Source of the DNA: Spirochaetia bacterium
GTDB lineage: Bacteria; Spirochaetota; Spirochaetia; SP-2023
NCBI GenBank assembly: GCA_965225855.1
Contig: CBDDCK010000005.1
Coordinates: forward strand, 1,952,001-2,016,000
Direction: 5' to 3'
DNA length: 64,000 bases
A program made the position numbers and the translations under genes. Position 1 is the first letter of the stretch. Every line of letters begins with the position of its first letter. Shown here one piece after another: positions 1 through 64,000 of the stretch. The notes under the pieces are model-generated. The model worked only from the letters and a program-made list of their open reading frames with translations. It did not search any database and was not told the DNA's origin.

Positions 1-23
1 CTTGCAAGCTAAATAGTTCCACA

Positions 24-1553
24 CTAATCTCCTCCAATTACAATTTCTTCAAAAGTGGTTGCTAAGGCCATAACCTGCTCCTGATCAAGTTGACCATCAT
101 TAATAAGAATACCTCTTTGGCTTCCACGTAGGAGAACAAGTATTTTATGAGACAAGCCCATTATTTCTTCTAATTTTGAACTGATGACAATCACTGCAGA
201 ACCAGCCTTGGCCAGAGCTTGAATAATATTATAAATCTCATGCTTTGCTCCAACATCAATCCCACGAGTAGGTTCATCTAAAATAATGATCTTGGGATTC
301 CTACTAACCCATTTCCCGATCATTACTTTCTGTTGATTCCCTCCCGATAATTTACTCACTAATTGATTGAGACGACACTTGATATGGAATTTCTTAATGA
401 TTTTTTCCCCTAAATTTTCAATTTTAGAGGACCAGCACCACCCTTTTCGGGCTAGCCGATCATAATTACCTAACAATATATTACTTGCTACCTTATGGTC
501 TAATATTAATCCTTGTTGTTTTCTATCTTCAGAAATATAGACCAGACCATGCTTGATTGCATCTTTGGGAGTTTGGAGTTGTACTTGATGACCATTAATT
601 TTTATAGAGCCACTGTTTATCTTGTCAATTCCACTAATGCATCTTGCTAGTTCAGTACGCCCTGCACCGACAATCCCAGCGACACCAAGAATTTCACCAG
701 AATTGACAGTAAATTTTATATTATCAAATTGATAATATGGTGTTTTTATATTTGATACTTCAAGTATAGCATCTTTTGTAGGTTTATTTCTAAGAGGGAA
801 AATAGTTTCTAAATTTCTGCCTACCATGTCCCTTATTAGATCTTTTGTCGCAATATCTGCGCTATCATAGGTCCTTACTACTTCTCCGTCTCTAATAACG
901 ACAATCCGATCTGCTATTCGGGGAATTTCGTCTAAGCGGTGGCTGATGTAGATAAAGGAATAACCTTCTTTACGAAGTATATGTAAGCTATCAAAAAGAA
1001 GCTGAGTTTCTTCTTCCCCAAGAGCAGTCGTTGGCTCATCCAGAATGAGTAACTTGGGCTCAAGGTCCAACGCCTTTGCTATTTCAACCTTCTGCATAGA
1101 GGCTACTTGCAATTCGGACACCCTCACTTCAGAGGGAATGTCAAGACCTAACTTTTTTAGTTTTTGATCGGCAAGGACTTTCATTTCTTTTCGATCTATA
1201 ATCCCTCGTTTCGTATGTAGCCTTCCCAAAAATATATTCTCATAAATCGATAATTCAGGCAAAAGGCTTAACTCTTGATGGACAACACCAATACCAAATT
1301 CCAAGCCTTCCTTGGGTGATTCTGGTTTATAGTCACGGCCTTCCCATTTCATTAAGCCAGAGTCGTATTGATGGATGCCCGCTATAATTGAAGATATAGT
1401 AGATTTCCCTGCTCCATTTTCACCAAGTAAAGCAAGAATTTCTCCCGATCTTACAGAAAGATTAATATTTTTTAGGACAGGTACGCCATTAAAGCTTTTA
1501 TATAACTTTTTAATAATTAGTCTTGAATTGTTTTCTAAACTATTGTATTCCAT
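24..1553 (-). CDS. Sugar ABC transporter ATP-binding protein (RbsA/MglA-type, two NBDs)
   Basis: GENGAGKS Walker A, LILDEPT, second NBD with LSGGNQQKV and ILDEPTRGIDVGAK. Confidence 0.95.
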   Translation of the reverse strand: MEYNSLENNSRLIIKKLYKSFNGVPVLKNINLSVRSGEILALLGENGAGKSTISSIIAGIHQYDSGLMKWEGRDYKPESPKEGLEFGIGVVHQELSLLPELSIYENIFLGRLHTKRGIIDRKEMKVLADQKLKKLGLDIPSEVRVSELQVASMQKVEIAKALDLEPKLLILDEPTTALGEEETQLLFDSLHILRKEGYSFIYISHRLDEIPRIADRIVVIRDGEVVRTYDSADIATKDLIRDMVGRNLETIFPLRNKPTKDAILEVSNIKTPYYQFDNIKFTVNSGEILGVAGIVGAGRTELARCISGIDKINSGSIKINGHQVQLQTPKDAIKHGLVYISEDRKQQGLILDHKVASNILLGNYDRLARKGWCWSSKIENLGEKIIKKFHIKCRLNQLVSKLSGGNQQKVMIGKWVSRNPKIIILDEPTRGIDVGAKHEIYNIIQALAKAGSAVIVISSKLEEIMGLSHKILVLLRGSQRGILINDGQLDQEQVMALATTFEEIVIGGD

Positions 1554-1817
1554 CTCTTCTACACCTAGGGAGAACAGGATTTAAATACAAATCAAATCCT
1601 TTGTTTTTTGTAAGGCTCCCTTAAAAAGAAAGTATATATTTAAACCTAAAGGAATAGGAGCAATTATTTTTTGATGTTAGACAAAGATCTTTTGCAACGA
1701 CAGCAAGGAAGGAAAGTCTCAATTGACAAAATATGAACCAAGGCTTTCCTTACAAAGCTATTTCGAGCAAAAAGACCATGCCTATATAACGAAATGGCCA
1801 TTTCTCAAGATGTTCCC

Positions 1818-2762
1818 CTAAGGATGTTTTTTCAAAAAGGGACCGACATTGTCTGCAGTTGTTAGAGTTGCTTCTTGTAACTGGAGCTTGGGAAGAGAAT
1901 ATCCCTTTATCAGCTTCAAGGCAGAATCCAGGGCTAAACGACCCATCAGCTGGGTCTGTTGGGTCATAGTCGCATCCAAGGTGCCACTTGCAACTGCCTT
2001 TAAGCCCGCAATATCACCATCAAAACCAACAATCAATACCTTATAAGGCAAGTTCGCAACCTTTACAGCCTGAGCAGCCCCGAGTGCCAAAGCATCTGCT
2101 CTGCCAAAAAAAACAGTAATTTCAGGGTTGCGCTGTAGCATATCTTGAGCTATCTTAAAGCCTTCGTCCTGTGCCCACATAGTACTTGCTTGCTTCGCCA
2201 CGACTTGAAGGTTTGGGGCGCCCGACAAAGCTTCATTAAATCCTTTATCGCGATCTAACTCAGGAGTGGTGCCAATCTGCCCCTGAATAATTCCGATTTT
2301 TCCCTTGCCCCCTGTTTGTTTGATGACGTATTCCCCGAGCTCCCTGGCTGCAGAAACACTGTCTGTAGCAATAAACGTATCACCTGGATATTCTTCAGGG
2401 TTTCGGTCTACGGTAACTACTGGAATATTTGCTTCTCGTGCTAATTTTATTGGCACAGAAGCGGCCGTAGCTCCTGCGGGAATATAGATTAAGGCACTGA
2501 TTTGCCTAGTTATCAGGTCCTGAATTTGGTTTACCTGCACAGCAGAATCACCCTTAGCATCTACAGTAATGACTTTGACTGTTCCTTTCTGCTCCGCATA
2601 AGATTCAACTGATTGTTTTATTTGATTAAAAAAATCTGCCTGTAAATTTGCTACAGCCAGGCCAATTGTGATTTCTCCATTTTCTTTTGATGTTCCACGA
2701 GCCTGGAGGGCCATACCTAAATTGGCCAACAAAAAAATAGAAAGAATAATTCTAAGCTTCAT
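1818..2762 (-). CDS. Sugar ABC transporter substrate-binding protein (RbsB-like)
   Basis: Signal peptide; FFNQIKQSV, IPVVTVDR, IVGFDG and ATMTQQ motifs; GGAGG RBS. Confidence 0.93.
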   Translation of the reverse strand: MKLRIILSIFLLANLGMALQARGTSKENGEITIGLAVANLQADFFNQIKQSVESYAEQKGTVKVITVDAKGDSAVQVNQIQDLITRQISALIYIPAGATAASVPIKLAREANIPVVTVDRNPEEYPGDTFIATDSVSAARELGEYVIKQTGGKGKIGIIQGQIGTTPELDRDKGFNEALSGAPNLQVVAKQASTMWAQDEGFKIAQDMLQRNPEITVFFGRADALALGAAQAVKVANLPYKVLIVGFDGDIAGLKAVASGTLDATMTQQTQLMGRLALDSALKLIKGYSLPKLQLQEATLTTADNVGPFLKKHP

Positions 2763-3037
2763 AGATTCCTCCGTAATTGCTTTTAAAAAATGTATATAAA
2801 GAGACTATGAGAGTCTCTAAAAGTCTGCTTCCGATGAACAACAAGTAAAGGCATTTTTTCCAATAGCAAGACAATAATCCAGTTCAAATTTCCTATTTTG
2901 AAATGATTTGGCAGCAAAGCTACTTCAGGAAAAGGCCAATCCTGTAACGCGCCATCAATATTGACGAGCATTTTTATTGTGCCCTATGTGTCAAAATCAA
3001 CAACTTATAACGACTATATCATAATATACCCTCCCAG

Positions 3038-4012
3038 TTATCTTGAAGGATTTCTTCTAGATATATCGATGAGCACTGCTACCGCTATCACAATCCCTAT
3101 AATGATCTGCTGGAAAAACGGGGAAACGGCAAGTAAGTTAAGAGCATTTCGCAATACTCCAATAATCAAAACACCAATAACAGTCCCAGCGATATTACCT
3201 CTTCCACCACTTAAGCTTGTGCCACCAATCACAACTGCTGCAATTGCATCGAGTTCATAACCCAAGCCAGCACTAGGCTGAGAAGAATCAAGCCTAGCTG
3301 CGAGAACAATTGCTGCGACCCCTGCCATCAGGCCAGAAAAGATGTAGACCAGCAGCAATGTATAACGAACGTTAATTCCCGCAAGACGTGCGACCTCAGA
3401 ATTCCCTCCAATCGCATATAAATAGTGCCCTTCTTGCCTGTATTTCAAAAAGAACCATGCAGCTAAACACAGTACTATGAAAATAGACATTGTTATAGAA
3501 AAGAATCCAGCATGTCTTATAGTTGTAATATTAGTAAATTGATCTGAGTATCCGACAATCTGCTGACCATCGGTCAATATATTAGCCAAACCGCGAGCAC
3601 TGGACATGAGAGCGAGAGTCGCAATAAAAGGAGGGACCTTAGCAAAAGCGATAAGCCAGCCAGAAATCAATCCACAAAGAGCGCCTGTAACCAATCCACA
3701 AAAAAGCGCCAGGCCAAATGGAATACCGATATTTCTGGACAACCAACCCATCATCATCATGGAAAATGCCAATGTGGAACCCACAGATAAATCGATACCT
3801 CCTGTAATAATAACAAATGTCATACCTAAAGAAATAATTCCAAGGACTGTAATCTGATCAAGCACATTAAATAGGTTTCTGGAAGTCATAAAATATGGAG
3901 ATGCAAGGGAAAAGATAATACAAAGGCCAATAAGTCCAAAAAGAGGCCCCCCTGTATCATTGCTCTGTAATCTCTTGATAAATAATAAAGCTTTGTTCAT
4001 AGAGTCATGCAT
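3038..4012 (-). CDS. Sugar ABC transporter permease (RbsC-like)
   Basis: GGIDLSVGS, YAIGGN and GYELDAIAAVVIGGTSLSGG motifs; multiple TM segments. Confidence 0.95.
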   Translation of the reverse strand: MHDSMNKALLFIKRLQSNDTGGPLFGLIGLCIIFSLASPYFMTSRNLFNVLDQITVLGIISLGMTFVIITGGIDLSVGSTLAFSMMMMGWLSRNIGIPFGLALFCGLVTGALCGLISGWLIAFAKVPPFIATLALMSSARGLANILTDGQQIVGYSDQFTNITTIRHAGFFSITMSIFIVLCLAAWFFLKYRQEGHYLYAIGGNSEVARLAGINVRYTLLLVYIFSGLMAGVAAIVLAARLDSSQPSAGLGYELDAIAAVVIGGTSLSGGRGNIAGTVIGVLIIGVLRNALNLLAVSPFFQQIIIGIVIAVAVLIDISRRNPSR

Positions 4013-4232
4013 CCCTGCTCGCCCTCCAGATAAAAAACACGCTGCTTATCCGATGTGCTTTTGGGAAGAGCTAGATTGTTAAATACTAACATAGTATTTT
4101 TGATTTGTCAAATAATATTTACTAAAATTTTCTATTATTTTCTAATTTTTTTGCAGTGTTGAAAAATATCTCTTTAGTGGATAAAATGACTCCCTCTGTC
4201 GAGAATTCCAGATAGGAGATATAAAGAGCAAC

Positions 4233-5012
4233 ATGAAAAATATTAAACTGGCCGAAGATCGTAGGCATAAGATCATGGAACTACTTAACGAAGATGGTAG
4301 CGCCAGAGTAAAAGAATTGAGCCTGCTCTTCGAGGTTTCAGAGCCAACTATTCGTACCGACTTGGCCACTCTCGAAGAGCAGGGACTTATTATGCGCAGG
4401 CACGGAGGAGCCTTTTTGAAAACAATACCCAAACAAGTATCACACCTATTGGTTCAAAACAGCACCAATATTGAAAAAAAGCAAAAGATAGCAAAAAAGG
4501 CCTTAGAATTTATCTCTAACGAAGATTCTATCATCCTGGATTCTGGCTCGACCATAACAGAATTGGCCAAGATTTTGCCGAGTACCTTTGAGTTCGTCCA
4601 AATTGTGACCAATGCCTTAAACATTGCGCTATTACTAGGTCAGCATCCCGAATTTGATATCTACCTGATCGGTGGGGCATTCAAGGCTCCAACCTTATCA
4701 ACTACTGGGGACAAGGCCCTTGAGTTCTTTGACTCTATAACAACGCGTACAGTTTTTCTTGCTACAGGCGGAGTTTCGAAAAACGGTGAACTGACCTACC
4801 CCAGTATTGCGGACATTCCACTGAAGAAAGTGATGATCGAATCTGCCGAGAGAGTAGTTTTGCTCGCAGACTCAAGCAAATTTTATAAAAGCTCTTTCGC
4901 CGTGTTAGAACAAATCGACCAAGTTGTAGACTACCTAATTACGGATGAAGAACTGGCACCTGAAACAAAAGAAGAGCTAGAGACACACAAAACTAGAGTA
5001 ATCATCGCCTAA
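4233..5012 (+). CDS. DeoR/GlpR family transcriptional regulator
   Basis: N-terminal HTH (VSEPTIRTDL...RRHGGA), IILDSGST, VVLLADSSKF. Confidence 0.95.
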   Translation: MKNIKLAEDRRHKIMELLNEDGSARVKELSLLFEVSEPTIRTDLATLEEQGLIMRRHGGAFLKTIPKQVSHLLVQNSTNIEKKQKIAKKALEFISNEDSIILDSGSTITELAKILPSTFEFVQIVTNALNIALLLGQHPEFDIYLIGGAFKAPTLSTTGDKALEFFDSITTRTVFLATGGVSKNGELTYPSIADIPLKKVMIESAERVVLLADSSKFYKSSFAVLEQIDQVVDYLITDEELAPETKEELETHKTRVIIA

Positions 5013-5155
5013 AAAGAATCGTTCTCTTTTTATCGTTATCGCTCTGGATGGAGAAATCTTCAAGTAATCATCTTGTTAAAACAAAAAAATGATAAACAGT
5101 TGAAACTAATAGAAAAATATCGTAAAATTGCAAGTAAGATTATAGAGAGGTATTT

Positions 5156-5968
5156 ATGCTTGCTATCGAAAGAATTCCCGATATAACCCGCGAGGCTCGC
5201 AGGCTAGTTTTACAAATGAACTACAGAGTAAAGTCCGGTCATACTGGAGCTGATCTATCTGAAATGGATATACTTTGTACGCTATGGGGTAGTATCCTTA
5301 TGCGCGATCGAGAAAATGAGCTGGATAATGATCGCTTTATTCTGAGTAAGGCTCATGGAGCTGGAGGCTTTTATGCCATGCTTGCAGCTCTTGGGCACAT
5401 TGACAGCTCATCTTTAGCTACCTATCAGCAGGCACAAAGCAAGCTCCCAGGCCACCCCGTACGCCAGAAATTGCCTGGTCTTGTCGAGATTAACGCCGGA
5501 GGCTTGGGACATGGTCTACCAGTGGCTGTGGGGCTAGCTCTGGCCAAAAAGCTACAAGGAGCCCTAGGACGAGTCTTTGTCCTCCTGGGAGATGGTGAGC
5601 TAGCCGAAGGATCTAATTGGGAGGGGTTGTTCTGCGCTGCCAAGTACGAATTGGACAACCTATTCGTCATTATAGACCGTAACCGCTTGCAATTGGCCTC
5701 TTGGACAGAAGAAATCATGCCACTGGACCCCTTGGACGAAAAATTCCGGGCCTTTCACGCCTCTGTAAGCCAATGCGATGGAAATAATCCTAACGCCATT
5801 TTCAGTGCCATTGAAGAATTAGAAATGGGAGGAATAAAACAGCCTCGTCTCCTAATCGCCAACACAGTCAAGGGGAAGGGAGTATCCTTTATCGAAAATG
5901 TTCCAGCCTGGCACCACAAGGTGCCAACAAATGAACAGCTAGCACAAGCCCTAAAGGAATTAAGCTAA
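5156..5968 (+). CDS. Split transketolase, N-terminal TPP-binding subunit (apulose-4-phosphate transketolase A-like)
   Basis: GHTGADLS, DRFILSKAH, GDGELAEGSNWE, TVKGKGVSF. Confidence 0.9.
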   Translation: MLAIERIPDITREARRLVLQMNYRVKSGHTGADLSEMDILCTLWGSILMRDRENELDNDRFILSKAHGAGGFYAMLAALGHIDSSSLATYQQAQSKLPGHPVRQKLPGLVEINAGGLGHGLPVAVGLALAKKLQGALGRVFVLLGDGELAEGSNWEGLFCAAKYELDNLFVIIDRNRLQLASWTEEIMPLDPLDEKFRAFHASVSQCDGNNPNAIFSAIEELEMGGIKQPRLLIANTVKGKGVSFIENVPAWHHKVPTNEQLAQALKELS

Positions 5969-6885
5969 TGGAAGATATGAGAGACCGGGTGGTTCAGGTA
6001 CTATTAGAACATTTAGAAGAGGGGCTACCTATAGTTGGAGTTGTCTCAGACTCGACATCGACCTCAAGAATCGCTCCTCTACAGGAGCAGTTTCCCGACA
6101 AAGTCATCAATGTCGGTATTGCCGAACAAAGCCTAGTTGGCACTGCCGCAGGACTTTCCTTGGGAGGCTTTGTTCCCTATACAGCTAACGCTGCGCCATT
6201 TTTACTGACTCGTTCTGCCGAACAGGTACGCAATGACCTTTGCTACTCAGATTTGAATGTCAAAATGCTGGGCCTTAACGCAGGAGTGGCTTATGGGCCA
6301 TTGGGCTCTACCCACCACAGCATTGAAGACCTTGGCTTGCTCCGCTCCTGGGGAAACGTACAAATTTTTACTCCCGCTGATGCAACAGAGGCTGCTGCAG
6401 TCACGGATTATACCAGTCGCAATCCTGGCCCCATGTATATCCGTATGGATAGTGGCAACTTACCTTTGTTACACAAGGATAATTTCTCCTTTCAGCCGGG
6501 CGAACCAGTTTGCTATTGCGAGGGCAAAGATCTAGTAATCTTTGCCCTCGGTTCTCTTGTTCACGAGGCACTGAGTGCAGTCGCTCTAGGGCTTGAGGCT
6601 ACAGTTGTAAACCTTCTGTCCATCCGCCCTCTCAACGAAGCAGCAGTAATAGAGATTGTTCGTCAGCATAAAAACATTATTTGCCTTGAAGAACATAGTG
6701 TGCAAACTGGCCTGGCCAGTCTTCTTAGCAAGCTTATGATTGAGGGCGGAATTCTCCGCAATTTAACGGCCCTAGGGTTTGATAGCTTTGCCACAGCAGA
6801 GCCTAGGAGCGCAATCCGTCGAGGCTTTAGGCTAGATGCTCAAGGGATCTTATCTGTGGCAAAAGGCTTAGCTACCAATGCATAA
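5968..6885 (+). CDS. Split transketolase, C-terminal subunit (apulose-4-phosphate transketolase B-like)
   Basis: DSTSTS motif, NVGIAEQ, GSTHHSIED, EEHS; TAATG overlap with upstream gene. Confidence 0.9.
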   Translation: MEDMRDRVVQVLLEHLEEGLPIVGVVSDSTSTSRIAPLQEQFPDKVINVGIAEQSLVGTAAGLSLGGFVPYTANAAPFLLTRSAEQVRNDLCYSDLNVKMLGLNAGVAYGPLGSTHHSIEDLGLLRSWGNVQIFTPADATEAAAVTDYTSRNPGPMYIRMDSGNLPLLHKDNFSFQPGEPVCYCEGKDLVIFALGSLVHEALSAVALGLEATVVNLLSIRPLNEAAVIEIVRQHKNIICLEEHSVQTGLASLLSKLMIEGGILRNLTALGFDSFATAEPRSAIRRGFRLDAQGILSVAKGLATNA

Positions 6886-8347
6886 ACATATTTTGGCAAT
6901 CGACCAGGGAACTAGTGGCAGTCGAGCTTTTATCTATCGGCTAGAAGGCCAAGTACTGGAGCTTATCGCCTCAGGCAGTGCCATATTACAATCTTACTAC
7001 CCGCAAAGCTCTTATGTCGAACAGAATGCTGGTGAAATTCTTGACTCTGTCAATCAGGCAGTTCACCGTTGCCTGAACTCTGCCATGATTATGCCTGCAG
7101 AGATTGATATCGCGGCAATCAGTAACCAACGAGAAACCTTCGTACTCTGGGATCAGGAAGGCAAGCCTCTAGCCCCTGCTATCGTCTGGCAGTGTAGAAG
7201 GTCTACAGATATATGTAAAGAGTGGGGAGATTGGGAAGCAGAAATACGCAAGCGAACTGGGCTTAGAGTCGATCCGTACTTCTCGGCAAGTAAACTGGTA
7301 AAGCTTTTGAGGGAAAACAGCCAAGTAGCAGAGGCGCTGAAAGAGCAGCACTGCTACTTTGGCACGATAGACAGCTGGTTGCTCTACCAACTAACGGGAA
7401 ACTATTGCTGCGATAGCACCAATGCCTCTCGGACAATGTTCTTTAATATCCACAACCTATCTTGGGACTGGGAGCTGCTACATCGTTACCATCTGGAAAA
7501 TTTGCATCTTCCCGAGGTTCATCCTTCGGCTTCTTTTTACGGGCAAAGCGACTTCTGGGGGCTTCTGCCTAAACAAGTTCCCATCGACAGCGCAATCGGG
7601 GACTCACATGGGGCTGCTGTAGGACATGGCTGCCTGGAGCCAGGATTTCTGAAAGCTACTTTGGGTACAGGGTCTTCAGTACTGCTGCATGTAGGGCAAA
7701 GTTGTCCCTCAAATTCCTTGCAAAATCCAAAGGGGATTCAAACTCTGTGCTTTAGTACTGAAACACAGACCCATTACGCCAGCGAGGGGATAATCATCAG
7801 CTTCGGTGCCTCAATTTCTTGGCTACGCGACAGCCTGAAGCTATTTAGGGATTTTACTGAAGCAGAGGCTATTGGTCTCCAGAATGAAAGCAATGGAGTA
7901 GTCTTACTCCCAGCTTTCTCTGGTCTGGGCGCTCCGTTTTGGAAGAGCGAAGCCAAAGGTGCGATCCAGGGCCTAACGCTTGCCAGCAGACCTGAACAAA
8001 TTATCCGGGCGGCCTACGAGTCTCTTGCCTTTCAGCTCTATGCAATGATCACAGACATGCAAAAGTATTTGGATTGTCCTCTAAAACAGCTTTCATTTGA
8101 CGGGGGGCTAGTTACGAACCACTTCCTAATGCAGTATATCGCCGAACTGTTTGGTCTAGAGGTTTCAGTGCCAAGCACTAGCACTAGCATGGCAGCACGA
8201 GGGGCCACCTTGCTGGCCTGCCATCATGCCTTTGCTACCCCACTCAATTTGCCAGATAAGCGCAAAATTTTCGTACCTAAAGAAAAGCACAGAGATAGAT
8301 ACTTGCAGCAATACCGAAACTGGTGCTCTTATATAGATAGACTGTAG
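6878..8347 (+). CDS. FGGY family carbohydrate kinase (glycerol kinase-like)
   Basis: LAIDQGTSGSR, ISNQRETF, DPYFSASK, FGTIDSWL, PAFSGLGAPFW. Confidence 0.92.
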   Translation: MHKHILAIDQGTSGSRAFIYRLEGQVLELIASGSAILQSYYPQSSYVEQNAGEILDSVNQAVHRCLNSAMIMPAEIDIAAISNQRETFVLWDQEGKPLAPAIVWQCRRSTDICKEWGDWEAEIRKRTGLRVDPYFSASKLVKLLRENSQVAEALKEQHCYFGTIDSWLLYQLTGNYCCDSTNASRTMFFNIHNLSWDWELLHRYHLENLHLPEVHPSASFYGQSDFWGLLPKQVPIDSAIGDSHGAAVGHGCLEPGFLKATLGTGSSVLLHVGQSCPSNSLQNPKGIQTLCFSTETQTHYASEGIIISFGASISWLRDSLKLFRDFTEAEAIGLQNESNGVVLLPAFSGLGAPFWKSEAKGAIQGLTLASRPEQIIRAAYESLAFQLYAMITDMQKYLDCPLKQLSFDGGLVTNHFLMQYIAELFGLEVSVPSTSTSMAARGATLLACHHAFATPLNLPDKRKIFVPKEKHRDRYLQQYRNWCSYIDRL

Positions 8348-8507
8348 AGGGCCTCTCTAAAGATCGGTTTCAATGCCAAACATACAAAATTTTTTCGGTA
8401 GCAATTAAAGCAAGCCTACTTTGACTACAGTTTACGTAACGTAAGCGTTAGCCGTATTTATCTATCTTAGCTATTTTTATGATTATTCGTGACTTACCAC
8501 AATACAC

Positions 8508-8668
8508 CTTTCCGCCTTGGTATAAAGTATTGTTCCGTATTACTGAAATATAGCTTTCCGCCTTGGTATAAAGTCTTGTTCCGCATTGGTGCAATATAAC
8601 TTTCCAACTTGGAGCAAGGTATTGATCCGCCTTGGATCAAGGCCTTGATCGAAGGCGGAAAGTTATAT
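8508..8668. repeat. 46-bp tandem repeat (23-bp sub-period) ending in a 16-bp palindrome and an inverted part-unit
   Basis: Units start at 8508, 8554 and 8600 (CTTTCCGCCTTGGTATAAAG...); GATCAAGGCCTTGATC at 8635-8650 is a perfect palindrome; 8652-8668 AAGGCGGAAAGTTATAT is the reverse complement of the unit junction. Confidence 0.85.
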
Positions 8669-8700
8669 CATAGCAAGGCACTAAAAACCATAAAAATAAG

Positions 8701-8930
8701 CAAGCCATAGACTTCCTAAAACCCAACAACATCGTAGAAAGCCAAAACTGGGACGACCTCAAATAGGGCCAGTATGCCGATGCTTTGACCGTAGCCCACA
8801 GCGTCAATGCTGGCATTTTAGACGACTTGCACAATATCTGGCTATATATTGCGGGCCGATGACCCCAACTGCGATATATTGATACCGCCCAATGGTTGGC
8901 ATGGTTGGCGTTGCGCCTGCTATCGCATAG
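8701..8930 (+). pseudogene. Relic of phage Mu gpF / SPP1 gp7-like head morphogenesis gene
   Basis: QAIDFLK...NWDDLK*GQYADALTVAHSVNAGILDDLH (TAG at 8764), then in another frame GYILRADDPNCDILIPPNGWHGWRCAC, resembling the gpF 'DDPFW...PPNGWGCRC' motif; middle of gene missing. Confidence 0.7.
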
Positions 8931-9033
8931 CCTTAAGCCTTTTGATTGGCATGGATTTTGAACCACCTTACAACACTAACACACAAAAAAAGTGCCCAAA
9001 CATAAAAAAACTTACAAAAAGCTTGTATAGGCC

Positions 9034-9060
9034 TTGACGCAACACCCCCCCTAGCAAAAT
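9034..9060 (+). promoter_or_regulatory. Putative sigma70 promoter with C7 tract in spacer (lipoprotein copy 1)
   Basis: TTGACG-CAACA-C7-TAG-CAAAAT; conserved upstream of all three paralogs. Confidence 0.5.
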
Positions 9061-9123
9061 GGGGATTTACAGACTAGCCCGTATGGGTTGGTTAATCTTT
9101 ATCCATTGTTGGAGGTATTGCTT

Positions 9124-11043
9124 ATGTATAAGCTCAAACTACTTTTATTGCCTGTAGCATTGCTACTGGCCTTTATGGCCTTGGCCTGCGCCCCACCCGA
9201 TGACGATGATCGATCTTCTGGGCCATCTTCTGGGCCGTCTATCAATAATGCCATCTACGACTTTGCTACGGCGCTGTTAACCGTACAAGGTACTGACTTA
9301 AGTCCTACAGAAGCCCAAATCCAAACCATCGTAGTAGATGGCGTAGCCTTAAGTTCCTATACTGCAGATGCCAAACCCACTGGGCCAGATAATAGCAATC
9401 TGGCAAAAGGTAAGTACCGTATGAAAAGCGATGGCACAGCGCTTTGGCTGAAACTTAAAGATGAACATAAAGCTGCTCTTGAGGCCAAGGTGGGTAGCAA
9501 TGGTCTAAAAAAAGGCTTGCTTAGCGTTAGCTCTGGTGCTTGGGCGGGTTTAGATACAGCCAAAGACTTAACCGTTAGCAATATACCCGATAAGCCATCT
9601 AAGCAAGCCAAACAGCAGTCGCCTAAGCAAGCTGAACAAGCTGAACAAGCCAAACAAGCTGAACAAGCCAAACAAGCTGAACAAGCCAAACAAGCTGAAC
9701 AAGCCAAACAAGCTGAACAAGCCGAACAAGCTGAACAAACCGAACAAGCTGAACAAGCCGAACAAGCCAAACAAGCTGAACAAGCCGAACAAGCTGAACA
9801 AGACGAACAAGTCGAACAAGTCGAACAAGTCGAACAAGCTGAAGATAAGCAGTCGCATGAACTACCCGAAGCCGAACAAACCGAAGAAGTCGAACAAGCT
9901 GAACAAGACGAACAAGCTGAAGAAACTGAAGAAGAGTCGCCTAAAGCTGCAATTACCGGTGCAACCTATGATGCTAATACAGGCTACTTAGAGATTACAG
10001 GTACTAATTTACCAGCAGCAGTTAGAGGCTGGGACTTTAGCAAATTGACGCTTGTATCCGGTGATGGTAACAAGAGATACCCATTACCCCGGCACTCAAC
10101 TATAGGTAGAAACACAGCCGCAGGTACTAGTCCAAGTGCAACAAGCTTAATGATTATTTTAAGAGGTACTGTAAAAGCCAAAGCCAATGCTATACTGGTT
10201 AACGATGGTGATAGTGATGATAATGGTGCATACAACCTGGAAGCAGCAGCAGGCTTTGCAGGTGGTAGCGCAGAAGACACAACCAATCCTATTACCGTTA
10301 GCGGGTATACAGCCAGCATCACCAGTGCAACCTACAATGCTAATACAGGCGAGTTATATATTAGTGGTATCAAGTTACCGAGAGCAGTTGCAGACTGGGA
10401 CTTTAGCAAATTGACGCTTGTATCCGGTGATGGTACTAGATACACACTACCCCGGCACGCAACTGAAGGTGTAAACAAAGCCACAGGTACTGTAGCAGGT
10501 GCAGCCTACTTAAGTATTACTTTAAGCGGTACTGTAAAAGCCAAAGCCAATGCTATACTGGTTAACGATGGTGATAGTGATGAGTTTGGCGCATACAACC
10601 TGGAAGCAGCAGCAGGATTTGTAGCTGGTAGCGAAGCAGACCCAACCACTGGTATTACAGTTAGTGGCTACACAAGCCAGATCAACTACGTAGTATACAG
10701 AATTCCTAGAAGCGTGTTAACTATTAGAGGTGTCAGGTTACCGAGAGCAGTTGCAGACTGGGACTTTAGCAAATTGACGCTTGTATCCGGTGATGGTAAG
10801 AAGAGATACACATTACCCCGGCACGCAACTGAAGGTGTAAACAAAGCCACAGGTTCTAGTGCAAGTGCAACAGGCATATCTATTACTTTAAGCGGTAGTG
10901 TAAAAGCCAAAGTCGAGGCTATACTGGTTAAGGTTGGTGATAGTGATAATAATGGTGCATACAACCTGGAAGCAGCAGCAGAATTTGTATCTGGTAGTAC
11001 AGAAGACCTAACCAATGCTATTACAGTTTTGAATTTTAAGTAG
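9124..11043 (+). CDS. Modular surface lipoprotein, paralog 1 (module A - EQA/KQA linker - B - B - B)
   Basis: GGAGG RBS at 9111 and ATG at 9124 (ORF track starts at 9088); signal MYKLKLLLLPVALLLAFMALA-C; three ~120-aa beta-rich repeats with WDFSKLTLVSGDG and YNLEAAAGF. Confidence 0.85.
   Translation: MYKLKLLLLPVALLLAFMALACAPPDDDDRSSGPSSGPSINNAIYDFATALLTVQGTDLSPTEAQIQTIVVDGVALSSYTADAKPTGPDNSNLAKGKYRMKSDGTALWLKLKDEHKAALEAKVGSNGLKKGLLSVSSGAWAGLDTAKDLTVSNIPDKPSKQAKQQSPKQAEQAEQAKQAEQAKQAEQAKQAEQAKQAEQAEQAEQTEQAEQAEQAKQAEQAEQAEQDEQVEQVEQVEQAEDKQSHELPEAEQTEEVEQAEQDEQAEETEEESPKAAITGATYDANTGYLEITGTNLPAAVRGWDFSKLTLVSGDGNKRYPLPRHSTIGRNTAAGTSPSATSLMIILRGTVKAKANAILVNDGDSDDNGAYNLEAAAGFAGGSAEDTTNPITVSGYTASITSATYNANTGELYISGIKLPRAVADWDFSKLTLVSGDGTRYTLPRHATEGVNKATGTVAGAAYLSITLSGTVKAKANAILVNDGDSDEFGAYNLEAAAGFVAGSEADPTTGITVSGYTSQINYVVYRIPRSVLTIRGVRLPRAVADWDFSKLTLVSGDGKKRYTLPRHATEGVNKATGSSASATGISITLSGSVKAKVEAILVKVGDSDNNGAYNLEAAAEFVSGSTEDLTNAITVLNFK
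9628..9935 (+). repeat. In-frame 9-bp tandem repeat (CAAGCTGAA/CAAGCCAAA family) encoding an EQA/KQA linker
   Basis: About 24 contiguous 9-bp units at 9628-9843 plus a degenerate continuation. Confidence 0.95.
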
Positions 11044-11110
11044 GGTTTGGTTGTTGCGGTAAGCAAGGCTTGGTTGGCCTATTGTTAGCCATTAGACAAT
11101 ATTCTTAGTC

Positions 11111-11155
11111 GGCAAGCAAGGTTTGGTCTTTAGGCCAAACTTTGCTTGCCTTTTT
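11111..11155 (+). terminator. Intrinsic terminator between lipoprotein 1 and convergent glyQS
   Basis: GGCAAGCAAGGTTTGGTCT-TT-AGGCCAAACTTTGCTTGCC followed by TTTTT. Confidence 0.75.
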
Positions 11156-11242
11156 GGTGGTACTATGGCTAGCAAGTCGTTTCATTTTGCTTGCAACGTT
11201 TGCGCCGTTACAGTTATCTCCTTGGGATTTTTGCATAATAGA

Positions 11243-12634
11243 CTATGTGGTTGGATATGCCCTACTTTCTTTATGGATAATTTCAGCAACTTTTGAAAGT
11301 GGAATGCGTGATTGTTGCATCGTATCGCGAAAGCGCAGAGTAACGCATTGGTCGGTTTTGGTCTCTGGGTCAACGGTTAAGCAAAACGGTGTGCCAATTT
11401 CGTCCATGCGGCGATAGCGTTTGCCAATAGAACCTTGCTGGTCATAAAACACGTTATAGTCTTCTAGCTCTTTTTTTAGTTTACTTGCGATTTCAGGAAG
11501 GCCGTCTTTGTTCATCAATGGCAGTATGGCTAGGCGGTAGGGTGCTAGATTGGGATGGAAGCGCAGCACGGTGCGAGAATCTCCATTCTCTAAAGTTTGT
11601 TCACGATAAGCATCCAACAGGGTTACCAACACAGCACGAGTTAAGCCAGTAGACGTTTCAATCACATAGGGTATGTAGCGTTCTTGAGTTTGAGGGTCAA
11701 GGTATTGGATTTCCTTTCCACAAAATTCACCGTGGCGAGTTAGGTCATAGTCAGTGCGAGAATGGATACCTTCCATCTCTTCCCAGCCATGGGGATAGTG
11801 GTATTGTATGTCGCAAGCACCTTTGGCATAGTGGGCTAACTCATCGGGGCCGTGGGCTTCAAAGCGGAGGTTTTCAGCGCGTATGCCCATTTTTTCAGTG
11901 TACCAGCGCAAGCGTTTCTCTTTCCAAACAGCAAATTGTTGATCTTCTGTGCCCGGCTTCACGAAGTATTGCATCTCCATTTGCTCAAACTCACAGGTGC
12001 GGAATATAAAGTTGCGTGTGGTAATTTCATTGCGAAAGGCTTTGCCTACTTGGGCAATACCAAAGGGGATTGCTAGACGATTGGTGTCTACCACGTTTTT
12101 AAAGTTGACGAAAATCCCTTGGGCGGTTTCTGGACGCAAGTACAATTGCATTCCCGAACTTTCTACAGGCCCTAAGGTTGTGCTAAACATTAGGTTAAAG
12201 TTTCGTGGTTCTGTGAGCTCTCCACTGCAAGATGGACATTTGCGCCTCGCAATGATTTCTGGCTTTAAGTGGTCAGCTCGGTAGCGCGTCTTGCAGAGTT
12301 TGCAGTCGACTAACGGGTCACTAAAGTTGTCAACATGGCCAGAAGCTTCCCAAGTACGCGGGTGCATCAATATGGCTGCATCCAGCCCAATGATGTTTTC
12401 ATGGTGGCGTGTCATCTGATTCCACCAAAGGTTGTGGATATTTCTCTTTAGCTCTACCCCTAAAGGTCCATAGTCCCAAGTGGCACTCAAACCGCCATAG
12501 ATTTCACTAGATGGGTAGACAAAACCCCTACGTTTACATAGTGCCACTATTTTATCCATGCTGGCACCGTCTTGATTCGCTACTTTGTGGGTGTTGTCTG
12601 CTTTGTTTTTTGCCATAATTTCGCTGTTCTCCAA
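11243..12634 (-). CDS. glyQS: Glycine--tRNA ligase (alpha2, eukaryote/archaea-type)
   Basis: LCKRRGFVYPSSEIYGG, YLRPETAQGIF, FIFRTCEFEQME, GSIGKRYRRMDEIGTP. Confidence 0.97.
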   Translation of the reverse strand: MENSEIMAKNKADNTHKVANQDGASMDKIVALCKRRGFVYPSSEIYGGLSATWDYGPLGVELKRNIHNLWWNQMTRHHENIIGLDAAILMHPRTWEASGHVDNFSDPLVDCKLCKTRYRADHLKPEIIARRKCPSCSGELTEPRNFNLMFSTTLGPVESSGMQLYLRPETAQGIFVNFKNVVDTNRLAIPFGIAQVGKAFRNEITTRNFIFRTCEFEQMEMQYFVKPGTEDQQFAVWKEKRLRWYTEKMGIRAENLRFEAHGPDELAHYAKGACDIQYHYPHGWEEMEGIHSRTDYDLTRHGEFCGKEIQYLDPQTQERYIPYVIETSTGLTRAVLVTLLDAYREQTLENGDSRTVLRFHPNLAPYRLAILPLMNKDGLPEIASKLKKELEDYNVFYDQQGSIGKRYRRMDEIGTPFCLTVDPETKTDQCVTLRFRDTMQQSRIPLSKVAEIIHKESRAYPTT

Positions 12635-12728
12635 TTATTTTTTCATTGCTTTGTGGGGCGAGAACCCCAGTTTTTTGCTTTGTTTGTCGTGGTGCTTTGG
12701 TTTTCCTATCGGTGGCTTACTGTGCCAT

Positions 12729-13169
12729 TCACTTGGAAAACAAGGCCCAGAGTTTATACGATAAGGGCTTGTTCGCCAAGACATACAGGCTTTGATTCGT
12801 TGCTTTATGGGGGTTGTCTGCTGTTGTTTTAGCCATAATTTTGTGGTCTTCAGAGATGGCAAAGCTGCGCCAATAGTATTGGCTTTCGTGCTTTGAGCCT
12901 TCCGATATGCGCTCTCTATTGAATATATCGTAGCGGCCTTGGAAGTTTTGGGCGGCAGCTTCCTCTTTGACTATGGCTTTCTTAGGGGGTGGTTCTGTTG
13001 CTATCGCAGCTTGCTTTGCTACGGTTGGGGCAGCTGAAACCAACGTTTCCGTTTCTATTATGGGTGCTACTTGAATGTTTTTGGTTTGGACGCAGCCTAG
13101 CATTGTCGCCAAGCTAAGGCAGCTGAAAAGGGCAAAGGCAGCAAAGGCCTTGATGGTTTGTACAGGCAT
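12729..13169 (-). CDS. Hypothetical lipoprotein
   Basis: Hydrophobic signal ending MLG-C; co-oriented upstream of glyQS. Confidence 0.55.
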   Translation of the reverse strand: MPVQTIKAFAAFALFSCLSLATMLGCVQTKNIQVAPIIETETLVSAAPTVAKQAAIATEPPPKKAIVKEEAAAQNFQGRYDIFNRERISEGSKHESQYYWRSFAISEDHKIMAKTTADNPHKATNQSLYVLANKPLSYKLWALFSK

Positions 13170-13728
13170 ATTCTATGTTATCGGCAAATTATTGCGCTTG
13201 ATTACCATGATAATGATGTTGTTTGCAGCTCCTAGTTGCTGCCAAGGTAGCCTCCGACAAAATGGGCTTTTAATGGGAGAATCACGGGCCTTGCTAGCAA
13301 ATAAAACCCAAGCAATGCTTGTTTTCCCGCAATAATCCACCTGTGTCTCTATGATTTTAAATGCCTTTATTTTCGTAAACTTATTGAATTGTCATCGCTA
13401 TCGAATCAATTTATCATCGGTGTTTGGTCTATGTATCGTTGATTGGTACTTAGATTATCTGTGATAGTCGAAGGTGTTGATTGCGGTTATTGCCTTGGTT
13501 ACCACTATATTTCATGTTGTCAAAGGTCGGGGTTCGCTGGGTATATCGCAGTATTTTGAGTGCTGGAAAATCTATTTTTACGGCAAATTAGGCCGTATAT
13601 GCTAGCCATAAAAGGGAAAGTTCACTAGAATCCGCTGCGACAGCCTGCCTTTACCAAGCTCGTATGCAATGTGCATGTAGTGGATTGGGGGCTGATTATC
13701 TTATTTTACAGGAGGCATAATTCTCAAT

Positions 13729-14433
13729 ATGCAAACTCTTAAACACATATCAAGCTACCTTGCTGTAGCAAGCCTAGGCTTTCTTTCTGCCTGTGCTTCG
13801 GTGCAAATAACCAAAGTAAAGCCGCCGCAAAACCTCGCTGATAAGCCCGTACTACAGCTAGAAACATCGGGCGGCTTGTTGGGTGGCTTGGGCAGTAAGG
13901 GCGACTTTACCCTCGGCTCTAACTATAGTGGCTCTTTTAAACGCTTGGCTTCCAAAAATGCTTTAGGCCGATTAAGCGGCTCTAGAAGCGAACTAACAGC
14001 CACTATCATCAACAAAGGCACGGGCCAAGAATACCAATTAAACTGCGCTAGTGGCAGTGTTGAAATCGATGGTCCTGTTGGCCTTAAAGTCCAAGAAAAC
14101 TTTACCTGTTCGATTGATTTGAATGGACAACAGGTTGGCAACTATGAGATTGCCGAAGCCGATGGCGGTATTATGGGCCCCCAAGGTGCGGTGAAAGGCG
14201 GCATTCAAATCGGCGATGTCCAGTATAGCTTGTTTTCGGTTCATCAAGCAGAAGGTATGCTGATACCTAGCGAGAAACCACTGGGTTATATCATCAAAAA
14301 GCATGATACTGCGGTGGCAGTTATCCAAGTGCAAGGAGCTAAGTTTTCGCTACAGCCCGACACTCTTGCCGATAAAGAAACCGATGCTCTGGTAATTGCC
14401 ACGATTGCCAGTACACTGCGCATTGCCAATTAA
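13729..14433 (+). CDS. Hypothetical lipoprotein
   Basis: AGGAGG RBS; signal ending LSA-C; 234-aa open frame. Confidence 0.75.
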   Translation: MQTLKHISSYLAVASLGFLSACASVQITKVKPPQNLADKPVLQLETSGGLLGGLGSKGDFTLGSNYSGSFKRLASKNALGRLSGSRSELTATIINKGTGQEYQLNCASGSVEIDGPVGLKVQENFTCSIDLNGQQVGNYEIAEADGGIMGPQGAVKGGIQIGDVQYSLFSVHQAEGMLIPSEKPLGYIIKKHDTAVAVIQVQGAKFSLQPDTLADKETDALVIATIASTLRIAN

Positions 14434-14552
14434 GTCGAAAGTTTAGCGCAGACTCTCTGTGTTGTTTGTTCGCGCTCTTTGGTTGGCAAAGGGATTATTT
14501 GCGATTATCGATCAGGCAGTCTGTGATTCAAAACTAGATTATCCATGATTCT

Positions 14553-14580
14553 AGGCCAGCTTGTCGCTGGCCTTTTGTTT
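14553..14580 (+). terminator. Intrinsic terminator
   Basis: AGGCCAGC-TTGTC-GCTGGCCT followed by TTTGTTT, between convergent genes. Confidence 0.65.
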
Positions 14581-14637
14581 GACCATCGCCGATAGCAACG
14601 CCGGCAACCGGCTACTGTGGCCGGTGATTGTTTGGGC

Positions 14638-16905
14638 TTAGGCGTCTAAACTGCCTTGGCCTAGTAGGGCTTTACGCAGAGTTTGGTGTTGGGCTTGTAG
14701 CAAAGCATAGTCGTTATTCAATAACTCTATAGCATCTAAGCGGGCACGTTCGAGTATTTCCAAGTCGTCTGGAATCTTGGCAATGCGCAATTCCATACTG
14801 CCAGACTGTTGATTTCCAAGCAGATCGCCGGGGCCTCGTAGCTTTAAATCTTTCTCGGCAATCGCAAAACCATCACTACAATCCTTTAGGGTCAGCAGGC
14901 GTTCTTTGGCCAAAGTGCTAAGCCCTGCTTCTTGATATACTAGAAAGCTGTAGCCTTGATCGTGGCCTCGGCCCACGCGACCGCGCAATTGGTGGAGCTG
15001 GGCTAAGCCAAAGCGTTCGGCATGTTCGATGACAATCACGCTGGCATTCGGCACATCAACCCCCACTTCTACCACAGTCGTTGCCAATAGGATTTGCACT
15101 TCATTCGCGCGAAACGCTTCCATAGCGGCATCTTTTTGACTTTGTGTCATCTGGCCATGCACGATAGCTAGCTTATAAGTACTAAAGATTTGCTGTAATT
15201 GTTGCTGCATTTGTTCAATACTGCGCAAGGGCTGGGCCTGGTTATTGGCCGATTCTGCTTGCCACTCTGCAGGAGATTCGCCTTCGGTATTAGCGCTAAT
15301 CAACGGGTAAATAAAGTATACTTGGCGGCCAGCACCCAGCTCTTGCTGGATAAAAGCATACATTTTTGAGTCGTTCCCTTGACGTACTAGGTGGGTCTTT
15401 ATGCTTTTGCGATCGTTAGGCATGGTGGTTATGGAAGAGATTTCCAAGTCCCCATACAGGGTAAGTGCTAGAGTCCGAGGGATAGGAGTTGCGCTCATCA
15501 ACAGCAGATGCGGCGGTTGCGGGGCTTTATGTTTGAGGGCTAGGCGTTGTGCTACACCGAAACGGTGCTGTTCATCAACAATGATGTAGCGCAAATTGGC
15601 AAACTCAACAGCTTGCGAAAACAGGGCATGGGTGCCGACTAGCAGGCGGATTTCCCCCGTACTCAATTGGCGTAGGACTTGTTTGCGCTTGGCTCCAGTA
15701 ACTGAACCCGATAAAAAGCCGGTTTGCCCTAAGCTTTGCCTTACTTGGGCCGTTGCTTGTAAAAAGTGCTCTTTGCTCGATTCTTCTAAGCTTTGGCGCA
15801 GTGCTTCAAAGTTATGCAGCAGCTGTCGTGCCAAGATTTCCGTAGGAGCCATTAACACAACTTGTGCACCTTGCTCTAGCCAAGGCAGGGTACTGAGCAA
15901 GGCTACTATGGTTTTGCCCGAGCCAACATCACCTTGCAGCAGGCGATTCATCGGCACATCGAGGGTGAAACTGTGCAATATTTGCTCTAAGGCACTGTGC
16001 TGTCCTGGGCTCAATTCAAATGGCAAGCTGTTTTGAGCTTGGCGTAATAGAGTGCCTGTGTCTTGCAGACAAAAGCCCAAAGTCGCTTGCTTTTGCAAGC
16101 CACGATGCTGCTCTAAGCGCCGTCTCTGGATTAGTAACATGATGATCAGCAGTTCTTCATAGACTAAACTACGGTGGGCTTGGGCTAGATTGTCTGTGCT
16201 TTCGGGGAAATGTATCTGGCACAGTGCGTCCTTCTTTGGCAGTAAATTGTGTTTGTGTTGCAAGTATGTGGGCAGCTCATCTTCAATGGCAAAACTAAAA
16301 TGTTGCAGAGCTTGGGCCATGGCACTGCGCAATTGCTTTTGACTTAGCCCTTGGCCTAGGGGGTAAACTGGTAGTAGGCAGGCAAATTCACTGCCGTTAT
16401 AGCCACCAATTGCTAGTGCTTGTGCTGCCTTTTTTCTATTAGAGTTAGGGGATTTATCTGCGACATTGGGTTTTGCCATCGGCTCTACTTCAAAGGTAAA
16501 GCTACTACTTTGTAGTTGGTTATAGCGGATTTGGAACTTGCCTGCCACATGGATTTGTCTGCCGACTGCCAGTTGTTGGGCCAAGAAGTTGCGGCCAAAG
16601 CACAGCAAGCTCGCCGATAATTGCTCATCAGATACAATAACTTTTAAGGCATTGTTTGCGCCTCGCCAATGGATATATTGGTGCTCTACTATCTTAACGC
16701 GGGTATAAAAGTAGCCTTCCTTGTGGCTTACGCTTTGGTAAATCTGCATTAGGCTACAAGGTTCTAGGTGATCGAGATAGCGGAAAGGGTAGTGTTGCAG
16801 CAGATCACCAATCTGTTGTATCTGCAAACGGCCCAGATTCTCACAGGCTTTTGTACCAAGACCTTTCAGTTGAGCTACATTTTGATGCAAATCTTTTAGT
16901 AGCAA
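14638..16905 (-). CDS. recG: ATP-dependent DNA helicase RecG
   Basis: RLLQGDVGSGKT, DEQHRFGVAQR, MSATPIPRTL, HAERFGLAQLHQLRGRVGRG, DLKLRGPG. Confidence 0.97.
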   Translation of the reverse strand: MLLKDLHQNVAQLKGLGTKACENLGRLQIQQIGDLLQHYPFRYLDHLEPCSLMQIYQSVSHKEGYFYTRVKIVEHQYIHWRGANNALKVIVSDEQLSASLLCFGRNFLAQQLAVGRQIHVAGKFQIRYNQLQSSSFTFEVEPMAKPNVADKSPNSNRKKAAQALAIGGYNGSEFACLLPVYPLGQGLSQKQLRSAMAQALQHFSFAIEDELPTYLQHKHNLLPKKDALCQIHFPESTDNLAQAHRSLVYEELLIIMLLIQRRRLEQHRGLQKQATLGFCLQDTGTLLRQAQNSLPFELSPGQHSALEQILHSFTLDVPMNRLLQGDVGSGKTIVALLSTLPWLEQGAQVVLMAPTEILARQLLHNFEALRQSLEESSKEHFLQATAQVRQSLGQTGFLSGSVTGAKRKQVLRQLSTGEIRLLVGTHALFSQAVEFANLRYIIVDEQHRFGVAQRLALKHKAPQPPHLLLMSATPIPRTLALTLYGDLEISSITTMPNDRKSIKTHLVRQGNDSKMYAFIQQELGAGRQVYFIYPLISANTEGESPAEWQAESANNQAQPLRSIEQMQQQLQQIFSTYKLAIVHGQMTQSQKDAAMEAFRANEVQILLATTVVEVGVDVPNASVIVIEHAERFGLAQLHQLRGRVGRGHDQGYSFLVYQEAGLSTLAKERLLTLKDCSDGFAIAEKDLKLRGPGDLLGNQQSGSMELRIAKIPDDLEILERARLDAIELLNNDYALLQAQHQTLRKALLGQGSLDA

Positions 16906-16924
16906 AAGGGGCCTTCCTTCTTCG

Positions 16925-17575
16925 TTAAATTCTGGTCAAGACAGAAAGAAGCAAACCGTTTAGCCACAATGTTGCTAGGCTTAGTAGATAAATCGCCAGT
17001 GATGTAATGGCGAGTAATGCGGTGATTTGCATGGTGATCTTGCTGCGCTGCATGTTGAGGAAGCGAAGCGGGCCGTTGATTAATTTGCCGATCCAGACAT
17101 CAATATGGCTTATAGCTAGATTGTATTTGTTGCTAAACAAAGCGCTACAGAGACGGAAAAACAGCAGTAAAGCACAAACAATCAATAGAGTTTGTACCAT
17201 CGAAACGATGAATGTCAAAAACTGAAAAACCATGCTTAGGAATACGACTCCAAAGGGTGCGCTTTGGGTTGCACGCAAAGAGCCGATGAACCTCTGCAAC
17301 AAACTAATGCTAAATAGTGCAAAGATGGGGGATAAGTCGATGATTCCACCGATGACTGTAAATGGCAAACGGCGGAAGAATCGCAAGAAAGGGTCGGTGA
17401 CCAAGCAGAGCCAGTAACCAAGGGTGTGTGTTTCTAAGGTATAACTATTGACAATCCAAGAGAGTATAATGCGGGCAATCAATAGGTAATAATAGGCACT
17501 TAGCAATAAGTTTAGTAAAGCAAATATTTGGGAAGCGAGCATAGAGGCAATGAGCATAGTATAAACACCAATCAA
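16925..17575 (-). CDS. YggT family membrane protein
   Basis: ARIILSW...TDPFLRFFRR...IDLSPIFAL. Confidence 0.85.
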   Translation of the reverse strand: MIGVYTMLIASMLASQIFALLNLLLSAYYYLLIARIILSWIVNSYTLETHTLGYWLCLVTDPFLRFFRRLPFTVIGGIIDLSPIFALFSISLLQRFIGSLRATQSAPFGVVFLSMVFQFLTFIVSMVQTLLIVCALLLFFRLCSALFSNKYNLAISHIDVWIGKLINGPLRFLNMQRSKITMQITALLAITSLAIYLLSLATLWLNGLLLSVLTRI

Positions 17576-17615
17576 ACTTTATCGAAATGTAAGGGGGATC
17601 ACTGCAATAAGAATA

Positions 17616-19052
17616 TTACAATTTCTCTATCAACATAGAGCATTTACCAGAAGGAATGGGTAAAGTCTTTCTTTTATAGTTCAAAATATCAACGGTAAAA
17701 TAGTAAAGTTTCTCCGATTCCAAGCGGATTTCCCAGCCACGAAAGGTTTTGCGTGTCTGAATGGAAATAACGTTGCGCCTCAATGATAGGTTGCGTATAC
17801 CCATTTCTTCTATATTGGGAATCACCCAGTCCACCGTTTTACGTGGTAGACTAATATTCAAGCCTAAAATGGTTTCAATGAACAGATTCACCGTAATTAG
17901 AGACGTCATATGTGCATAGCCACCCTGTGCACACATAAAGTTGCCGCTGTTATCTGGGCTTGGCATCAGTGCCGGTTTGTTTTCATAGGGCATGTAGGCC
18001 TGCCAAAAATCATGCTGATATTCACTTTCGAGAAAGTATGTATCCAAGATATGGTACATATGCATAATGGCAAATTCACGGGCCTGACGATGGTATTGGT
18101 AGGCTTCTAGCCCTTTTATAATAACAAAATTCAATGCAGGCATAACCGAACCATAGCAGCCACGGCCTTCCGCACTGAAGTCCGGATGATGTTGGGCCAA
18201 AGAGGGGAAGGGGTTTTCTGAACCAAACCACTCTGGGGTTCTCAATTTGCTCATCATTCGTTCTAAACGTTCTTCGTTTAACACATCACAAAGTAGCAGC
18301 CAATAACTACATAAGGTTGCACTGCCAATCATTTTTCCTTTTCTATCCAAATCGTAGAAAAAATTAGTATTAGGGTTCCACATTTGGTTCATGATCCGTG
18401 TTTTTAACGAAAAGTAATATTTGCGATAGCGGAAGGCAATTTCTTTATCATTGAGCAAATCGCCAATGATGGCCATATAATAGGCATTGAGTAGTTGTTG
18501 GGCATTAAAATCAATTAGGTAAACAGCGTTATCTTGTTGACGAGCCGAGTTTTGCCAACCGACTGCAGCTAGGGGGGCTTTTAACAAACCTAATTTTTTA
18601 TCGTAAAATTGGGCATCAATCCACTCAAAATATTTTTCCAAAACTGGAAAAATATTTTGAATACGTTTTTTCATACCAACTTTGTGATAAAAATGGTACT
18701 CAATCCAGGAAAATAACGGAGGATTGACATTTTCTGGATTCCCTTCTTGTGGAATAACTTCACCGCTTTGAAAGTCATAATTAGCCCGAATGGCCCCATC
18801 TTCTTCTTGAAACTGGTAAAAATAATCAATTTGCTGAATGGCCAGTAGAGGTTTTTCCTGATATACCAGAGAGAAAGCAAACATAGTTGTTTCAAATTGA
18901 TTTAACACACTAGAATTGGATTTATGAAATAAAAAAGATTTTGGTTCATCTGGGTCTGTGTACCAAAATTTTTCCAGTTTTAGCCAAGTTTTTTGATAAC
19001 CTTGAATAAAGTCCTGATCGTAATAGATCAATTTGGGGAAATCTATATCCAC
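17616..19052 (-). CDS. MGH1/trehalase-like (alpha/alpha)6 glycoside hydrolase
   Basis: NPPLFSWIEY, MWN..FFYDLD, FGSENPFPSL, GSVMPALNFVIIKGLE; family common in spirochaetes. Confidence 0.75.
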   Translation of the reverse strand: MDIDFPKLIYYDQDFIQGYQKTWLKLEKFWYTDPDEPKSFLFHKSNSSVLNQFETTMFAFSLVYQEKPLLAIQQIDYFYQFQEEDGAIRANYDFQSGEVIPQEGNPENVNPPLFSWIEYHFYHKVGMKKRIQNIFPVLEKYFEWIDAQFYDKKLGLLKAPLAAVGWQNSARQQDNAVYLIDFNAQQLLNAYYMAIIGDLLNDKEIAFRYRKYYFSLKTRIMNQMWNPNTNFFYDLDRKGKMIGSATLCSYWLLLCDVLNEERLERMMSKLRTPEWFGSENPFPSLAQHHPDFSAEGRGCYGSVMPALNFVIIKGLEAYQYHRQAREFAIMHMYHILDTYFLESEYQHDFWQAYMPYENKPALMPSPDNSGNFMCAQGGYAHMTSLITVNLFIETILGLNISLPRKTVDWVIPNIEEMGIRNLSLRRNVISIQTRKTFRGWEIRLESEKLYYFTVDILNYKRKTLPIPSGKCSMLIEKL

Positions 19053-19271
19053 AAAATATCTCCTAAATTAAGGGAAGCTATCTCTAATCTATTGGAACAC
19101 GAGTTAAAGTAAATAGCCCAACGCAATAATCAAGAATCGGCCAAATGGCTAGAAAGCCCAACCGCAAATTTTACGAAAATGCCTGATTGATAAAAAATTG
19201 GAGTAGTTAAATATGCGTATGCCTACTATATTCATTCAACGGTCTTGTATCTTTTATTATTTTGGTGAACA

Positions 19272-20111
19272 ATGCTTGCGATGTTTCCACAACTAAATGG
19301 TACTGCCAGTTTTTTGCGCTATACAGACGATGCAGAAAGTGCTTATTTGCAAAAAATTGCCAAAACCGATGCTTGGAATAATGTGAACCAATGGTTAGTT
19401 CCTTCTTTAGCTTTGGCAACTTTTGTTATTGTTTATTGGCTTAACCGAAAAAAATTAGAAATTCTACTATACGGTAACCCAGCAAATTCTAATGAGCTTT
19501 TCACTTTTATTCATATAGCCATACAGTTTTTTATTGCATTGCTGCACATTGTGCTGCTAGCATATCTAGTTAAGCTCGTGCGTATTTTAGGCTATTTTCG
19601 TAAATCTAGTGAAAATGTACAAACAGCAGGAGAGCCAGAAATACATCAGCTCAATGACTATGTTATTTATAGGATAGCCGCTTGTCCCGATATGGCTTTG
19701 TCTTTGGTCTTGACCAGTCGCTCTGGCGTGCGGCGTTATCGTTGGCACTATTATTTAGATGAGGCGCCGATAACCCCTTTGCCACAACAGCGCAAGCTGC
19801 TACCGCTTTATGTCCAAAAGAAATCCTGGGAAAAATTAAGTGAATATAACCTAGAACAGCTTGCCCAAGTTTTTCCCGACAAAGTTTGGTTGAAACTTTG
19901 CCAAGAATCTGAACAGTATTGCAATTTGCGTTTTCATATTGCAGATGTACCATACTATGGTTTTCATTTTTACTATTTGTGTGCCATGGGCTTGGCTCCT
20001 AAAGATAATGATTTTTCAGATGCCAATCATAACAATGCTGAATTATCTGGCTTGGCTACACTACTTCAGGCTATACCTTCAGTTGATAACAAATATAAGA
20101 TATTGCCCTAG
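19272..20111 (+). CDS. Hypothetical membrane protein
   Basis: 279-aa ORF with two hydrophobic segments; no recognised motif. Confidence 0.6.
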   Translation: MLAMFPQLNGTASFLRYTDDAESAYLQKIAKTDAWNNVNQWLVPSLALATFVIVYWLNRKKLEILLYGNPANSNELFTFIHIAIQFFIALLHIVLLAYLVKLVRILGYFRKSSENVQTAGEPEIHQLNDYVIYRIAACPDMALSLVLTSRSGVRRYRWHYYLDEAPITPLPQQRKLLPLYVQKKSWEKLSEYNLEQLAQVFPDKVWLKLCQESEQYCNLRFHIADVPYYGFHFYYLCAMGLAPKDNDFSDANHNNAELSGLATLLQAIPSVDNKYKILP

Positions 20112-20168
20112 ATGATTTTATGGTTTTAATAAGAAAGAGACGAAACATAAGTGAATTAGGGGGAGCCA

Positions 20169-21209
20169 TTGGAGAAAAAACTGCCAGAGTTAACAGAGAT
20201 TATTTACAGACTGGAAGATTTCCATTCCAAAAATAATGTATGGTTGGATATTACCGAGGGGAAAATTATAGAATTGGCACCAGAAATTTTGGAAGCCAAG
20301 CCAGAATTACTAGGCGATAGTATTTTCCCTTTGCCTGATTGGTCATCGGGCCAAGGTTATGAATTGATGCAGAAATTTGCCAGTAGATACCAATACGATA
20401 ATGAATTACATAAAATATTGCGCAGTCGGCACCAAGTATTTAAACGTTATCGCAACTACTTAAAACTATATCCAGAATTAAAGCAGGCTTGGCATGATTT
20501 TAAAGAACAATATTTTTTTCAGTATCTACAATCATGGTATGCTTGCGAATTTCCTAAAGCGCGGGGCTTGCAAAAAGCATTGCAGGGTTTAAATTGCTCT
20601 TTACATTCAGCTATTGAGGGTAGAGATGGGAATCTAAAAAATTATTTGGGGTTGTTGGAAGAAGAAACAGAAGCGAGTCTAGTTGAATCCCTTTTGCCGG
20701 AAGATTTTGAATTTTGCGAGACGATAGGGGAAACGGCTGCTATGTTTTCTCAGCTTAGTATAACAGAAATTGAATTGCGTACTTTTGCCTTATTCCATTT
20801 CAGTGATGAGTACCATATTCTAAGTGGTTCACATTTCAAGCGTTTGCACAGCCTTTGTAACAATGTATTTTGGTTGAATCGTATCGATCTGGTAAGCCCT
20901 GCGGGGGATTGTATTGCTAGTTTGTATTGGGCTTGGCACAAAGCGATGCAACCCAAATGCCAACCAGAGGGCCACAACCAAGCGCGATTGATTATGTGTA
21001 TCAGCAATAAAGAATATACCCAACTCAAATTAGAAAACCATCTGTTGAGCTATTTTTTATCACAACGACAAAAATATGGTATACAAATAGTCGAGCTCCA
21101 TCTTAGTTGTGCTGCTGAAAAGTTTTATACAGAAACACTATTGGAATATCAATTAGAACAAAAAGGCAGAATCTGCCATATATCTTTTAGCTCTGAAAAA
21201 ATTAGATAG
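20169..21209 (+). CDS. UPF0158 family protein
   Basis: LPDWSSGQGYELMQKFA...ELHKILRSRHQVFKRYRNYLKLYPELKQAWHDFKE. Confidence 0.7.
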   Translation: MEKKLPELTEIIYRLEDFHSKNNVWLDITEGKIIELAPEILEAKPELLGDSIFPLPDWSSGQGYELMQKFASRYQYDNELHKILRSRHQVFKRYRNYLKLYPELKQAWHDFKEQYFFQYLQSWYACEFPKARGLQKALQGLNCSLHSAIEGRDGNLKNYLGLLEEETEASLVESLLPEDFEFCETIGETAAMFSQLSITEIELRTFALFHFSDEYHILSGSHFKRLHSLCNNVFWLNRIDLVSPAGDCIASLYWAWHKAMQPKCQPEGHNQARLIMCISNKEYTQLKLENHLLSYFLSQRQKYGIQIVELHLSCAAEKFYTETLLEYQLEQKGRICHISFSSEKIR

Positions 21210-21763
21210 CAGAGAATTTTTCTATATATATCTGGATAATAAAAACAATTTGTTTGGCATCTGTACCATCATTGTATCGCCTAGAAAATAAGCCTTGTCT
21301 TAGCTTTGTCTTCTGGTTTGAATATTTGCAGCATTTGGGCTCATGTATGGCATTTATTTTGTCCTCTGTAAGCTAACGATGAGTTACTTTAGTAAATACT
21401 TCTAGGCGTTTCGTTTCTTCTTTAGCTTTCTTGGGATAGCTCTAATTTAGTCTGCTCACTTATATCGTCTCCATAGCAGATAAATAATTAAAAAGCAACA
21501 ATAGCCCCCCACCCAATAACTGCCCCAGCCCCACCCAACACCCCAAAGCAACAAACCCGATCAACACTGTATGGCCAAAGTTGTTTGCGCAAAGCGCTTT
21601 CGGTATATATCCAGAAGAGCCGCAAGGTAAAGGCGAAAGGGCTTCAGATAAAAAACCCTAAAACATAGCCAAACGATTATTAATGATAGGCTGGTAAAAG
21701 AAATTTTAGCTAAGGCTAAAGCAGAACAATACCGATAAATAAATACCCCAGCCCCCTCTAACC

Positions 21764-21879
21764 ATAGAATTACCTCGCACCTATATAATAGAATCGACCT
21801 AATTCTATCAATAGATTTACCTCGCACCTATTGATAGAATTGACCTAAATCTATCAATAGAATTACCTCCCACCTATTA
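21764..21879. repeat. 23-bp-period alternating A/B repeat array (46-bp unit with 11-bp inverted repeat), 5 subunits
   Basis: ATAGA starts at 21764, 21788, 21811, 21834 and 21857; CTATTGATAGA-N11-TCTATCAATAG. Confidence 0.9.
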
Positions 21880-21911
21880 ATACCCTAGTCTTTAATGAAA
21901 TTTTCTACATC

Positions 21912-22036
21912 GGCACATAATCCACGACCTATACAACAATCATCGGAAATCGTTGCCCAAATTCTGAACGCCCCTGAAAGAATAATATCCTGTTTTCATT
22001 TTCATTAAATGTTTCACCTTTTGGAGATTGCCCCAT
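21912..22036 (-). pseudogene. Relic of type I RM specificity subunit (hsdS) fragment
   Basis: Minus strand reads MGQSPKGETFNENENRILFFQGRSEFGQRFP then, frameshifted, CCIGRGLCA; both are typical HsdS motifs. Confidence 0.75.
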
Positions 22037-22242
22037 AGTGTAATCGAAGTGTAATCGAAGTGTAATCAAGTATTTTATTCAATTCTACACTTTCCCACCC
22101 CAAAGGCCAAACAAAGGCCCTTAAGCCTTTTGATTTCAACACCCACAAGCCTTTTGATTGGCATGGATTTTTAACTACCTTACAACACTAAGGACCTAAC
22201 AAAAAAAGCACAAAAAAACTTACAAAAAGCCTTATATAGGCC

Positions 22243-22268
22243 TTGACGCAACACCCCCCTAGCAAAAT
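22243..22268 (+). promoter_or_regulatory. Putative sigma70 promoter with C6 tract (lipoprotein copy 2)
   Basis: TTGACG-CAACA-C6-TAG-CAAAAT. Confidence 0.5.
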
Positions 22269-22331
22269 GGGGCACTATGCACTAGCCCGTATGGGTTGGT
22301 TAATCTTTATCCATTTTTGGAGGTATTGCTT

Positions 22332-24092
22332 ATGTATAAGCACAAACTACTTTTATTGCCTGTAGCCTGGCTACTGGCCTTTATGGCCTTGGCCTGCGCC
22401 CCACCCGATGACGATGATCGATCTTCTGCGCCGTCTAAGCCGACTATCAATAACGCCATCTACGACTTTGCTACGGCTCTGTTAACCGTACAAGGTACTC
22501 ACTTAAGTCCTACAGAAGCCCAAATCCAAACCATCGTAGTAGATGGCGTAGCCTTCAGTTCCTATACTGCAGATGACGATGCCACTGGGGTAAATAGTAA
22601 AGGTCTTGAACAAGGTAAGTACCGTATTAAAAGCGATGGCACAGCGCTTTGGCTTAGACTTACCGATGACGATAAAGCTGCTCTGAATGGCAAGACAGGT
22701 ATGGATAGCAATGGTCTAAAAAAAGGGTTGCTTAGCGTTGCCTCTGGTGCTTGGGCGGGTTTAAATACAGCCAAAGACTTGGAAGTTAGGAATGTACCCG
22801 AAAATAAGCAGTCTAAAGTATCCGATGACAATCAGCCATCTAAGCAAACTGAAGACGAACAAGCTGAACAAGCTGAAGAGGAGTCGCCTAAGCAACCTAA
22901 AGACGAAGAAGACGAACAAGATGAAGAAGTCGAACAAGCTGAACAAACCGAAGAAGTCGAAGATAAGCAGTCTAAGACCGAAGCCGAAGAGGATTCGCCT
23001 AAAGCTGCAATTACCGGTGCAACCTACAATGTTGGCACGGCGCTGTTAACCTTGCAAGGTACTCACTTAAGTCCTACAGAAGCCCAAATCCAAACCATCG
23101 TAGTAGATGGGGTAGCCTTAAGTTCCTATATTGCAGATGCCACAGCCACTGGGCCAGATAGTCGCAGTCTTGCAAAAGGTAAGTACCGCATGAAAAGCGA
23201 TGGCACAGCGCTTTGGCTTTACCTTACCGATCAACATAAAGCTACTCTGAATGGCAAGACAGGTATGGATAGCAATGGTCTAAAAGAAGGGTTGCTTAGC
23301 GTTGGCACTGGTGCTTGGGGAGGTTTAGATACAGCCAAAGACTTGGCCGTTAGTGGAAACCCCGCACCCACAATTACCAGTGCAACCTACAATGCTATTA
23401 CAGGCGTGTTAGTGATTACAGGTACTAATTTACCAGCAGCATTTACAGGCTGGGACTTTAGCAAATTGAGGTTTGTCGCAGGTGATGGTCGTACTAAGAG
23501 TCTCTCATTATCCCCGCATACAACCGCAGGTGAAGATAGAGCCACAGGTTCTGCAGCAAGTGTAACAAGCTTAACGATTACTTTAACGGGTAATGAAAAA
23601 GCCAAAGCCAATGCTATATTGGTTAAGGATGGTGATAGTGATAATGCTGGTGCATACAACCTGGAAGCAGCAGCAGGATTTGCAGGTGGTAGCGCTGAAG
23701 ACACAAGCAGCCCTATTACCGTTAGTGGCTACGCAAGCCAGCTCACCGAAGTACAATACTATTCTAGTTCAGGCAAGTTAATTATTTTAGGTAGCAGGTT
23801 ACCGACAACAATTGCAGAGTGGGACTTTAGCAAATTGACGCTTGTATCCGGTGATGGTAAGAAGAGATACCCATTACCCCAGCACGCAGTAGGTGAAGAC
23901 ACAGCCACAGGTTCTGCAGCAAATACAAGAGGCGTAATTATTATTTTAAGCGGTAGTGTAAAAGCGGAAGTCGAGAAGATACTGGTTCAGATTGGTGGTA
24001 ATGATGATGCTGGTAACTACAACCTGGAAGCAGCAGCAGGATTTGTAACGGGTAAGCCAGAAGACCCAACCACTGGTATAACAAGGTTTTAA
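22332..24092 (+). CDS. Modular surface lipoprotein, paralog 2 (A - acidic linker - A - B - B)
   Basis: Near-identical signal and lipobox (MALA-C APPDDDD) and same modules as 9124-11043; ATG after GGAGG (ORF track starts at 22296). Confidence 0.85.
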   Translation: MYKHKLLLLPVAWLLAFMALACAPPDDDDRSSAPSKPTINNAIYDFATALLTVQGTHLSPTEAQIQTIVVDGVAFSSYTADDDATGVNSKGLEQGKYRIKSDGTALWLRLTDDDKAALNGKTGMDSNGLKKGLLSVASGAWAGLNTAKDLEVRNVPENKQSKVSDDNQPSKQTEDEQAEQAEEESPKQPKDEEDEQDEEVEQAEQTEEVEDKQSKTEAEEDSPKAAITGATYNVGTALLTLQGTHLSPTEAQIQTIVVDGVALSSYIADATATGPDSRSLAKGKYRMKSDGTALWLYLTDQHKATLNGKTGMDSNGLKEGLLSVGTGAWGGLDTAKDLAVSGNPAPTITSATYNAITGVLVITGTNLPAAFTGWDFSKLRFVAGDGRTKSLSLSPHTTAGEDRATGSAASVTSLTITLTGNEKAKANAILVKDGDSDNAGAYNLEAAAGFAGGSAEDTSSPITVSGYASQLTEVQYYSSSGKLIILGSRLPTTIAEWDFSKLTLVSGDGKKRYPLPQHAVGEDTATGSAANTRGVIIILSGSVKAEVEKILVQIGGNDDAGNYNLEAAAGFVTGKPEDPTTGITRF

Positions 24093-24204
24093 ATTGGTAA
24101 GTAGGGTTTCTTTTAACCTCGCTTGCCCAATAGCTCTTAGAGCAGCTAAGTGAAAGCTAGCGGGAGGCCAACCAAGTAAATGCGGTAAGCAATGCTTGGT
24201 TGGC

Positions 24205-24290
24205 CTGTTGTTGGGCATTAAGAGAGTTTCTTAATGCCCAACAACAGAATTTCTTAATAACTAACAAGAGAAACTTTGGCCAAGCCTTGC
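24205..24290. repeat. 19-bp perfect hairpin plus 23-bp repeat units (AAGAGAGTTTCTTAATGCCCAAC family)
   Basis: CTGTTGTTGGGCATTAAGA-GAGTT-TCTTAATGCCCAACAACAG at 24205-24247; units at 24220, 24243 and 24266. Confidence 0.85.
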
Positions 24291-24355
24291 TTGCCTTTTG
24301 GGTGGGCACTATGGCTAGCAACTCACTACCAAGCGGGTAGTGGCTTACGATAACG

Positions 24356-24700
24356 GTGATGGAATTAGCCCAGTTAAATGAGTATTTGGACTTGGCTTTG
24401 AATATTGGTATTAATCAAGTAGATAATATTCAGTTGCAAGTTCAAGATCAAGCAAAATACCAGATGCAGGCTCGCTTAGCGGCAATAGAGGATGCCCAGA
24501 AAAAAGCTGAATTGCTAGCAGAGGGCTTTGGCAAAAAGCTAGGGGCAATTTGGCAGGTACGCTATAACAACCATTCAGTCAGCCAGCCTCTACAACGGGG
24601 TAAAGCGATGATGTTGAATTGACCAGCGCAGATCAATAGCTATCAAGATACAACTTTAACCATTTGCGACCAAGTTGATGTGATATATAGGCTTGACTAA
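24356..24700 (+). pseudogene. 5'-truncated SIMPL (DUF541/YggE-like) gene with in-frame stop
   Basis: LNEYLDLALNIGINQVDNIQL...ARLAAIEDAQKKAELLAEGFG; after TGA at 24620 the frame continues SYQDTTLTICDQVDVIYRLD*. Confidence 0.8.
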
Positions 24701-24812
24701 ACTAGAATCAATCATTGTTTTTGTGTTATAATTTGTCAAACTTTTGCTAGCCTCTTGGGCTTGATGTGTTTATCTTTAGTCAAAATCAAAATCAATTTAG
24801 AAAGGATTTTTT

Positions 24813-26732
24813 ATGGGAAAATGTAAGTTTAAAACCGAAGTGAAACAGATTTTAGACTTGGTGGTCCATTCACTCTATTCAAATCGCGAAATCTTTTTGC
24901 GTGAATTAATCTCCAATTCATCAGATGCGATTGACAAATTAAAATATCTTACATTGACAGATGAGGCATATAAAAATTTAAACTTCAGTCCAAAGATTGA
25001 AATCAAGCTCAATGAAGATGGTAGACAGCTGCAAATCATGGACAATGGTATTGGCATGAATGCAAAAGACCTAGAAGAAAATCTAGGTACTATTGCCAGT
25101 AGTGGTACCAAAAAATTCCTTAATTCTTTGGGTGATGACCAAAAGAAAGGCTCTAATTTAATTGGTCAGTTTGGTGTTGGTTTTTATTCGGCTTTTATGG
25201 TGGCCGAGAAAGTGGAAGTTCTAAGCCTTAAAGTTCTAAGCGAACAAGCTTTTCTATGGTCCAGTGATGGTAGTGAAGAATATATTCTTAAAGAGGCTGT
25301 GCGTGAAGAAGGGCAAGGGACTACGGTTACCCTCTATTTTAATGAAGATGCCCAAGGTAGCGAGGGCTTTAATACTCGCTGGAGCTTGGAGCGCGTGATC
25401 CAAAAGTATTCAAATCATGTTGCTTTTCCCATCTATCTAACTTCTTTTCAAGATCAATATGATGAAGAGGGCAACAAAAAGCAAGAAAAAGAATGCCGGC
25501 AAGAGCAATGCAATACCGCTTCAGCTTTGTGGAAACGCTCTAAGTCTGAAATCAAAGAAGAAGAATATAAAGAATTTTTCAACAGTTTGGCCCACGATAC
25601 AGGCGAGCCTTTGCACACCATTCATACAAAAGCTGAAGGCACTCTAGAATATACATCTTTGTTCTTTGTTCCAGAGAAAGCTCCTTTTGATATGTATCAA
25701 GCGGACTACCGTTCTGGGCTAAAATTGTATGTACGGCGTGTTTTTATCAGTGATGATAATCGAGAATTTTTGCCTGTTTACTTGCGTTTTGTACGGGGGA
25801 TTATTGATTCTGAAGACTTGCCGCTCAATGTTAGCCGTGAGATATTGCAGCAAAATAAGATATTGCAGCAGATCAGAAAAGCATCGGTCAAGAAAATACT
25901 TTCTGAGTTTGATCTGCTTAGTCGCAATGACACAGAAAAATACATTCAGTTTATTGAGCAATATAATCGCCCTCTAAAAGAAGGTTTGTACAGTGATTAC
26001 GAGAATCGCGAAGAATTGCAACAACTATTGCGCTTCCGCTCCACCGAAACTATTGGCAAAGAAGGTATGGAAAAATGGACATCGCTGAAGGAATATTGTA
26101 GCCGTATGAAAGACGGCCAGCAAAGTATTTATTATATTACTGGACACAAAGCCGAACAGCTTAGCAACTCTCCTCTGTTGGAGGCCTATAAGAAAAAAGG
26201 TTTTGAGGTTTTAATCTTGGATGATGAAATCGATGAAATTATCTCTCAACAGCTAGGTCCTTATAAGGTGGAAGAAAAACATATTCCAGTTAAAGGGGTC
26301 AATCGCAGTGATAGTACGGACGAACTGAAAGACGAAGAAAGCGAAAAAGAGCAAGAGTCGAAAAGTAAAGAATATAGTGCTTTGCTCGAAAAGTTTAAGG
26401 ACATTCTCAAAGAAGAAGTCAAAGATGTAAAACTTTCGTTGCGTTTGACTGAATCTCCAGCTTGTGTGGTCGATGATCAAAATGATCCAAGTGCCCAATT
26501 GCAGCAAATGATGCGCTCGATGGGGCAAGAAGCTCCTCAGGCTAAACCAATTTTAGAGCTCAATCCCAACCATGCCATTATTCAAAAGCTCCAAGGCAAA
26601 GTAGAAAATGAAGATATTCATGATCCAGCTTACTTATTGTTGGAACAAGCTCTACTTGCTGCTGGGCTAGTTATTGCTGATCCATTAGCGATGTCGAAGC
26701 GCATTGGTCGGCTTATGCAACAAAGCTTATAG
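24813..26732 (+). CDS. htpG: Molecular chaperone HtpG (Hsp90)
   Basis: SLYSNREIFLRELISNSSDA, LIGQFGVGFYSAF, DLPLNVSREILQ. Confidence 0.98.
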   Translation: MGKCKFKTEVKQILDLVVHSLYSNREIFLRELISNSSDAIDKLKYLTLTDEAYKNLNFSPKIEIKLNEDGRQLQIMDNGIGMNAKDLEENLGTIASSGTKKFLNSLGDDQKKGSNLIGQFGVGFYSAFMVAEKVEVLSLKVLSEQAFLWSSDGSEEYILKEAVREEGQGTTVTLYFNEDAQGSEGFNTRWSLERVIQKYSNHVAFPIYLTSFQDQYDEEGNKKQEKECRQEQCNTASALWKRSKSEIKEEEYKEFFNSLAHDTGEPLHTIHTKAEGTLEYTSLFFVPEKAPFDMYQADYRSGLKLYVRRVFISDDNREFLPVYLRFVRGIIDSEDLPLNVSREILQQNKILQQIRKASVKKILSEFDLLSRNDTEKYIQFIEQYNRPLKEGLYSDYENREELQQLLRFRSTETIGKEGMEKWTSLKEYCSRMKDGQQSIYYITGHKAEQLSNSPLLEAYKKKGFEVLILDDEIDEIISQQLGPYKVEEKHIPVKGVNRSDSTDELKDEESEKEQESKSKEYSALLEKFKDILKEEVKDVKLSLRLTESPACVVDDQNDPSAQLQQMMRSMGQEAPQAKPILELNPNHAIIQKLQGKVENEDIHDPAYLLLEQALLAAGLVIADPLAMSKRIGRLMQQSL

Positions 26733-26850
26733 TCGTTTTAAATATTCAAACCGGTTTTGGTTAATTTTTGATTTTTTCAATTTCAGTACCGATTTGTCAT
26801 TTTATATTGGTATTTTCTGTTGGTTTTGTACCCCATATTTTGAGTAATAT

Positions 26851-27411
26851 ATGAGTTCGATTTCGCAATTATCTTTTGTTTCTCCTACAAAATTAGCGGA
26901 AGTAACCAGTAAATTGTCAGGAAAAGCAGAAGTCTGCCTTTCTGTTCCTGTGTCCGTAGATATTTCTTATTTGGAGACTGGCACTATTGTTTTGCTTTCT
27001 GGCACTATATATACCGCTCGAGATGCGGCGCATAAACTTATGATAGAAGGGTTAAAACAAAATTTGCCTTTGCCTTTTAATCCTGTGGGTCAAATTATTT
27101 ATTATACTGGCCCCACACCTGAGCGTGCAGGCGAAGTTATTGGTTCGGCAGGCCCAACTAGTAGTTACCGTATGGACCCTTACACCCCTGTTTTGTTGGA
27201 GCGAGGGCTAAAAGGGTGCATTGGCAAAGGCGAGCGTGGCTGTATGGAGGCTTTTGCCCTGTACGGCGCAAAGTATTTTTTAGCGGTAGGGGGTACTGGA
27301 GCCTTGATTTCTAAATGCATTAAGGCTTCGCGTGTTATCGCTTATGAAGAGTTGGGCACAGAAGCAATTCGTGAATTGCAAGTAGAGAACATGCGTGTGA
27401 TTGTTGCATGA
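26851..27411 (+). CDS. Fe-S hydro-lyase beta subunit (class I fumarate hydratase / tartrate dehydratase beta)
   Basis: LSGTIYTARDAAHK, IYYTGPTP, GPTSSYRMD, EELGTEAI. Confidence 0.9.
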   Translation: MSSISQLSFVSPTKLAEVTSKLSGKAEVCLSVPVSVDISYLETGTIVLLSGTIYTARDAAHKLMIEGLKQNLPLPFNPVGQIIYYTGPTPERAGEVIGSAGPTSSYRMDPYTPVLLERGLKGCIGKGERGCMEAFALYGAKYFLAVGGTGALISKCIKASRVIAYEELGTEAIRELQVENMRVIVA

Positions 27412-27428
27412 TTTGTTTATGTAATTTT

Positions 27429-29078
27429 TTATAACCAAAAATTCTCAATATCTATATCTGTGAATATCCGGTGCTTTTCTTGGAGCTGTTTGAGCCAATG
27501 GTTATCCAATTTTCGGCGGGCAAGTCCTTGCAATATTGTTAGAGTGTTTTTAATGTGCTCGCTTGTTCTGGTAGTTGCATAATCTTTGTTCGTATCAGAC
27601 TTTATCATAAAAGCCCAATCGGAAGCACAAGCTAAACAGAATTCCCGAATCAGCTGCTTGATAGCTTGTTGTAGACAAAATCCATATTCTTCGTTTTGAT
27701 TATTTCTGTTTTCCTGTTGATTCAATTTTGATTTATAGTCTAAAATAACTTCTATACTTTCGTATAGTTCAAATAATTGAGAGTATATCCAATCATTTTT
27801 TTGGTCAAGCCAAACTTGAGCATAACCATCTCGCCCCCAGCTACTAAAGCAAGGATTCAAAGTCTGAAAACAGTATTCTTTTTGTAAGTATTCACTAGGC
27901 GTTATAAACTTGAGACTAATTTTATCCGTTTTTTGCTGTTCATGGTTGGAGCGAAATAACTGCTCTAAAAAATGTGGGCCTTCATGCCACCAGTGGCCAA
28001 AAAGTTCGGCATCGTAAACTGTACTAATCAAAGTTTGTTTGTTCATCAACAGACTTGCTTTTTGGCTGTGATCCCAAAGATGCTGTAAAAAATTCAACGA
28101 GTGCTGTTTGGTCAAAGTCAAAGCCTTATCTTTTTCATAAGGAGAATTGCAAACATTGCTTTTGCTATCGTGCTGTTGTTCAATGCGCCACAGTTTTATG
28201 CCTGTATAATAGCGCAAATTACCAAATGGCAGATATGGGCTCAATACTTCTAAATCCGCTTTATAACCGACATCTTGGTAAAAATCTCTGTAAGCTTTTG
28301 CCCCTGGATAACCGATATGTTGATCCCAAATAATGGCAGAACTAGCTTGTTCCCGCGGGAATAGAATTAAACCTTCCGGGCTTTGGATAGGTGCAAAGCT
28401 ACCATATTTTGGCAATTGGGAATTGCCCAGCATACCGTGTAAAGTGATGTAACAATAACGGATTCCTTCTTTTAGTAAAAGTTTATCAAGACCATCGTAG
28501 TAACCACATTCGGGCAACCAAATACCCAGAGATTCTTGATTGCCAAAGTGCTTTTCAAAGGTGGCAATGGCTAATCGCAATTGTTGGCGTATTAACTTGG
28601 GGTACTCTTGGAAATTCGGTAGAAATGCATGGGTTGCACTTGTACACAATAAATCTAACATACCCTTATCGCGGTACTGGCGAAAGGCGGGAATTAAATT
28701 GCATTGATATTGTTTCTCAAATAGTAAAGCACTTTTTTGATAGAATTTTAAATAATCATCTAAAACTTGTCGTTCTGCTTCGAGACATTGCCAATTCTGC
28801 ATTAAAGTTTTACACAAAGCCGATTGGCGTTCGAGGTATTCAAGATAGCGAACTTGTAATTCTGGGTAGTCTAGCATGGCCAATAATGTCGATGAGATAG
28901 ATATTGCTAGACGACAGGGAATATTATCATTTTCCAAACGTTGGAACAGCTGTAATAAAGGTATATAAGTTTCGCTAATGGCTTCAAAAAACCAATTTTC
29001 TTCTAAAAATGAAGGATGCTCTGGGTGGTAAACATAGGGAAGGTGTGCATTTAAAAGAATACTAAAATAGTTATCCAT
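27429..29078 (-). CDS. GH57 1,4-alpha-glucan branching enzyme (DUF1957)
   Basis: LNAHLPYV, EAISETYIPL, GIWLPECGY, YDAELFGHWWHEGP, ASDWAF. Confidence 0.92.
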   Translation of the reverse strand: MDNYFSILLNAHLPYVYHPEHPSFLEENWFFEAISETYIPLLQLFQRLENDNIPCRLAISISSTLLAMLDYPELQVRYLEYLERQSALCKTLMQNWQCLEAERQVLDDYLKFYQKSALLFEKQYQCNLIPAFRQYRDKGMLDLLCTSATHAFLPNFQEYPKLIRQQLRLAIATFEKHFGNQESLGIWLPECGYYDGLDKLLLKEGIRYCYITLHGMLGNSQLPKYGSFAPIQSPEGLILFPREQASSAIIWDQHIGYPGAKAYRDFYQDVGYKADLEVLSPYLPFGNLRYYTGIKLWRIEQQHDSKSNVCNSPYEKDKALTLTKQHSLNFLQHLWDHSQKASLLMNKQTLISTVYDAELFGHWWHEGPHFLEQLFRSNHEQQKTDKISLKFITPSEYLQKEYCFQTLNPCFSSWGRDGYAQVWLDQKNDWIYSQLFELYESIEVILDYKSKLNQQENRNNQNEEYGFCLQQAIKQLIREFCLACASDWAFMIKSDTNKDYATTRTSEHIKNTLTILQGLARRKLDNHWLKQLQEKHRIFTDIDIENFWL

Positions 29079-29103
29079 ACATCAAATCCGAGCTTAGATA
29101 ATT

Positions 29104-30093
29104 TTAAGCCACATCAACTGAAGATAATGTTATTGAAGATGCTTTTATGGAAGGTCTAAAGTTGGATAACTCATAAAGCTGGTAAGTCATTTGGGTTTCT
29201 GTATCAGAAGGAGGAGACATCTGCTGTACTTGGAGCAATTGAGGTTTGAAAACTATGGAAGAACGAGAGAGCAAAACATAACGATCAGTATCGCGATTGT
29301 AATAATAAATTTCTGCCCAATAGTATCTACGACCATTCGATAAGTAGATATATCGTTTATATTCTTCACTGCTAACAACAAATGAATAAAAGCCTGTCTC
29401 TTTCTGATTGAGAGCATTGAATTTATTATGTAAATGTTCGGATAGGGAAAAATTAGTGTTATTAAACCAGTTTATCGTACTTAAAGAGTTATTGCCTAGG
29501 TCCGAATCAAAATTGGCAAAGTTTGCGAATTTTGCCAATTTTGATTGGTGGGTTAATTTAGGTATAGTAGAGCTTTCGTGAATAACGATAGATAAATTGG
29601 ATTCTTCCTCTTGATTGTATGCTTGCCGGTTTTGTTCTTGCTTTTTTTGGTGAATGATTTTTTTCATATCTGTAGAAAGCTGCCAGAAAATTATAGCCCA
29701 TTCCATATCCCGCAATATAAAGTGAATTTTATTTTTTGTTAGTCCTAATCCATCATTTAGATAGTTATGAGGTAAAGGCTCTATCATTACACCCGTATAA
29801 TCTTGCTCCAATTCAAACTTATGTAGAGACTGCAATAGTGGTGAATTTAAATCATTTATTGATTCTGCACGTTGCTCAGCAATCACTTCAAATATTTCAT
29901 CAATTAAATCTTCGTGCTCTTCTTGGTCAAGGAATTGGTTTTGTTCGTCCAGTAACTTTGAAGAACTTTTTGTATGAGTGGAAATACCTTGAATATGATG
30001 AATATCCATAAAATTGACTGGGAGTATTCTCAGTTTGATTGCAATCTTTATCAATTTTAGCTGGCTTAAATCCTGCAGATGTGTTTTCGTCAT
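29104..30093 (-). CDS. DUF4912-like protein
   Basis: LPHNY...IHFILRDMEWAIIFWQLS and YWAEI..Y...LSRS; usual neighbour of GH57 branching enzymes. Confidence 0.65.
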   Translation of the reverse strand: MTKTHLQDLSQLKLIKIAIKLRILPVNFMDIHHIQGISTHTKSSSKLLDEQNQFLDQEEHEDLIDEIFEVIAEQRAESINDLNSPLLQSLHKFELEQDYTGVMIEPLPHNYLNDGLGLTKNKIHFILRDMEWAIIFWQLSTDMKKIIHQKKQEQNRQAYNQEEESNLSIVIHESSTIPKLTHQSKLAKFANFANFDSDLGNNSLSTINWFNNTNFSLSEHLHNKFNALNQKETGFYSFVVSSEEYKRYIYLSNGRRYYWAEIYYYNRDTDRYVLLSRSSIVFKPQLLQVQQMSPPSDTETQMTYQLYELSNFRPSIKASSITLSSVDVA

Positions 30094-30426
30094 TCAAAAT
30101 TTCTCCAAGGTAACTAGAAATTTATTAAAGCTATAATTGCATTCTTTTTAGATGTAATAGGTTAATTATATGTTAGAATTAAAGAATTTTAGACATAGCT
30201 CGCTATTTATAATGGCAAACATTATATACTTAAGGCTTTATCCATAATCGGTTAAGTAACGCTATTGTAAAGAAATAAAACCTTTATACTATTTTTGTGA
30301 AAGTGGACATAATTGTAATGATCATTCTATTTTTATTCAAGTTTTTTAAAAATATTTCTTCATTTTTTATTAGAGCTGTATTTATTGGTAAAATGTAGAA
30401 CATTTAGCTTTACATATTTAGGTTTT

Positions 30427-31266
30427 TTATTTTCGTATCGTAAATATTGGGCTATGTTCCCAAGTATATTTTTGGGTATTGGTACTATTTTGTTCTGTGA
30501 GCGGAGCAGGTAAATAATTTTGTTCTGAATCAATAGTAGTGGGGTAGGGCAGGATAACTAGAGCCGAACCTTGTTCTATGCTAATTTGGGCTGTGTGAGT
30601 GGTAGCCCAGTTGCTAAGACTATAAGGTAAGTTTGTCTTGGGTAAACTATGTAGGGGCCATTTTAGTTGTTCTGAATACAGCCGGCTTTCTATGGATAGG
30701 GGAAAGACAGAGAGTAATAGAGGTTGGGAGTTGCATTTTCCCAAGTGATCGTTTGATTGATTTATAGGGGAAGCTGCGTTAGTTTGCCGTGGCCAATTTA
30801 ATTCAATTTGTTCGCCAGCTTCTAAGTAAAAAATTGCTTCATAGTGGGTTAGCCAAAGTTTTGGCAATACAGGATAACGCTGGAATTGATAGTCATAGAT
30901 CATGGCTAAGAAATGATCACTGCGCTTGCCCCCTCCACCGACTTGGATAATATTATGGTGGCCTTGTTGTGTTAAGTATTCCAGTGCTAGGTTGCGGTCG
31001 CTTTCGTCTTTGTTAGTAGGGAAGTACAAGCACTGGGTATTGATATTTGGACTTTGGAATAGGCTATGATCTACTGGAGTTGAATCAAAGTCTCCAATAA
31101 TGGCTTCGAGATTTACTTGGTAGTCTTTTGCTAGTTGGCAGCCTCCATCAGCAGCAACCCAGTATAGTTTTTGCTTTGCAGCAGACGGCAAAAATAATTC
31201 TAGCTGTTTACTACAAGGTGCTTCGCCAGCAAGGAGTAGGCCTGCACTAAACTCGAAACTATCCAT
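30427..31266 (-). CDS. thiN: Thiamine pyrophosphokinase
   Basis: VAADGG, IIGDFDS, KDESD, GGGGKRSDHFL, LKWPL, LSN. Confidence 0.85.
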   Translation of the reverse strand: MDSFEFSAGLLLAGEAPCSKQLELFLPSAAKQKLYWVAADGGCQLAKDYQVNLEAIIGDFDSTPVDHSLFQSPNINTQCLYFPTNKDESDRNLALEYLTQQGHHNIIQVGGGGKRSDHFLAMIYDYQFQRYPVLPKLWLTHYEAIFYLEAGEQIELNWPRQTNAASPINQSNDHLGKCNSQPLLLSVFPLSIESRLYSEQLKWPLHSLPKTNLPYSLSNWATTHTAQISIEQGSALVILPYPTTIDSEQNYLPAPLTEQNSTNTQKYTWEHSPIFTIRK

Positions 31267-32362
31267 CAGTATAAGTACCCAATAATTTATTCACTGTTTG
31301 TATTGTTTGTGCGGCATGTTCTCTAGCGATATTACAACCCCTGGCCAATATTTGATCGACATAGTCCATATTGGATTCCAGCTCTTTGCGTTTTTTGCGA
31401 ATGGGTTCCAGTTTGCTATTTAATTGTTCGGTTACTACTTGTTTTAAGGTTCGGGCACCGCCATCGCCAATGCTTTGGGCTATATTTTCAGGCTTTTCAC
31501 CATTACATAAGCTGATAATTTGTAACAAATTGGCTACTTCTGGGCGGCGTTCTATTTCGTAGGTAATTAGGCGTTCGCTATCTGTTTTAGCCTTTTTAAT
31601 GGCTTGGGTTACTTGATCTGCGGTGGCCGAAAGTTCAATACTATTCCCTCGACTTTTGCTCATTTTCGATGAACCATCTAAACCTATGATGGCCGGAGCT
31701 TGGCTAAGTAGGCCTATGGGTTTCTTAAAATAAGGTTGTTTGGGGCTATATCGTTGGTTGAAACGCCGAGCAATGTTGCGTGTCAATTCGATATGGGGGA
31801 GTTGGTCTTTCCCTACTGGGACAATGTTGCCATGACAAAATAGAATGTCGGCTGCTTGATGCACAGGGTAGGTCAATAATAATGCTGTAAGCTGTTCTAG
31901 TTTGGAATGCTGTAGTTCTTCCTTGGTTGTGGGGTTGCGCTCTAATTCTTTTTGGGTCACTAAAGTTAAAAACGGCAGTAGAAGTTGGTTTAATTCAGGT
32001 ACTTGGCTATGGGCAAAGATATGCACAGGATAATGTTCTGGGTCTATACCTACGGCTAAATAATCTAAGCACAATTGGCGGGTAAAGTAGGAAATATCAT
32101 TGCCTTGGTCTCGGTCCGTCAATACTTGGTAGTCGGCAATGACAATAAAGGTTTCCAAACCTAATGCTTGCATTGTGATTCTATTGCATAGGGAACCAAA
32201 ATAATGGCCAATATGCAACCTACCCGTAGGTCGATCTCCTGTGAGAACACGGTAATTCTTGCGGTTTTCTGGCTTTTTTAAGGTTTGCTGCAATGCTTGG
32301 CTTTCAGCAATAGCGGCTTCATAGCTGTTGCTATTATTAAAATTTTCTACCATAAACCCCAA
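31259..32362 (-). CDS. trpS: Tryptophan--tRNA ligase
   Basis: TGDRPTGRLHIGHY, YPVHQAADI, VPVGKDQ, KMSKS. Confidence 0.97.
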   Translation of the reverse strand: MGFMVENFNNSNSYEAAIAESQALQQTLKKPENRKNYRVLTGDRPTGRLHIGHYFGSLCNRITMQALGLETFIVIADYQVLTDRDQGNDISYFTRQLCLDYLAVGIDPEHYPVHIFAHSQVPELNQLLLPFLTLVTQKELERNPTTKEELQHSKLEQLTALLLTYPVHQAADILFCHGNIVPVGKDQLPHIELTRNIARRFNQRYSPKQPYFKKPIGLLSQAPAIIGLDGSSKMSKSRGNSIELSATADQVTQAIKKAKTDSERLITYEIERRPEVANLLQIISLCNGEKPENIAQSIGDGGARTLKQVVTEQLNSKLEPIRKKRKELESNMDYVDQILARGCNIAREHAAQTIQTVNKLLGTYTDG

Positions 32363-32828
32363 TAGTATAGATATGTTTCTATTTAGGCAAGATCGCTTTT
32401 AGATTTATCTCTACATATCGAAATTTAATCATCGCAAGCCTTGCTAAAGTTTTCCTGTAGCTTGTAATTGATACTCAACAGTTAAACTTTAAAATATTGA
32501 TTGTGCTTTAGTAATTTACTGGTAATTGTGTTGATTTTTGTTATTATTTTATGATCAATTAACTTGTATTCCTATTTTATGATAGCTGTACCTTAGAGTA
32601 AATTTATCATAAAAACAACAAATATCTTGGTACTTTATTGTTTATATAATACTTTAATTTTACAATAATGATATATTTGTTTTTAATATTCGATATTTGG
32701 AACAAGAATTATAATTTATTGTTAGAGTAGGTGCTAATGCTATTGCCAAATATATAAATTATCCTGTAAAATGGCATTCTAAAATAGAAAAGCTTGATCA
32801 TGCTAGAATCAATTGGAGGTAAACTAAT

Positions 32829-33521
32829 ATGAGCATTGAATATGGTATTTATAATATCGGCAATAATCGTTATGCTGGACGAGTTATTAATTCGGGGCAG
32901 CTAACGGAAAAGGAATTTTTAGATGAGTTAGATTTGTTATTCCCAGAAGTAGGACGAGACAAATTAGCTGCAATATTTGAACAAGGGCTTCGGATTGCTA
33001 ATGAAAAGCTAGCCGATAATTGGGTAGTGCATACTCCTTTAGTTAGCTTTCGACCTTCGGTCAAAGGTGCTTTCACTAGCAGAGATGACCAATTTAACCC
33101 CGATCGTAATTCAAAAGATGTTTCAGCTTTAAGACCTCGTGCTATGCAAAAAGCAATACAGAATGTTGCTTATACTAAGGTTGCGGTACGGGCAGTCCAA
33201 CCGCATCCTGTCGATCTATATGATGCAAAGTCTCAAACCCATAATGATGAACTAAGTTTAGGCGGTATGGCAGAGCTAAGTGGTGATGAACTGAATTTTG
33301 ATCAAACTAATGATAGTGAAGGAGTGTTCTTTCGCGCGCTTTCCGATGCTACAGAAATAAAGGTAGCCGATTATTTAAAGGTTACCAATAATAGGGTTAT
33401 TTTTAGTGTGCCTTCTAGTAAAATGCCGACTGGAGAATATGTATTGCTAGTACGGCGTAGCTATACCGTACGCAAAGAACTCCGTACTGGTGAGCTCAAT
33501 GTAGTTTTGACTTTGAGTTAA
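32829..33521 (+). CDS. HU-like DNA-binding domain + DUF4469 (Ig-like) protein
   Basis: VHTPLVSFRPSVKGAF..DDQFNP; C-terminal LSGDELNFD...GVFF...VIFSVP...GEYVLLVR; GGAGG RBS. Confidence 0.75.
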   Translation: MSIEYGIYNIGNNRYAGRVINSGQLTEKEFLDELDLLFPEVGRDKLAAIFEQGLRIANEKLADNWVVHTPLVSFRPSVKGAFTSRDDQFNPDRNSKDVSALRPRAMQKAIQNVAYTKVAVRAVQPHPVDLYDAKSQTHNDELSLGGMAELSGDELNFDQTNDSEGVFFRALSDATEIKVADYLKVTNNRVIFSVPSSKMPTGEYVLLVRRSYTVRKELRTGELNVVLTLS

Positions 33522-33617
33522 AAGTTATAGTTTTAGGTAGGGTAATTTTATTGAATATAAATGGAACTTAGTAGTTATTGTTCATAAAATATAATGAAAG
33601 TTTATTGAGGAGTAGTT

Positions 33618-34751
33618 ATGGCTAAAGAACCTTTAAAAATTGATGATTCCCAAAAGAAAAAGGTAATTTTAAACCGTTTGGATATGTCCTTTGGGGAATT
33701 ATTAAACATGTATAAAGAGGGAGAGCTAATTATTAGGCCAGAATATCAAAGAGCCTTCCGCTGGGATAGTACCAAGCAATCGGCTTTTATCGAAAGTATT
33801 TTGTTGGATTTACCAATTCCTTCTATATTTGTCTATTCTACCGTAGAAGATAATACTTACGAGCTACTTGATGGTTTGCAACGTTTATCTACAGTATTTG
33901 CATTTATGAGAGAGCTAAAAAGTAAAGATGGAAAGTCAGATAAGCGCAATGGTTTTCGTCTCAAACAAGCTCCTCTGCTACCTGAATTAGTGGGCAAAGC
34001 CTATGATGGCTTACATATAAAGACTCAAAGAGCGATTAAAAGACGCTATATTCGTATGGATATATTGAGTAGTCAAAGTAGTGAAGATGTAAAATATGAA
34101 TTTTTCAAACGGATAAATTCTAATTCGGAACGTTTGTCTGACCAAGAAATGAGAAATTGTATTTATCATGGAGAATATAATAGCTCTATTGTTGCTTTAG
34201 CAGATGAGATTTCTGGTAATCAGAAATATGTAGACTTTATCTTTGAGCTTTCGGATAAAAAGAAAGATAATATGTATTTAGAAGAGCTAATACTACGCTA
34301 TTATGCTTTTGCAGATACAAAAAAATTAGAACAATTTAACAAAGAAGTAAAAGCATATAGTGATCCTCGCTATTTAGATTATTTTATGCAGATGGTCAAT
34401 CAAAACAAAGAACCATTTATAAAACAAGAATTTTTGGAAAAGATAGAATTATTGGACTCCCTTTATGAACATTGTCCCAAAAGTTTGCGTAATATATTTC
34501 GTAACCCAAATACTGGCCATTTTACCAGGGGAATATATGATTGTATTATGCAAGGTCTTTATAGTTGTTGGGATATAATAGGACTTTCTAAAGATAGAAT
34601 AAGCCATGAAAAGAGACAAAATTTAAAGGAAAAAATAGAAAAATTCAAAACGGAAATAGTGCCTAAACAATATAAAGAAATTAATGAAGACTTTTGGAAA
34701 CCTACAATTGAACTAATTGATATGGCCAAAGAATTTTTTAGCCAATCTTAA
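33618..34751 (+). CDS. DUF262 (ParB/Srx-like, GmrS-type) domain protein
   Basis: RPEYQRAFRW, FIESILLDLPIPSIF, LLDGLQRLST, FKRIN. Confidence 0.9.
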   Translation: MAKEPLKIDDSQKKKVILNRLDMSFGELLNMYKEGELIIRPEYQRAFRWDSTKQSAFIESILLDLPIPSIFVYSTVEDNTYELLDGLQRLSTVFAFMRELKSKDGKSDKRNGFRLKQAPLLPELVGKAYDGLHIKTQRAIKRRYIRMDILSSQSSEDVKYEFFKRINSNSERLSDQEMRNCIYHGEYNSSIVALADEISGNQKYVDFIFELSDKKKDNMYLEELILRYYAFADTKKLEQFNKEVKAYSDPRYLDYFMQMVNQNKEPFIKQEFLEKIELLDSLYEHCPKSLRNIFRNPNTGHFTRGIYDCIMQGLYSCWDIIGLSKDRISHEKRQNLKEKIEKFKTEIVPKQYKEINEDFWKPTIELIDMAKEFFSQS

Positions 34752-34756
34752 ATGTT

Positions 34757-35332
34757 ATGGAATCTGGGTATCAAGTTCCATTTTCGCTGGAACAAGAAAA
34801 ACAACATGTAAACAAGTTTAAAGAAATAATAAATACGAATGATTTTATAAATTTGGCCATTTATCTTTTACTATATGCTGTTTGGGAACGAGTTATTAAG
34901 AAAAGTATAAGATATATTGCAGTTAATATTACAAAACAAGAAGGTTTATATATTGGTGATTTAAATAATGATCTACAACAATATATAATAGCTAAACTGA
35001 TTGTCAGTAATAAGAATAAGGCTTATATAGATATTCAAAAAATATCATTATCTACCATAAAGTTAGAAAGATTGCTAGAGAGTAATATAGATATTCAATT
35101 TGATTCATTAAAGAGTATTGCTAAATATTACCAATATTTTGGCTTAGATCTTCATAGTAAGATTCGTGATAAAAATTATCATGAACCGATAAGGCTTTTA
35201 TGCAGATCTCGGAATAAGATTGCCCATGGAGAGATATTACATATTAGTTACAAAGATGAATCGCGTAATATAGAAAATATTATTGTTACTATTTTTAGTT
35301 TATTTGATATTATTCAAATATTGGTAAATTAG
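34757..35332 (+). CDS. HEPN domain protein (MAE_28990 / RiboL-PSP-like)
   Basis: LLYAVWE helix and RNKIAHG (R-x4-H) HEPN motif; 5 bp downstream of the DUF262 gene. Confidence 0.75.
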   Translation: MESGYQVPFSLEQEKQHVNKFKEIINTNDFINLAIYLLLYAVWERVIKKSIRYIAVNITKQEGLYIGDLNNDLQQYIIAKLIVSNKNKAYIDIQKISLSTIKLERLLESNIDIQFDSLKSIAKYYQYFGLDLHSKIRDKNYHEPIRLLCRSRNKIAHGEILHISYKDESRNIENIIVTIFSLFDIIQILVN

Positions 35333-35429
35333 TTTTACAACAAAAAATAGATAATTACAAAATAATATTACCTAATCTTGGTTTAATTTTAATGATATTT
35401 TGTACTGGGTAGAATATAAGGAATAAGTT

Positions 35430-35762
35430 ATGAAACACAAAATACGTGGCTACTCTGAAGAACTTTATGAGTATATACGCAATAATTCTCTTCGTTTGCC
35501 TAACTATATGGCAGAGCTAAGTGATGATCAACTGAATTTTGATCAAAGTAATGATAGTGAAGGAGTGTTCTTTCGCGCGCTTTCCGATGCTACAGAAATA
35601 AAGGTAGCCGAATATTTAAAGGTTACCAATAATAGGATTATTTTTAGTGTGCCTTCTAGTAAAATGCCGGCTGGAGAATATGTATTGCTAGTACGGCGTA
35701 GCTATACCGTACGTAAAGAACTCGGTACTGGTGAGCTCAATGTAGTTTTGACTTTGAGTTAG
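35430..35762 (+). pseudogene. Chimeric ORF: 5' end of O-methyltransferase (37605) fused in frame to 3' end of DUF4469 gene (32829)
   Basis: First 30 codons match 37605-37694 and the remainder matches 33267-33521; junction TATGGCAGAGCTAA at 35507-35520. Confidence 0.9.
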
Positions 35763-35772
35763 AAGTTATAGA

Positions 35773-36627
35773 ATGCAAGTCCAAGATACCGTATATACTA
35801 AGATAATACTTGGTGATTGCAGAGAAGAACTAAAGCAAATAGATGCTAATACGATTGACTTAGTCTTTACATCACCTCCGTATGCAGATCAAAGAAAAAA
35901 ATCTTACGGAGGCATTCATTTTAACAATTATGTCGATTGGTTTATTCCTATAGGAGAAGAACTACTAAGGGTTTTACGACCAACTGGTACTTTTGTTTTA
36001 AATATCAAAGAAAAAGTTATTAATGGTGAACGAAGTACTTATGTGCTAAAGCTTATTATTGAGTTAAAAAAACAAGGATGGCTATGGACAGAAGAATTTA
36101 TATGGCATAAGAAAAATAGTTATCCAGGAAAATGGCCCAATCGTTTTAGGGATTCATGGGAACGTTTACTGCAGTTCAATAAAGCCAAACATTTTAATAT
36201 GTATCAAGAAGAAGTGATGGTGCCAATGGGGGATTGGGCGACACAAAGGTTAAAGAATCTTAGTTACACAGACACAATTCGTGATGAGTCAAAAGCTGGA
36301 AGTGGCTTCGGTAAGAATATATCTAATTGGGTAAACAGGAATATGGCTTATCCAACTAATGTATTACATATGGCTACTGAATGTTCCAATAAAAACCATA
36401 GTGCGGTATTTCCTAAGTCTTTACCAGAATGGTTCATTCGACTATTTACTAGAGAAGGGGATATTATATTAGACCCTTTTATGGGATCAGGTACAACAAA
36501 TATAGTCGCAAAAGAAATGAATAGAAATTCTATAGGTATTGAAATATTGCCAGAATATTATGAAATTGCCGATAAAGTATTAAATCAGAACAAAACAATA
36601 GAGCAAATTAATATGGAGCTATTATGA
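35773..36627 (+). CDS. Type II DNA methyltransferase (N4-C/N6-A, beta class)
   Basis: TSPPY before DPFMGSGTT. Confidence 0.93.
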   Translation: MQVQDTVYTKIILGDCREELKQIDANTIDLVFTSPPYADQRKKSYGGIHFNNYVDWFIPIGEELLRVLRPTGTFVLNIKEKVINGERSTYVLKLIIELKKQGWLWTEEFIWHKKNSYPGKWPNRFRDSWERLLQFNKAKHFNMYQEEVMVPMGDWATQRLKNLSYTDTIRDESKAGSGFGKNISNWVNRNMAYPTNVLHMATECSNKNHSAVFPKSLPEWFIRLFTREGDIILDPFMGSGTTNIVAKEMNRNSIGIEILPEYYEIADKVLNQNKTIEQINMELL

Positions 36628-37370
36628 ATAAACTAATATTAAGCCAAATTAATAGTTATGTTGAAGCTAATATAGAGATCTTCCATCAAAAAAGAATAGA
36701 ACGGTTAGCTATGCTAAAGCTTAGGAACATATTAAAGAAAAAGAATCCTTATTTATTTAGAGTTAAGAATCTGAATACTTCAGAACAGATAATAAGAAGT
36801 ATTTCAGATGCATTTATTTCTTCGTCAGAAGAAACTATTTTTGGCGACTGGCTAAAAGGGTTGGCTATATTTGTCAATCAGATTGTTTATAATGGTATTA
36901 AGTCAGGAATAAAAAGTATTGATCTTGAATTTAATTACAAAGAACACCGATATATAGTTTCTATTAAGTCTGGTCCCAATTGGGGGAATAGTAGTCAAAT
37001 AGAAAAGATGCGTATGGATTTTAATACAGCGAAGAAAACTTTGAGAACTAGCAATGCAAATATGAGTGTTATTGCTATTAATGGCTGTTGTTATGGAATA
37101 GAAAATAAACCTGATAAAGGAGATTATTTTAAGTATTGTGGTCAATCATTCTGGGCATTTATATCGGGAGAACGGAACTTATATAAAGATATTATCGAAC
37201 CATTAGGTTATAAAGCAAAAGAAAAGAATGATAATTTTAATAATGAGTATTCTAAAATGATAAATAGATTTACAAAAGAATTTATTGATTTTTTTTGTAA
37301 ATTAGATGGTTCTATCGATTGGGCTAAATTAATGGAGTATAATTCAGCCATTAGTTCTTCTAGCAAATAA
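36624..37370 (+). CDS. Type II restriction endonuclease (PmeII/EcoO109I-like)
   Basis: KKKNPYLF, EETIFGD, IDLEF, SIKSGPNWGNSSQI, CGQSFWAFISG; ATGA overlap with MTase. Confidence 0.8.
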   Translation: MNKLILSQINSYVEANIEIFHQKRIERLAMLKLRNILKKKNPYLFRVKNLNTSEQIIRSISDAFISSSEETIFGDWLKGLAIFVNQIVYNGIKSGIKSIDLEFNYKEHRYIVSIKSGPNWGNSSQIEKMRMDFNTAKKTLRTSNANMSVIAINGCCYGIENKPDKGDYFKYCGQSFWAFISGERNLYKDIIEPLGYKAKEKNDNFNNEYSKMINRFTKEFIDFFCKLDGSIDWAKLMEYNSAISSSSK

Positions 37371-37604
37371 TATAGTTAAAATTATGCTGGAAGATTAGGC
37401 TTTTATTGTAACTATAGCGTATTCCAATAAATTAATGGCAGAAATAATAGTGAAATTATTAACAATCACAATAAAAATATCTATATATTAATTCAATACT
37501 ATCTAGTTTGTTTTACAAAAATATGTAATAATCTAATACTGTATTACTAAATTCTGTGTAATTCTGATTATTGATCATACTTTATAAAATATAAGGAATA
37601 AGTT

Positions 37605-38267
37605 ATGAAACACAAAATACGTGGGTACTCTGAAGAAGTTTATGAGTATATACGCAATAATTCTCTTCGTTTGCCTAACTATATGGCAGAGTTAATGCAA
37701 GAAACCAGCCAAATGCCTGAATCTATGATGGCGACTCCTCCAGAGCAAGGGCAGTTGTTATACTTTCTAATGAAAGCTATAGGAGCTAAGCGTGCCATAG
37801 AGGTTGGGGTATTTACCGGCATTGGAACTATGTGGTTGGCAAACGCAGTAGGTGATGATGGCAGTGTGATAGCTTGTGATCTCAATAGTGAATTTACTTC
37901 AATAGCACAGGCATACTGGCATAAAAGCGGTTTGGCCCAAACCATTGATTTACGTTTGGCACCGGCACAACAAACCTTGCAACATTTAATTGATGGAGGC
38001 CAAAGCAGTAGTTTTGACTTTTGTTATATTGATGCCGATAAGGAAGGTTATCATACTTACTATGAACTTTGCTTTCAATTGATACGCCCGGGAGGTATTA
38101 TTGCCTTTGATAATATGCTATATGGGGGTAGGGTTGCCGATAGTAACTGTAATGAAAAACCGATTCCCAACATTCGGGCATTAAATAAAGCTCTCCATAA
38201 TGATAAACGGGTGGAAGTGAGTTTTATGGCTATTGGCGATGGTTTATACTTAGTACGGAAACTTTGA
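37605..38267 (+). CDS. Caffeoyl-CoA-type SAM-dependent O-methyltransferase
   Basis: IEVGVFTG, FDFCYIDADK, GGIIAFDNML, IGDGL. Confidence 0.93.
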   Translation: MKHKIRGYSEEVYEYIRNNSLRLPNYMAELMQETSQMPESMMATPPEQGQLLYFLMKAIGAKRAIEVGVFTGIGTMWLANAVGDDGSVIACDLNSEFTSIAQAYWHKSGLAQTIDLRLAPAQQTLQHLIDGGQSSSFDFCYIDADKEGYHTYYELCFQLIRPGGIIAFDNMLYGGRVADSNCNEKPIPNIRALNKALHNDKRVEVSFMAIGDGLYLVRKL

Positions 38268-38297
38268 TTATCTCTATTCAATTGACTAATACTATTT

Positions 38298-38346
38298 ATA
38301 TGGAATAAATAAAAGATAAACTCTTTTTATTTATTCCATATTTTTT
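38298..38346 (+). terminator. AT-rich hairpin terminator after the O-methyltransferase
   Basis: ATATGGAATAAATAAAA...TTTTATTTATTCCATAT (17-bp stem) followed by a T run. Confidence 0.6.
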
Positions 38347-38437
38347 ATTTAATAATTTATATATTTTGGATTTATAAATTAGTATTTTTCTGTTTTATTT
38401 AATTATATAAATAATTTGTTTATTAGATATTTTTAGT

Positions 38438-39388
38438 ATGGATTTATCTATGGATCGATTGAAAAAGTATAAGATTGCCAATGATGTATTTAATAGAAGA
38501 AATGATGTTGCTATTATTCATGGTGATGTAATAGACAAAATACAAATGCTTCCTGATGATACCTTTTCATTGATTATTAGCTCTCCTCCGTATAATATAG
38601 GCAAATCCTATGAAACAAAACAAAGATTAGATAGTTATCTAGTATGGCAAGAAGCTATCATTAGTAAGTTAATAGCAAAGTTAAAAGATAATGGTAGTAT
38701 ATGCTGGCAAGTAGGAAATTATATAGAAAATAAGGAAGTATACCCTTTAGATATATATTTATACCCTGTGTTCAAAAGTTTGGGTCTACAGTTGCGCAAC
38801 CGAATTATATGGCATTTTAATCATGGTTTGCATGCGAACCTTCGATTTTCTGGTAGGTATGAAACTTTATTATGGTTTACCAAAAGCGATAATTATATTT
38901 TCCATTTAGATAATGTCCGGGTGCCTTCTAAGTATCCCGGCAAGCGGCACTATAAAGGAAGCAAGAAAGGTCTTCCTAGTGGTAATCCCCAAGGTAAGAA
39001 TCCTTCGGACTTTTGGCATTTTATTGATGATGAATTTGAAAAGGGTATTGTAGATATTCCCAATGTAAAAGCAAACCACCCAGAAAAAACACTGCACCCG
39101 TGTCAATTCCCTGTCGAGTTAATAGAAAGGTGTATTTTGGCTTTCACCAATCAAGATGACTATGTGCTAGACCCTTTTGCCGGCAGTGGTACAACCGCGA
39201 TTGCAGCATTAAAACAAGATAGAAAAGCTGTATTGATTGAAAAAGAACAAGAATATTGTAACTTAGCCCATAAACGAATCAAAGATTTTGAAAACGGCAT
39301 ATTAAAAACTAGAGAAATTGGCACAAAGATACATGTGCCTTCAGGCAATGATAAAGTTGCCCAAAAACCTAAGGAGTGGCTATTGTGA
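38438..39388 (+). CDS. Type II DNA methyltransferase (N4-C/N6-A, beta class; M.BstYI/BglII-like context)
   Basis: SSPPYNIGK, HPCQFPVEL, DPFAGSGTT. Confidence 0.92.
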   Translation: MDLSMDRLKKYKIANDVFNRRNDVAIIHGDVIDKIQMLPDDTFSLIISSPPYNIGKSYETKQRLDSYLVWQEAIISKLIAKLKDNGSICWQVGNYIENKEVYPLDIYLYPVFKSLGLQLRNRIIWHFNHGLHANLRFSGRYETLLWFTKSDNYIFHLDNVRVPSKYPGKRHYKGSKKGLPSGNPQGKNPSDFWHFIDDEFEKGIVDIPNVKANHPEKTLHPCQFPVELIERCILAFTNQDDYVLDPFAGSGTTAIAALKQDRKAVLIEKEQEYCNLAHKRIKDFENGILKTREIGTKIHVPSGNDKVAQKPKEWLL

Positions 39389-39957
39389 AAATACTAGGAC
39401 AATATAGCTTTAATAATGGTTTAGCGTATATCAATAACCAATATCCAGATTTGTTCAATGAAGTTTCCCAAGTAATTGCTAGGGTAGATGCGAATCTATG
39501 TAAAAATAAAATATCTAAAGAAAAGACTATGCAGGATAAATTACTCTATAGTCCACCTGAATTAAATAAGGAATTTAAAAGGCAATTTATGAAATTTACG
39601 GATTGGAAAAATCATAAAGTGCCATGTGAATATTCTAATCAATATTATGTGAATAACTATATTCCAGAAAAGAATACTCAAAATGCTTACCGAGATATGG
39701 ACTTTGTTAAAAGTAAATTAGGTGTTGAAGTGCAATTTGGCAAGTATTCTTTTATGGTGTACAATGTTTGCGCCAAGATGACTATATTTAAAAACTTGGG
39801 TGTTATCAATGCTGGTATAGAGATAGTACCTATTAAAAATCTAGCTCAAAATATGTCTACTGGCGTTTCTTATTTTGAGCAATTTGTATGGGATTTAGAT
39901 AATAGAGGGACTTCTAATATAGATATACCTGTCTTAATTTTAGGTATTGATAATTAG
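39385..39957 (+). CDS. BglII/BstYI family type II restriction endonuclease
   Basis: KISKEKT...LYSP..LN, DFVK..GVEVQFGKYSF, MSTGVSYFE; likely GTG start overlapping the MTase stop. Confidence 0.87.
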   Translation: MKILGQYSFNNGLAYINNQYPDLFNEVSQVIARVDANLCKNKISKEKTMQDKLLYSPPELNKEFKRQFMKFTDWKNHKVPCEYSNQYYVNNYIPEKNTQNAYRDMDFVKSKLGVEVQFGKYSFMVYNVCAKMTIFKNLGVINAGIEIVPIKNLAQNMSTGVSYFEQFVWDLDNRGTSNIDIPVLILGIDN

Positions 39958-40111
39958 TTTTATATCTATTTATAAATTATTTATTTGATACTTTTACTTT
40001 GATTTATAGATTAATAAATAAATTAAATTTTATATTATAGTAAAGACTATACCATAAAAGTATGCCTGCCACATAAATATTTAAGAGCATTTGATAGACT
40101 AAAGGACAATT

Positions 40112-40846
40112 ATGAGAGATATAAAACAAGCGGATAGCTTGGATTCTACGCTTTTTGATGATCAATTTATCGACTTAACGATTACATCGCCACCGTATAA
40201 TGTAGAAATTCAATACGGTTCAAACAATGATAATTTGGATTACGGTGAATACTTAAACTTTACCAAAGATTGGTTGATCAATGTCTTTAACTGGACTAAA
40301 TCTACAGGCCGTCTATGTTTGAATGTACCTTTAGATAAGAATAAAGGAGGGCAGCAAAGTGTAGGAGCGGATATTACTCAATTAGCTAAGGAGGTTGGGT
40401 GGAACTATCATTCTACTATTATCTGGAATGAACAGAATATCTCTCGTAGGACGGCTTGGGGTAGTTGGTTGTCTGCTTCAGCGCCATATGTGATAGCTCC
40501 GGTTGAGCTTATATTAGTATTGTATAAAGATATATGGAAGAGAAACTATAAAGGACAATCCGATATTACTAGAGATGAATTTATGCTTTGGACGAACGGA
40601 GTTTGGACTTTCAATGGCGAAAGTAAGAAACGAATCGGTCACCCTGCCCCATTTCCCCAAGAACTTCCCTATAGATGTATCAAGCTATTTTCCTATATCG
40701 GGGACTTGATATTTGACCCTTTCTTAGGCTCTGGTACAACTACTTTGGTTGCCGAAAAGTTAAACCGAAACTATATCGGTATAGAAATAGATGAAGTTTA
40801 TTATAACCTTGCTTTAGAAAGAAACAGACACAAGGCTTTATTATGA
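40112..40846 (+). CDS. Type II DNA methyltransferase (beta class)
   Basis: TSPPYNV, TAWGSWLSAS, GHPAPFP, DPFLGSGTT. Confidence 0.92.
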   Translation: MRDIKQADSLDSTLFDDQFIDLTITSPPYNVEIQYGSNNDNLDYGEYLNFTKDWLINVFNWTKSTGRLCLNVPLDKNKGGQQSVGADITQLAKEVGWNYHSTIIWNEQNISRRTAWGSWLSASAPYVIAPVELILVLYKDIWKRNYKGQSDITRDEFMLWTNGVWTFNGESKKRIGHPAPFPQELPYRCIKLFSYIGDLIFDPFLGSGTTTLVAEKLNRNYIGIEIDEVYYNLALERNRHKALL

Positions 40847-41079
40847 ATAAAGAAATAACCCAAGAAGAGATAATTAAAGAGTTTTATCAAGATAATCCTA
40901 AAAGAGATATAGTGCACCCGGAAGTAGTAGATTGGGTAACTCAAGAATATTTCAAAAGAACTGGGAAGATATTTAGAGACCCCGACCGGAGTATTAGAAA
41001 GTTAGCGCAAAGTGGTTTTGTGATAAAAGTAAAAATTCAATTATTTAGTTTATTGATTGTCAATATGATATTATGCTAG
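40843..41079 (+). pseudogene. Truncated cognate restriction endonuclease (N-terminal part of an HNH-type REase)
   Basis: ATGA-coupled to the MTase; RDIVHPEVVDWVT..Y..RTGKIFRDPDRSIRKL resembles N-termini of MTase-linked HNH nucleases; no HNH motif before the stop. Confidence 0.6.
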
Positions 41080-41208
41080 TAAAAATATGATAATAGTAGG
41101 TTGCTAGAATAATCAAACCAGATTGTTTATTAGATATTTTCAGATAGACTTATTGATTGATAAATAGCTTAAATTTGATATTATGGCAAAGGTTGGTACT
41201 GTTTTTAG

Positions 41209-43743
41209 ATGAAATACCAAAATATTCGTGAAGAAGAACTAAAAAACTTGGTGAGCCGGGATATGTTCCCTAAATTTGATTGCACTAGAATTATTGGCAA
41301 TATAGATTTTTGCGTTGGCCCCAAAAATATTAAACAAATGGATAGGCAAGCAGAGCTTTTTGCCTCGCAACCATCGTATTTGTGGGCCGAAGCTAAGAAA
41401 GGCCAAACCGACTTATATAAAGATTTGGTGCAATTGATTTTAACTATTGGCAAGGCGCGTACCTTTGACCAACACCTGCCTCCGAAATATTTGGGGGCGT
41501 TTGATGGTAATTCCATAGCCTTTATACCGTATAATGAAATTCAAGAAATATTTTATTGGAACGACTTTAATTGGAAAGTTCGCTCTTCCGATCACAATAG
41601 TAAAGAGTTTGCCTTAGTATTATCTAAGGTGCAAACTACCTTGCAGCAACAATCTTTAATCTTTGATCTGGAAGCGGATATAAAACAAATTAAAGAGTTT
41701 GTTACAAACAACTTTGTTGCAAGTAGCTTAGAAACCACCTGTAAAATACAAATTGACAAGAACAATTTTATTTCAATCTACAACAAATGGCTAAAAAAAG
41801 TAGAGCCGAGTATAAATGTAAGTTGGGAGCGAGTTAGGAATAATGGCATTCTTAGTGCCGATTTTTATCTGGCCGATTTACTTTCTCACGAAAACAAAAC
41901 CCTAAAAGAGAAACTGTTTGTATTATTACAACACGATCGTTATGAGTTAAACCGAAAGATAAATCAAGATACCGGCTTGTTTGAATCTTCTACAGTCTCA
42001 TTTAAGGATAAGCAACAAGCCCATACGGAATTTTGGAATTTGTACCAGAGACCGCCTAAGGAAGAGTATTGGGACTACATTATTGAAAGGCGCGATCTAT
42101 TAGTTCCGCAGGACATAAGAGAAAGAAAGGGAAGTTTTTTTACGCCACAGGCTTGGGTGGAACTTTCGCAAAAGTATTTGGCCGATAGTTTGGGCGAAGG
42201 CTGGCAAGATGAATTTACAGTTTGGGATTGTGCTGCCGGCACCGGCAACCTATTACATGGCTTAACTAATAAATATAATATTTGGGCCAGTACCATAGAT
42301 AAAGCCGATGTCGATATTATGTTGGATCGGGTGGAAAGTGGCGCAAACTTGCTCAAGAATCATATATTTCAGTTTGACTTCTTAAATGATAGTTGGGACA
42401 AACTTCCCAAACCATTGTTTGATATTATCAATGATCCAAAAAAAAGAAAAAAACTTCTCATCTACATAAACCCGCCTTATGCGGAAACTGCAAATAATAA
42501 AACCGCAGAGAAAGATAGAATTAATAAAAGAGGAGTATCTTTTACAAAGATTCAAGAGTTGTATAGCAAAGAGATAGGTATTGCTACTAAAGAATTATTT
42601 GCTCAATTTTTAATAAGGATTTATAAACAGATTCCTAATTGTTATATAGGTCATTTCTCAACATTGAAACTAATACAAGGCCCCAACTTTAGTAAATTTA
42701 GAGATTGTTATAAAGCTGATTTTAAGAAAGGTTTCGTTGTTCCAGCAAAGACCTTTGATAATGTCCAAGGCAATTTTCCTATAGGTTTTATGATTTGGAA
42801 TTTAGATCATCATAAGAATATAGAAAATATTGATAAAATAATCTTTGATATATTTGATGAATCTAGCATACCATTAGGAAAAAAGAAATTTCATTCCTAT
42901 AAGAAAAATAAATTTATTACAGATTGGTATAGGGCTTATCATACAAGAGAAATAGATGATAGTAATTTAGGAGCTATTGGTTTATATGGTAGTGATTTCC
43001 AACATAATAACTTCATTAGAATTACAGATAGTCAAGAACACCCTAATAGATGGACTTTTATTATCAAAGATAACTTAATGGAAACTTCTATCTACTTTTC
43101 GATTCGTCATAGTTTTGAACCTACTTGGCTCAATGATCGAGACCAATTTTTATATCCCAACGACTCATGGCAATTAGACTATGAGTTTCAAAATAACTGT
43201 TTAGCATTTACTTTGTTCCATACCCAAAACCGCATAACTTCTAATTATGGAGTTAATCATTGGATACCTTTTAGTGAAAAACAACTAGATTCGCAAGGAA
43301 AATTTGAAAGTAATTTGATAGTGGATTTTATCAATGGTAGGTTGGGCAAAGATAAAAACCATAATGGCCAATTATCAAATGGAGATCAATCAATCAAAAT
43401 ATCAGAGCATTGCCATATACCTACCGAGCCGTTAGTATTTTCTTTGGAGGCCCAGGCAGTTTTTGCAGCAGGGCAACAACTTTGGCAATACTACCACCAA
43501 ACTATCCAATTACAAGCCGATGATTCCAATCCTGCCAGTGCGGAATATAATAGAAAAATGGTCAATGCTTCCTATTACGACATCAAAGAATACTTTCAAG
43601 GCCGCAACGATAAAGGCCGAATGAACCCCAAAAGCTCTAATCCCCGCTATAATGAATTATTGGCGCAGCTTAAGAATAACATGGAAACACTCAAAGGCAA
43701 AATACAACCCAAAGTCTACCAACACGGCTTTTTGCTAGAGTGA
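41209..43743 (+). CDS. Type IIG-like fused restriction-modification enzyme (N6-adenine MTase)
   Basis: N-terminal IDF...WAEAKKG nuclease-like motif, KGSFFTP, WDCAAGTGNL, NPPY. Confidence 0.8.
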   Translation: MKYQNIREEELKNLVSRDMFPKFDCTRIIGNIDFCVGPKNIKQMDRQAELFASQPSYLWAEAKKGQTDLYKDLVQLILTIGKARTFDQHLPPKYLGAFDGNSIAFIPYNEIQEIFYWNDFNWKVRSSDHNSKEFALVLSKVQTTLQQQSLIFDLEADIKQIKEFVTNNFVASSLETTCKIQIDKNNFISIYNKWLKKVEPSINVSWERVRNNGILSADFYLADLLSHENKTLKEKLFVLLQHDRYELNRKINQDTGLFESSTVSFKDKQQAHTEFWNLYQRPPKEEYWDYIIERRDLLVPQDIRERKGSFFTPQAWVELSQKYLADSLGEGWQDEFTVWDCAAGTGNLLHGLTNKYNIWASTIDKADVDIMLDRVESGANLLKNHIFQFDFLNDSWDKLPKPLFDIINDPKKRKKLLIYINPPYAETANNKTAEKDRINKRGVSFTKIQELYSKEIGIATKELFAQFLIRIYKQIPNCYIGHFSTLKLIQGPNFSKFRDCYKADFKKGFVVPAKTFDNVQGNFPIGFMIWNLDHHKNIENIDKIIFDIFDESSIPLGKKKFHSYKKNKFITDWYRAYHTREIDDSNLGAIGLYGSDFQHNNFIRITDSQEHPNRWTFIIKDNLMETSIYFSIRHSFEPTWLNDRDQFLYPNDSWQLDYEFQNNCLAFTLFHTQNRITSNYGVNHWIPFSEKQLDSQGKFESNLIVDFINGRLGKDKNHNGQLSNGDQSIKISEHCHIPTEPLVFSLEAQAVFAAGQQLWQYYHQTIQLQADDSNPASAEYNRKMVNASYYDIKEYFQGRNDKGRMNPKSSNPRYNELLAQLKNNMETLKGKIQPKVYQHGFLLE

Positions 43744-44138
43744 TTGAACATACCAAGTGAGAAGTATCTATGGAGTAGAGCCCTTATAAGGCCATTTGCC
43801 GCATAACATTGATTTGCATCTGTTTGCTTTTTAGCATTTTATCCCTCAAAATTAACTATAATATAAGGGAAATTTATGAAAGAAATAAAGAAAGGAGATA
43901 GTTTAGACGTACCAAGGCCGAGTTATGGCCGCTGGCCAAAAGAAAACGATTGTTGGTATTACGGCTAATCTAGTCCAAGGTCATGACCATAAAACCAGTG
44001 CAAGGACGTGAATGGATTTGTGATAGTTGTAATACGCGGGGTTAGGACGCTTTAAAGATGATACCCAGTTTTTATATCGCGTTATTGCATATTTAGAAAA
44101 AACACAATAAATAATCTATAATATAAAATAGAATCTGA

Positions 44139-44230
44139 CATGCTGTCTCAAAAAGTTGCTTTTTTCAAGCTTTAGTTGATAGTTAGCCTTTACATTAATT
44201 AGAAAAAAATTGGCTTTTTGGGACAGCATG
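44139..44230. mobile_element. Candidate MITE / IS relic (92 bp, 17-bp terminal inverted repeats)
   Basis: CATGCTGTCTCAAAAAG ... CTTTTTGGGACAGCATG (1 mismatch); no ORF. Confidence 0.5.
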
Positions 44231-44318
44231 AATATATTTAAAGAAACAAATATTAAATTCTTTAAATTCTTTGTTAATTAGATGAATTAAACGTATGTTA
44301 GACTCTACTGATTGATTT

Positions 44319-45674
44319 TCAGATTCCTCCAAAAAATATACCTAAAATAAATACCAAAATCGTAATTCCACAAAATGCATATTTTGATAAAGGTAAGAAA
44401 TAAGACTCTAGCGGTTTTTTTCGCCCTAACTGTACTTGTTCTTTTACAAACTCCGAACCACAGACCCAGAAATACATAATACCCGCAAGCACCGCTCCTA
44501 ATGGTAAGACATAAATAGACATAATATCCATCCATTTGCTTAATATGCTTGCATTTTCAATCATCAATCCAACTATAAATGAAATTCCTATAACAATTGA
44601 AACTGAAGCTAATCTTGAGAGATTGTATCTTTGTTGTAACGCTTCAACAGGAGTCTCAAGCAAATTCATTAAGGAAGTGAGTCCCGCAAATAATACGGCT
44701 ACAAAAAATAAAATTGCAATAATCTGCCCTCCAAACATGAGTTTGAATACACTTGGCATAGTAATAAACATTAGTGGAGGCCCAGCACCAGGATCTAACT
44801 GGAAAGCAAAGACTGCGGGAATTATTACTATTGCTGCTATGAGTGAGGCAAGTGTATCAAAAAAAGTAACTTGTTTTGCACATGATATAACATCTTCAGA
44901 CTGTTTGAGATAACTTCCATATACCAGTGTTCCCGAACCCCCCAATGATAAAGAAAAGAATGCCTGACCTAAAGCAAAAATCCAGGTTCTAAGATCAGCC
45001 AGTAATTCCCATTTTGGTATAAATAAATATTTATAGCCTTCTGTAGTACCATTTAATGTAAATACATATAAGGCTAAAATAGTAAATAATGCTAAAAACA
45101 AAGGTATCATAATCTTATTTGCTTTTTCAATACCTCTTGATACTCCTAATGCCATGATGAAGAATGTCACAAGTAAAATTACTGAATGCCATCCGACACT
45201 ACCAAAATTTCCAACTATGGCTCCGAAGTAAGCACCGCTATCTTTTGATGATATAACCGATCCTGTAATTGAACCTACGGTAAATTTTAGAATCCACCCC
45301 ACAACGATAGCATAACCTATGCCAACGCCAAGTGAACCTATAACTGGTATCATTCCTAAAAGACTTCCACCCTTTTTTCCTCGCATTTGAAACGCTTTCT
45401 TAAACGCACCCAATGGTCCTGATCTCATAGCACGGCCAAATGACATTTCCCCTACAACACCTGTAAGACCAATTAATACTACAAATAAGAAATAAGGAAT
45501 AAGAAACGCAGCTCCACCAAACTGGCCTACGCGATACGAAAATAGCCATATGTTACCCATACCTACGGCAGAACCAGTACAAGCAATTATAAAACCTAAT
45601 TTAGAAGTAAAGCTGTCACGACTCTGTTGCAAATCTTCTGTAACAGTTTGATTTTTTACGTCATCTTGATGCAT
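44319..45674 (-). CDS. Sodium-dependent NSS/SNF family transporter (likely tryptophan, TnaT-like)
   Basis: GSAVGMGNIWLF, GGAAFLIPY, GIEKANK, ALGQAFFSLSLG; downstream of tryptophanase. Confidence 0.92.
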   Translation of the reverse strand: MHQDDVKNQTVTEDLQQSRDSFTSKLGFIIACTGSAVGMGNIWLFSYRVGQFGGAAFLIPYFLFVVLIGLTGVVGEMSFGRAMRSGPLGAFKKAFQMRGKKGGSLLGMIPVIGSLGVGIGYAIVVGWILKFTVGSITGSVISSKDSGAYFGAIVGNFGSVGWHSVILLVTFFIMALGVSRGIEKANKIMIPLFLALFTILALYVFTLNGTTEGYKYLFIPKWELLADLRTWIFALGQAFFSLSLGGSGTLVYGSYLKQSEDVISCAKQVTFFDTLASLIAAIVIIPAVFAFQLDPGAGPPLMFITMPSVFKLMFGGQIIAILFFVAVLFAGLTSLMNLLETPVEALQQRYNLSRLASVSIVIGISFIVGLMIENASILSKWMDIMSIYVLPLGAVLAGIMYFWVCGSEFVKEQVQLGRKKPLESYFLPLSKYAFCGITILVFILGIFFGGI

Positions 45675-45719
45675 ATTGCACCTCCCTAAATTGATTCATA
45701 TTTTTACCTCCTTAACGGT

Positions 45720-46140
45720 TATTTTTGATATAGACTTTTAAAGTGGACTTGAAAATGTCTTAGTTAAGCGATTCCTATATAATTGTATATCCTGAAACGG
45801 TAGACACTCTTATACTTGGAAATAGTATACATAGCTTGGTAAATTCAAATTTTGATGGTAACTATTTTCCAGTATTGCTGTTATACCCAGTGAAAACGAT
45901 CCTATAGAAGAAACACCATGACTGATAAATCCTTCATAGATAATAGTACTATTTATTTTTGCCAATATCAGATTATCCTAATTAAGAAATCTGTAATGTT
46001 TAGTCCATCTTTTCAAAATGAGTCTGAAAGAATCTCAAAGATTCGGGTTCATATGTGAAATGCAAACCGAAAATATCCTTCACGACTCTGTTGCAAATCT
46101 TCTGTAACAGTTTGATTTTCTAAATCATCTTGATACATAT
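45720..46140 (-). pseudogene. Duplication relic: transporter 5' fragment (46081-46140) plus condensed tnaA 3' fragments (45720-45950)
   Basis: 46081-46119 identical to 45617-45655; 45785 matches 46254, 45838 matches 46358, 45924 matches 46697. Confidence 0.85.
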
Positions 46141-46186
46141 TTCATATCCTTAATGGTTTTTTATAACTCAGACTTCAATCCTTGTA

Positions 46187-47572
46187 TTAAGTTTTTGATA
46201 CAGGCTTTAAGTGGGCTTGAAAATGTCTTAATATAGGCGGTTCCCATGCAATGGTATATCCTGAAACGGTATCTGCTCTTTTTTGAATTCTCACTAAAGC
46301 ATCCACAACGAAATCAAAATGTGCTTGCGTATATACTCGGCGTGGTATGCATAATCGGGTAAATTCAAATTTTGATGGCAACTGTTTTCCAGCATTGTCA
46401 TTACCTAGTAAAAACGATCCTATATCTGCTGTTCGAATACCTCCCTCTTTATACAACTCAATCACAAGTGTCTGTCCAGGAAATTGGTGTGGTGGAATAT
46501 GAGGGAACATAGCTTGAGCATCTATATATACCCCATGTCCACCTGTAGGAAACTGACAACCAATACCCCGCTCGCGAAGCTGCGCACCTAGATATTCTGC
46601 TTGTCCAATTCGATATGCTAAGTAATTTTCATCTATTCCTTCAATCAATCCAACGGCAATACATTCAATATCGCGACCCGAAAGCCCGCCATAGCCGATA
46701 AATCCTTCATAGATAATAGTGCTATTCATCACTTCTTGTTTTAAGCGCTTATCCGATTTTATGCCGATTAATCCTCCTATGTTGACAATAGCATCTTTTT
46801 TGGAACTCATCGTAAATACATCAGAGTAAAGAAACATTTCTCTGATTATTTCCTTGATGGATACATCACTGTAACCTTCTTCTCTTTTCTTGATAAAAAA
46901 TGCATTTTCTGCACAGCGCGCAGCATCAATACAAACTATAATACCGTGATGTTTACAAATATCATAAGTCTGTTTTAGATTGTTCATTGACACTGGTTGA
47001 CCTCCAACCGAGTTATTTGTAAGTGTCATAATAACAATCCCAATGTTATCAGCTCCATATTCTTTAATCAATGATTCTAATTTTTCACAATCTATATTCC
47101 CCTTAAAAGGAAATTCTTTATTCATTTCCTCTGCTTCAGGAATGCTACAATCAATGACTTGCGCTCCAGCTATTTCTGCGTGAGCTCTTGTAGTATCAAA
47201 GTGCGTGTTGGCAATAGAATATTTACCTTTTTTTATAATAAGTGGCAATAAGACTTTTTCTGCAGCTCGGCCTTGATGTACCGGTTGAATGTATTCATAA
47301 CCAAAAATATCTTGTGCTGTTGTTACAAGTTTTCGATGGCTTGAAGACCCTGCATATGCTTCATCACCTGCCATAAGCGCAGCCCATTGATTCTGGCTCA
47401 TAGCTCCTGTACCACTATCTGTTAGTAGATCTATGTATACATCTTCGGAACGAAGATTAAATACATTGTATTGTGCATCAATTATTTTTTGCTCTCGTTC
47501 TTTTGAGGTAAGCCATTGTATAGTCTCTACCGACTTAATTCTAAATGGCTCGGGGATGTAGCGTTTAACCAT
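46187..47572 (-). CDS. tnaA: Tryptophanase
   Basis: [32 protein letters not shown] (PLP lysine); C-terminal LRHF is typical of TnaA rather than tyrosine phenol-lyase (LRFF); ATG at 47572 after AGGGAG (ORF track extends to 47590). Confidence 0.88.
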
Positions 47573-47884
47573 ATATTTCTCCCTATACAATTATCTAAAA
47601 ATCAATATTATAAATAATATGGAAAATTCTATTTATGTCAATAGAATTTTCCATAAATAAAGAAATAAAAATCCTTAGGCTTTCTATAACTTCCCGCAAT
47701 ACTACTTTGGTTTTGTATAGACCAAAATATGATCGATACCAAAAAGCAATCAATAAGATTCTGCCATTATTATCGTAATCGTGTTCTACCATTGCTTGAG
47801 CTTGCCCCAAAAATTAAAATTGCTAAAGCGCGATAACTATAGGACTTTAGGCATATACCCAAAGCACTCCGGCTATTCACGCAA

Positions 47885-47986
47885 AGAGCCGAACTTATTC
47901 ACGGTCTGCGCCTCGGCTAAATACGGGAATAAGTTTGGACAAATACGGGGAGAGCTTCGGCTAAATACGCAAATAAGTTTGGCTCT
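47885..47986. repeat. 102-bp element with 15-bp terminal inverted repeats and internal 26-bp direct repeat
   Basis: AGAGCCGAACTTATT ... AATAAGTTTGGCTCT; TCGGCTAAATACGnnAATAAGTTTGG at 47913 and 47957. Confidence 0.65.
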
Positions 47987-48150
47987 GTAATTAAATAGAT
48001 TATACTTATATAGTATAACAAGATAGGAGAAACACTATGAACAAAAATCTAAGCTTTGAACACTTGCAAAAATTAATCAAGAGCAAGCCCAACGATAATG
48101 TTTATTTTATCTAGCCCCTTCGCATTTTGCTGCTGATGAAAGCAGGCTGC

Positions 48151-49353
48151 TTAACTTTTTACATTATTTAAAACCGCTTTCAAGCCATAAGAAATAGCAT
48201 TGATAATCTCTATTTTGTTATCCATCTCATCTACATAAACGCTGCTTTGAAGTAATGATTTTATATCATTGGTTCTGATTAAAAATGCTTTTTTCGATTG
48301 TTTCACTTTTACTGCTCTGCTCAAAAGTGTTACTGCTTCTTCCAAAGTTTCATGCTCTTTTTGAATGCGGATCAATATCGGTGAATTTTGGTAAGTTTCT
48401 TTTAATATAGCATCTATGCCATTATTTCTTTGGACTGGAATATATTCTATATCATACAAAAGTTTTTCTACTAGACTATCTACATTTTGATATGCAGTTT
48501 TGCCTTTCTGCAATAAACACGATTCACTTTTTATTGGATTTTTTAACCTTGCATAAGTTACTTTTATGGCATCTTCTGAAATATCCATACCGATAACTTT
48601 TCTATTTTTTAATTTTCCAGCAACCAAAGTTGTGCCACTTCCACAAAATGGATCAAGAATTATATCCCCTTCATCTGATGCTATTTCAATAATTCTTTCT
48701 AATAATAGAATCGGTTTTTGAGTTGGATAGCCCACCCTTTCTTTCGCTTTTGGATTCAAGTATGGAATCTCCCAAACATCATTCAGAGGCACGCCTTTTT
48801 TTGCTCCATTATTTATTGTGTTTCCATTCCCATCTTTTGCATATACAGTTTTACCATCACTATTTCTAACTCGTTTTTGTAAAATTTGATCAATATTTGT
48901 CGTTTCTGAATAATTATTGTAAATGGTAGTAAATTTAAAGTTTTGGCTTTTAGAATAAAAATATATGGTTTGATGAGAAGGCAATAAACCTTTTTTAGCA
49001 TTTGACCACCTCTTATAGTACCAAATAATTTCAGACTGAAATTGTTTTACACCAAAAACATCATCTAACAAAATTTTAGCAATATAAGCAGAATTTTTAT
49101 CACAATGAACAAAAATGCTTCCAGTATTTTTTAAAACTCTTTTTAACTCGATCAATCGGAAATATAAAAAATTAGCATACTCTTCATTACTATACCATAC
49201 ATCTTTGTAGGAAAATTCTTTACTTCCGTCTCTGGTCTTCAATTTTTGCACTTTGTTCGTAAAAAATGGCGGGTCTAAATAAATTAAATCAATACTATCA
49301 TTTTTAAAATCTTTTAATAATTCTAAACAATCTCCTTGTAAAATTTTTGCCAT
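48151..49353 (-). CDS. Type II DNA methyltransferase (N6-A/N4-C, beta class)
   Basis: YLDPPF, GYPTQKP, DPFCGSGTT. Confidence 0.93.
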   Translation of the reverse strand: MAKILQGDCLELLKDFKNDSIDLIYLDPPFFTNKVQKLKTRDGSKEFSYKDVWYSNEEYANFLYFRLIELKRVLKNTGSIFVHCDKNSAYIAKILLDDVFGVKQFQSEIIWYYKRWSNAKKGLLPSHQTIYFYSKSQNFKFTTIYNNYSETTNIDQILQKRVRNSDGKTVYAKDGNGNTINNGAKKGVPLNDVWEIPYLNPKAKERVGYPTQKPILLLERIIEIASDEGDIILDPFCGSGTTLVAGKLKNRKVIGMDISEDAIKVTYARLKNPIKSESCLLQKGKTAYQNVDSLVEKLLYDIEYIPVQRNNGIDAILKETYQNSPILIRIQKEHETLEEAVTLLSRAVKVKQSKKAFLIRTNDIKSLLQSSVYVDEMDNKIEIINAISYGLKAVLNNVKS

Positions 49354-49356
49354 ATT

Positions 49357-49980
49357 TTATCTTCTAGAATTTTCTTTAGCAATTTTTTCTAAAATATCTT
49401 TTAAATCTATTTCTGTTCTATTTTTTACATATTCCCAAGCATTTTCCCCATAGTAATATTCTCCACCGATACCTTTATAAAGAGTTTCCAAAGTATTTTG
49501 AATTTTTATTGCTTGCATACGGTTTGGATAATAAAACATAATTCTTATAGGATTATAGCCAGCAGCGTGAATAACTTTAATTCTTGTATGTTCTTTGGTT
49601 ATATGGTCGCCATCCGTTGTAGCATCTCGCCATTTTATCTCTATAGCATTATTACCTTGCAAACAATCTATTTCAAAAGTCTTAGGTTTTTGCCCTATAC
49701 TATTGGGAATTTTTATTGTAGCAGAATTTGGATACTTATGGTAAAAGCATAGTTTGGTTACTTCCTCTAAAAACGATCCTGCATACTTATATAAAAACCG
49801 CCCTTTATTTTGGTATAAATCAATGAAGTACCCTTCTTCGTCTGTAACTCCTAAAACTTGATAAATTAAATAGTGGGACTTATCATCATTTTGCATTTCT
49901 ACCATTCTATCACCAATTTTTGCTTTTAAATTACTGGCATATTTTTGTGATAATTCTTTTATTTCTAGTGTTATACTCAC
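49357..49980 (-). CDS. ApaLI-like type II restriction endonuclease
   Basis: YQNKGRFLYKYAGSFLEE, FEIDCL, EIKWRDATTDGDHITKEHTR. Confidence 0.85.
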   Translation of the reverse strand: MSITLEIKELSQKYASNLKAKIGDRMVEMQNDDKSHYLIYQVLGVTDEEGYFIDLYQNKGRFLYKYAGSFLEEVTKLCFYHKYPNSATIKIPNSIGQKPKTFEIDCLQGNNAIEIKWRDATTDGDHITKEHTRIKVIHAAGYNPIRIMFYYPNRMQAIKIQNTLETLYKGIGGEYYYGENAWEYVKNRTEIDLKDILEKIAKENSRR

Positions 49981-50025
49981 TATTTTCCCTTAAAATTTGT
50001 GGTGAATGTTTGGATAAAATCCTAG

Positions 50026-51495
50026 TTAAAAATTGCGCCAGAATCTGGGCATAAATAACACCAGTACGGTATAAATTTCCAAACGACCAATGACCATTAC
50101 TACGGATAAAAACATTTTTACAAATGGGTGTAGTGCACCGTAGTTCATGCTTGGTCCTAGCCCAGCAAAACCTGGCCCGATATTTCCTAAAATTGCCAGC
50201 GCGCCTGAAAATGATGTCAATAAATCACTGCCAAAGAATGCTAATACCAGAGTTGTCAATAGCAATAACAAAATATACAAAATTAAAAAACCAATAATCG
50301 CAGCAATAACCAGACTGCCCATAGACTGCCCGTTAATGGAAATTTGGTAAAATCCCCTAGGCTTTAACATATAGCGCAGTTCTAAAATACCTTTTTTTAC
50401 TAGACAAATTACGCGGATGACTTTGACCCCGCCTGCTGTTGAACCCGCAGAGCCACCGATAAACATTAATAAAAATAGCAAAACTTTGGCATTTTCTGGC
50501 CATCGATCATAGTCTACCGTTGCAAAACCGGTTGTCGTTAAAATGCTAGTCACTTGGAACATTGCATCGATCAGGCTCGCAATAAAACTTTTTCCTGTTT
50601 GGAATTCTAGTTTCAAAATCAAAGCTATGGTCAAACTACACAATGCTATAATGAGAAGATATATTTTGAGCTCGGTGTTAGAACGTATTTTGTCAAATTT
50701 TCGCTTAAAAACATGATAGAATACCATAAAATTACAGCCTGCTAAAATCATAAAAATTGTAATAACCCATTGGATATAAGCAGAGTTATACGCCCCTATG
50801 CTGTCATTTCGGGTGGAATAACCACCTGTAGCCATGGTGGCAAAGCTGTGGGTAAACGAATCAAATAAGCTCATTCCACCCAAACGCAGTAAAATGATTT
50901 CGACAAACGTCAATATGGTATAGATAAACCATAGTATTTTTGCCGTGTCATTGATGCGGTAAGTTACTTTATCTAAATCTGGGCCAGGTGCTTCTGCACG
51001 CATTAGTTGAGCACCACTGATACCTAATAATGGAAACAAAGCTATAGTCAAAACAATGAAGCCCATACCCCCTAGCCAATGGGTCATAGCGCGCCAAAAT
51101 AATAAACCTTTGGAAAGTCCTTCAATATTGCTTAAAATACTGGCTCCCGTGGTGGTATAACCCGAAATGGTTTCAAAAAATGCATCGATAAAATTGGGAA
51201 TATCGCCTGATAAAACGAAAGGCAAGGCCGATAAAGCGGACACAAAAAACCAAGAAAACGAAACTAACAGCAAAGCATCACGCGGCACTAGATTTTTATT
51301 TGAGTCTCGCTTGCGCAATTTTAAAAAATAAAAAAGGCTGCCAAACAATAACACGCTAAAACCAATGGGCAGGAGAAATGCGGAAAGCAAATGTCGTTCG
51401 CCATAAAAAAGGCCCACCATCAAAGGTAATAGCATCAGTGCAGTAATGATTAACATCAAGGCAGAAAGCCCTAAAAATAATGTGCGAAAATTCAT
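50026..51495 (-). CDS. trkH: Trk potassium uptake membrane protein TrkH
   Basis: FETISGYTTTGA, WLGGMG, TTTGF, GSTAGGVK, GNIGPG, GRLEI. Confidence 0.95.
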   Translation of the reverse strand: MNFRTLFLGLSALMLIITALMLLPLMVGLFYGERHLLSAFLLPIGFSVLLFGSLFYFLKLRKRDSNKNLVPRDALLLVSFSWFFVSALSALPFVLSGDIPNFIDAFFETISGYTTTGASILSNIEGLSKGLLFWRAMTHWLGGMGFIVLTIALFPLLGISGAQLMRAEAPGPDLDKVTYRINDTAKILWFIYTILTFVEIILLRLGGMSLFDSFTHSFATMATGGYSTRNDSIGAYNSAYIQWVITIFMILAGCNFMVFYHVFKRKFDKIRSNTELKIYLLIIALCSLTIALILKLEFQTGKSFIASLIDAMFQVTSILTTTGFATVDYDRWPENAKVLLFLLMFIGGSAGSTAGGVKVIRVICLVKKGILELRYMLKPRGFYQISINGQSMGSLVIAAIIGFLILYILLLLLTTLVLAFFGSDLLTSFSGALAILGNIGPGFAGLGPSMNYGALHPFVKMFLSVVMVIGRLEIYTVLVLFMPRFWRNF

Positions 51496-51500
51496 AGCTT

Positions 51501-52934
51501 CTAATTACTAAAAAGTTGAATCATTTGCTCTCGTAGTTCCTTATAGGTAATGAGGATCACGCGATCTCCTTTTTGCAACACCGTTGTACCTGTAGGTAGG
51601 ATTGTACCTTCTTTTCGATATATATATGTAATAATTGTATCTTCATCAGGGAAGCGAATTTGATTTAGGGCTTGGTCTACTAAGCTGGAATTCTCCCCCA
51701 CCTGCAATTCTAAAATTTCCATATCGCCATCAACCAAACTTTGAATATTGTATACATTATCCCCGTGAATATAGCGCATAATAGAATTTACCATGGTGTT
51801 ACTACTACTTACGATGACATCAAGCCCTAAGCTAGAGGCAATGTTATGCATTTGTTTTGTGCGTGTCAGGACAATCGCTCGGCGAATCCCCGTGTTTTTG
51901 GCATACAGCGCGGTTACAATATTGAGCTCTTGGTTGTCTGTAGCTGCAATAAAAATATGGGCTTTGGTTAGATTTTCTTCTTCAAATAAATTTTCTTCAC
52001 TGACATCGGCGTTTAATACTTCAACATCGGGCAGGCGAACTTTAATAGATTTGCAACGTTCATAGTCTCGTTCAATGTATTTGATTTTGTATTGCTGTAA
52101 ATCCATCGTTTTGAAAAACCATTTTGTCAAACTATGGAATAGACCTTTTGCTTTTTTGACGACTGGTTCTGTATTTTTGGCAAGCAATCGACCTACGGTA
52201 ATAGCAATCTCACCGCCTCCTAGTATGACAACATTTTTACTGTTATCTTGCAAACCTAAGCCAAACTGTTCTATAATCCGTTCTGTATGGCTTTTTTCCG
52301 ATGCAATATATATGGTGTCTTTCAGCTGTAGTACCGTTTCGGCTGTGGGTATCATTAGCGAAGAATCCATATGGCGCAATAAAGGTATTAGAAATGAAAC
52401 AGGCGAGTCATTGCGCAATTGCTGGATTGTTTTGCCGATAATTTTATGTTGGCCTTCACTCAACATAAAACTGCGTAGCTGAATATCGCCGTTAGCAAAT
52501 TCGTAAATATCGCCAATGGCACCGTGCTCTATGGTTTTGATAATGGCTTCAGCCGTTTCGCGTGGAGGGTGAACCACAAAAGATGGACCAATTACCGAGC
52601 GTTCAATAACGTTGATCGAGTTGTATTCTAAATTGCGAATACGAATGATTTTCGTCAATTCGGGGAATTCGGCCCCCACTATGTAGGCTGAAGCGAGATT
52701 TACTTCATCAGAGTTGGTCAAAGCCACAAAAAAATCGGTATCACTCAAATCCACAGATTTCAACGCTTCTAGGTCAGTTCCCAAAGCAAGTTCAATCTTG
52801 CAGTCCAAACGTTCGCTAGCGTAACGCTGGATTTCGGGATTTTTCTCTAAAACGACAATATCTTTGCCTTCAGAAATTAGTTGTTTTGCTAATTGAAAAC
52901 CAATGCTTCCTGCGCCCACAATCACTATTTTCAT
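51501..52934 (-). CDS. trkA: Trk potassium uptake NAD-binding protein TrkA
   Basis: MKIVIVGAGSIG, ALTNSDEVN, second RCK_N ILGGG, C-terminal RCK_C. Confidence 0.93.
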   Translation of the reverse strand: MKIVIVGAGSIGFQLAKQLISEGKDIVVLEKNPEIQRYASERLDCKIELALGTDLEALKSVDLSDTDFFVALTNSDEVNLASAYIVGAEFPELTKIIRIRNLEYNSINVIERSVIGPSFVVHPPRETAEAIIKTIEHGAIGDIYEFANGDIQLRSFMLSEGQHKIIGKTIQQLRNDSPVSFLIPLLRHMDSSLMIPTAETVLQLKDTIYIASEKSHTERIIEQFGLGLQDNSKNVVILGGGEIAITVGRLLAKNTEPVVKKAKGLFHSLTKWFFKTMDLQQYKIKYIERDYERCKSIKVRLPDVEVLNADVSEENLFEEENLTKAHIFIAATDNQELNIVTALYAKNTGIRRAIVLTRTKQMHNIASSLGLDVIVSSSNTMVNSIMRYIHGDNVYNIQSLVDGDMEILELQVGENSSLVDQALNQIRFPDEDTIITYIYRKEGTILPTGTTVLQKGDRVILITYKELREQMIQLFSN

Positions 52935-52978
52935 TGTGGGGCGAATACTAGCATAAAGGCAGACGTTGTGCTATATAT

Positions 52979-53791
52979 TTGGTTATGGCTTTACCAAATA
53001 CTCAAGATATAAAAAAACGGCCACTCAATATTGCAATTATTTTGGCAGGGGGAATTGGCCACCGTGCCGTTGGTTCTGCAAAAGAAAAACATTTGCAAAA
53101 GCCAAAGCAATTTTGGCCTTTAGCGGGCCTCCCTGTTTGGCAACATAGTTGGTTGCGTTATGCAATGAATCCGGCTATAGATAAAGTTTGTTTGGTTTGG
53201 CCTGAAAATTATATCGCTGAAATTCAAAACATTGTTGCTAATTATTCGCAAACAGTTGCGCCTAGCTATATTATTGCCGGTGGTTTAGAGCGTAGTGATT
53301 CCAGCTATCAGGCTGTGGAATTCTGCCAGCAATGGCAACTACCACAGCAACGGGTTCTGGTTTTAATCCATGATGCTGCCCGACCTTTAATTAGCTCTCG
53401 GCTGATTGAAGATAGTTTGGCCCAGCTTGAATTTGCCAATGCTGTAGTTTGCGCTACCCCCGTGCAGGATAGTTTGTTTGTGAAAAATCCAGAAAACAGA
53501 GTAGAAAAGGTTTTAAAGCGCAGCCAGATTATGCACAGCCAAACGCCCCAAAGTTTTGAGTTACAAACTTTGCGCAAGGCCTTTGCCAAGCATCGCCAAC
53601 GCCAGGAAATTATACCAACAGATGATATTTCTTTGGTGAAACATTATTTGCCTGCAGAAAAAATTGCGATAGTGGCGGGCGATAAGTACAATATCAAACT
53701 TACAGAAGCCGAAGACCTTGATATACTCGATTGGTGTTATGAACGGTTTATGGCTGAAACTGCCAAAATTGAAAATTTTGGCAATGTTTGA
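52979..53791 (+). CDS. ispD: 2-C-methyl-D-erythritol 4-phosphate cytidylyltransferase (IspD/TarI family)
   Basis: IILAGGIGHR, PKQF, GGLERSDS, LIHDAARP, QTPQSF, NIKLT. Confidence 0.88.
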   Translation: MVMALPNTQDIKKRPLNIAIILAGGIGHRAVGSAKEKHLQKPKQFWPLAGLPVWQHSWLRYAMNPAIDKVCLVWPENYIAEIQNIVANYSQTVAPSYIIAGGLERSDSSYQAVEFCQQWQLPQQRVLVLIHDAARPLISSRLIEDSLAQLEFANAVVCATPVQDSLFVKNPENRVEKVLKRSQIMHSQTPQSFELQTLRKAFAKHRQRQEIIPTDDISLVKHYLPAEKIAIVAGDKYNIKLTEAEDLDILDWCYERFMAETAKIENFGNV

Positions 53792-53868
53792 AGTCTGGAA
53801 GTGAATGCAAATCCGCTTTTTCTTGGATTGTGAATTACCAAAAAATCATTATAGATTGGTTTTTTATT

Positions 53869-54396
53869 ATGAACCATGTAGAAAATACAAACCATGCAAA
53901 ACCAAAGCAATTAAAAATTGTTTTATTTCAACCAGAAATACCACACAACGCTGGGGCTGCAATTCGGCTTTGCGCTGGGCTTAATGCGGCATTGCATTTG
54001 ATACGGCCTTTAGGTTTTACTGTAAACGATAAACATTTAGAGCGAGTGGCTCTGGGTTATCATGAATTGCTGCGCCCGGTAATACACAACAATATGGCAG
54101 CTTTTTTAAGTTCCTTAAAAGAATGCGAACAGTTGCTGATATTTTCCAGCAAGGCTAACAAAATATTCACAGAGATTGATATAGCAGAAAAAGTGGCCTT
54201 GTTATTTGGTTCAGAAACAAAAGGTTTTAGTGCATTGATGCAAACCAATCTCGATGTGTATCAATCGTTGGAACAACGTTCGCTAAGCGTAAAAATCCCC
54301 CAAGCAGAAAATTTTCGTTGCCATAATTTGAGTAATAGCATTGCTATGGGAGCTTATGAAATCCAGCGAAAGTGGGGTTTCCCCAAATTGAGTTAG
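53869..54396 (+). CDS. trmL: tRNA (cytidine/uridine-2'-O)-methyltransferase TrmL (SpoU family)
   Basis: IVLFQPEIPHNAG, LHLIRPLGF, LLFGSETKG, HNLSNS; ATG at 53869 preferred (ORF track starts at 53788). Confidence 0.9.
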   Translation: MNHVENTNHAKPKQLKIVLFQPEIPHNAGAAIRLCAGLNAALHLIRPLGFTVNDKHLERVALGYHELLRPVIHNNMAAFLSSLKECEQLLIFSSKANKIFTEIDIAEKVALLFGSETKGFSALMQTNLDVYQSLEQRSLSVKIPQAENFRCHNLSNSIAMGAYEIQRKWGFPKLS

Positions 54397-54488
54397 TTCA
54401 TTTATTAATGATAGGCTGGTAAAAGAAATTTTAGCTAAGGCTAAAGCAGAACAATACCGATAAATAAATACCCCAGCCCCCTCTAACC

Positions 54489-54650
54489 ATAGAATTACCT
54501 CCCACCTATTTAATAGAATCGACCCAAATCTATTAATAGAATTACCTCCCACCTATTGATAGAATTGACCCAAATCTATCAATAGAATTACCTCGCACCT
54601 ATTGATAGAATTGACCTAAATCTATCCATAGATTTACCTCCCACCTATTG
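54489..54650. repeat. 23-bp-period alternating A/B repeat array, 7 subunits (paralog of 21764-21879)
   Basis: ATAGA starts at 54489, 54513, 54536, 54559, 54582, 54605 and 54628. Confidence 0.9.
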
Positions 54651-54682
54651 ATACCCTAGTCTTTAATGAAATTTTCTACATC

Positions 54683-54807
54683 GGCACATAATCCAAGACC
54701 TATACAACAATCATCGGCAATCGTTGGCCAAATTCTGAACGCCCCTGAAAGAATAATATCCCGTTTTGATTTTCATTAAATGTTTCACCTTTTGGAGATT
54801 GCCCCAT
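54683..54807 (-). pseudogene. Second copy of hsdS relic
   Basis: MGQSPKGETFNENQNGILFFQGRSEFGQRLP, then CCIGLGLCA. Confidence 0.75.
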
Positions 54808-55025
54808 AGTGTAATTAAGGTGTAATCAAGTATTTTATTCAATTCTACACTTTGCCACCCCCCAAAGGCCAAACAAAGGCCAAACAAAGGCCAACACCCT
54901 TAAGCCTTTTGATTGGCATGGATTTTGAACCACCTTACAACACTAACACACAACACTAAGACACAAAAAAAGTGCCCAAAACATAAAAAAAGCACAAAAA
55001 AACTTGTAAAAAGCTTGTATAGGCC

Positions 55026-55052
55026 TTGACGCAACACCCCCCCTAGCAAAAT
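55026..55052 (+). promoter_or_regulatory. Putative sigma70 promoter with C7 tract (lipoprotein copy 3)
   Basis: TTGACG-CAACA-C7-TAG-CAAAAT. Confidence 0.5.
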
Positions 55053-55115
55053 GGGGCACTGTACACTAGCCCGTATGGGTTGGCGAATCTTTATCCATTT
55101 TTGGAGGTATTGCTT

Positions 55116-56816
55116 ATGTATAAGCTCAAACTACTTTTATTGCCTGTAGCATTGCTACTGGCCTTTATGGCCTTGGCCTGCGCCCCACCCGATGACGATG
55201 ATCGATCTTCTGGGCCGACTAAGCCGACTATCAATAACGCCATCTACGATTTTACTACGGCTCTGTTAACCGTACAAGGTACTGACTTAAGTCCTACAGA
55301 AGCCCAAATCCAAACTATCAGGGTAGCTGGCCTAGCCTTAAATTCTTATACTGCCACAGCCACTGGGGTAAATAGTAACGGTCTTAAACAAGGTCAGTAC
55401 CGTATTGCAAACGATGGCACTGCGATTTGGCTTAGACTTACCGATCCACATAAAGCTGCTCTGAATGGCAAGGTGGGTAGCAATGGTCTAAAAAAAGGGT
55501 TGCTTACTAGCTCTGGTGCTTGGGCGGGTTTAAATACAGCCAAAGACTTGGAAGTTAGGAATATACCCGAAAATAAGCAGTCTAAAGTATCCGATGACAA
55601 TCAGCCATCTAAGCAAACTGAAGACGAACAAGCTGAAGAAGACGAACAAGCCGAACAAACCGAAGAGGAGTCGCCTAAGCAACCTGAAGAAGCTGAAGAA
55701 GACGAACAAGTCGAACAAGCTGAAGATCAGTCGCCTGAAGCCACAATTACCCGTGCAACCTACCATGTTGGTACGGCGCTGTTAACCTTGCAAGGTACTC
55801 ACTTAAGTGCTACAACTGCGACCCAAGCGCAAATCCAAACCATCGTGGTAGATGGCGTAGCCTTAAATTCTTATACTGCAGATGGCACAGCCACTGGGCC
55901 AGATAGTCGCAGTCTTGCAAAAGGTAAGTACCGTATGAAAAGAGATGGCACAGCGCTTTGGCTTTACCTTACCGATCAACATAAAGCTACTCTGAATGGC
56001 AAGACAGGTATGGATAGCAATGGTCTAAAAAAAGGATTGCTTAGCGTTGGCACTGGTACTTGGGCGGGTTTAGATACAGCCAAAGACTTGGACGTTAGTG
56101 GAAACCCCGCACCCACAATTACCAGTGCAACCTACAATGCTATTACAGGCGTGTTAGTGATTACAGGTGTCAATTTACCGTCAACAGTGGATCGCTGGGA
56201 CTTCACCAAATTGAGGTTTGTCGCAGGTAATGGTCGTAATAAATACACATTACCCGGTCACTACCCAACCGGTAATAACATAGCCACAGGTTCTGCAGCA
56301 AGTGCAACAAGCTTAACGATTACTTTAGGCCGTTATCAACGCAATAGAGCCAATAGGATATTGGTTAAGAATGGTGATAGTGATGTTGATGGTGCATACA
56401 ACCTGGAAGCAGCAGCAGGATTTGCAGGTGGTAGCGCTGAAGACACAAGCAATAACCCTATTACCGTTAGTGGGTATGTATTCATAATCTATAACGCATA
56501 CTACAATGCTAATAAAGGCAATTTATTGATTCAGGGTAATCATTTACCGACAACAATTGCAGAATGGGACTTTAGCAAATTGACGCTTGTATCCAGTGAT
56601 GGTAGTAAGAGATACAAATTACCCCAGCACGCAACCGCAGGTGAAAACACAGCCACAGGTTCTAGTGCAGGTACAACCTACTTAAGTATTACTTTAAGCG
56701 GTAGTGTAAAAGCGGAAGCCGAGAAGATACTGGTTAAGCATGGCAAACTTAAAGCAGCAGCAGGATTTATACCTGGTAGTACAGAAGGCTTAACCACTAG
56801 TATATTCAAGTTTTAA
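55116..56816 (+). CDS. Modular surface lipoprotein, paralog 3 (A - linker - A - B - B)
   Basis: Same signal, lipobox and modules as paralogs 1 and 2; last B module shortened (ORF track starts at 55080). Confidence 0.85.
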   Translation: MYKLKLLLLPVALLLAFMALACAPPDDDDRSSGPTKPTINNAIYDFTTALLTVQGTDLSPTEAQIQTIRVAGLALNSYTATATGVNSNGLKQGQYRIANDGTAIWLRLTDPHKAALNGKVGSNGLKKGLLTSSGAWAGLNTAKDLEVRNIPENKQSKVSDDNQPSKQTEDEQAEEDEQAEQTEEESPKQPEEAEEDEQVEQAEDQSPEATITRATYHVGTALLTLQGTHLSATTATQAQIQTIVVDGVALNSYTADGTATGPDSRSLAKGKYRMKRDGTALWLYLTDQHKATLNGKTGMDSNGLKKGLLSVGTGTWAGLDTAKDLDVSGNPAPTITSATYNAITGVLVITGVNLPSTVDRWDFTKLRFVAGNGRNKYTLPGHYPTGNNIATGSAASATSLTITLGRYQRNRANRILVKNGDSDVDGAYNLEAAAGFAGGSAEDTSNNPITVSGYVFIIYNAYYNANKGNLLIQGNHLPTTIAEWDFSKLTLVSSDGSKRYKLPQHATAGENTATGSSAGTTYLSITLSGSVKAEAEKILVKHGKLKAAAGFIPGSTEGLTTSIFKF

Positions 56817-56954
56817 ATTTAAAGTAGGGTTTGGTTGTTGCAACGCTTGCATTGGCAATTGCAACCTTGGTAAGTTTTTTAGCAAGGTTGCTTTTGCCAA
56901 TTATAGCCTTGGTAAATACGGGAAGCCAATATAGCCAAAGGCTGGAACAACCAA

Positions 56955-57190
56955 GCTATGTTTGAGCCCGTGCATGGTTCTGCACCTCGCCTGATACAAG
57001 AAGGCCGCCTGCCTTATGTTGACCCTCGTTCAATGCTACAAGCAGTTAGTTTAATGCTAAGCCATATTGGGTACAATCAGAAAGCCGTTACATAAACACC
57101 GCAATACAAACGGCAAGCGCGCACTTCCCAATAACTGGTTTTGCAAATGGTGCCGCAACCCAAGATTTTATGGCTAAATTAATTAGCTAG
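56955..57190 (+). pseudogene. 3' relic of an isocitrate/isopropylmalate dehydrogenase family gene
   Basis: AMFEPVHGSAPRLIQEGRLPYVDPRSMLQAVSLMLSHIGY..* (FEPVHGSAP signature), then frameshifted ITGFANGAATQDFM. Confidence 0.8.
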
Positions 57191-57264
57191 ATTCAGTAAA
57201 ATCGGCAAAATAATTTCTCAATAATCTTGACTTTATCGTGAACAAACTTTATAAGCTTGCGCTT

Positions 57265-57286
57265 GATATTGATAATAGTTTTTATC
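57265..57286 (+). promoter_or_regulatory. Candidate Fur-type operator upstream of the iron uptake operon
   Basis: GATATTGATAATAGTTTTT matches 14/19 of GATAATGATAATCATTATC; GATAA-N6-TTATC dyad; AT-rich background lowers specificity. Confidence 0.45.
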
Positions 57287-57321
57287 GAATTTTAACTTAT
57301 TTTTTATAAAGGATTATTTCT

Positions 57322-58275
57322 ATGTATAGAAAGATGTTTAGTGCAAAAATAGCAACTCTGTTATTCCTTATAGTTTTAGCAGCGTGCTCAAAAAAGAAAG
57401 GTACAGATTCCAGTACCACCCCTGAAAAAGAGGAAGGGAAAATGATTACGATTCAACACGAAAGCGGAGAGACGGTATTAAAATCAATTCCCAAACGGAT
57501 CGTAGTTTTAGAATACTCTTTTATTGATGCGCTCGCTGCTATTGAGATTGCGCCTGTGGGTATTGCCGATGATAAAAAGCGCGAGCGCATTGAGCCCGAA
57601 TTAATCGAGCATATTGGCAATGATTGGGTTTCCGTTGGCACGCGCAAACAACCCAGCTTAGAAGTGATTGCCAGCCTAACCCCGGATTTCATTATTGCCG
57701 ATAAAAAACGTCATTCTGCGGTATACAGCTCTTTAAGTGAGATCGCCCCCACGATTGTATTGAGTAGTCTAGGGGCTGATTATGATGCCACTATTGAAAA
57801 TATGGTTGTGATTGGCAAAGCGTTGGGTAAAGAATCTGAAATGGAAGAGCGTATTGCTAAGCACCAAAAAATTATGGACGATTACGCTGCTGCTATTCAG
57901 AATCCAAACAATTTGACGGCTGTGTTTGGCGTAACCAATGCCAATGGCCTGTGGTTGCAAGGGCCCATATCATTTAATGGTACTCTTTTAAAGCGGCTTG
58001 GCTATGAAAGCCCGTTGAAAAATAATGAAAGTGCTTCAATTGAAACTTCTCTGGAACAATTGGCCGATGCGGATCCGGATATTTTGCTATTTGGGAAATA
58101 TACCGACCCAGCATTTACAGAAAAATTCCTCGAAGATGCCCTTTGGCAGACGATTAGTGCCGTCCAAAATGATGAAGTGCACTATGTTCGTAGATCGAAT
58201 CTGTGGGCACGCTTACGCGGAATTATTGCAGCAGAAATTATTGCCAAAGATTTCGTTGAAATTCTGAACAAATAA
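57322..58275 (+). CDS. fecB: Fe(III)-citrate/siderophore ABC substrate-binding lipoprotein
   Basis: LAA-C lipobox; PKRIVVLEYSFIDAL, PVGIADD, SVGTRKQPSLE. Confidence 0.85.
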   Translation: MYRKMFSAKIATLLFLIVLAACSKKKGTDSSTTPEKEEGKMITIQHESGETVLKSIPKRIVVLEYSFIDALAAIEIAPVGIADDKKRERIEPELIEHIGNDWVSVGTRKQPSLEVIASLTPDFIIADKKRHSAVYSSLSEIAPTIVLSSLGADYDATIENMVVIGKALGKESEMEERIAKHQKIMDDYAAAIQNPNNLTAVFGVTNANGLWLQGPISFNGTLLKRLGYESPLKNNESASIETSLEQLADADPDILLFGKYTDPAFTEKFLEDALWQTISAVQNDEVHYVRRSNLWARLRGIIAAEIIAKDFVEILNK

Positions 58276-58309
58276 TTTCGATAAAATCTCTAATCAAGAG
58301 ATATATCCA

Positions 58310-59308
58310 ATGAGTATTTATACAAAAATAATATGTCTCTTTGTCGTCCTGCTCTTCGGAGCAGGGGCGTCCCTTATTTTATATCCTATTGGTGATATTA
58401 CTTTCGATACCGTATATTCGGCCCTCACGACTCCCATTGACGATGTGGCCGAAATCACGTTTTTGAATATTCGTATTCCCCGCACATTAACGGCCATTCT
58501 GTTAGGGGTGAATTTATCGTTGGCGGGTTTGGTTGTACAAGCTCTAAGCCGAAACCCTATCGCCTCGCCGGGAGTATTAGGTATTAGCCAAAGTGCGGGT
58601 TTATTTGTTGCCCTAGCAGCGATTATCCCGGAATATTTGCCTATACCGTTAAATATTTTGGCATTTATCGGTGGGCTTATTGGCGGTGGTTTGACGTTTG
58701 TTGTTGCCGGCGGTTTGAATAAACGTATCACTCCCGAGCGTATGATTTTAGCAGGCCTGGCTACCGGGGCAATCACTATTGCGGTGATGCGCTTTTCCTT
58801 CACCATTGACGATGACGTTGCGAAATCTGTAATTAAATGGTTGATCGGCAATGTCAAAGATGTCCGTTGGCAAGAGGTAAATAATTTAATTATTTGGGCA
58901 TTTGTAGGTATTATCATTTGTTTGGCTTTCAGTAATGTTTTGAATATTCTGGCTATCGGCACGGAAACAGCAAAAGGGCTGGGGGTTAATGTGGTGTTTT
59001 ATGGTGTGATTTTATGGGCAGTAGCAACATTTTTAACTGCCGTATCGGTTGCAGCCGTTGGTCCGATATTGTTTTTAGGTTTGATGATTCCCCATTTAGC
59101 GCGTTTAATATTTGGGCATAACCACAAAATTTTAGCCATCGCCTGTCCATTGATGGGGGCAACATTGATGGTACTTGCCGATGCGCTCAGCCGTTACTTA
59201 TTAAAGGGTATATATGGCACGGAAACGCCTATTGGTGTGGTAATCTCATTTGTTGGCGGAATTTATTTTCTATTCCTGATCAAAAGGGAAGATAGTTATG
59301 GAAAATAG
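58310..59308 (+). CDS. fecC: Iron ABC permease (FecCD family)
   Basis: IRIPRTL, RNPIASPGVLG, AKGLGV, FLGLMIPH. Confidence 0.85.
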   Translation: MSIYTKIICLFVVLLFGAGASLILYPIGDITFDTVYSALTTPIDDVAEITFLNIRIPRTLTAILLGVNLSLAGLVVQALSRNPIASPGVLGISQSAGLFVALAAIIPEYLPIPLNILAFIGGLIGGGLTFVVAGGLNKRITPERMILAGLATGAITIAVMRFSFTIDDDVAKSVIKWLIGNVKDVRWQEVNNLIIWAFVGIIICLAFSNVLNILAIGTETAKGLGVNVVFYGVILWAVATFLTAVSVAAVGPILFLGLMIPHLARLIFGHNHKILAIACPLMGATLMVLADALSRYLLKGIYGTETPIGVVISFVGGIYFLFLIKREDSYGK

Positions 59309-60317
59309 AACCACGCCCCTGCATACTAGTCGAAAATTTAACAGCATCTGTATTGTATTGCTGGTTATGGGTTTGGCAGTGTCTTTGTTTTCCATTGCTA
59401 TGGGCGCAACTCCCATTGCCCTAGATGTGTTGATCAATACGATTTTTGGCTTAGAAGGTGAAACCAAAGATTTTATTATTTATAAATATCGTATGCCGAG
59501 GGTGGCATTAATTTGGCTGGTAGGTTTGGCATTAGGGGTTGCTGGAGTGGTTATTCAGCATACCTTAAACAATGCACTCGCCAGCCCAAAAATTATTGGC
59601 ATTAACAGTGGAGCGGCTTTTTTCACGTTGTTAGTAGCTTTTGCATTCCCTCAAATTCCCGTTAGCTATATTCCGCTAATAGCGAGTATTGGCGGTATTA
59701 GCGCGGGAACTTTGACCTATACTATGTCATGGTCTGGGGGAATTCACGTAATGCGGTTTGCCATGATTGGTATTGCTATTGGCTACACCTTTGATTCTGC
59801 CGTTGATTTTATTTTATTCCACGGAGTGCATATCCTAAGCCCATCGCTAGTATGGCTAGCGGGGTCGTTTTGGGGGCGTACCTGGGCACACGTGAAAGCT
59901 ATGGTACCGGTAATTGTCCTATTCGTTCCGTTAATTTACGCTCTATCGTACCGATTAGAAGTGATTCGATTGGGCGACAGTATAGCTACCGGGGTGGGGA
60001 TTTCGGTAGAGAAAATACGATTTATTTTATTGCTGTCTGCAACTATTTTAGTTAGTACCGCAGTTGGGGTTGCCGGTGTATTGGGTTTTGTGGCTCTGAT
60101 TACGCCCCATATGGCAGCAGCAATGGTCGGTGGTATCTCAAGACGCACGGGAATTGTTGCGGGGTTACTTTCTATCAATCTAATCTTATTGGCCGATTTG
60201 ACGGGGCGGATTATTGCCCCGCCCATCGAAGTAGCGGCCGGGGTCATCATTGCCTTGTTTGGTTCGCCATATTTCATTTATTTATTGTCCAGGTATAAAG
60301 GTAATAAATATGCTTAA
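59298..60317 (+). CDS. fecD: Iron ABC permease (FecCD family)
   Basis: YRMPRV, NALASPKIIGINSGA, WLAGS, GSPYFIYLL. Confidence 0.85.
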   Translation: MENRTTPLHTSRKFNSICIVLLVMGLAVSLFSIAMGATPIALDVLINTIFGLEGETKDFIIYKYRMPRVALIWLVGLALGVAGVVIQHTLNNALASPKIIGINSGAAFFTLLVAFAFPQIPVSYIPLIASIGGISAGTLTYTMSWSGGIHVMRFAMIGIAIGYTFDSAVDFILFHGVHILSPSLVWLAGSFWGRTWAHVKAMVPVIVLFVPLIYALSYRLEVIRLGDSIATGVGISVEKIRFILLLSATILVSTAVGVAGVLGFVALITPHMAAAMVGGISRRTGIVAGLLSINLILLADLTGRIIAPPIEVAAGVIIALFGSPYFIYLLSRYKGNKYA

Positions 60318-61074
60318 TATTCAAAATTTATGTGCCGGGTATGAAAAAACTATCATCATTGAAGATATTCATATCACGATAGAACCAAATACATTTACCG
60401 CTATTGTGGGGGCAAACGGCTGTGGTAAATCTACATTGTTTAAGGCATTGTCCAGTGGGGCAAAAATGTTTCATGGGGCGGTAACGATTGATGGTATTGA
60501 TAAGTCTAGTCTTAGAATGAATGATATAGCCAAACGTATGTCTATTTTGCCGCAGCACCCTATATCGCCCGAAGGCATTACGGTTGAAACATTGGTTAGT
60601 TATGGCCGTACGCCCTACCAGAACTTGTTGGGTATGAAAACCAAAAATGATCACCATATTATCGAGCAAGCACTAGAGGCAACGGATTTATTAAGTATGC
60701 GTCATAATTTGGTGGCCAACTTATCGGGTGGGCAACGCCAGCGGGCCTGGATTGCCATGATTTTAGCACAGGACACAGACCTAATTCTGTTAGACGAACC
60801 CACTAACCACTTGGATTTGCGCTATCAACATGATATTTTGAAACTGTTAAAAGCCCTGAATAAAAAAAATAAGACGATCGTAATCATTATGCATGATTTG
60901 AACCAAGCAGCTCAATATGCAGATATAATCTATATGATGCACGATGGGCGCATTTACCAGTCTGGCAGCCCCAACGAAACAATGAATAGCGCGGCTATCG
61001 AATATGTTTTTGGCGTGAAAAATAAAGTAATCGAAAATCCAGAAACTCACAAACGGCTATGTGTGGTTTTGTAA
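60310..61074 (+). CDS. fecE: Iron ABC transporter ATP-binding protein
   Basis: GANGCGKST, LSGGQRQRAWIAM, LLDEPTNHLD, HDLNQA; ATG at 60310 overlaps the permease stop. Confidence 0.88.
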   Translation: MLNIQNLCAGYEKTIIIEDIHITIEPNTFTAIVGANGCGKSTLFKALSSGAKMFHGAVTIDGIDKSSLRMNDIAKRMSILPQHPISPEGITVETLVSYGRTPYQNLLGMKTKNDHHIIEQALEATDLLSMRHNLVANLSGGQRQRAWIAMILAQDTDLILLDEPTNHLDLRYQHDILKLLKALNKKNKTIVIIMHDLNQAAQYADIIYMMHDGRIYQSGSPNETMNSAAIEYVFGVKNKVIENPETHKRLCVVL

Positions 61075-61324
61075 CATTTAGCTACAGCCTAGATGTTTTG
61101 TGCCGTTATAACCAAGAAAAAAGCTCCTAAACAACTCTTTCTTCTCTTCTTTGGCTTTAGCCTTTTCTTGCTCGGTGGCTAGTTTATTGCCTTCTTCATC
61201 ATAACTTTGTCCACTGGGCTTGTTCGTTATTCTCACTGTAACAAAAAACCTACAAACTTTTTTTAGTAATAGCTTTGAACAAAACCCTTACAATAATTAT
61301 TGCCAGAACGTTGCCATAAAAATT

Positions 61325-61457
61325 AAGAGAGTTTCTTAATGCCCAACAAGAGAGTTTCTTAATGCCTAATAAGAGAATTTCTTAATACCCAACAAGAATT
61401 TTTTGTAACAAGATAAACTTTGGCCAAGCCTTGGTAAGTTTTTTATCAATTATAGCC
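61325..61457. repeat. Solo copy of the 23-bp AAGAGAGTTTCTTAATGCCCAAC array with lipoprotein 3'-flank motifs
   Basis: Units at 61325, 61348, 61371 and (partial) 61394; followed by AAACTTTGGCCAAGCCTTG as at ~24271 and CCTTGGTAAGTTTTTTA as at 56865. Confidence 0.85.
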
Positions 61458-61746
61458 ATTCTGGAAAGTAGAAAAAATCGAGTTATCACGTTCTGCATCA
61501 TTGTTTTTTACTCTATCTGCTTTGTATTGTTTTGGCTTTCTCTTTTTTGTTAGGGAAGCATATTAACTTTCAATAATTTATTACGCAATTCTATAAAATG
61601 CAGAAAATGGAACATAATAAATTTTGGCAATGATGGGAATGTTATTAAAGATTCTCAAGATAGTTTTTACGGTGTAGCAATCGCCCAATGTCGCTATAAT
61701 AAGCTTTCTATCAAAACAATAAACATTTTAAATCTTTCAGGTATTT

Positions 61747-63666
61747 ATGGCAAAACAAATAAATCAAAAGCAGCACGAAAGCCTCAGTGAAGCTTTTGAA
61801 AAGATGGATAGAGAAATTGCGGAAGGGGTCCTGCACGATAATCTGCACGCCGATGCAAAACAAGATGCTCAAGCAAAAAAGAACAAGCCTCTTAGCTTTA
61901 ACACAACCGCAGATAAGCAGGGGCATTTGCACCATTTTTTACAACAGCTAGCCAAAATCTGCCATTTGCGCGGCGATATGATCCCCAGAGCGCAAGAAGC
62001 TTTAATCCGTAAGTTTCTTTTAAATTATCGCTACCGCCACCATTTACAACAAATGAGTAATGCTCATGCATTGCGTTCCGAGGAAGCCAAAAATAATGGC
62101 GATCCCAAATTATTCTTGCAAGAGAGGCTAGAGGCTTGGCGCAAAATGCCACGCGATTTATCGTTATTGCTAGATGTTGCCGAAGCGTATGCCGAGCCAC
62201 AAAGCTTTTTAGAACAAAAAAATACACGGAGTAGACTTGCAAAAGAAGATAGAGCGAAACCTGAAATAAAATCAGAAGCTCAAGGAATGAAAACTAGGCT
62301 AGGGTTTAGTGAATCAGAGCGTGCTTTGAGTGCTAAAGCTTTGATGCTTAAAGAAAAGCATGCTGCTAAGCAGGAAAACAAACAAACGCAGGAACAGCGC
62401 AAACAACAAGAAAGGATTGCCAGTGAGCTACTGCAATTAAACCCTTGGCAATACCGCCGCCAAGCGATTAAATATTTAAAAAAAGCCACAGAGCTATATA
62501 TTGGCTTAGAATTAGAACAAGAAAGCAATGAAGAGAAAGCAAGTGCAAACAAACTAAGTGCAAACAAACTAAGCGAAGAATTAAAGCGTTTGGAACAGTT
62601 ACAGCAAAATTATCCCAATATTAATTGGGAACGTTATGCTAAGCAAATTAAAATTTTAAAAGGGCAAGCTCGGTCGCGTTGGCCTTGGGTGCTGCTAGCG
62701 TTATTGTTGTTGGCTTTGTTTTCTATTGCCATGATTTACCTTCCGTGGCGCAGTTGGTTGTTCTTTCGATCTGAAGAAGTAGCTCTGCAGGAGGTTGTGC
62801 CTCAATTGAGTGAACAGCGTTTGTTGGAAACTCCGGTACCGGTAGAATGGAAGGTTCCCGCAAAGAGCGATTTGGATTTTGATAAAGTGATCCAAAAATC
62901 ACAGCGATTAAAATTGAGCCAGCATTATGCCTATGAAGTTCAGGGCCACATACGAGTCAAGCCTAAAAAGCACCCCTCTATAAATGGTGGCAATACAGCG
63001 CATTCGCAATTTTTGATTCCGACAGAGCCTTTTGACTTGTTGCTGACTTATGAACATCAGGGCCAAGAATTCAAAAAACGCATAGAATTTTCTTATGACA
63101 ATGAAACTGACCCTATCGAAATCGACAGGGCCCCTGTGATGGAAGGGGATACTGTGTTGTTCCGCGAGGTTTTTCGTTTACCGGGCGGGGCGGTGAATGA
63201 CGACCGTTTGCGTGCCCAGATAGACAAGGTAGGCAAAGCTCCAAAATACGAGGCCAAAAGTTTAGCAGAAGGTGGCTTTGCCCAGCCATTGAGCAGCTTC
63301 AATATTCAAGGTGAGCCCCAACCCAATATAAAAATGGCTTTCCGCAACCAAGTTGTTCGCAGCGATGGCGAGAGTATAAGACAAGTAGGCTATGATCTTG
63401 AGTTGCAAAACAATAGTAAGTTGCCTTTAGACCAATACCAATTGCGTTTGAATTGGCGGCAAGAAAATAGCATCTATACCAAAGAAAATTCCCCTATATT
63501 ACAGCAAAATAACTATACCATTATTTCTGCTAGCGGTACAAACTTGCCGGGCCGAAGCAGGACAACCCAGCGATTGTGGTTAGAAGTTCCAGAAGGTTTA
63601 AATTACCCGATAGAACAATTAACGCCTCAAGTGCGTATTATCGAAAATCGCTTTGCCACAGAATAG
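61747..63666 (+). CDS. Hypothetical membrane-anchored protein (coiled-coil N-terminus, one TM helix, beta-rich C-terminus)
   Basis: 639-aa ORF; TM segment WPWVLLALLLLALFSIAMIYLPW. Confidence 0.7.
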   Translation: MAKQINQKQHESLSEAFEKMDREIAEGVLHDNLHADAKQDAQAKKNKPLSFNTTADKQGHLHHFLQQLAKICHLRGDMIPRAQEALIRKFLLNYRYRHHLQQMSNAHALRSEEAKNNGDPKLFLQERLEAWRKMPRDLSLLLDVAEAYAEPQSFLEQKNTRSRLAKEDRAKPEIKSEAQGMKTRLGFSESERALSAKALMLKEKHAAKQENKQTQEQRKQQERIASELLQLNPWQYRRQAIKYLKKATELYIGLELEQESNEEKASANKLSANKLSEELKRLEQLQQNYPNINWERYAKQIKILKGQARSRWPWVLLALLLLALFSIAMIYLPWRSWLFFRSEEVALQEVVPQLSEQRLLETPVPVEWKVPAKSDLDFDKVIQKSQRLKLSQHYAYEVQGHIRVKPKKHPSINGGNTAHSQFLIPTEPFDLLLTYEHQGQEFKKRIEFSYDNETDPIEIDRAPVMEGDTVLFREVFRLPGGAVNDDRLRAQIDKVGKAPKYEAKSLAEGGFAQPLSSFNIQGEPQPNIKMAFRNQVVRSDGESIRQVGYDLELQNNSKLPLDQYQLRLNWRQENSIYTKENSPILQQNNYTIISASGTNLPGRSRTTQRLWLEVPEGLNYPIEQLTPQVRIIENRFATE

Positions 63667-63839
63667 CGAAATAAGTTCAGTTGCCTTTTTCTAACATTGA
63701 CGCAGTAGTCGAAAGACAATCTTTGCCTTGCTCCTCTGCAGCAACGGCTTACTTTGATTTGAAGAGGCTATAAAGATTTTAATGTTCCATCTGCAAGCTG
63801 GAACAATACACCACATTCTGTGGGTAATATAAAGTTCGA

Positions 63840-64000
63840 TTACATCAGTTTAATCAAGCTCAAGATACCGATAACTAGGCCAATGCCTGTTGCTATAAAC
63901 CATTGCAACATTAAAAATCTTTTATCCATGTTCTGTTGAATAGCTTTAAAACGCTTGCCGACTTGTTCAAAACGTTTATCTATTTGTGTTGCTATCAACT
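63840..64000 (-). CDS. 3' end of a Bdr/DUF1640-like coiled-coil protein with C-terminal TM anchor (partial)
   Basis: LIATQIDKRFEQVGKRFKAIQQNMDKRFLMLQWFIATGIGLVIGILSLIKLM*; runs off the window edge. Confidence 0.65.
   Translation of the reverse strand, partial: LIATQIDKRFEQVGKRFKAIQQNMDKRFLMLQWFIATGIGLVIGILSLIKLM

Follow-up and report, generated by a model that had tools for sequence, protein, structure and literature searches.

How two unrelated defence cassettes come to be kept in tandem between the same pair of genes, when alleles of such slots elsewhere replace each other, is the question raised by a locus of a Spirochaetia bacterium (GenBank assembly GCA_965225855.1) lying within the window, i.e. 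the whole 64,000-nucleotide stretch analyzed (contig CBDDCK010000005.1, positions 1,952,001 to 2,016,000). An intact DUF4469 gene is followed by cassette X, by a chimera of the 5' part of an O-methyltransferase (OMT) gene with the 3' part of the DUF4469 gene, by cassette Y, and by the intact OMT gene (Table 1). The two-cassette arrangement is real, and the coordinates, the layout, and the in-frame motif at 33266, 35507, and 37682 reported in the initial annotation were all confirmed on recheck. We consider it somewhat probable that the two cassettes, likely alternative alleles of the DUF4469-OMT slot, came to stand in tandem around a dead scar through a single recombination in which one flank paired by homology and the other was sealed at a 10-bp match arising by chance.

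Table 1. Features of the DUF4469-OMT locus, with positions counted in the window
Feature	Position	Strand	Support or remark
Intact HU-like DNA-binding + DUF4469 gene, left flank, 230 aa	32829..33521	+	PF14848 E 1e-9, PF14734 E 9e-12
DUF4469-3' repeat copy 1, 265 bp	33266..33530	+	begins with microhomology 33266-33275
Spacer 48 match in intact DUF4469 gene, 28/30	33269..33298	-	
Cassette X, 1882 bp, 28.7% GC	33531..35412	+	depth 8.68 in run X1
GmrSD-N/DUF262 protein, 377 aa, DGLQR motif, PD-T4-2_A/NsnA-like	33618..34751	+	PF03235 E 1.6e-28; PADLOC NsnA 2e-54, PD-T4-2_A 1e-36
HEPN protein, 191 aa, R-x4-6-H motif	34757..35332	+	PF18737 E 2e-10, PF18735 E 1e-7
X-side OMT upstream region, weakly conserved	35290..35412	+	resembles ~37465-37587; promoter-like site in register (35334 / 37512)
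OMT-5' repeat copy 1, 104 bp	35413..35516	+	
OMT-5'::DUF4469-3' chimeric ORF, 110 aa, decaying scar	35430..35762	+	
Junction microhomology, 10 bp exact (13/14 out to 35520)	35507..35516	+	junction unitigs in X1, X2, X4
DUF4469-3' repeat copy 2	35507..35771	+	
Protospacer, 30/30 match to spacer 48 of type II-C array G000:C5:898877-902541	35510..35539	-	strand from tracrRNA anti-repeat
Cassette Y, 1816 bp, 29.8% GC	35772..37587	+	depth 8.8 in run X1
N6A/N4C DNA methylase, 284 aa, SPPY + DPFxGSG motifs	35773..36627	+	PF01555 E 4e-46
EcoO109I-family type II restriction endonuclease, 248 aa	36624..37370	+	PF14511 E 5e-86; open frame in two strains (second: P0011)
OMT-5' repeat copy 2, start of intact OMT gene	37588..37691	+	microhomology 37682-37691
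Intact OMT gene, right flank, 220 aa	37605..38267	+	PF01596 E 3e-60

The repeats around the cassettes are protein-coding, the two DUF4469-3' copies differing at 9 of 265 bp and the two OMT-5' copies, 2175 bp apart, at 2 of 104 bp. As first described, the repeats share their last base ahead of the cassettes at 33530/35771 and their first one behind them at 35413/37588. The right boundary is less sharp than claimed, since the two OMT starts are preceded by ~120 bp of weak similarity (global alignment, p=0.0055; local alignment, p=0.18); promoter-like sites such as the pair found there occur in chance numbers (30 found versus 34.6 expected). A genome-wide repeat screen returned 81 near two-copy repeats, of which two pairs are interlocked, namely the one at this locus and one in a lipoprotein-like repeat region. 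A further repeat-bracketed defence stack is present at C5:1005-1017 kb. As for the join itself, the DUF4469 and OMT genes share 10 bp exactly, or 13 of 14 with one mismatch, rather than the 14 bp initially claimed. They share three such matching places, one of them an unused 14-bp exact match, and in 500 codon shuffles a 10-bp match arose in 50% of the trials and a 13/14 match in 11%. The join microhomology is thus at chance level and not a dedicated site, a possibility also rejected because the 14-letter motif form occurs in the genome only at its three positions here, all of them coding. With no dedicated site and no linked recombinase, an integron-like site-specific cassette array was likewise rejected, and so, on a z of -0.5, was a hairpin in the junction DNA. 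There is no integrase at the locus, as had been stated, and the only two tyrosine recombinases found in the genome are both more than 1 Mb off or on another contig.

The cassettes, the junction, and the flanks are at an equal depth of 8.7-9.0 (in run X1, flanks 8.98 and 8.94 and junction unitig 9.0; in X2, junction unitig 8.8), which argues against two haplotypes. Although runs X1-X3 possibly represent the source sample, run X4, from another study, gave a contig (35487-35901) that matches the junction without a difference and departs from the window at 10 places from 35570 onward, at a depth of 2 and with the intact DUF4469 gene uncovered. Run X5 contains pieces of both cassettes and no junction contig among the contigs listed; uncovered stretches of X4 and X5 were not counted as absence. 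An ENA contig of 8,844 bp carries the chimera, methylase, nuclease, OMT, and a downstream methylase, and because 7 of the 8 differences seen in its chimera recur in X4, it was counted as the same strain. The same junction is therefore present in a second strain, 2-4% divergent. That the assembly fused two strain haplotypes, a possibility raised in the initial annotation, is extremely improbable. The data are metagenomic, the repeats exceed the 31-letter word length, and no listed contig spans the full stretch, the short-read contigs leaving the whole stack unphased, but were there two haplotypes, X and Y would each receive only part of the flank depth, whereas both are at full depth, and the junction occurs in reads of two studies and on an independent assembly.

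The chimera between the cassettes is, judged by its coding content, a dead scar, since it has lost an invariant glycine: Gly152, kept in 149 of 149 homologues, is Asp in the chimeras of both strains. That of the second strain has also lost Pro195 (147/148 homologues) and Phe167 (F/Y in 149/149), and of the 8 sense codons that differ between the two chimeras, 7 encode another residue. However, the nuclease (17 of 248 residues) and the chimera (8 of 110) are equally diverged between the strains, so protein divergence alone does not show decay. The chimera had about a 56% chance of staying open, and selection is thus not needed to explain its open frame; nor does it newly couple translation to the methylase, as had been proposed, because the 10-nt stop-to-start gap is expected in an intact DUF4469-Y allele too. 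Because the scar is decayed and common to diverged strains, the stack is old and stable.

The profile matches support the view that both cassettes are defence modules with unrelated contents. Cassette Y has the make-up of a type II restriction-modification (RM) system, in which a methylase adjoins a nuclease and both bear catalytic motifs, called by patterns that we take to be diagnostic, the activity being predicted. The name "PmeII-like" given earlier to the nuclease did not hold, as there is no NCBIfam match and Pfam gives RE_EcoO109I; a search for a solved-structure relative of cassette Y found none, and palindrome avoidance could not be tied to the cassette. In cassette X, the DUF262 protein scores higher on NsnA (Menshen) than on PD-T4-2_A, and the HEPN protein has no PADLOC match, although it matches PF18735, the family listed for PD-T4-2. 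Cassette X, a predicted defence system, shares the two-domain make-up described for PD-T4-2 (DUF262 + HEPN; PMC9519451, PMC10952713) and for the MAE_28990 HEPN + ParB operons (PMC3710099), but differs from PD-T4-2 in these scores.

Whether the slot is allelic was assessed in relatives. The geometry fits two alleles joined at a microhomology, as initially suggested, but the present-day exchange that was also claimed finds no counterpart, as neither the five read runs nor the related genomes examined showed an allele that had collapsed or held one cassette, and the term "alleles" accordingly rests on the geometry. A genome with one repeat copy and no insert was not found among 40 related genomes, which yielded only methylase or RM homologues in different surroundings. 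A sister contig of 34,271 bp (ENA) carries DUF4469, OMT, and a downstream methylase together and, so far as its contents were read, has no chimera and nothing that falls into a 90% cluster with X or Y. Different content is also hinted at by one loose end that runs X1/X3 show before 35292. The queries used recovered neither DUF4469 nor OMT from three same-genus genomes, save one weak 28% OMT match, and all three differ in the region upstream of trpS; scanning metagenome and genome collections for DUF4469 returned no match.

Beyond the gene order, the repeats, the single-copy depth, the junction common to two strains, and the decay of the scar, we infer the following course. A chromosome with DUF4469-X-OMT would have met DNA with DUF4469-Y-OMT, or the reverse; the two would have paired in one long flank, while the other end joined OMT-5' to DUF4469-3', such that neither cassette was lost. 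Both ComEC and DprA families are present in the genome (94% complete), in which Ku was not found, and the host may be competent. The stack may have lasted because only 265 + 104 bp of repeat were left, because both defences would be useful, and because loss of the RM cassette would be lethal; addiction is a predicted property of cassette Y, and RM genes have been reported to resist replacement via post-segregational killing (PMC3031569, PMC2993543).

The scar is also matched in full by a spacer of the genome's own CRISPR system, for which an open frame for a 1242-aa Cas9 and a tracrRNA anti-repeat are present. The PAM side of the spacer 48 protospacer lies in OMT-derived bases (35509-35502), and the predicted cut (35512/35513), placed by what we take to be established Cas9 geometry, falls inside the 10-bp microhomology. 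With 11 perfect self-matching spacers, such a position has a probability of ~4e-5 by chance, and chance uptake fails to explain it. Because spacer 48 carries the Asp allele, the decay mutation of the scar, it was likely taken up after the join, and the arrays themselves look younger than the junction, as all 58, 202, and 323 CRISPR repeat copies are perfect and the II-C single-site self-matches are without mismatch. Comparison of PAM flanks gave one perfect foreign match only, whose flank is the same as that of the chimera at positions 5-6 but not 7-8, and the other flanks disagree. No exact match to spacer 48 was found in viral contigs; of four other spacer probes, one matched, with 5 mismatches outside the probe; a PAM search in plasmids, same-genus genomes, and a repeat scan yielded nothing, and for this array, the flanks recovered from spacer-spacer overlaps did not exceed 3 letters. 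The near matches found for spacers 38 and 52 were dropped as PAM evidence because they are spacers of a type V-A array, as were two crAss-like/unclassified phage matches with 6-10 mismatches. Spacer 48 may have been captured from junction-bearing DNA, be it the chromosome, an excised circle, or DNA of a relative, and would likely be tolerated because it lacks a working PAM. Host-derived spacers are reported to be common, to arise near breaks, and to survive if targeting fails (PMC6990116, PMC5737086), and this genome has 14 self-targeting spacers among 577. Like those, spacer 48 is host-derived, but unlike the cases in the available part of these reports, it overlaps a recombination junction and separates the stack from both single alleles. 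A self-targeting spacer on a recombination junction is new here, no such case having been found among the papers listed in our literature search.

Other routes to the stack have to be weighed against a single recombination. The end sequence is the same for one step and for duplication followed by replacement, and fits either allele as donor or recipient. The two-step course, which we regard as unlikely, would start with a microhomology-mediated tandem duplication of DUF4469-3'-cassette-OMT-5', one copy of which was then swapped by homologous recombination; by leaving 265 + 104 bp of a 2.2-kb repeat, the swap would have stabilised the stack. Transformation is known to yield tandem duplications in Streptococcus pneumoniae, but those described in the available part of that study use IS repeats and span 100-900 kb (PMC3784515). 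A rare and unstable duplication would also have to exist when the donor allele arrives, and no X-X or Y-Y duplicate with the same junction was seen in the five read runs. Quite improbable is an active accordion, as the initial annotation envisaged, in which the repeats loop out either cassette as a junction-bearing circle, alleles re-enter, and the slot expands and contracts today. Either loop-out would leave a clean single allele, spacer 48 lies on the junction that both possible circles would carry, spacers are reported to be captured near breaks and recombining DNA (PMC5737086), and the stack at C5:1005-1017 kb offers another case; the same junction is, however, kept across 2-4% divergence, and X, Y, and the junction are at flank depth; the deepest sample shows no drop in depth, and among the contigs listed there is neither a third layer nor a joint that skips a cassette. 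This contig-based test is a weak one, rare variants being dropped and the 265-bp repeat not phased, and the evidence thus weighs weakly against the accordion.

The position of spacer 48 also raises the possibility that Cas9 made the junction, through a cut guided by this spacer in a DUF4469 allele whose broken end joined OMT-5' at the microhomology, swapping the PAM and keeping both cassettes. The cut predicted inside the join, the bypassing of the longest inter-gene match (14 bp), and the open Cas9 frame with a tracrRNA anti-repeat would fit, and microhomology joining after CRISPR self-cuts is known, but it yields deletions in the cases reported (PMC6990116). Since spacer 48 has Asp where the intact alleles (window, P0012) have the invariant Gly152, its source was already a dead copy, and the apparent youth of the arrays points the same way, making this origin very improbable. 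A broader and rather doubtful reading sees in the stack a live, integrase-free switch, which the host CRISPR system both records and can police: recombination would stall at the junction, where both homologies run out, and free DNA ends or circles, from which Cas1-Cas2 would capture spacer 48; if the PAM worked, Cas9 would push the stack back to X-only or Y-only, and flank-copying stacks, with the one at C5:1005-1017 kb as a second case, would be a general route of defence-island growth in the lineage. Spacer 48 would then be the one kind of guide to hit the stacked state and neither single allele.

For defence islands without integrases, how systems are gained, and not just swapped, is left open in the available part of PMC10250203. 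The present locus is a clean fossil of one gain route, in which both slot alleles are kept around a legible scar common to diverged strains. The pattern of this scar, the 5' part of the right flank gene fused to the 3' part of the left one between two cassettes, is searchable in any genome, and the spacer on it makes testable whether native Cas9 records, causes, or reverses stacking. As in reported allelic defence substitutions and core hotspots (PMC2853133; PMC10250203), for which allele exchange by homologous recombination in the flanks was proposed, unrelated low-GC defence cassettes occur here between the same flanks; but alleles replace each other there, whereas both are kept in tandem here, between flanks that are not core in the genus (three same-genus genomes). 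A single recombination, the origin that we favour, would resemble homology-facilitated illegitimate recombination (HFIR), a RecA-dependent single event of naturally competent cells that combines one homologous anchor with a join at a 3-10 bp match (PMC6382021), and the join here lies at a short chance microhomology of this kind (10 bp exact, null probability 0.5). HFIR is known from laboratory transformation with foreign DNA, whereas here the mechanism is read from the end product, and the join, being between the two flank genes, led to gain with partial duplication. The locus also resembles the insertion of RM genes accompanied by a long duplication of the target (Furuta, Abe, Kobayashi 2010, PMC2853133), typical of competent species, in which an R+M insert of <20 kb lies between direct repeats of >30 bp spanning a translation start or stop, with no integrase and with gene fusion as a by-product; cassette Y brings R and M between the OMT-5' repeats, with a 2175-bp spacing, a 104-bp repeat, and no integrase or tRNA site. 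Those insertions, as far as the available part of the study goes, entered an empty target and left one repeat pair, whereas two interlocked pairs are found here, in a target already occupied by another cassette, and a separate copy of a flank gene stays with each cassette; the supplement of that study holds further repeat-flanked RM cases, which could include a two-allele stack. The origin of the stack is thus a variant of two known processes, allelic RM substitution and long-target-duplication insertion.

The order DUF4469 gene, cassette X, chimera, cassette Y and intact O-methyltransferase (OMT) gene claimed in the initial annotation was confirmed from open reading frames, domain matches and two interlocked repeat pairs. 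The first pair corresponds to the 3' part of the DUF4469 gene (265 bp, nine differences between copies) and the second to the 5' part of the OMT gene (104 bp, two differences), the first OMT copy passing into the second DUF4469 copy at 35507-35516. Both cassettes have a GC content of ~29%, against 40% in the flanks. Further RM genes lie downstream of OMT, so that the DUF4469-OMT slot is at the edge of a defence island, which continues at 38438-43743 with a methylase and a BglII-family nuclease, a second methylase, a 78-aa frame and an 844-aa type IIG-like protein, and includes an inverted repeat (39735-39761/40048-40074).

Features of the stacked slot (window positions)
Feature	Position	Content or size	Placement
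DUF4469 gene	32829-33521		left flank
Cassette X		GmrSD-N/DUF262 + HEPN	between DUF4469 and chimera
Chimera	35430-35762	110 aa	between cassettes X and Y
Cassette Y		methylase + EcoO109I-family nuclease	between chimera and intact OMT
Intact OMT gene	37605-38267		right flank

Six metagenomic sequencing runs were found, five of them, from two studies, containing part of the stretch; five were examined. Had two strain haplotypes been mis-assembled, as the initial annotation allowed, X and Y would split the flank depth between them. In run X1, the depth was 8.68 for cassette X, 8.8 for cassette Y and 8.98 and 8.94 for the flanks, and the junction unitig had a depth of 9.0 in X1 and 8.8 in X2, these runs (X1-X3) being possibly the source sample itself. 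The junction is also present in the second study, and the locus is real, not a mis-assembly. In that study, a contig of run X4 (depth 2, with the intact DUF4469 gene outside its cover) extends from 35487 across an identical junction into the methylase, with 10 differences beyond, and the X4 contigs of X, Y and OMT terminate at the same repeat nodes. The chimera, methylase, nuclease, OMT and downstream methylase are all encoded on an 8,844-bp ENA contig; its chimera has the changes of X4, and both were therefore counted as one independent strain. In run X5, the DUF4469 3' part continues into X and Y continues into intact OMT, the junction contig not being among the contigs listed; no single contig covers the whole stack in any run. 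The two strains have the junction in common but are divergent in X (1.6%), Y (4%) and OMT (1.9%), indicating that the stack is older than their split. In runs X1 and X3, loose contig ends, not recovered on a second look, enter dissimilar sequence before 35292 and after 38416; they may come from a low-depth sister strain whose content beside OMT differs, or be unrelated AT-rich matches.

The geometry of the locus suggests that X and Y are former alternative alleles, an OMT start of its own lying at the end of X and a DUF4469 end of its own just before Y. Similarity is 98% in the OMT start and falls to a weak signal across the preceding 120 bp, the pattern expected of two old haplotypes. A 34,271-bp ENA contig codes for DUF4469 (88%), OMT (81%) and the downstream methylase, the three tied together solely by the identical contig size; no chimera was found among its proteins of 60-193 aa, and the 90% clusters of X or Y include none of its proteins. 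The DUF4469-OMT interval was absent from 40 related genomes. Microhomology is present at the junction as first proposed, but the exact identity between DUF4469 and OMT is 10 bp rather than 14 bp and is a chance match: a 10-bp match arises in half of the gene shuffles, and the two genes have two further matches of equal quality, one of 14 bp. The description of the stack as integrase-free holds, since both tyrosine recombinases found in the genome are distant from the locus. A site-specific cassette array was considered and rejected. ComEC and DprA are present in the genome, in which Ku was searched for and not found.

Its residues mark the chimera as an old, dead scar. Among the best 150 of 834 matches, which leave 149 homologues once the chimera is removed, Gly152 is invariant, whereas both chimeras have Asp; Arg219 (R/K in 132 of 147 homologues among the same best matches) is lost in the window's chimera, and Pro195 and Phe167 in that of the second strain. 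Between the chimeras, 7 of 8 sense-codon differences alter the residue (neutral expectation ~3/4), and a frame still open after ~17 substitutions is 56% likely. However, the nuclease differs between strains at 17 of 248 residues (methylase, 2/284; OMT, 5/220), which cautions against over-reading the chimera changes as decay.

A type II-C locus (C5:896071-906825; L020, L009) carries 55 spacers with 36-bp repeats, of which spacer 48 (C5:902014-902043) matches the chimera at 35510-35539 over 30/30 bp and the intact DUF4469 gene at 28/30. The array adjoins cas2, directly after cas9, and the 1242-aa Cas9 has an open frame; cas1 is missing at this locus, the only one found belonging to a second type II-C locus. 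The tracrRNA anti-repeat sets the strand of the array, and the PAM side of the match consists of OMT-derived bases. Cas9 usually cuts 3 bp from the PAM, and the predicted cut falls within the microhomology. Considering spacer 48 alone, that Cas9 created the junction is nonetheless improbable: the decay allele, Asp152, is already in the spacer and the arrays seem young, so that the spacer was likely acquired after the junction formed. Plain chance is a credible explanation that falls a little short of even. Self-matching spacers are not unusual in this genome, at 14 of 577 across three arrays (11 perfect), the seven with context examined lying in ordinary genes or intergenic DNA; uniform sampling gives 2% for a match in the 5.4-kb locus, 2e-4 for junction overlap and 4e-5 for a cut inside the junction, figures that are a rough guide to a match found post hoc. 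Spacers are known to be acquired close to breaks and from recombining DNA (PMC5737086), and for spacer 48 an acquisition connected with breaks or circles at the junction is rated at about even.

The 5' end of this array is interrupted by an IS1595 transposase and a methylase. Away from the locus, at C5:1152750, a solitary perfect repeat is followed by the same hairpin. Spacers 24 (C5:900431-900460) and 27 (C5:900629-900658) match microvirus major capsid genes, one of them OM522998.1 at 30/30, so that a microvirus likely infects the lineage. A type V-A-like array (C5:1074337-1094690) has 323 perfect repeats, and near-identical spacers common to it and the first type II-C array indicate that the two sampled the same invader. 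The second type II-C system (C5:662644-681458; L028) has 201 spacers, cas9, cas1 and cas2; six of these match the genome itself, one of them hitting 114 sites within a repeated family of lipoprotein-like genes. Its overlapping spacers give a hint of TC at PAM positions 5-6, found in 3 of 5 overlap-derived flanks and in none of 6 self-matches, which suggests that self-matches survive where the PAM is absent.

A second defence stack is found at L022:217-12081 (C5:1005-1017 kb), where repeats bracket two unrelated, partly decayed cassettes: an RM fusion gene 3' end is present three times, and a segment of ~1 kb that includes the beginning of an AAA_13 (RloC-like) gene twice. Two HU/DUF4469-like paralogues adjoin variable repeat-rich regions (L021:3830-19875, C5:923.8-940 kb; L024:2827-13969), and in the former, 132-bp tandem repeats enclose a further two DUF262+HEPN-like pairs; the three remaining paralogues have ordinary contexts. 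At L027:3788-10201 (C4:36.8-43.2 kb), duplicated genes 3.5 kb apart, presumably McrB-like from their motifs, flank another two-gene cassette, and self-matching spacer 44 has its match at C4:45188, just past it. Several palindromes are strongly avoided genome-wide, with observed-to-expected ratios of 0.22 for GATATC, 0.23 for TTCGAA, 0.24 for TCTAGA and 0.38 for GAATTC, which is consistent with many active type II RM systems.

On present data, the stack is old and stable. Type II RM genes withstand replacement in that cells losing them are killed (PMC3031569, PMC2993543), and such killing would favour both the birth of the stack and its survival. The simplest route would be one recombination event, with homology along a single long flank and closure by the microhomology at the other end, resembling homology-facilitated illegitimate recombination (PMC6382021). 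Duplication followed by replacement of one copy would yield an identical product (PMC3784515). In the largely open-access literature searched, no report was found of two defence-slot alleles stacked via a flank-gene chimera or of a native spacer spanning a junction of this kind. On its sequence features, the locus is a candidate case of RM gene insertion with long target duplication (PMC2853133).
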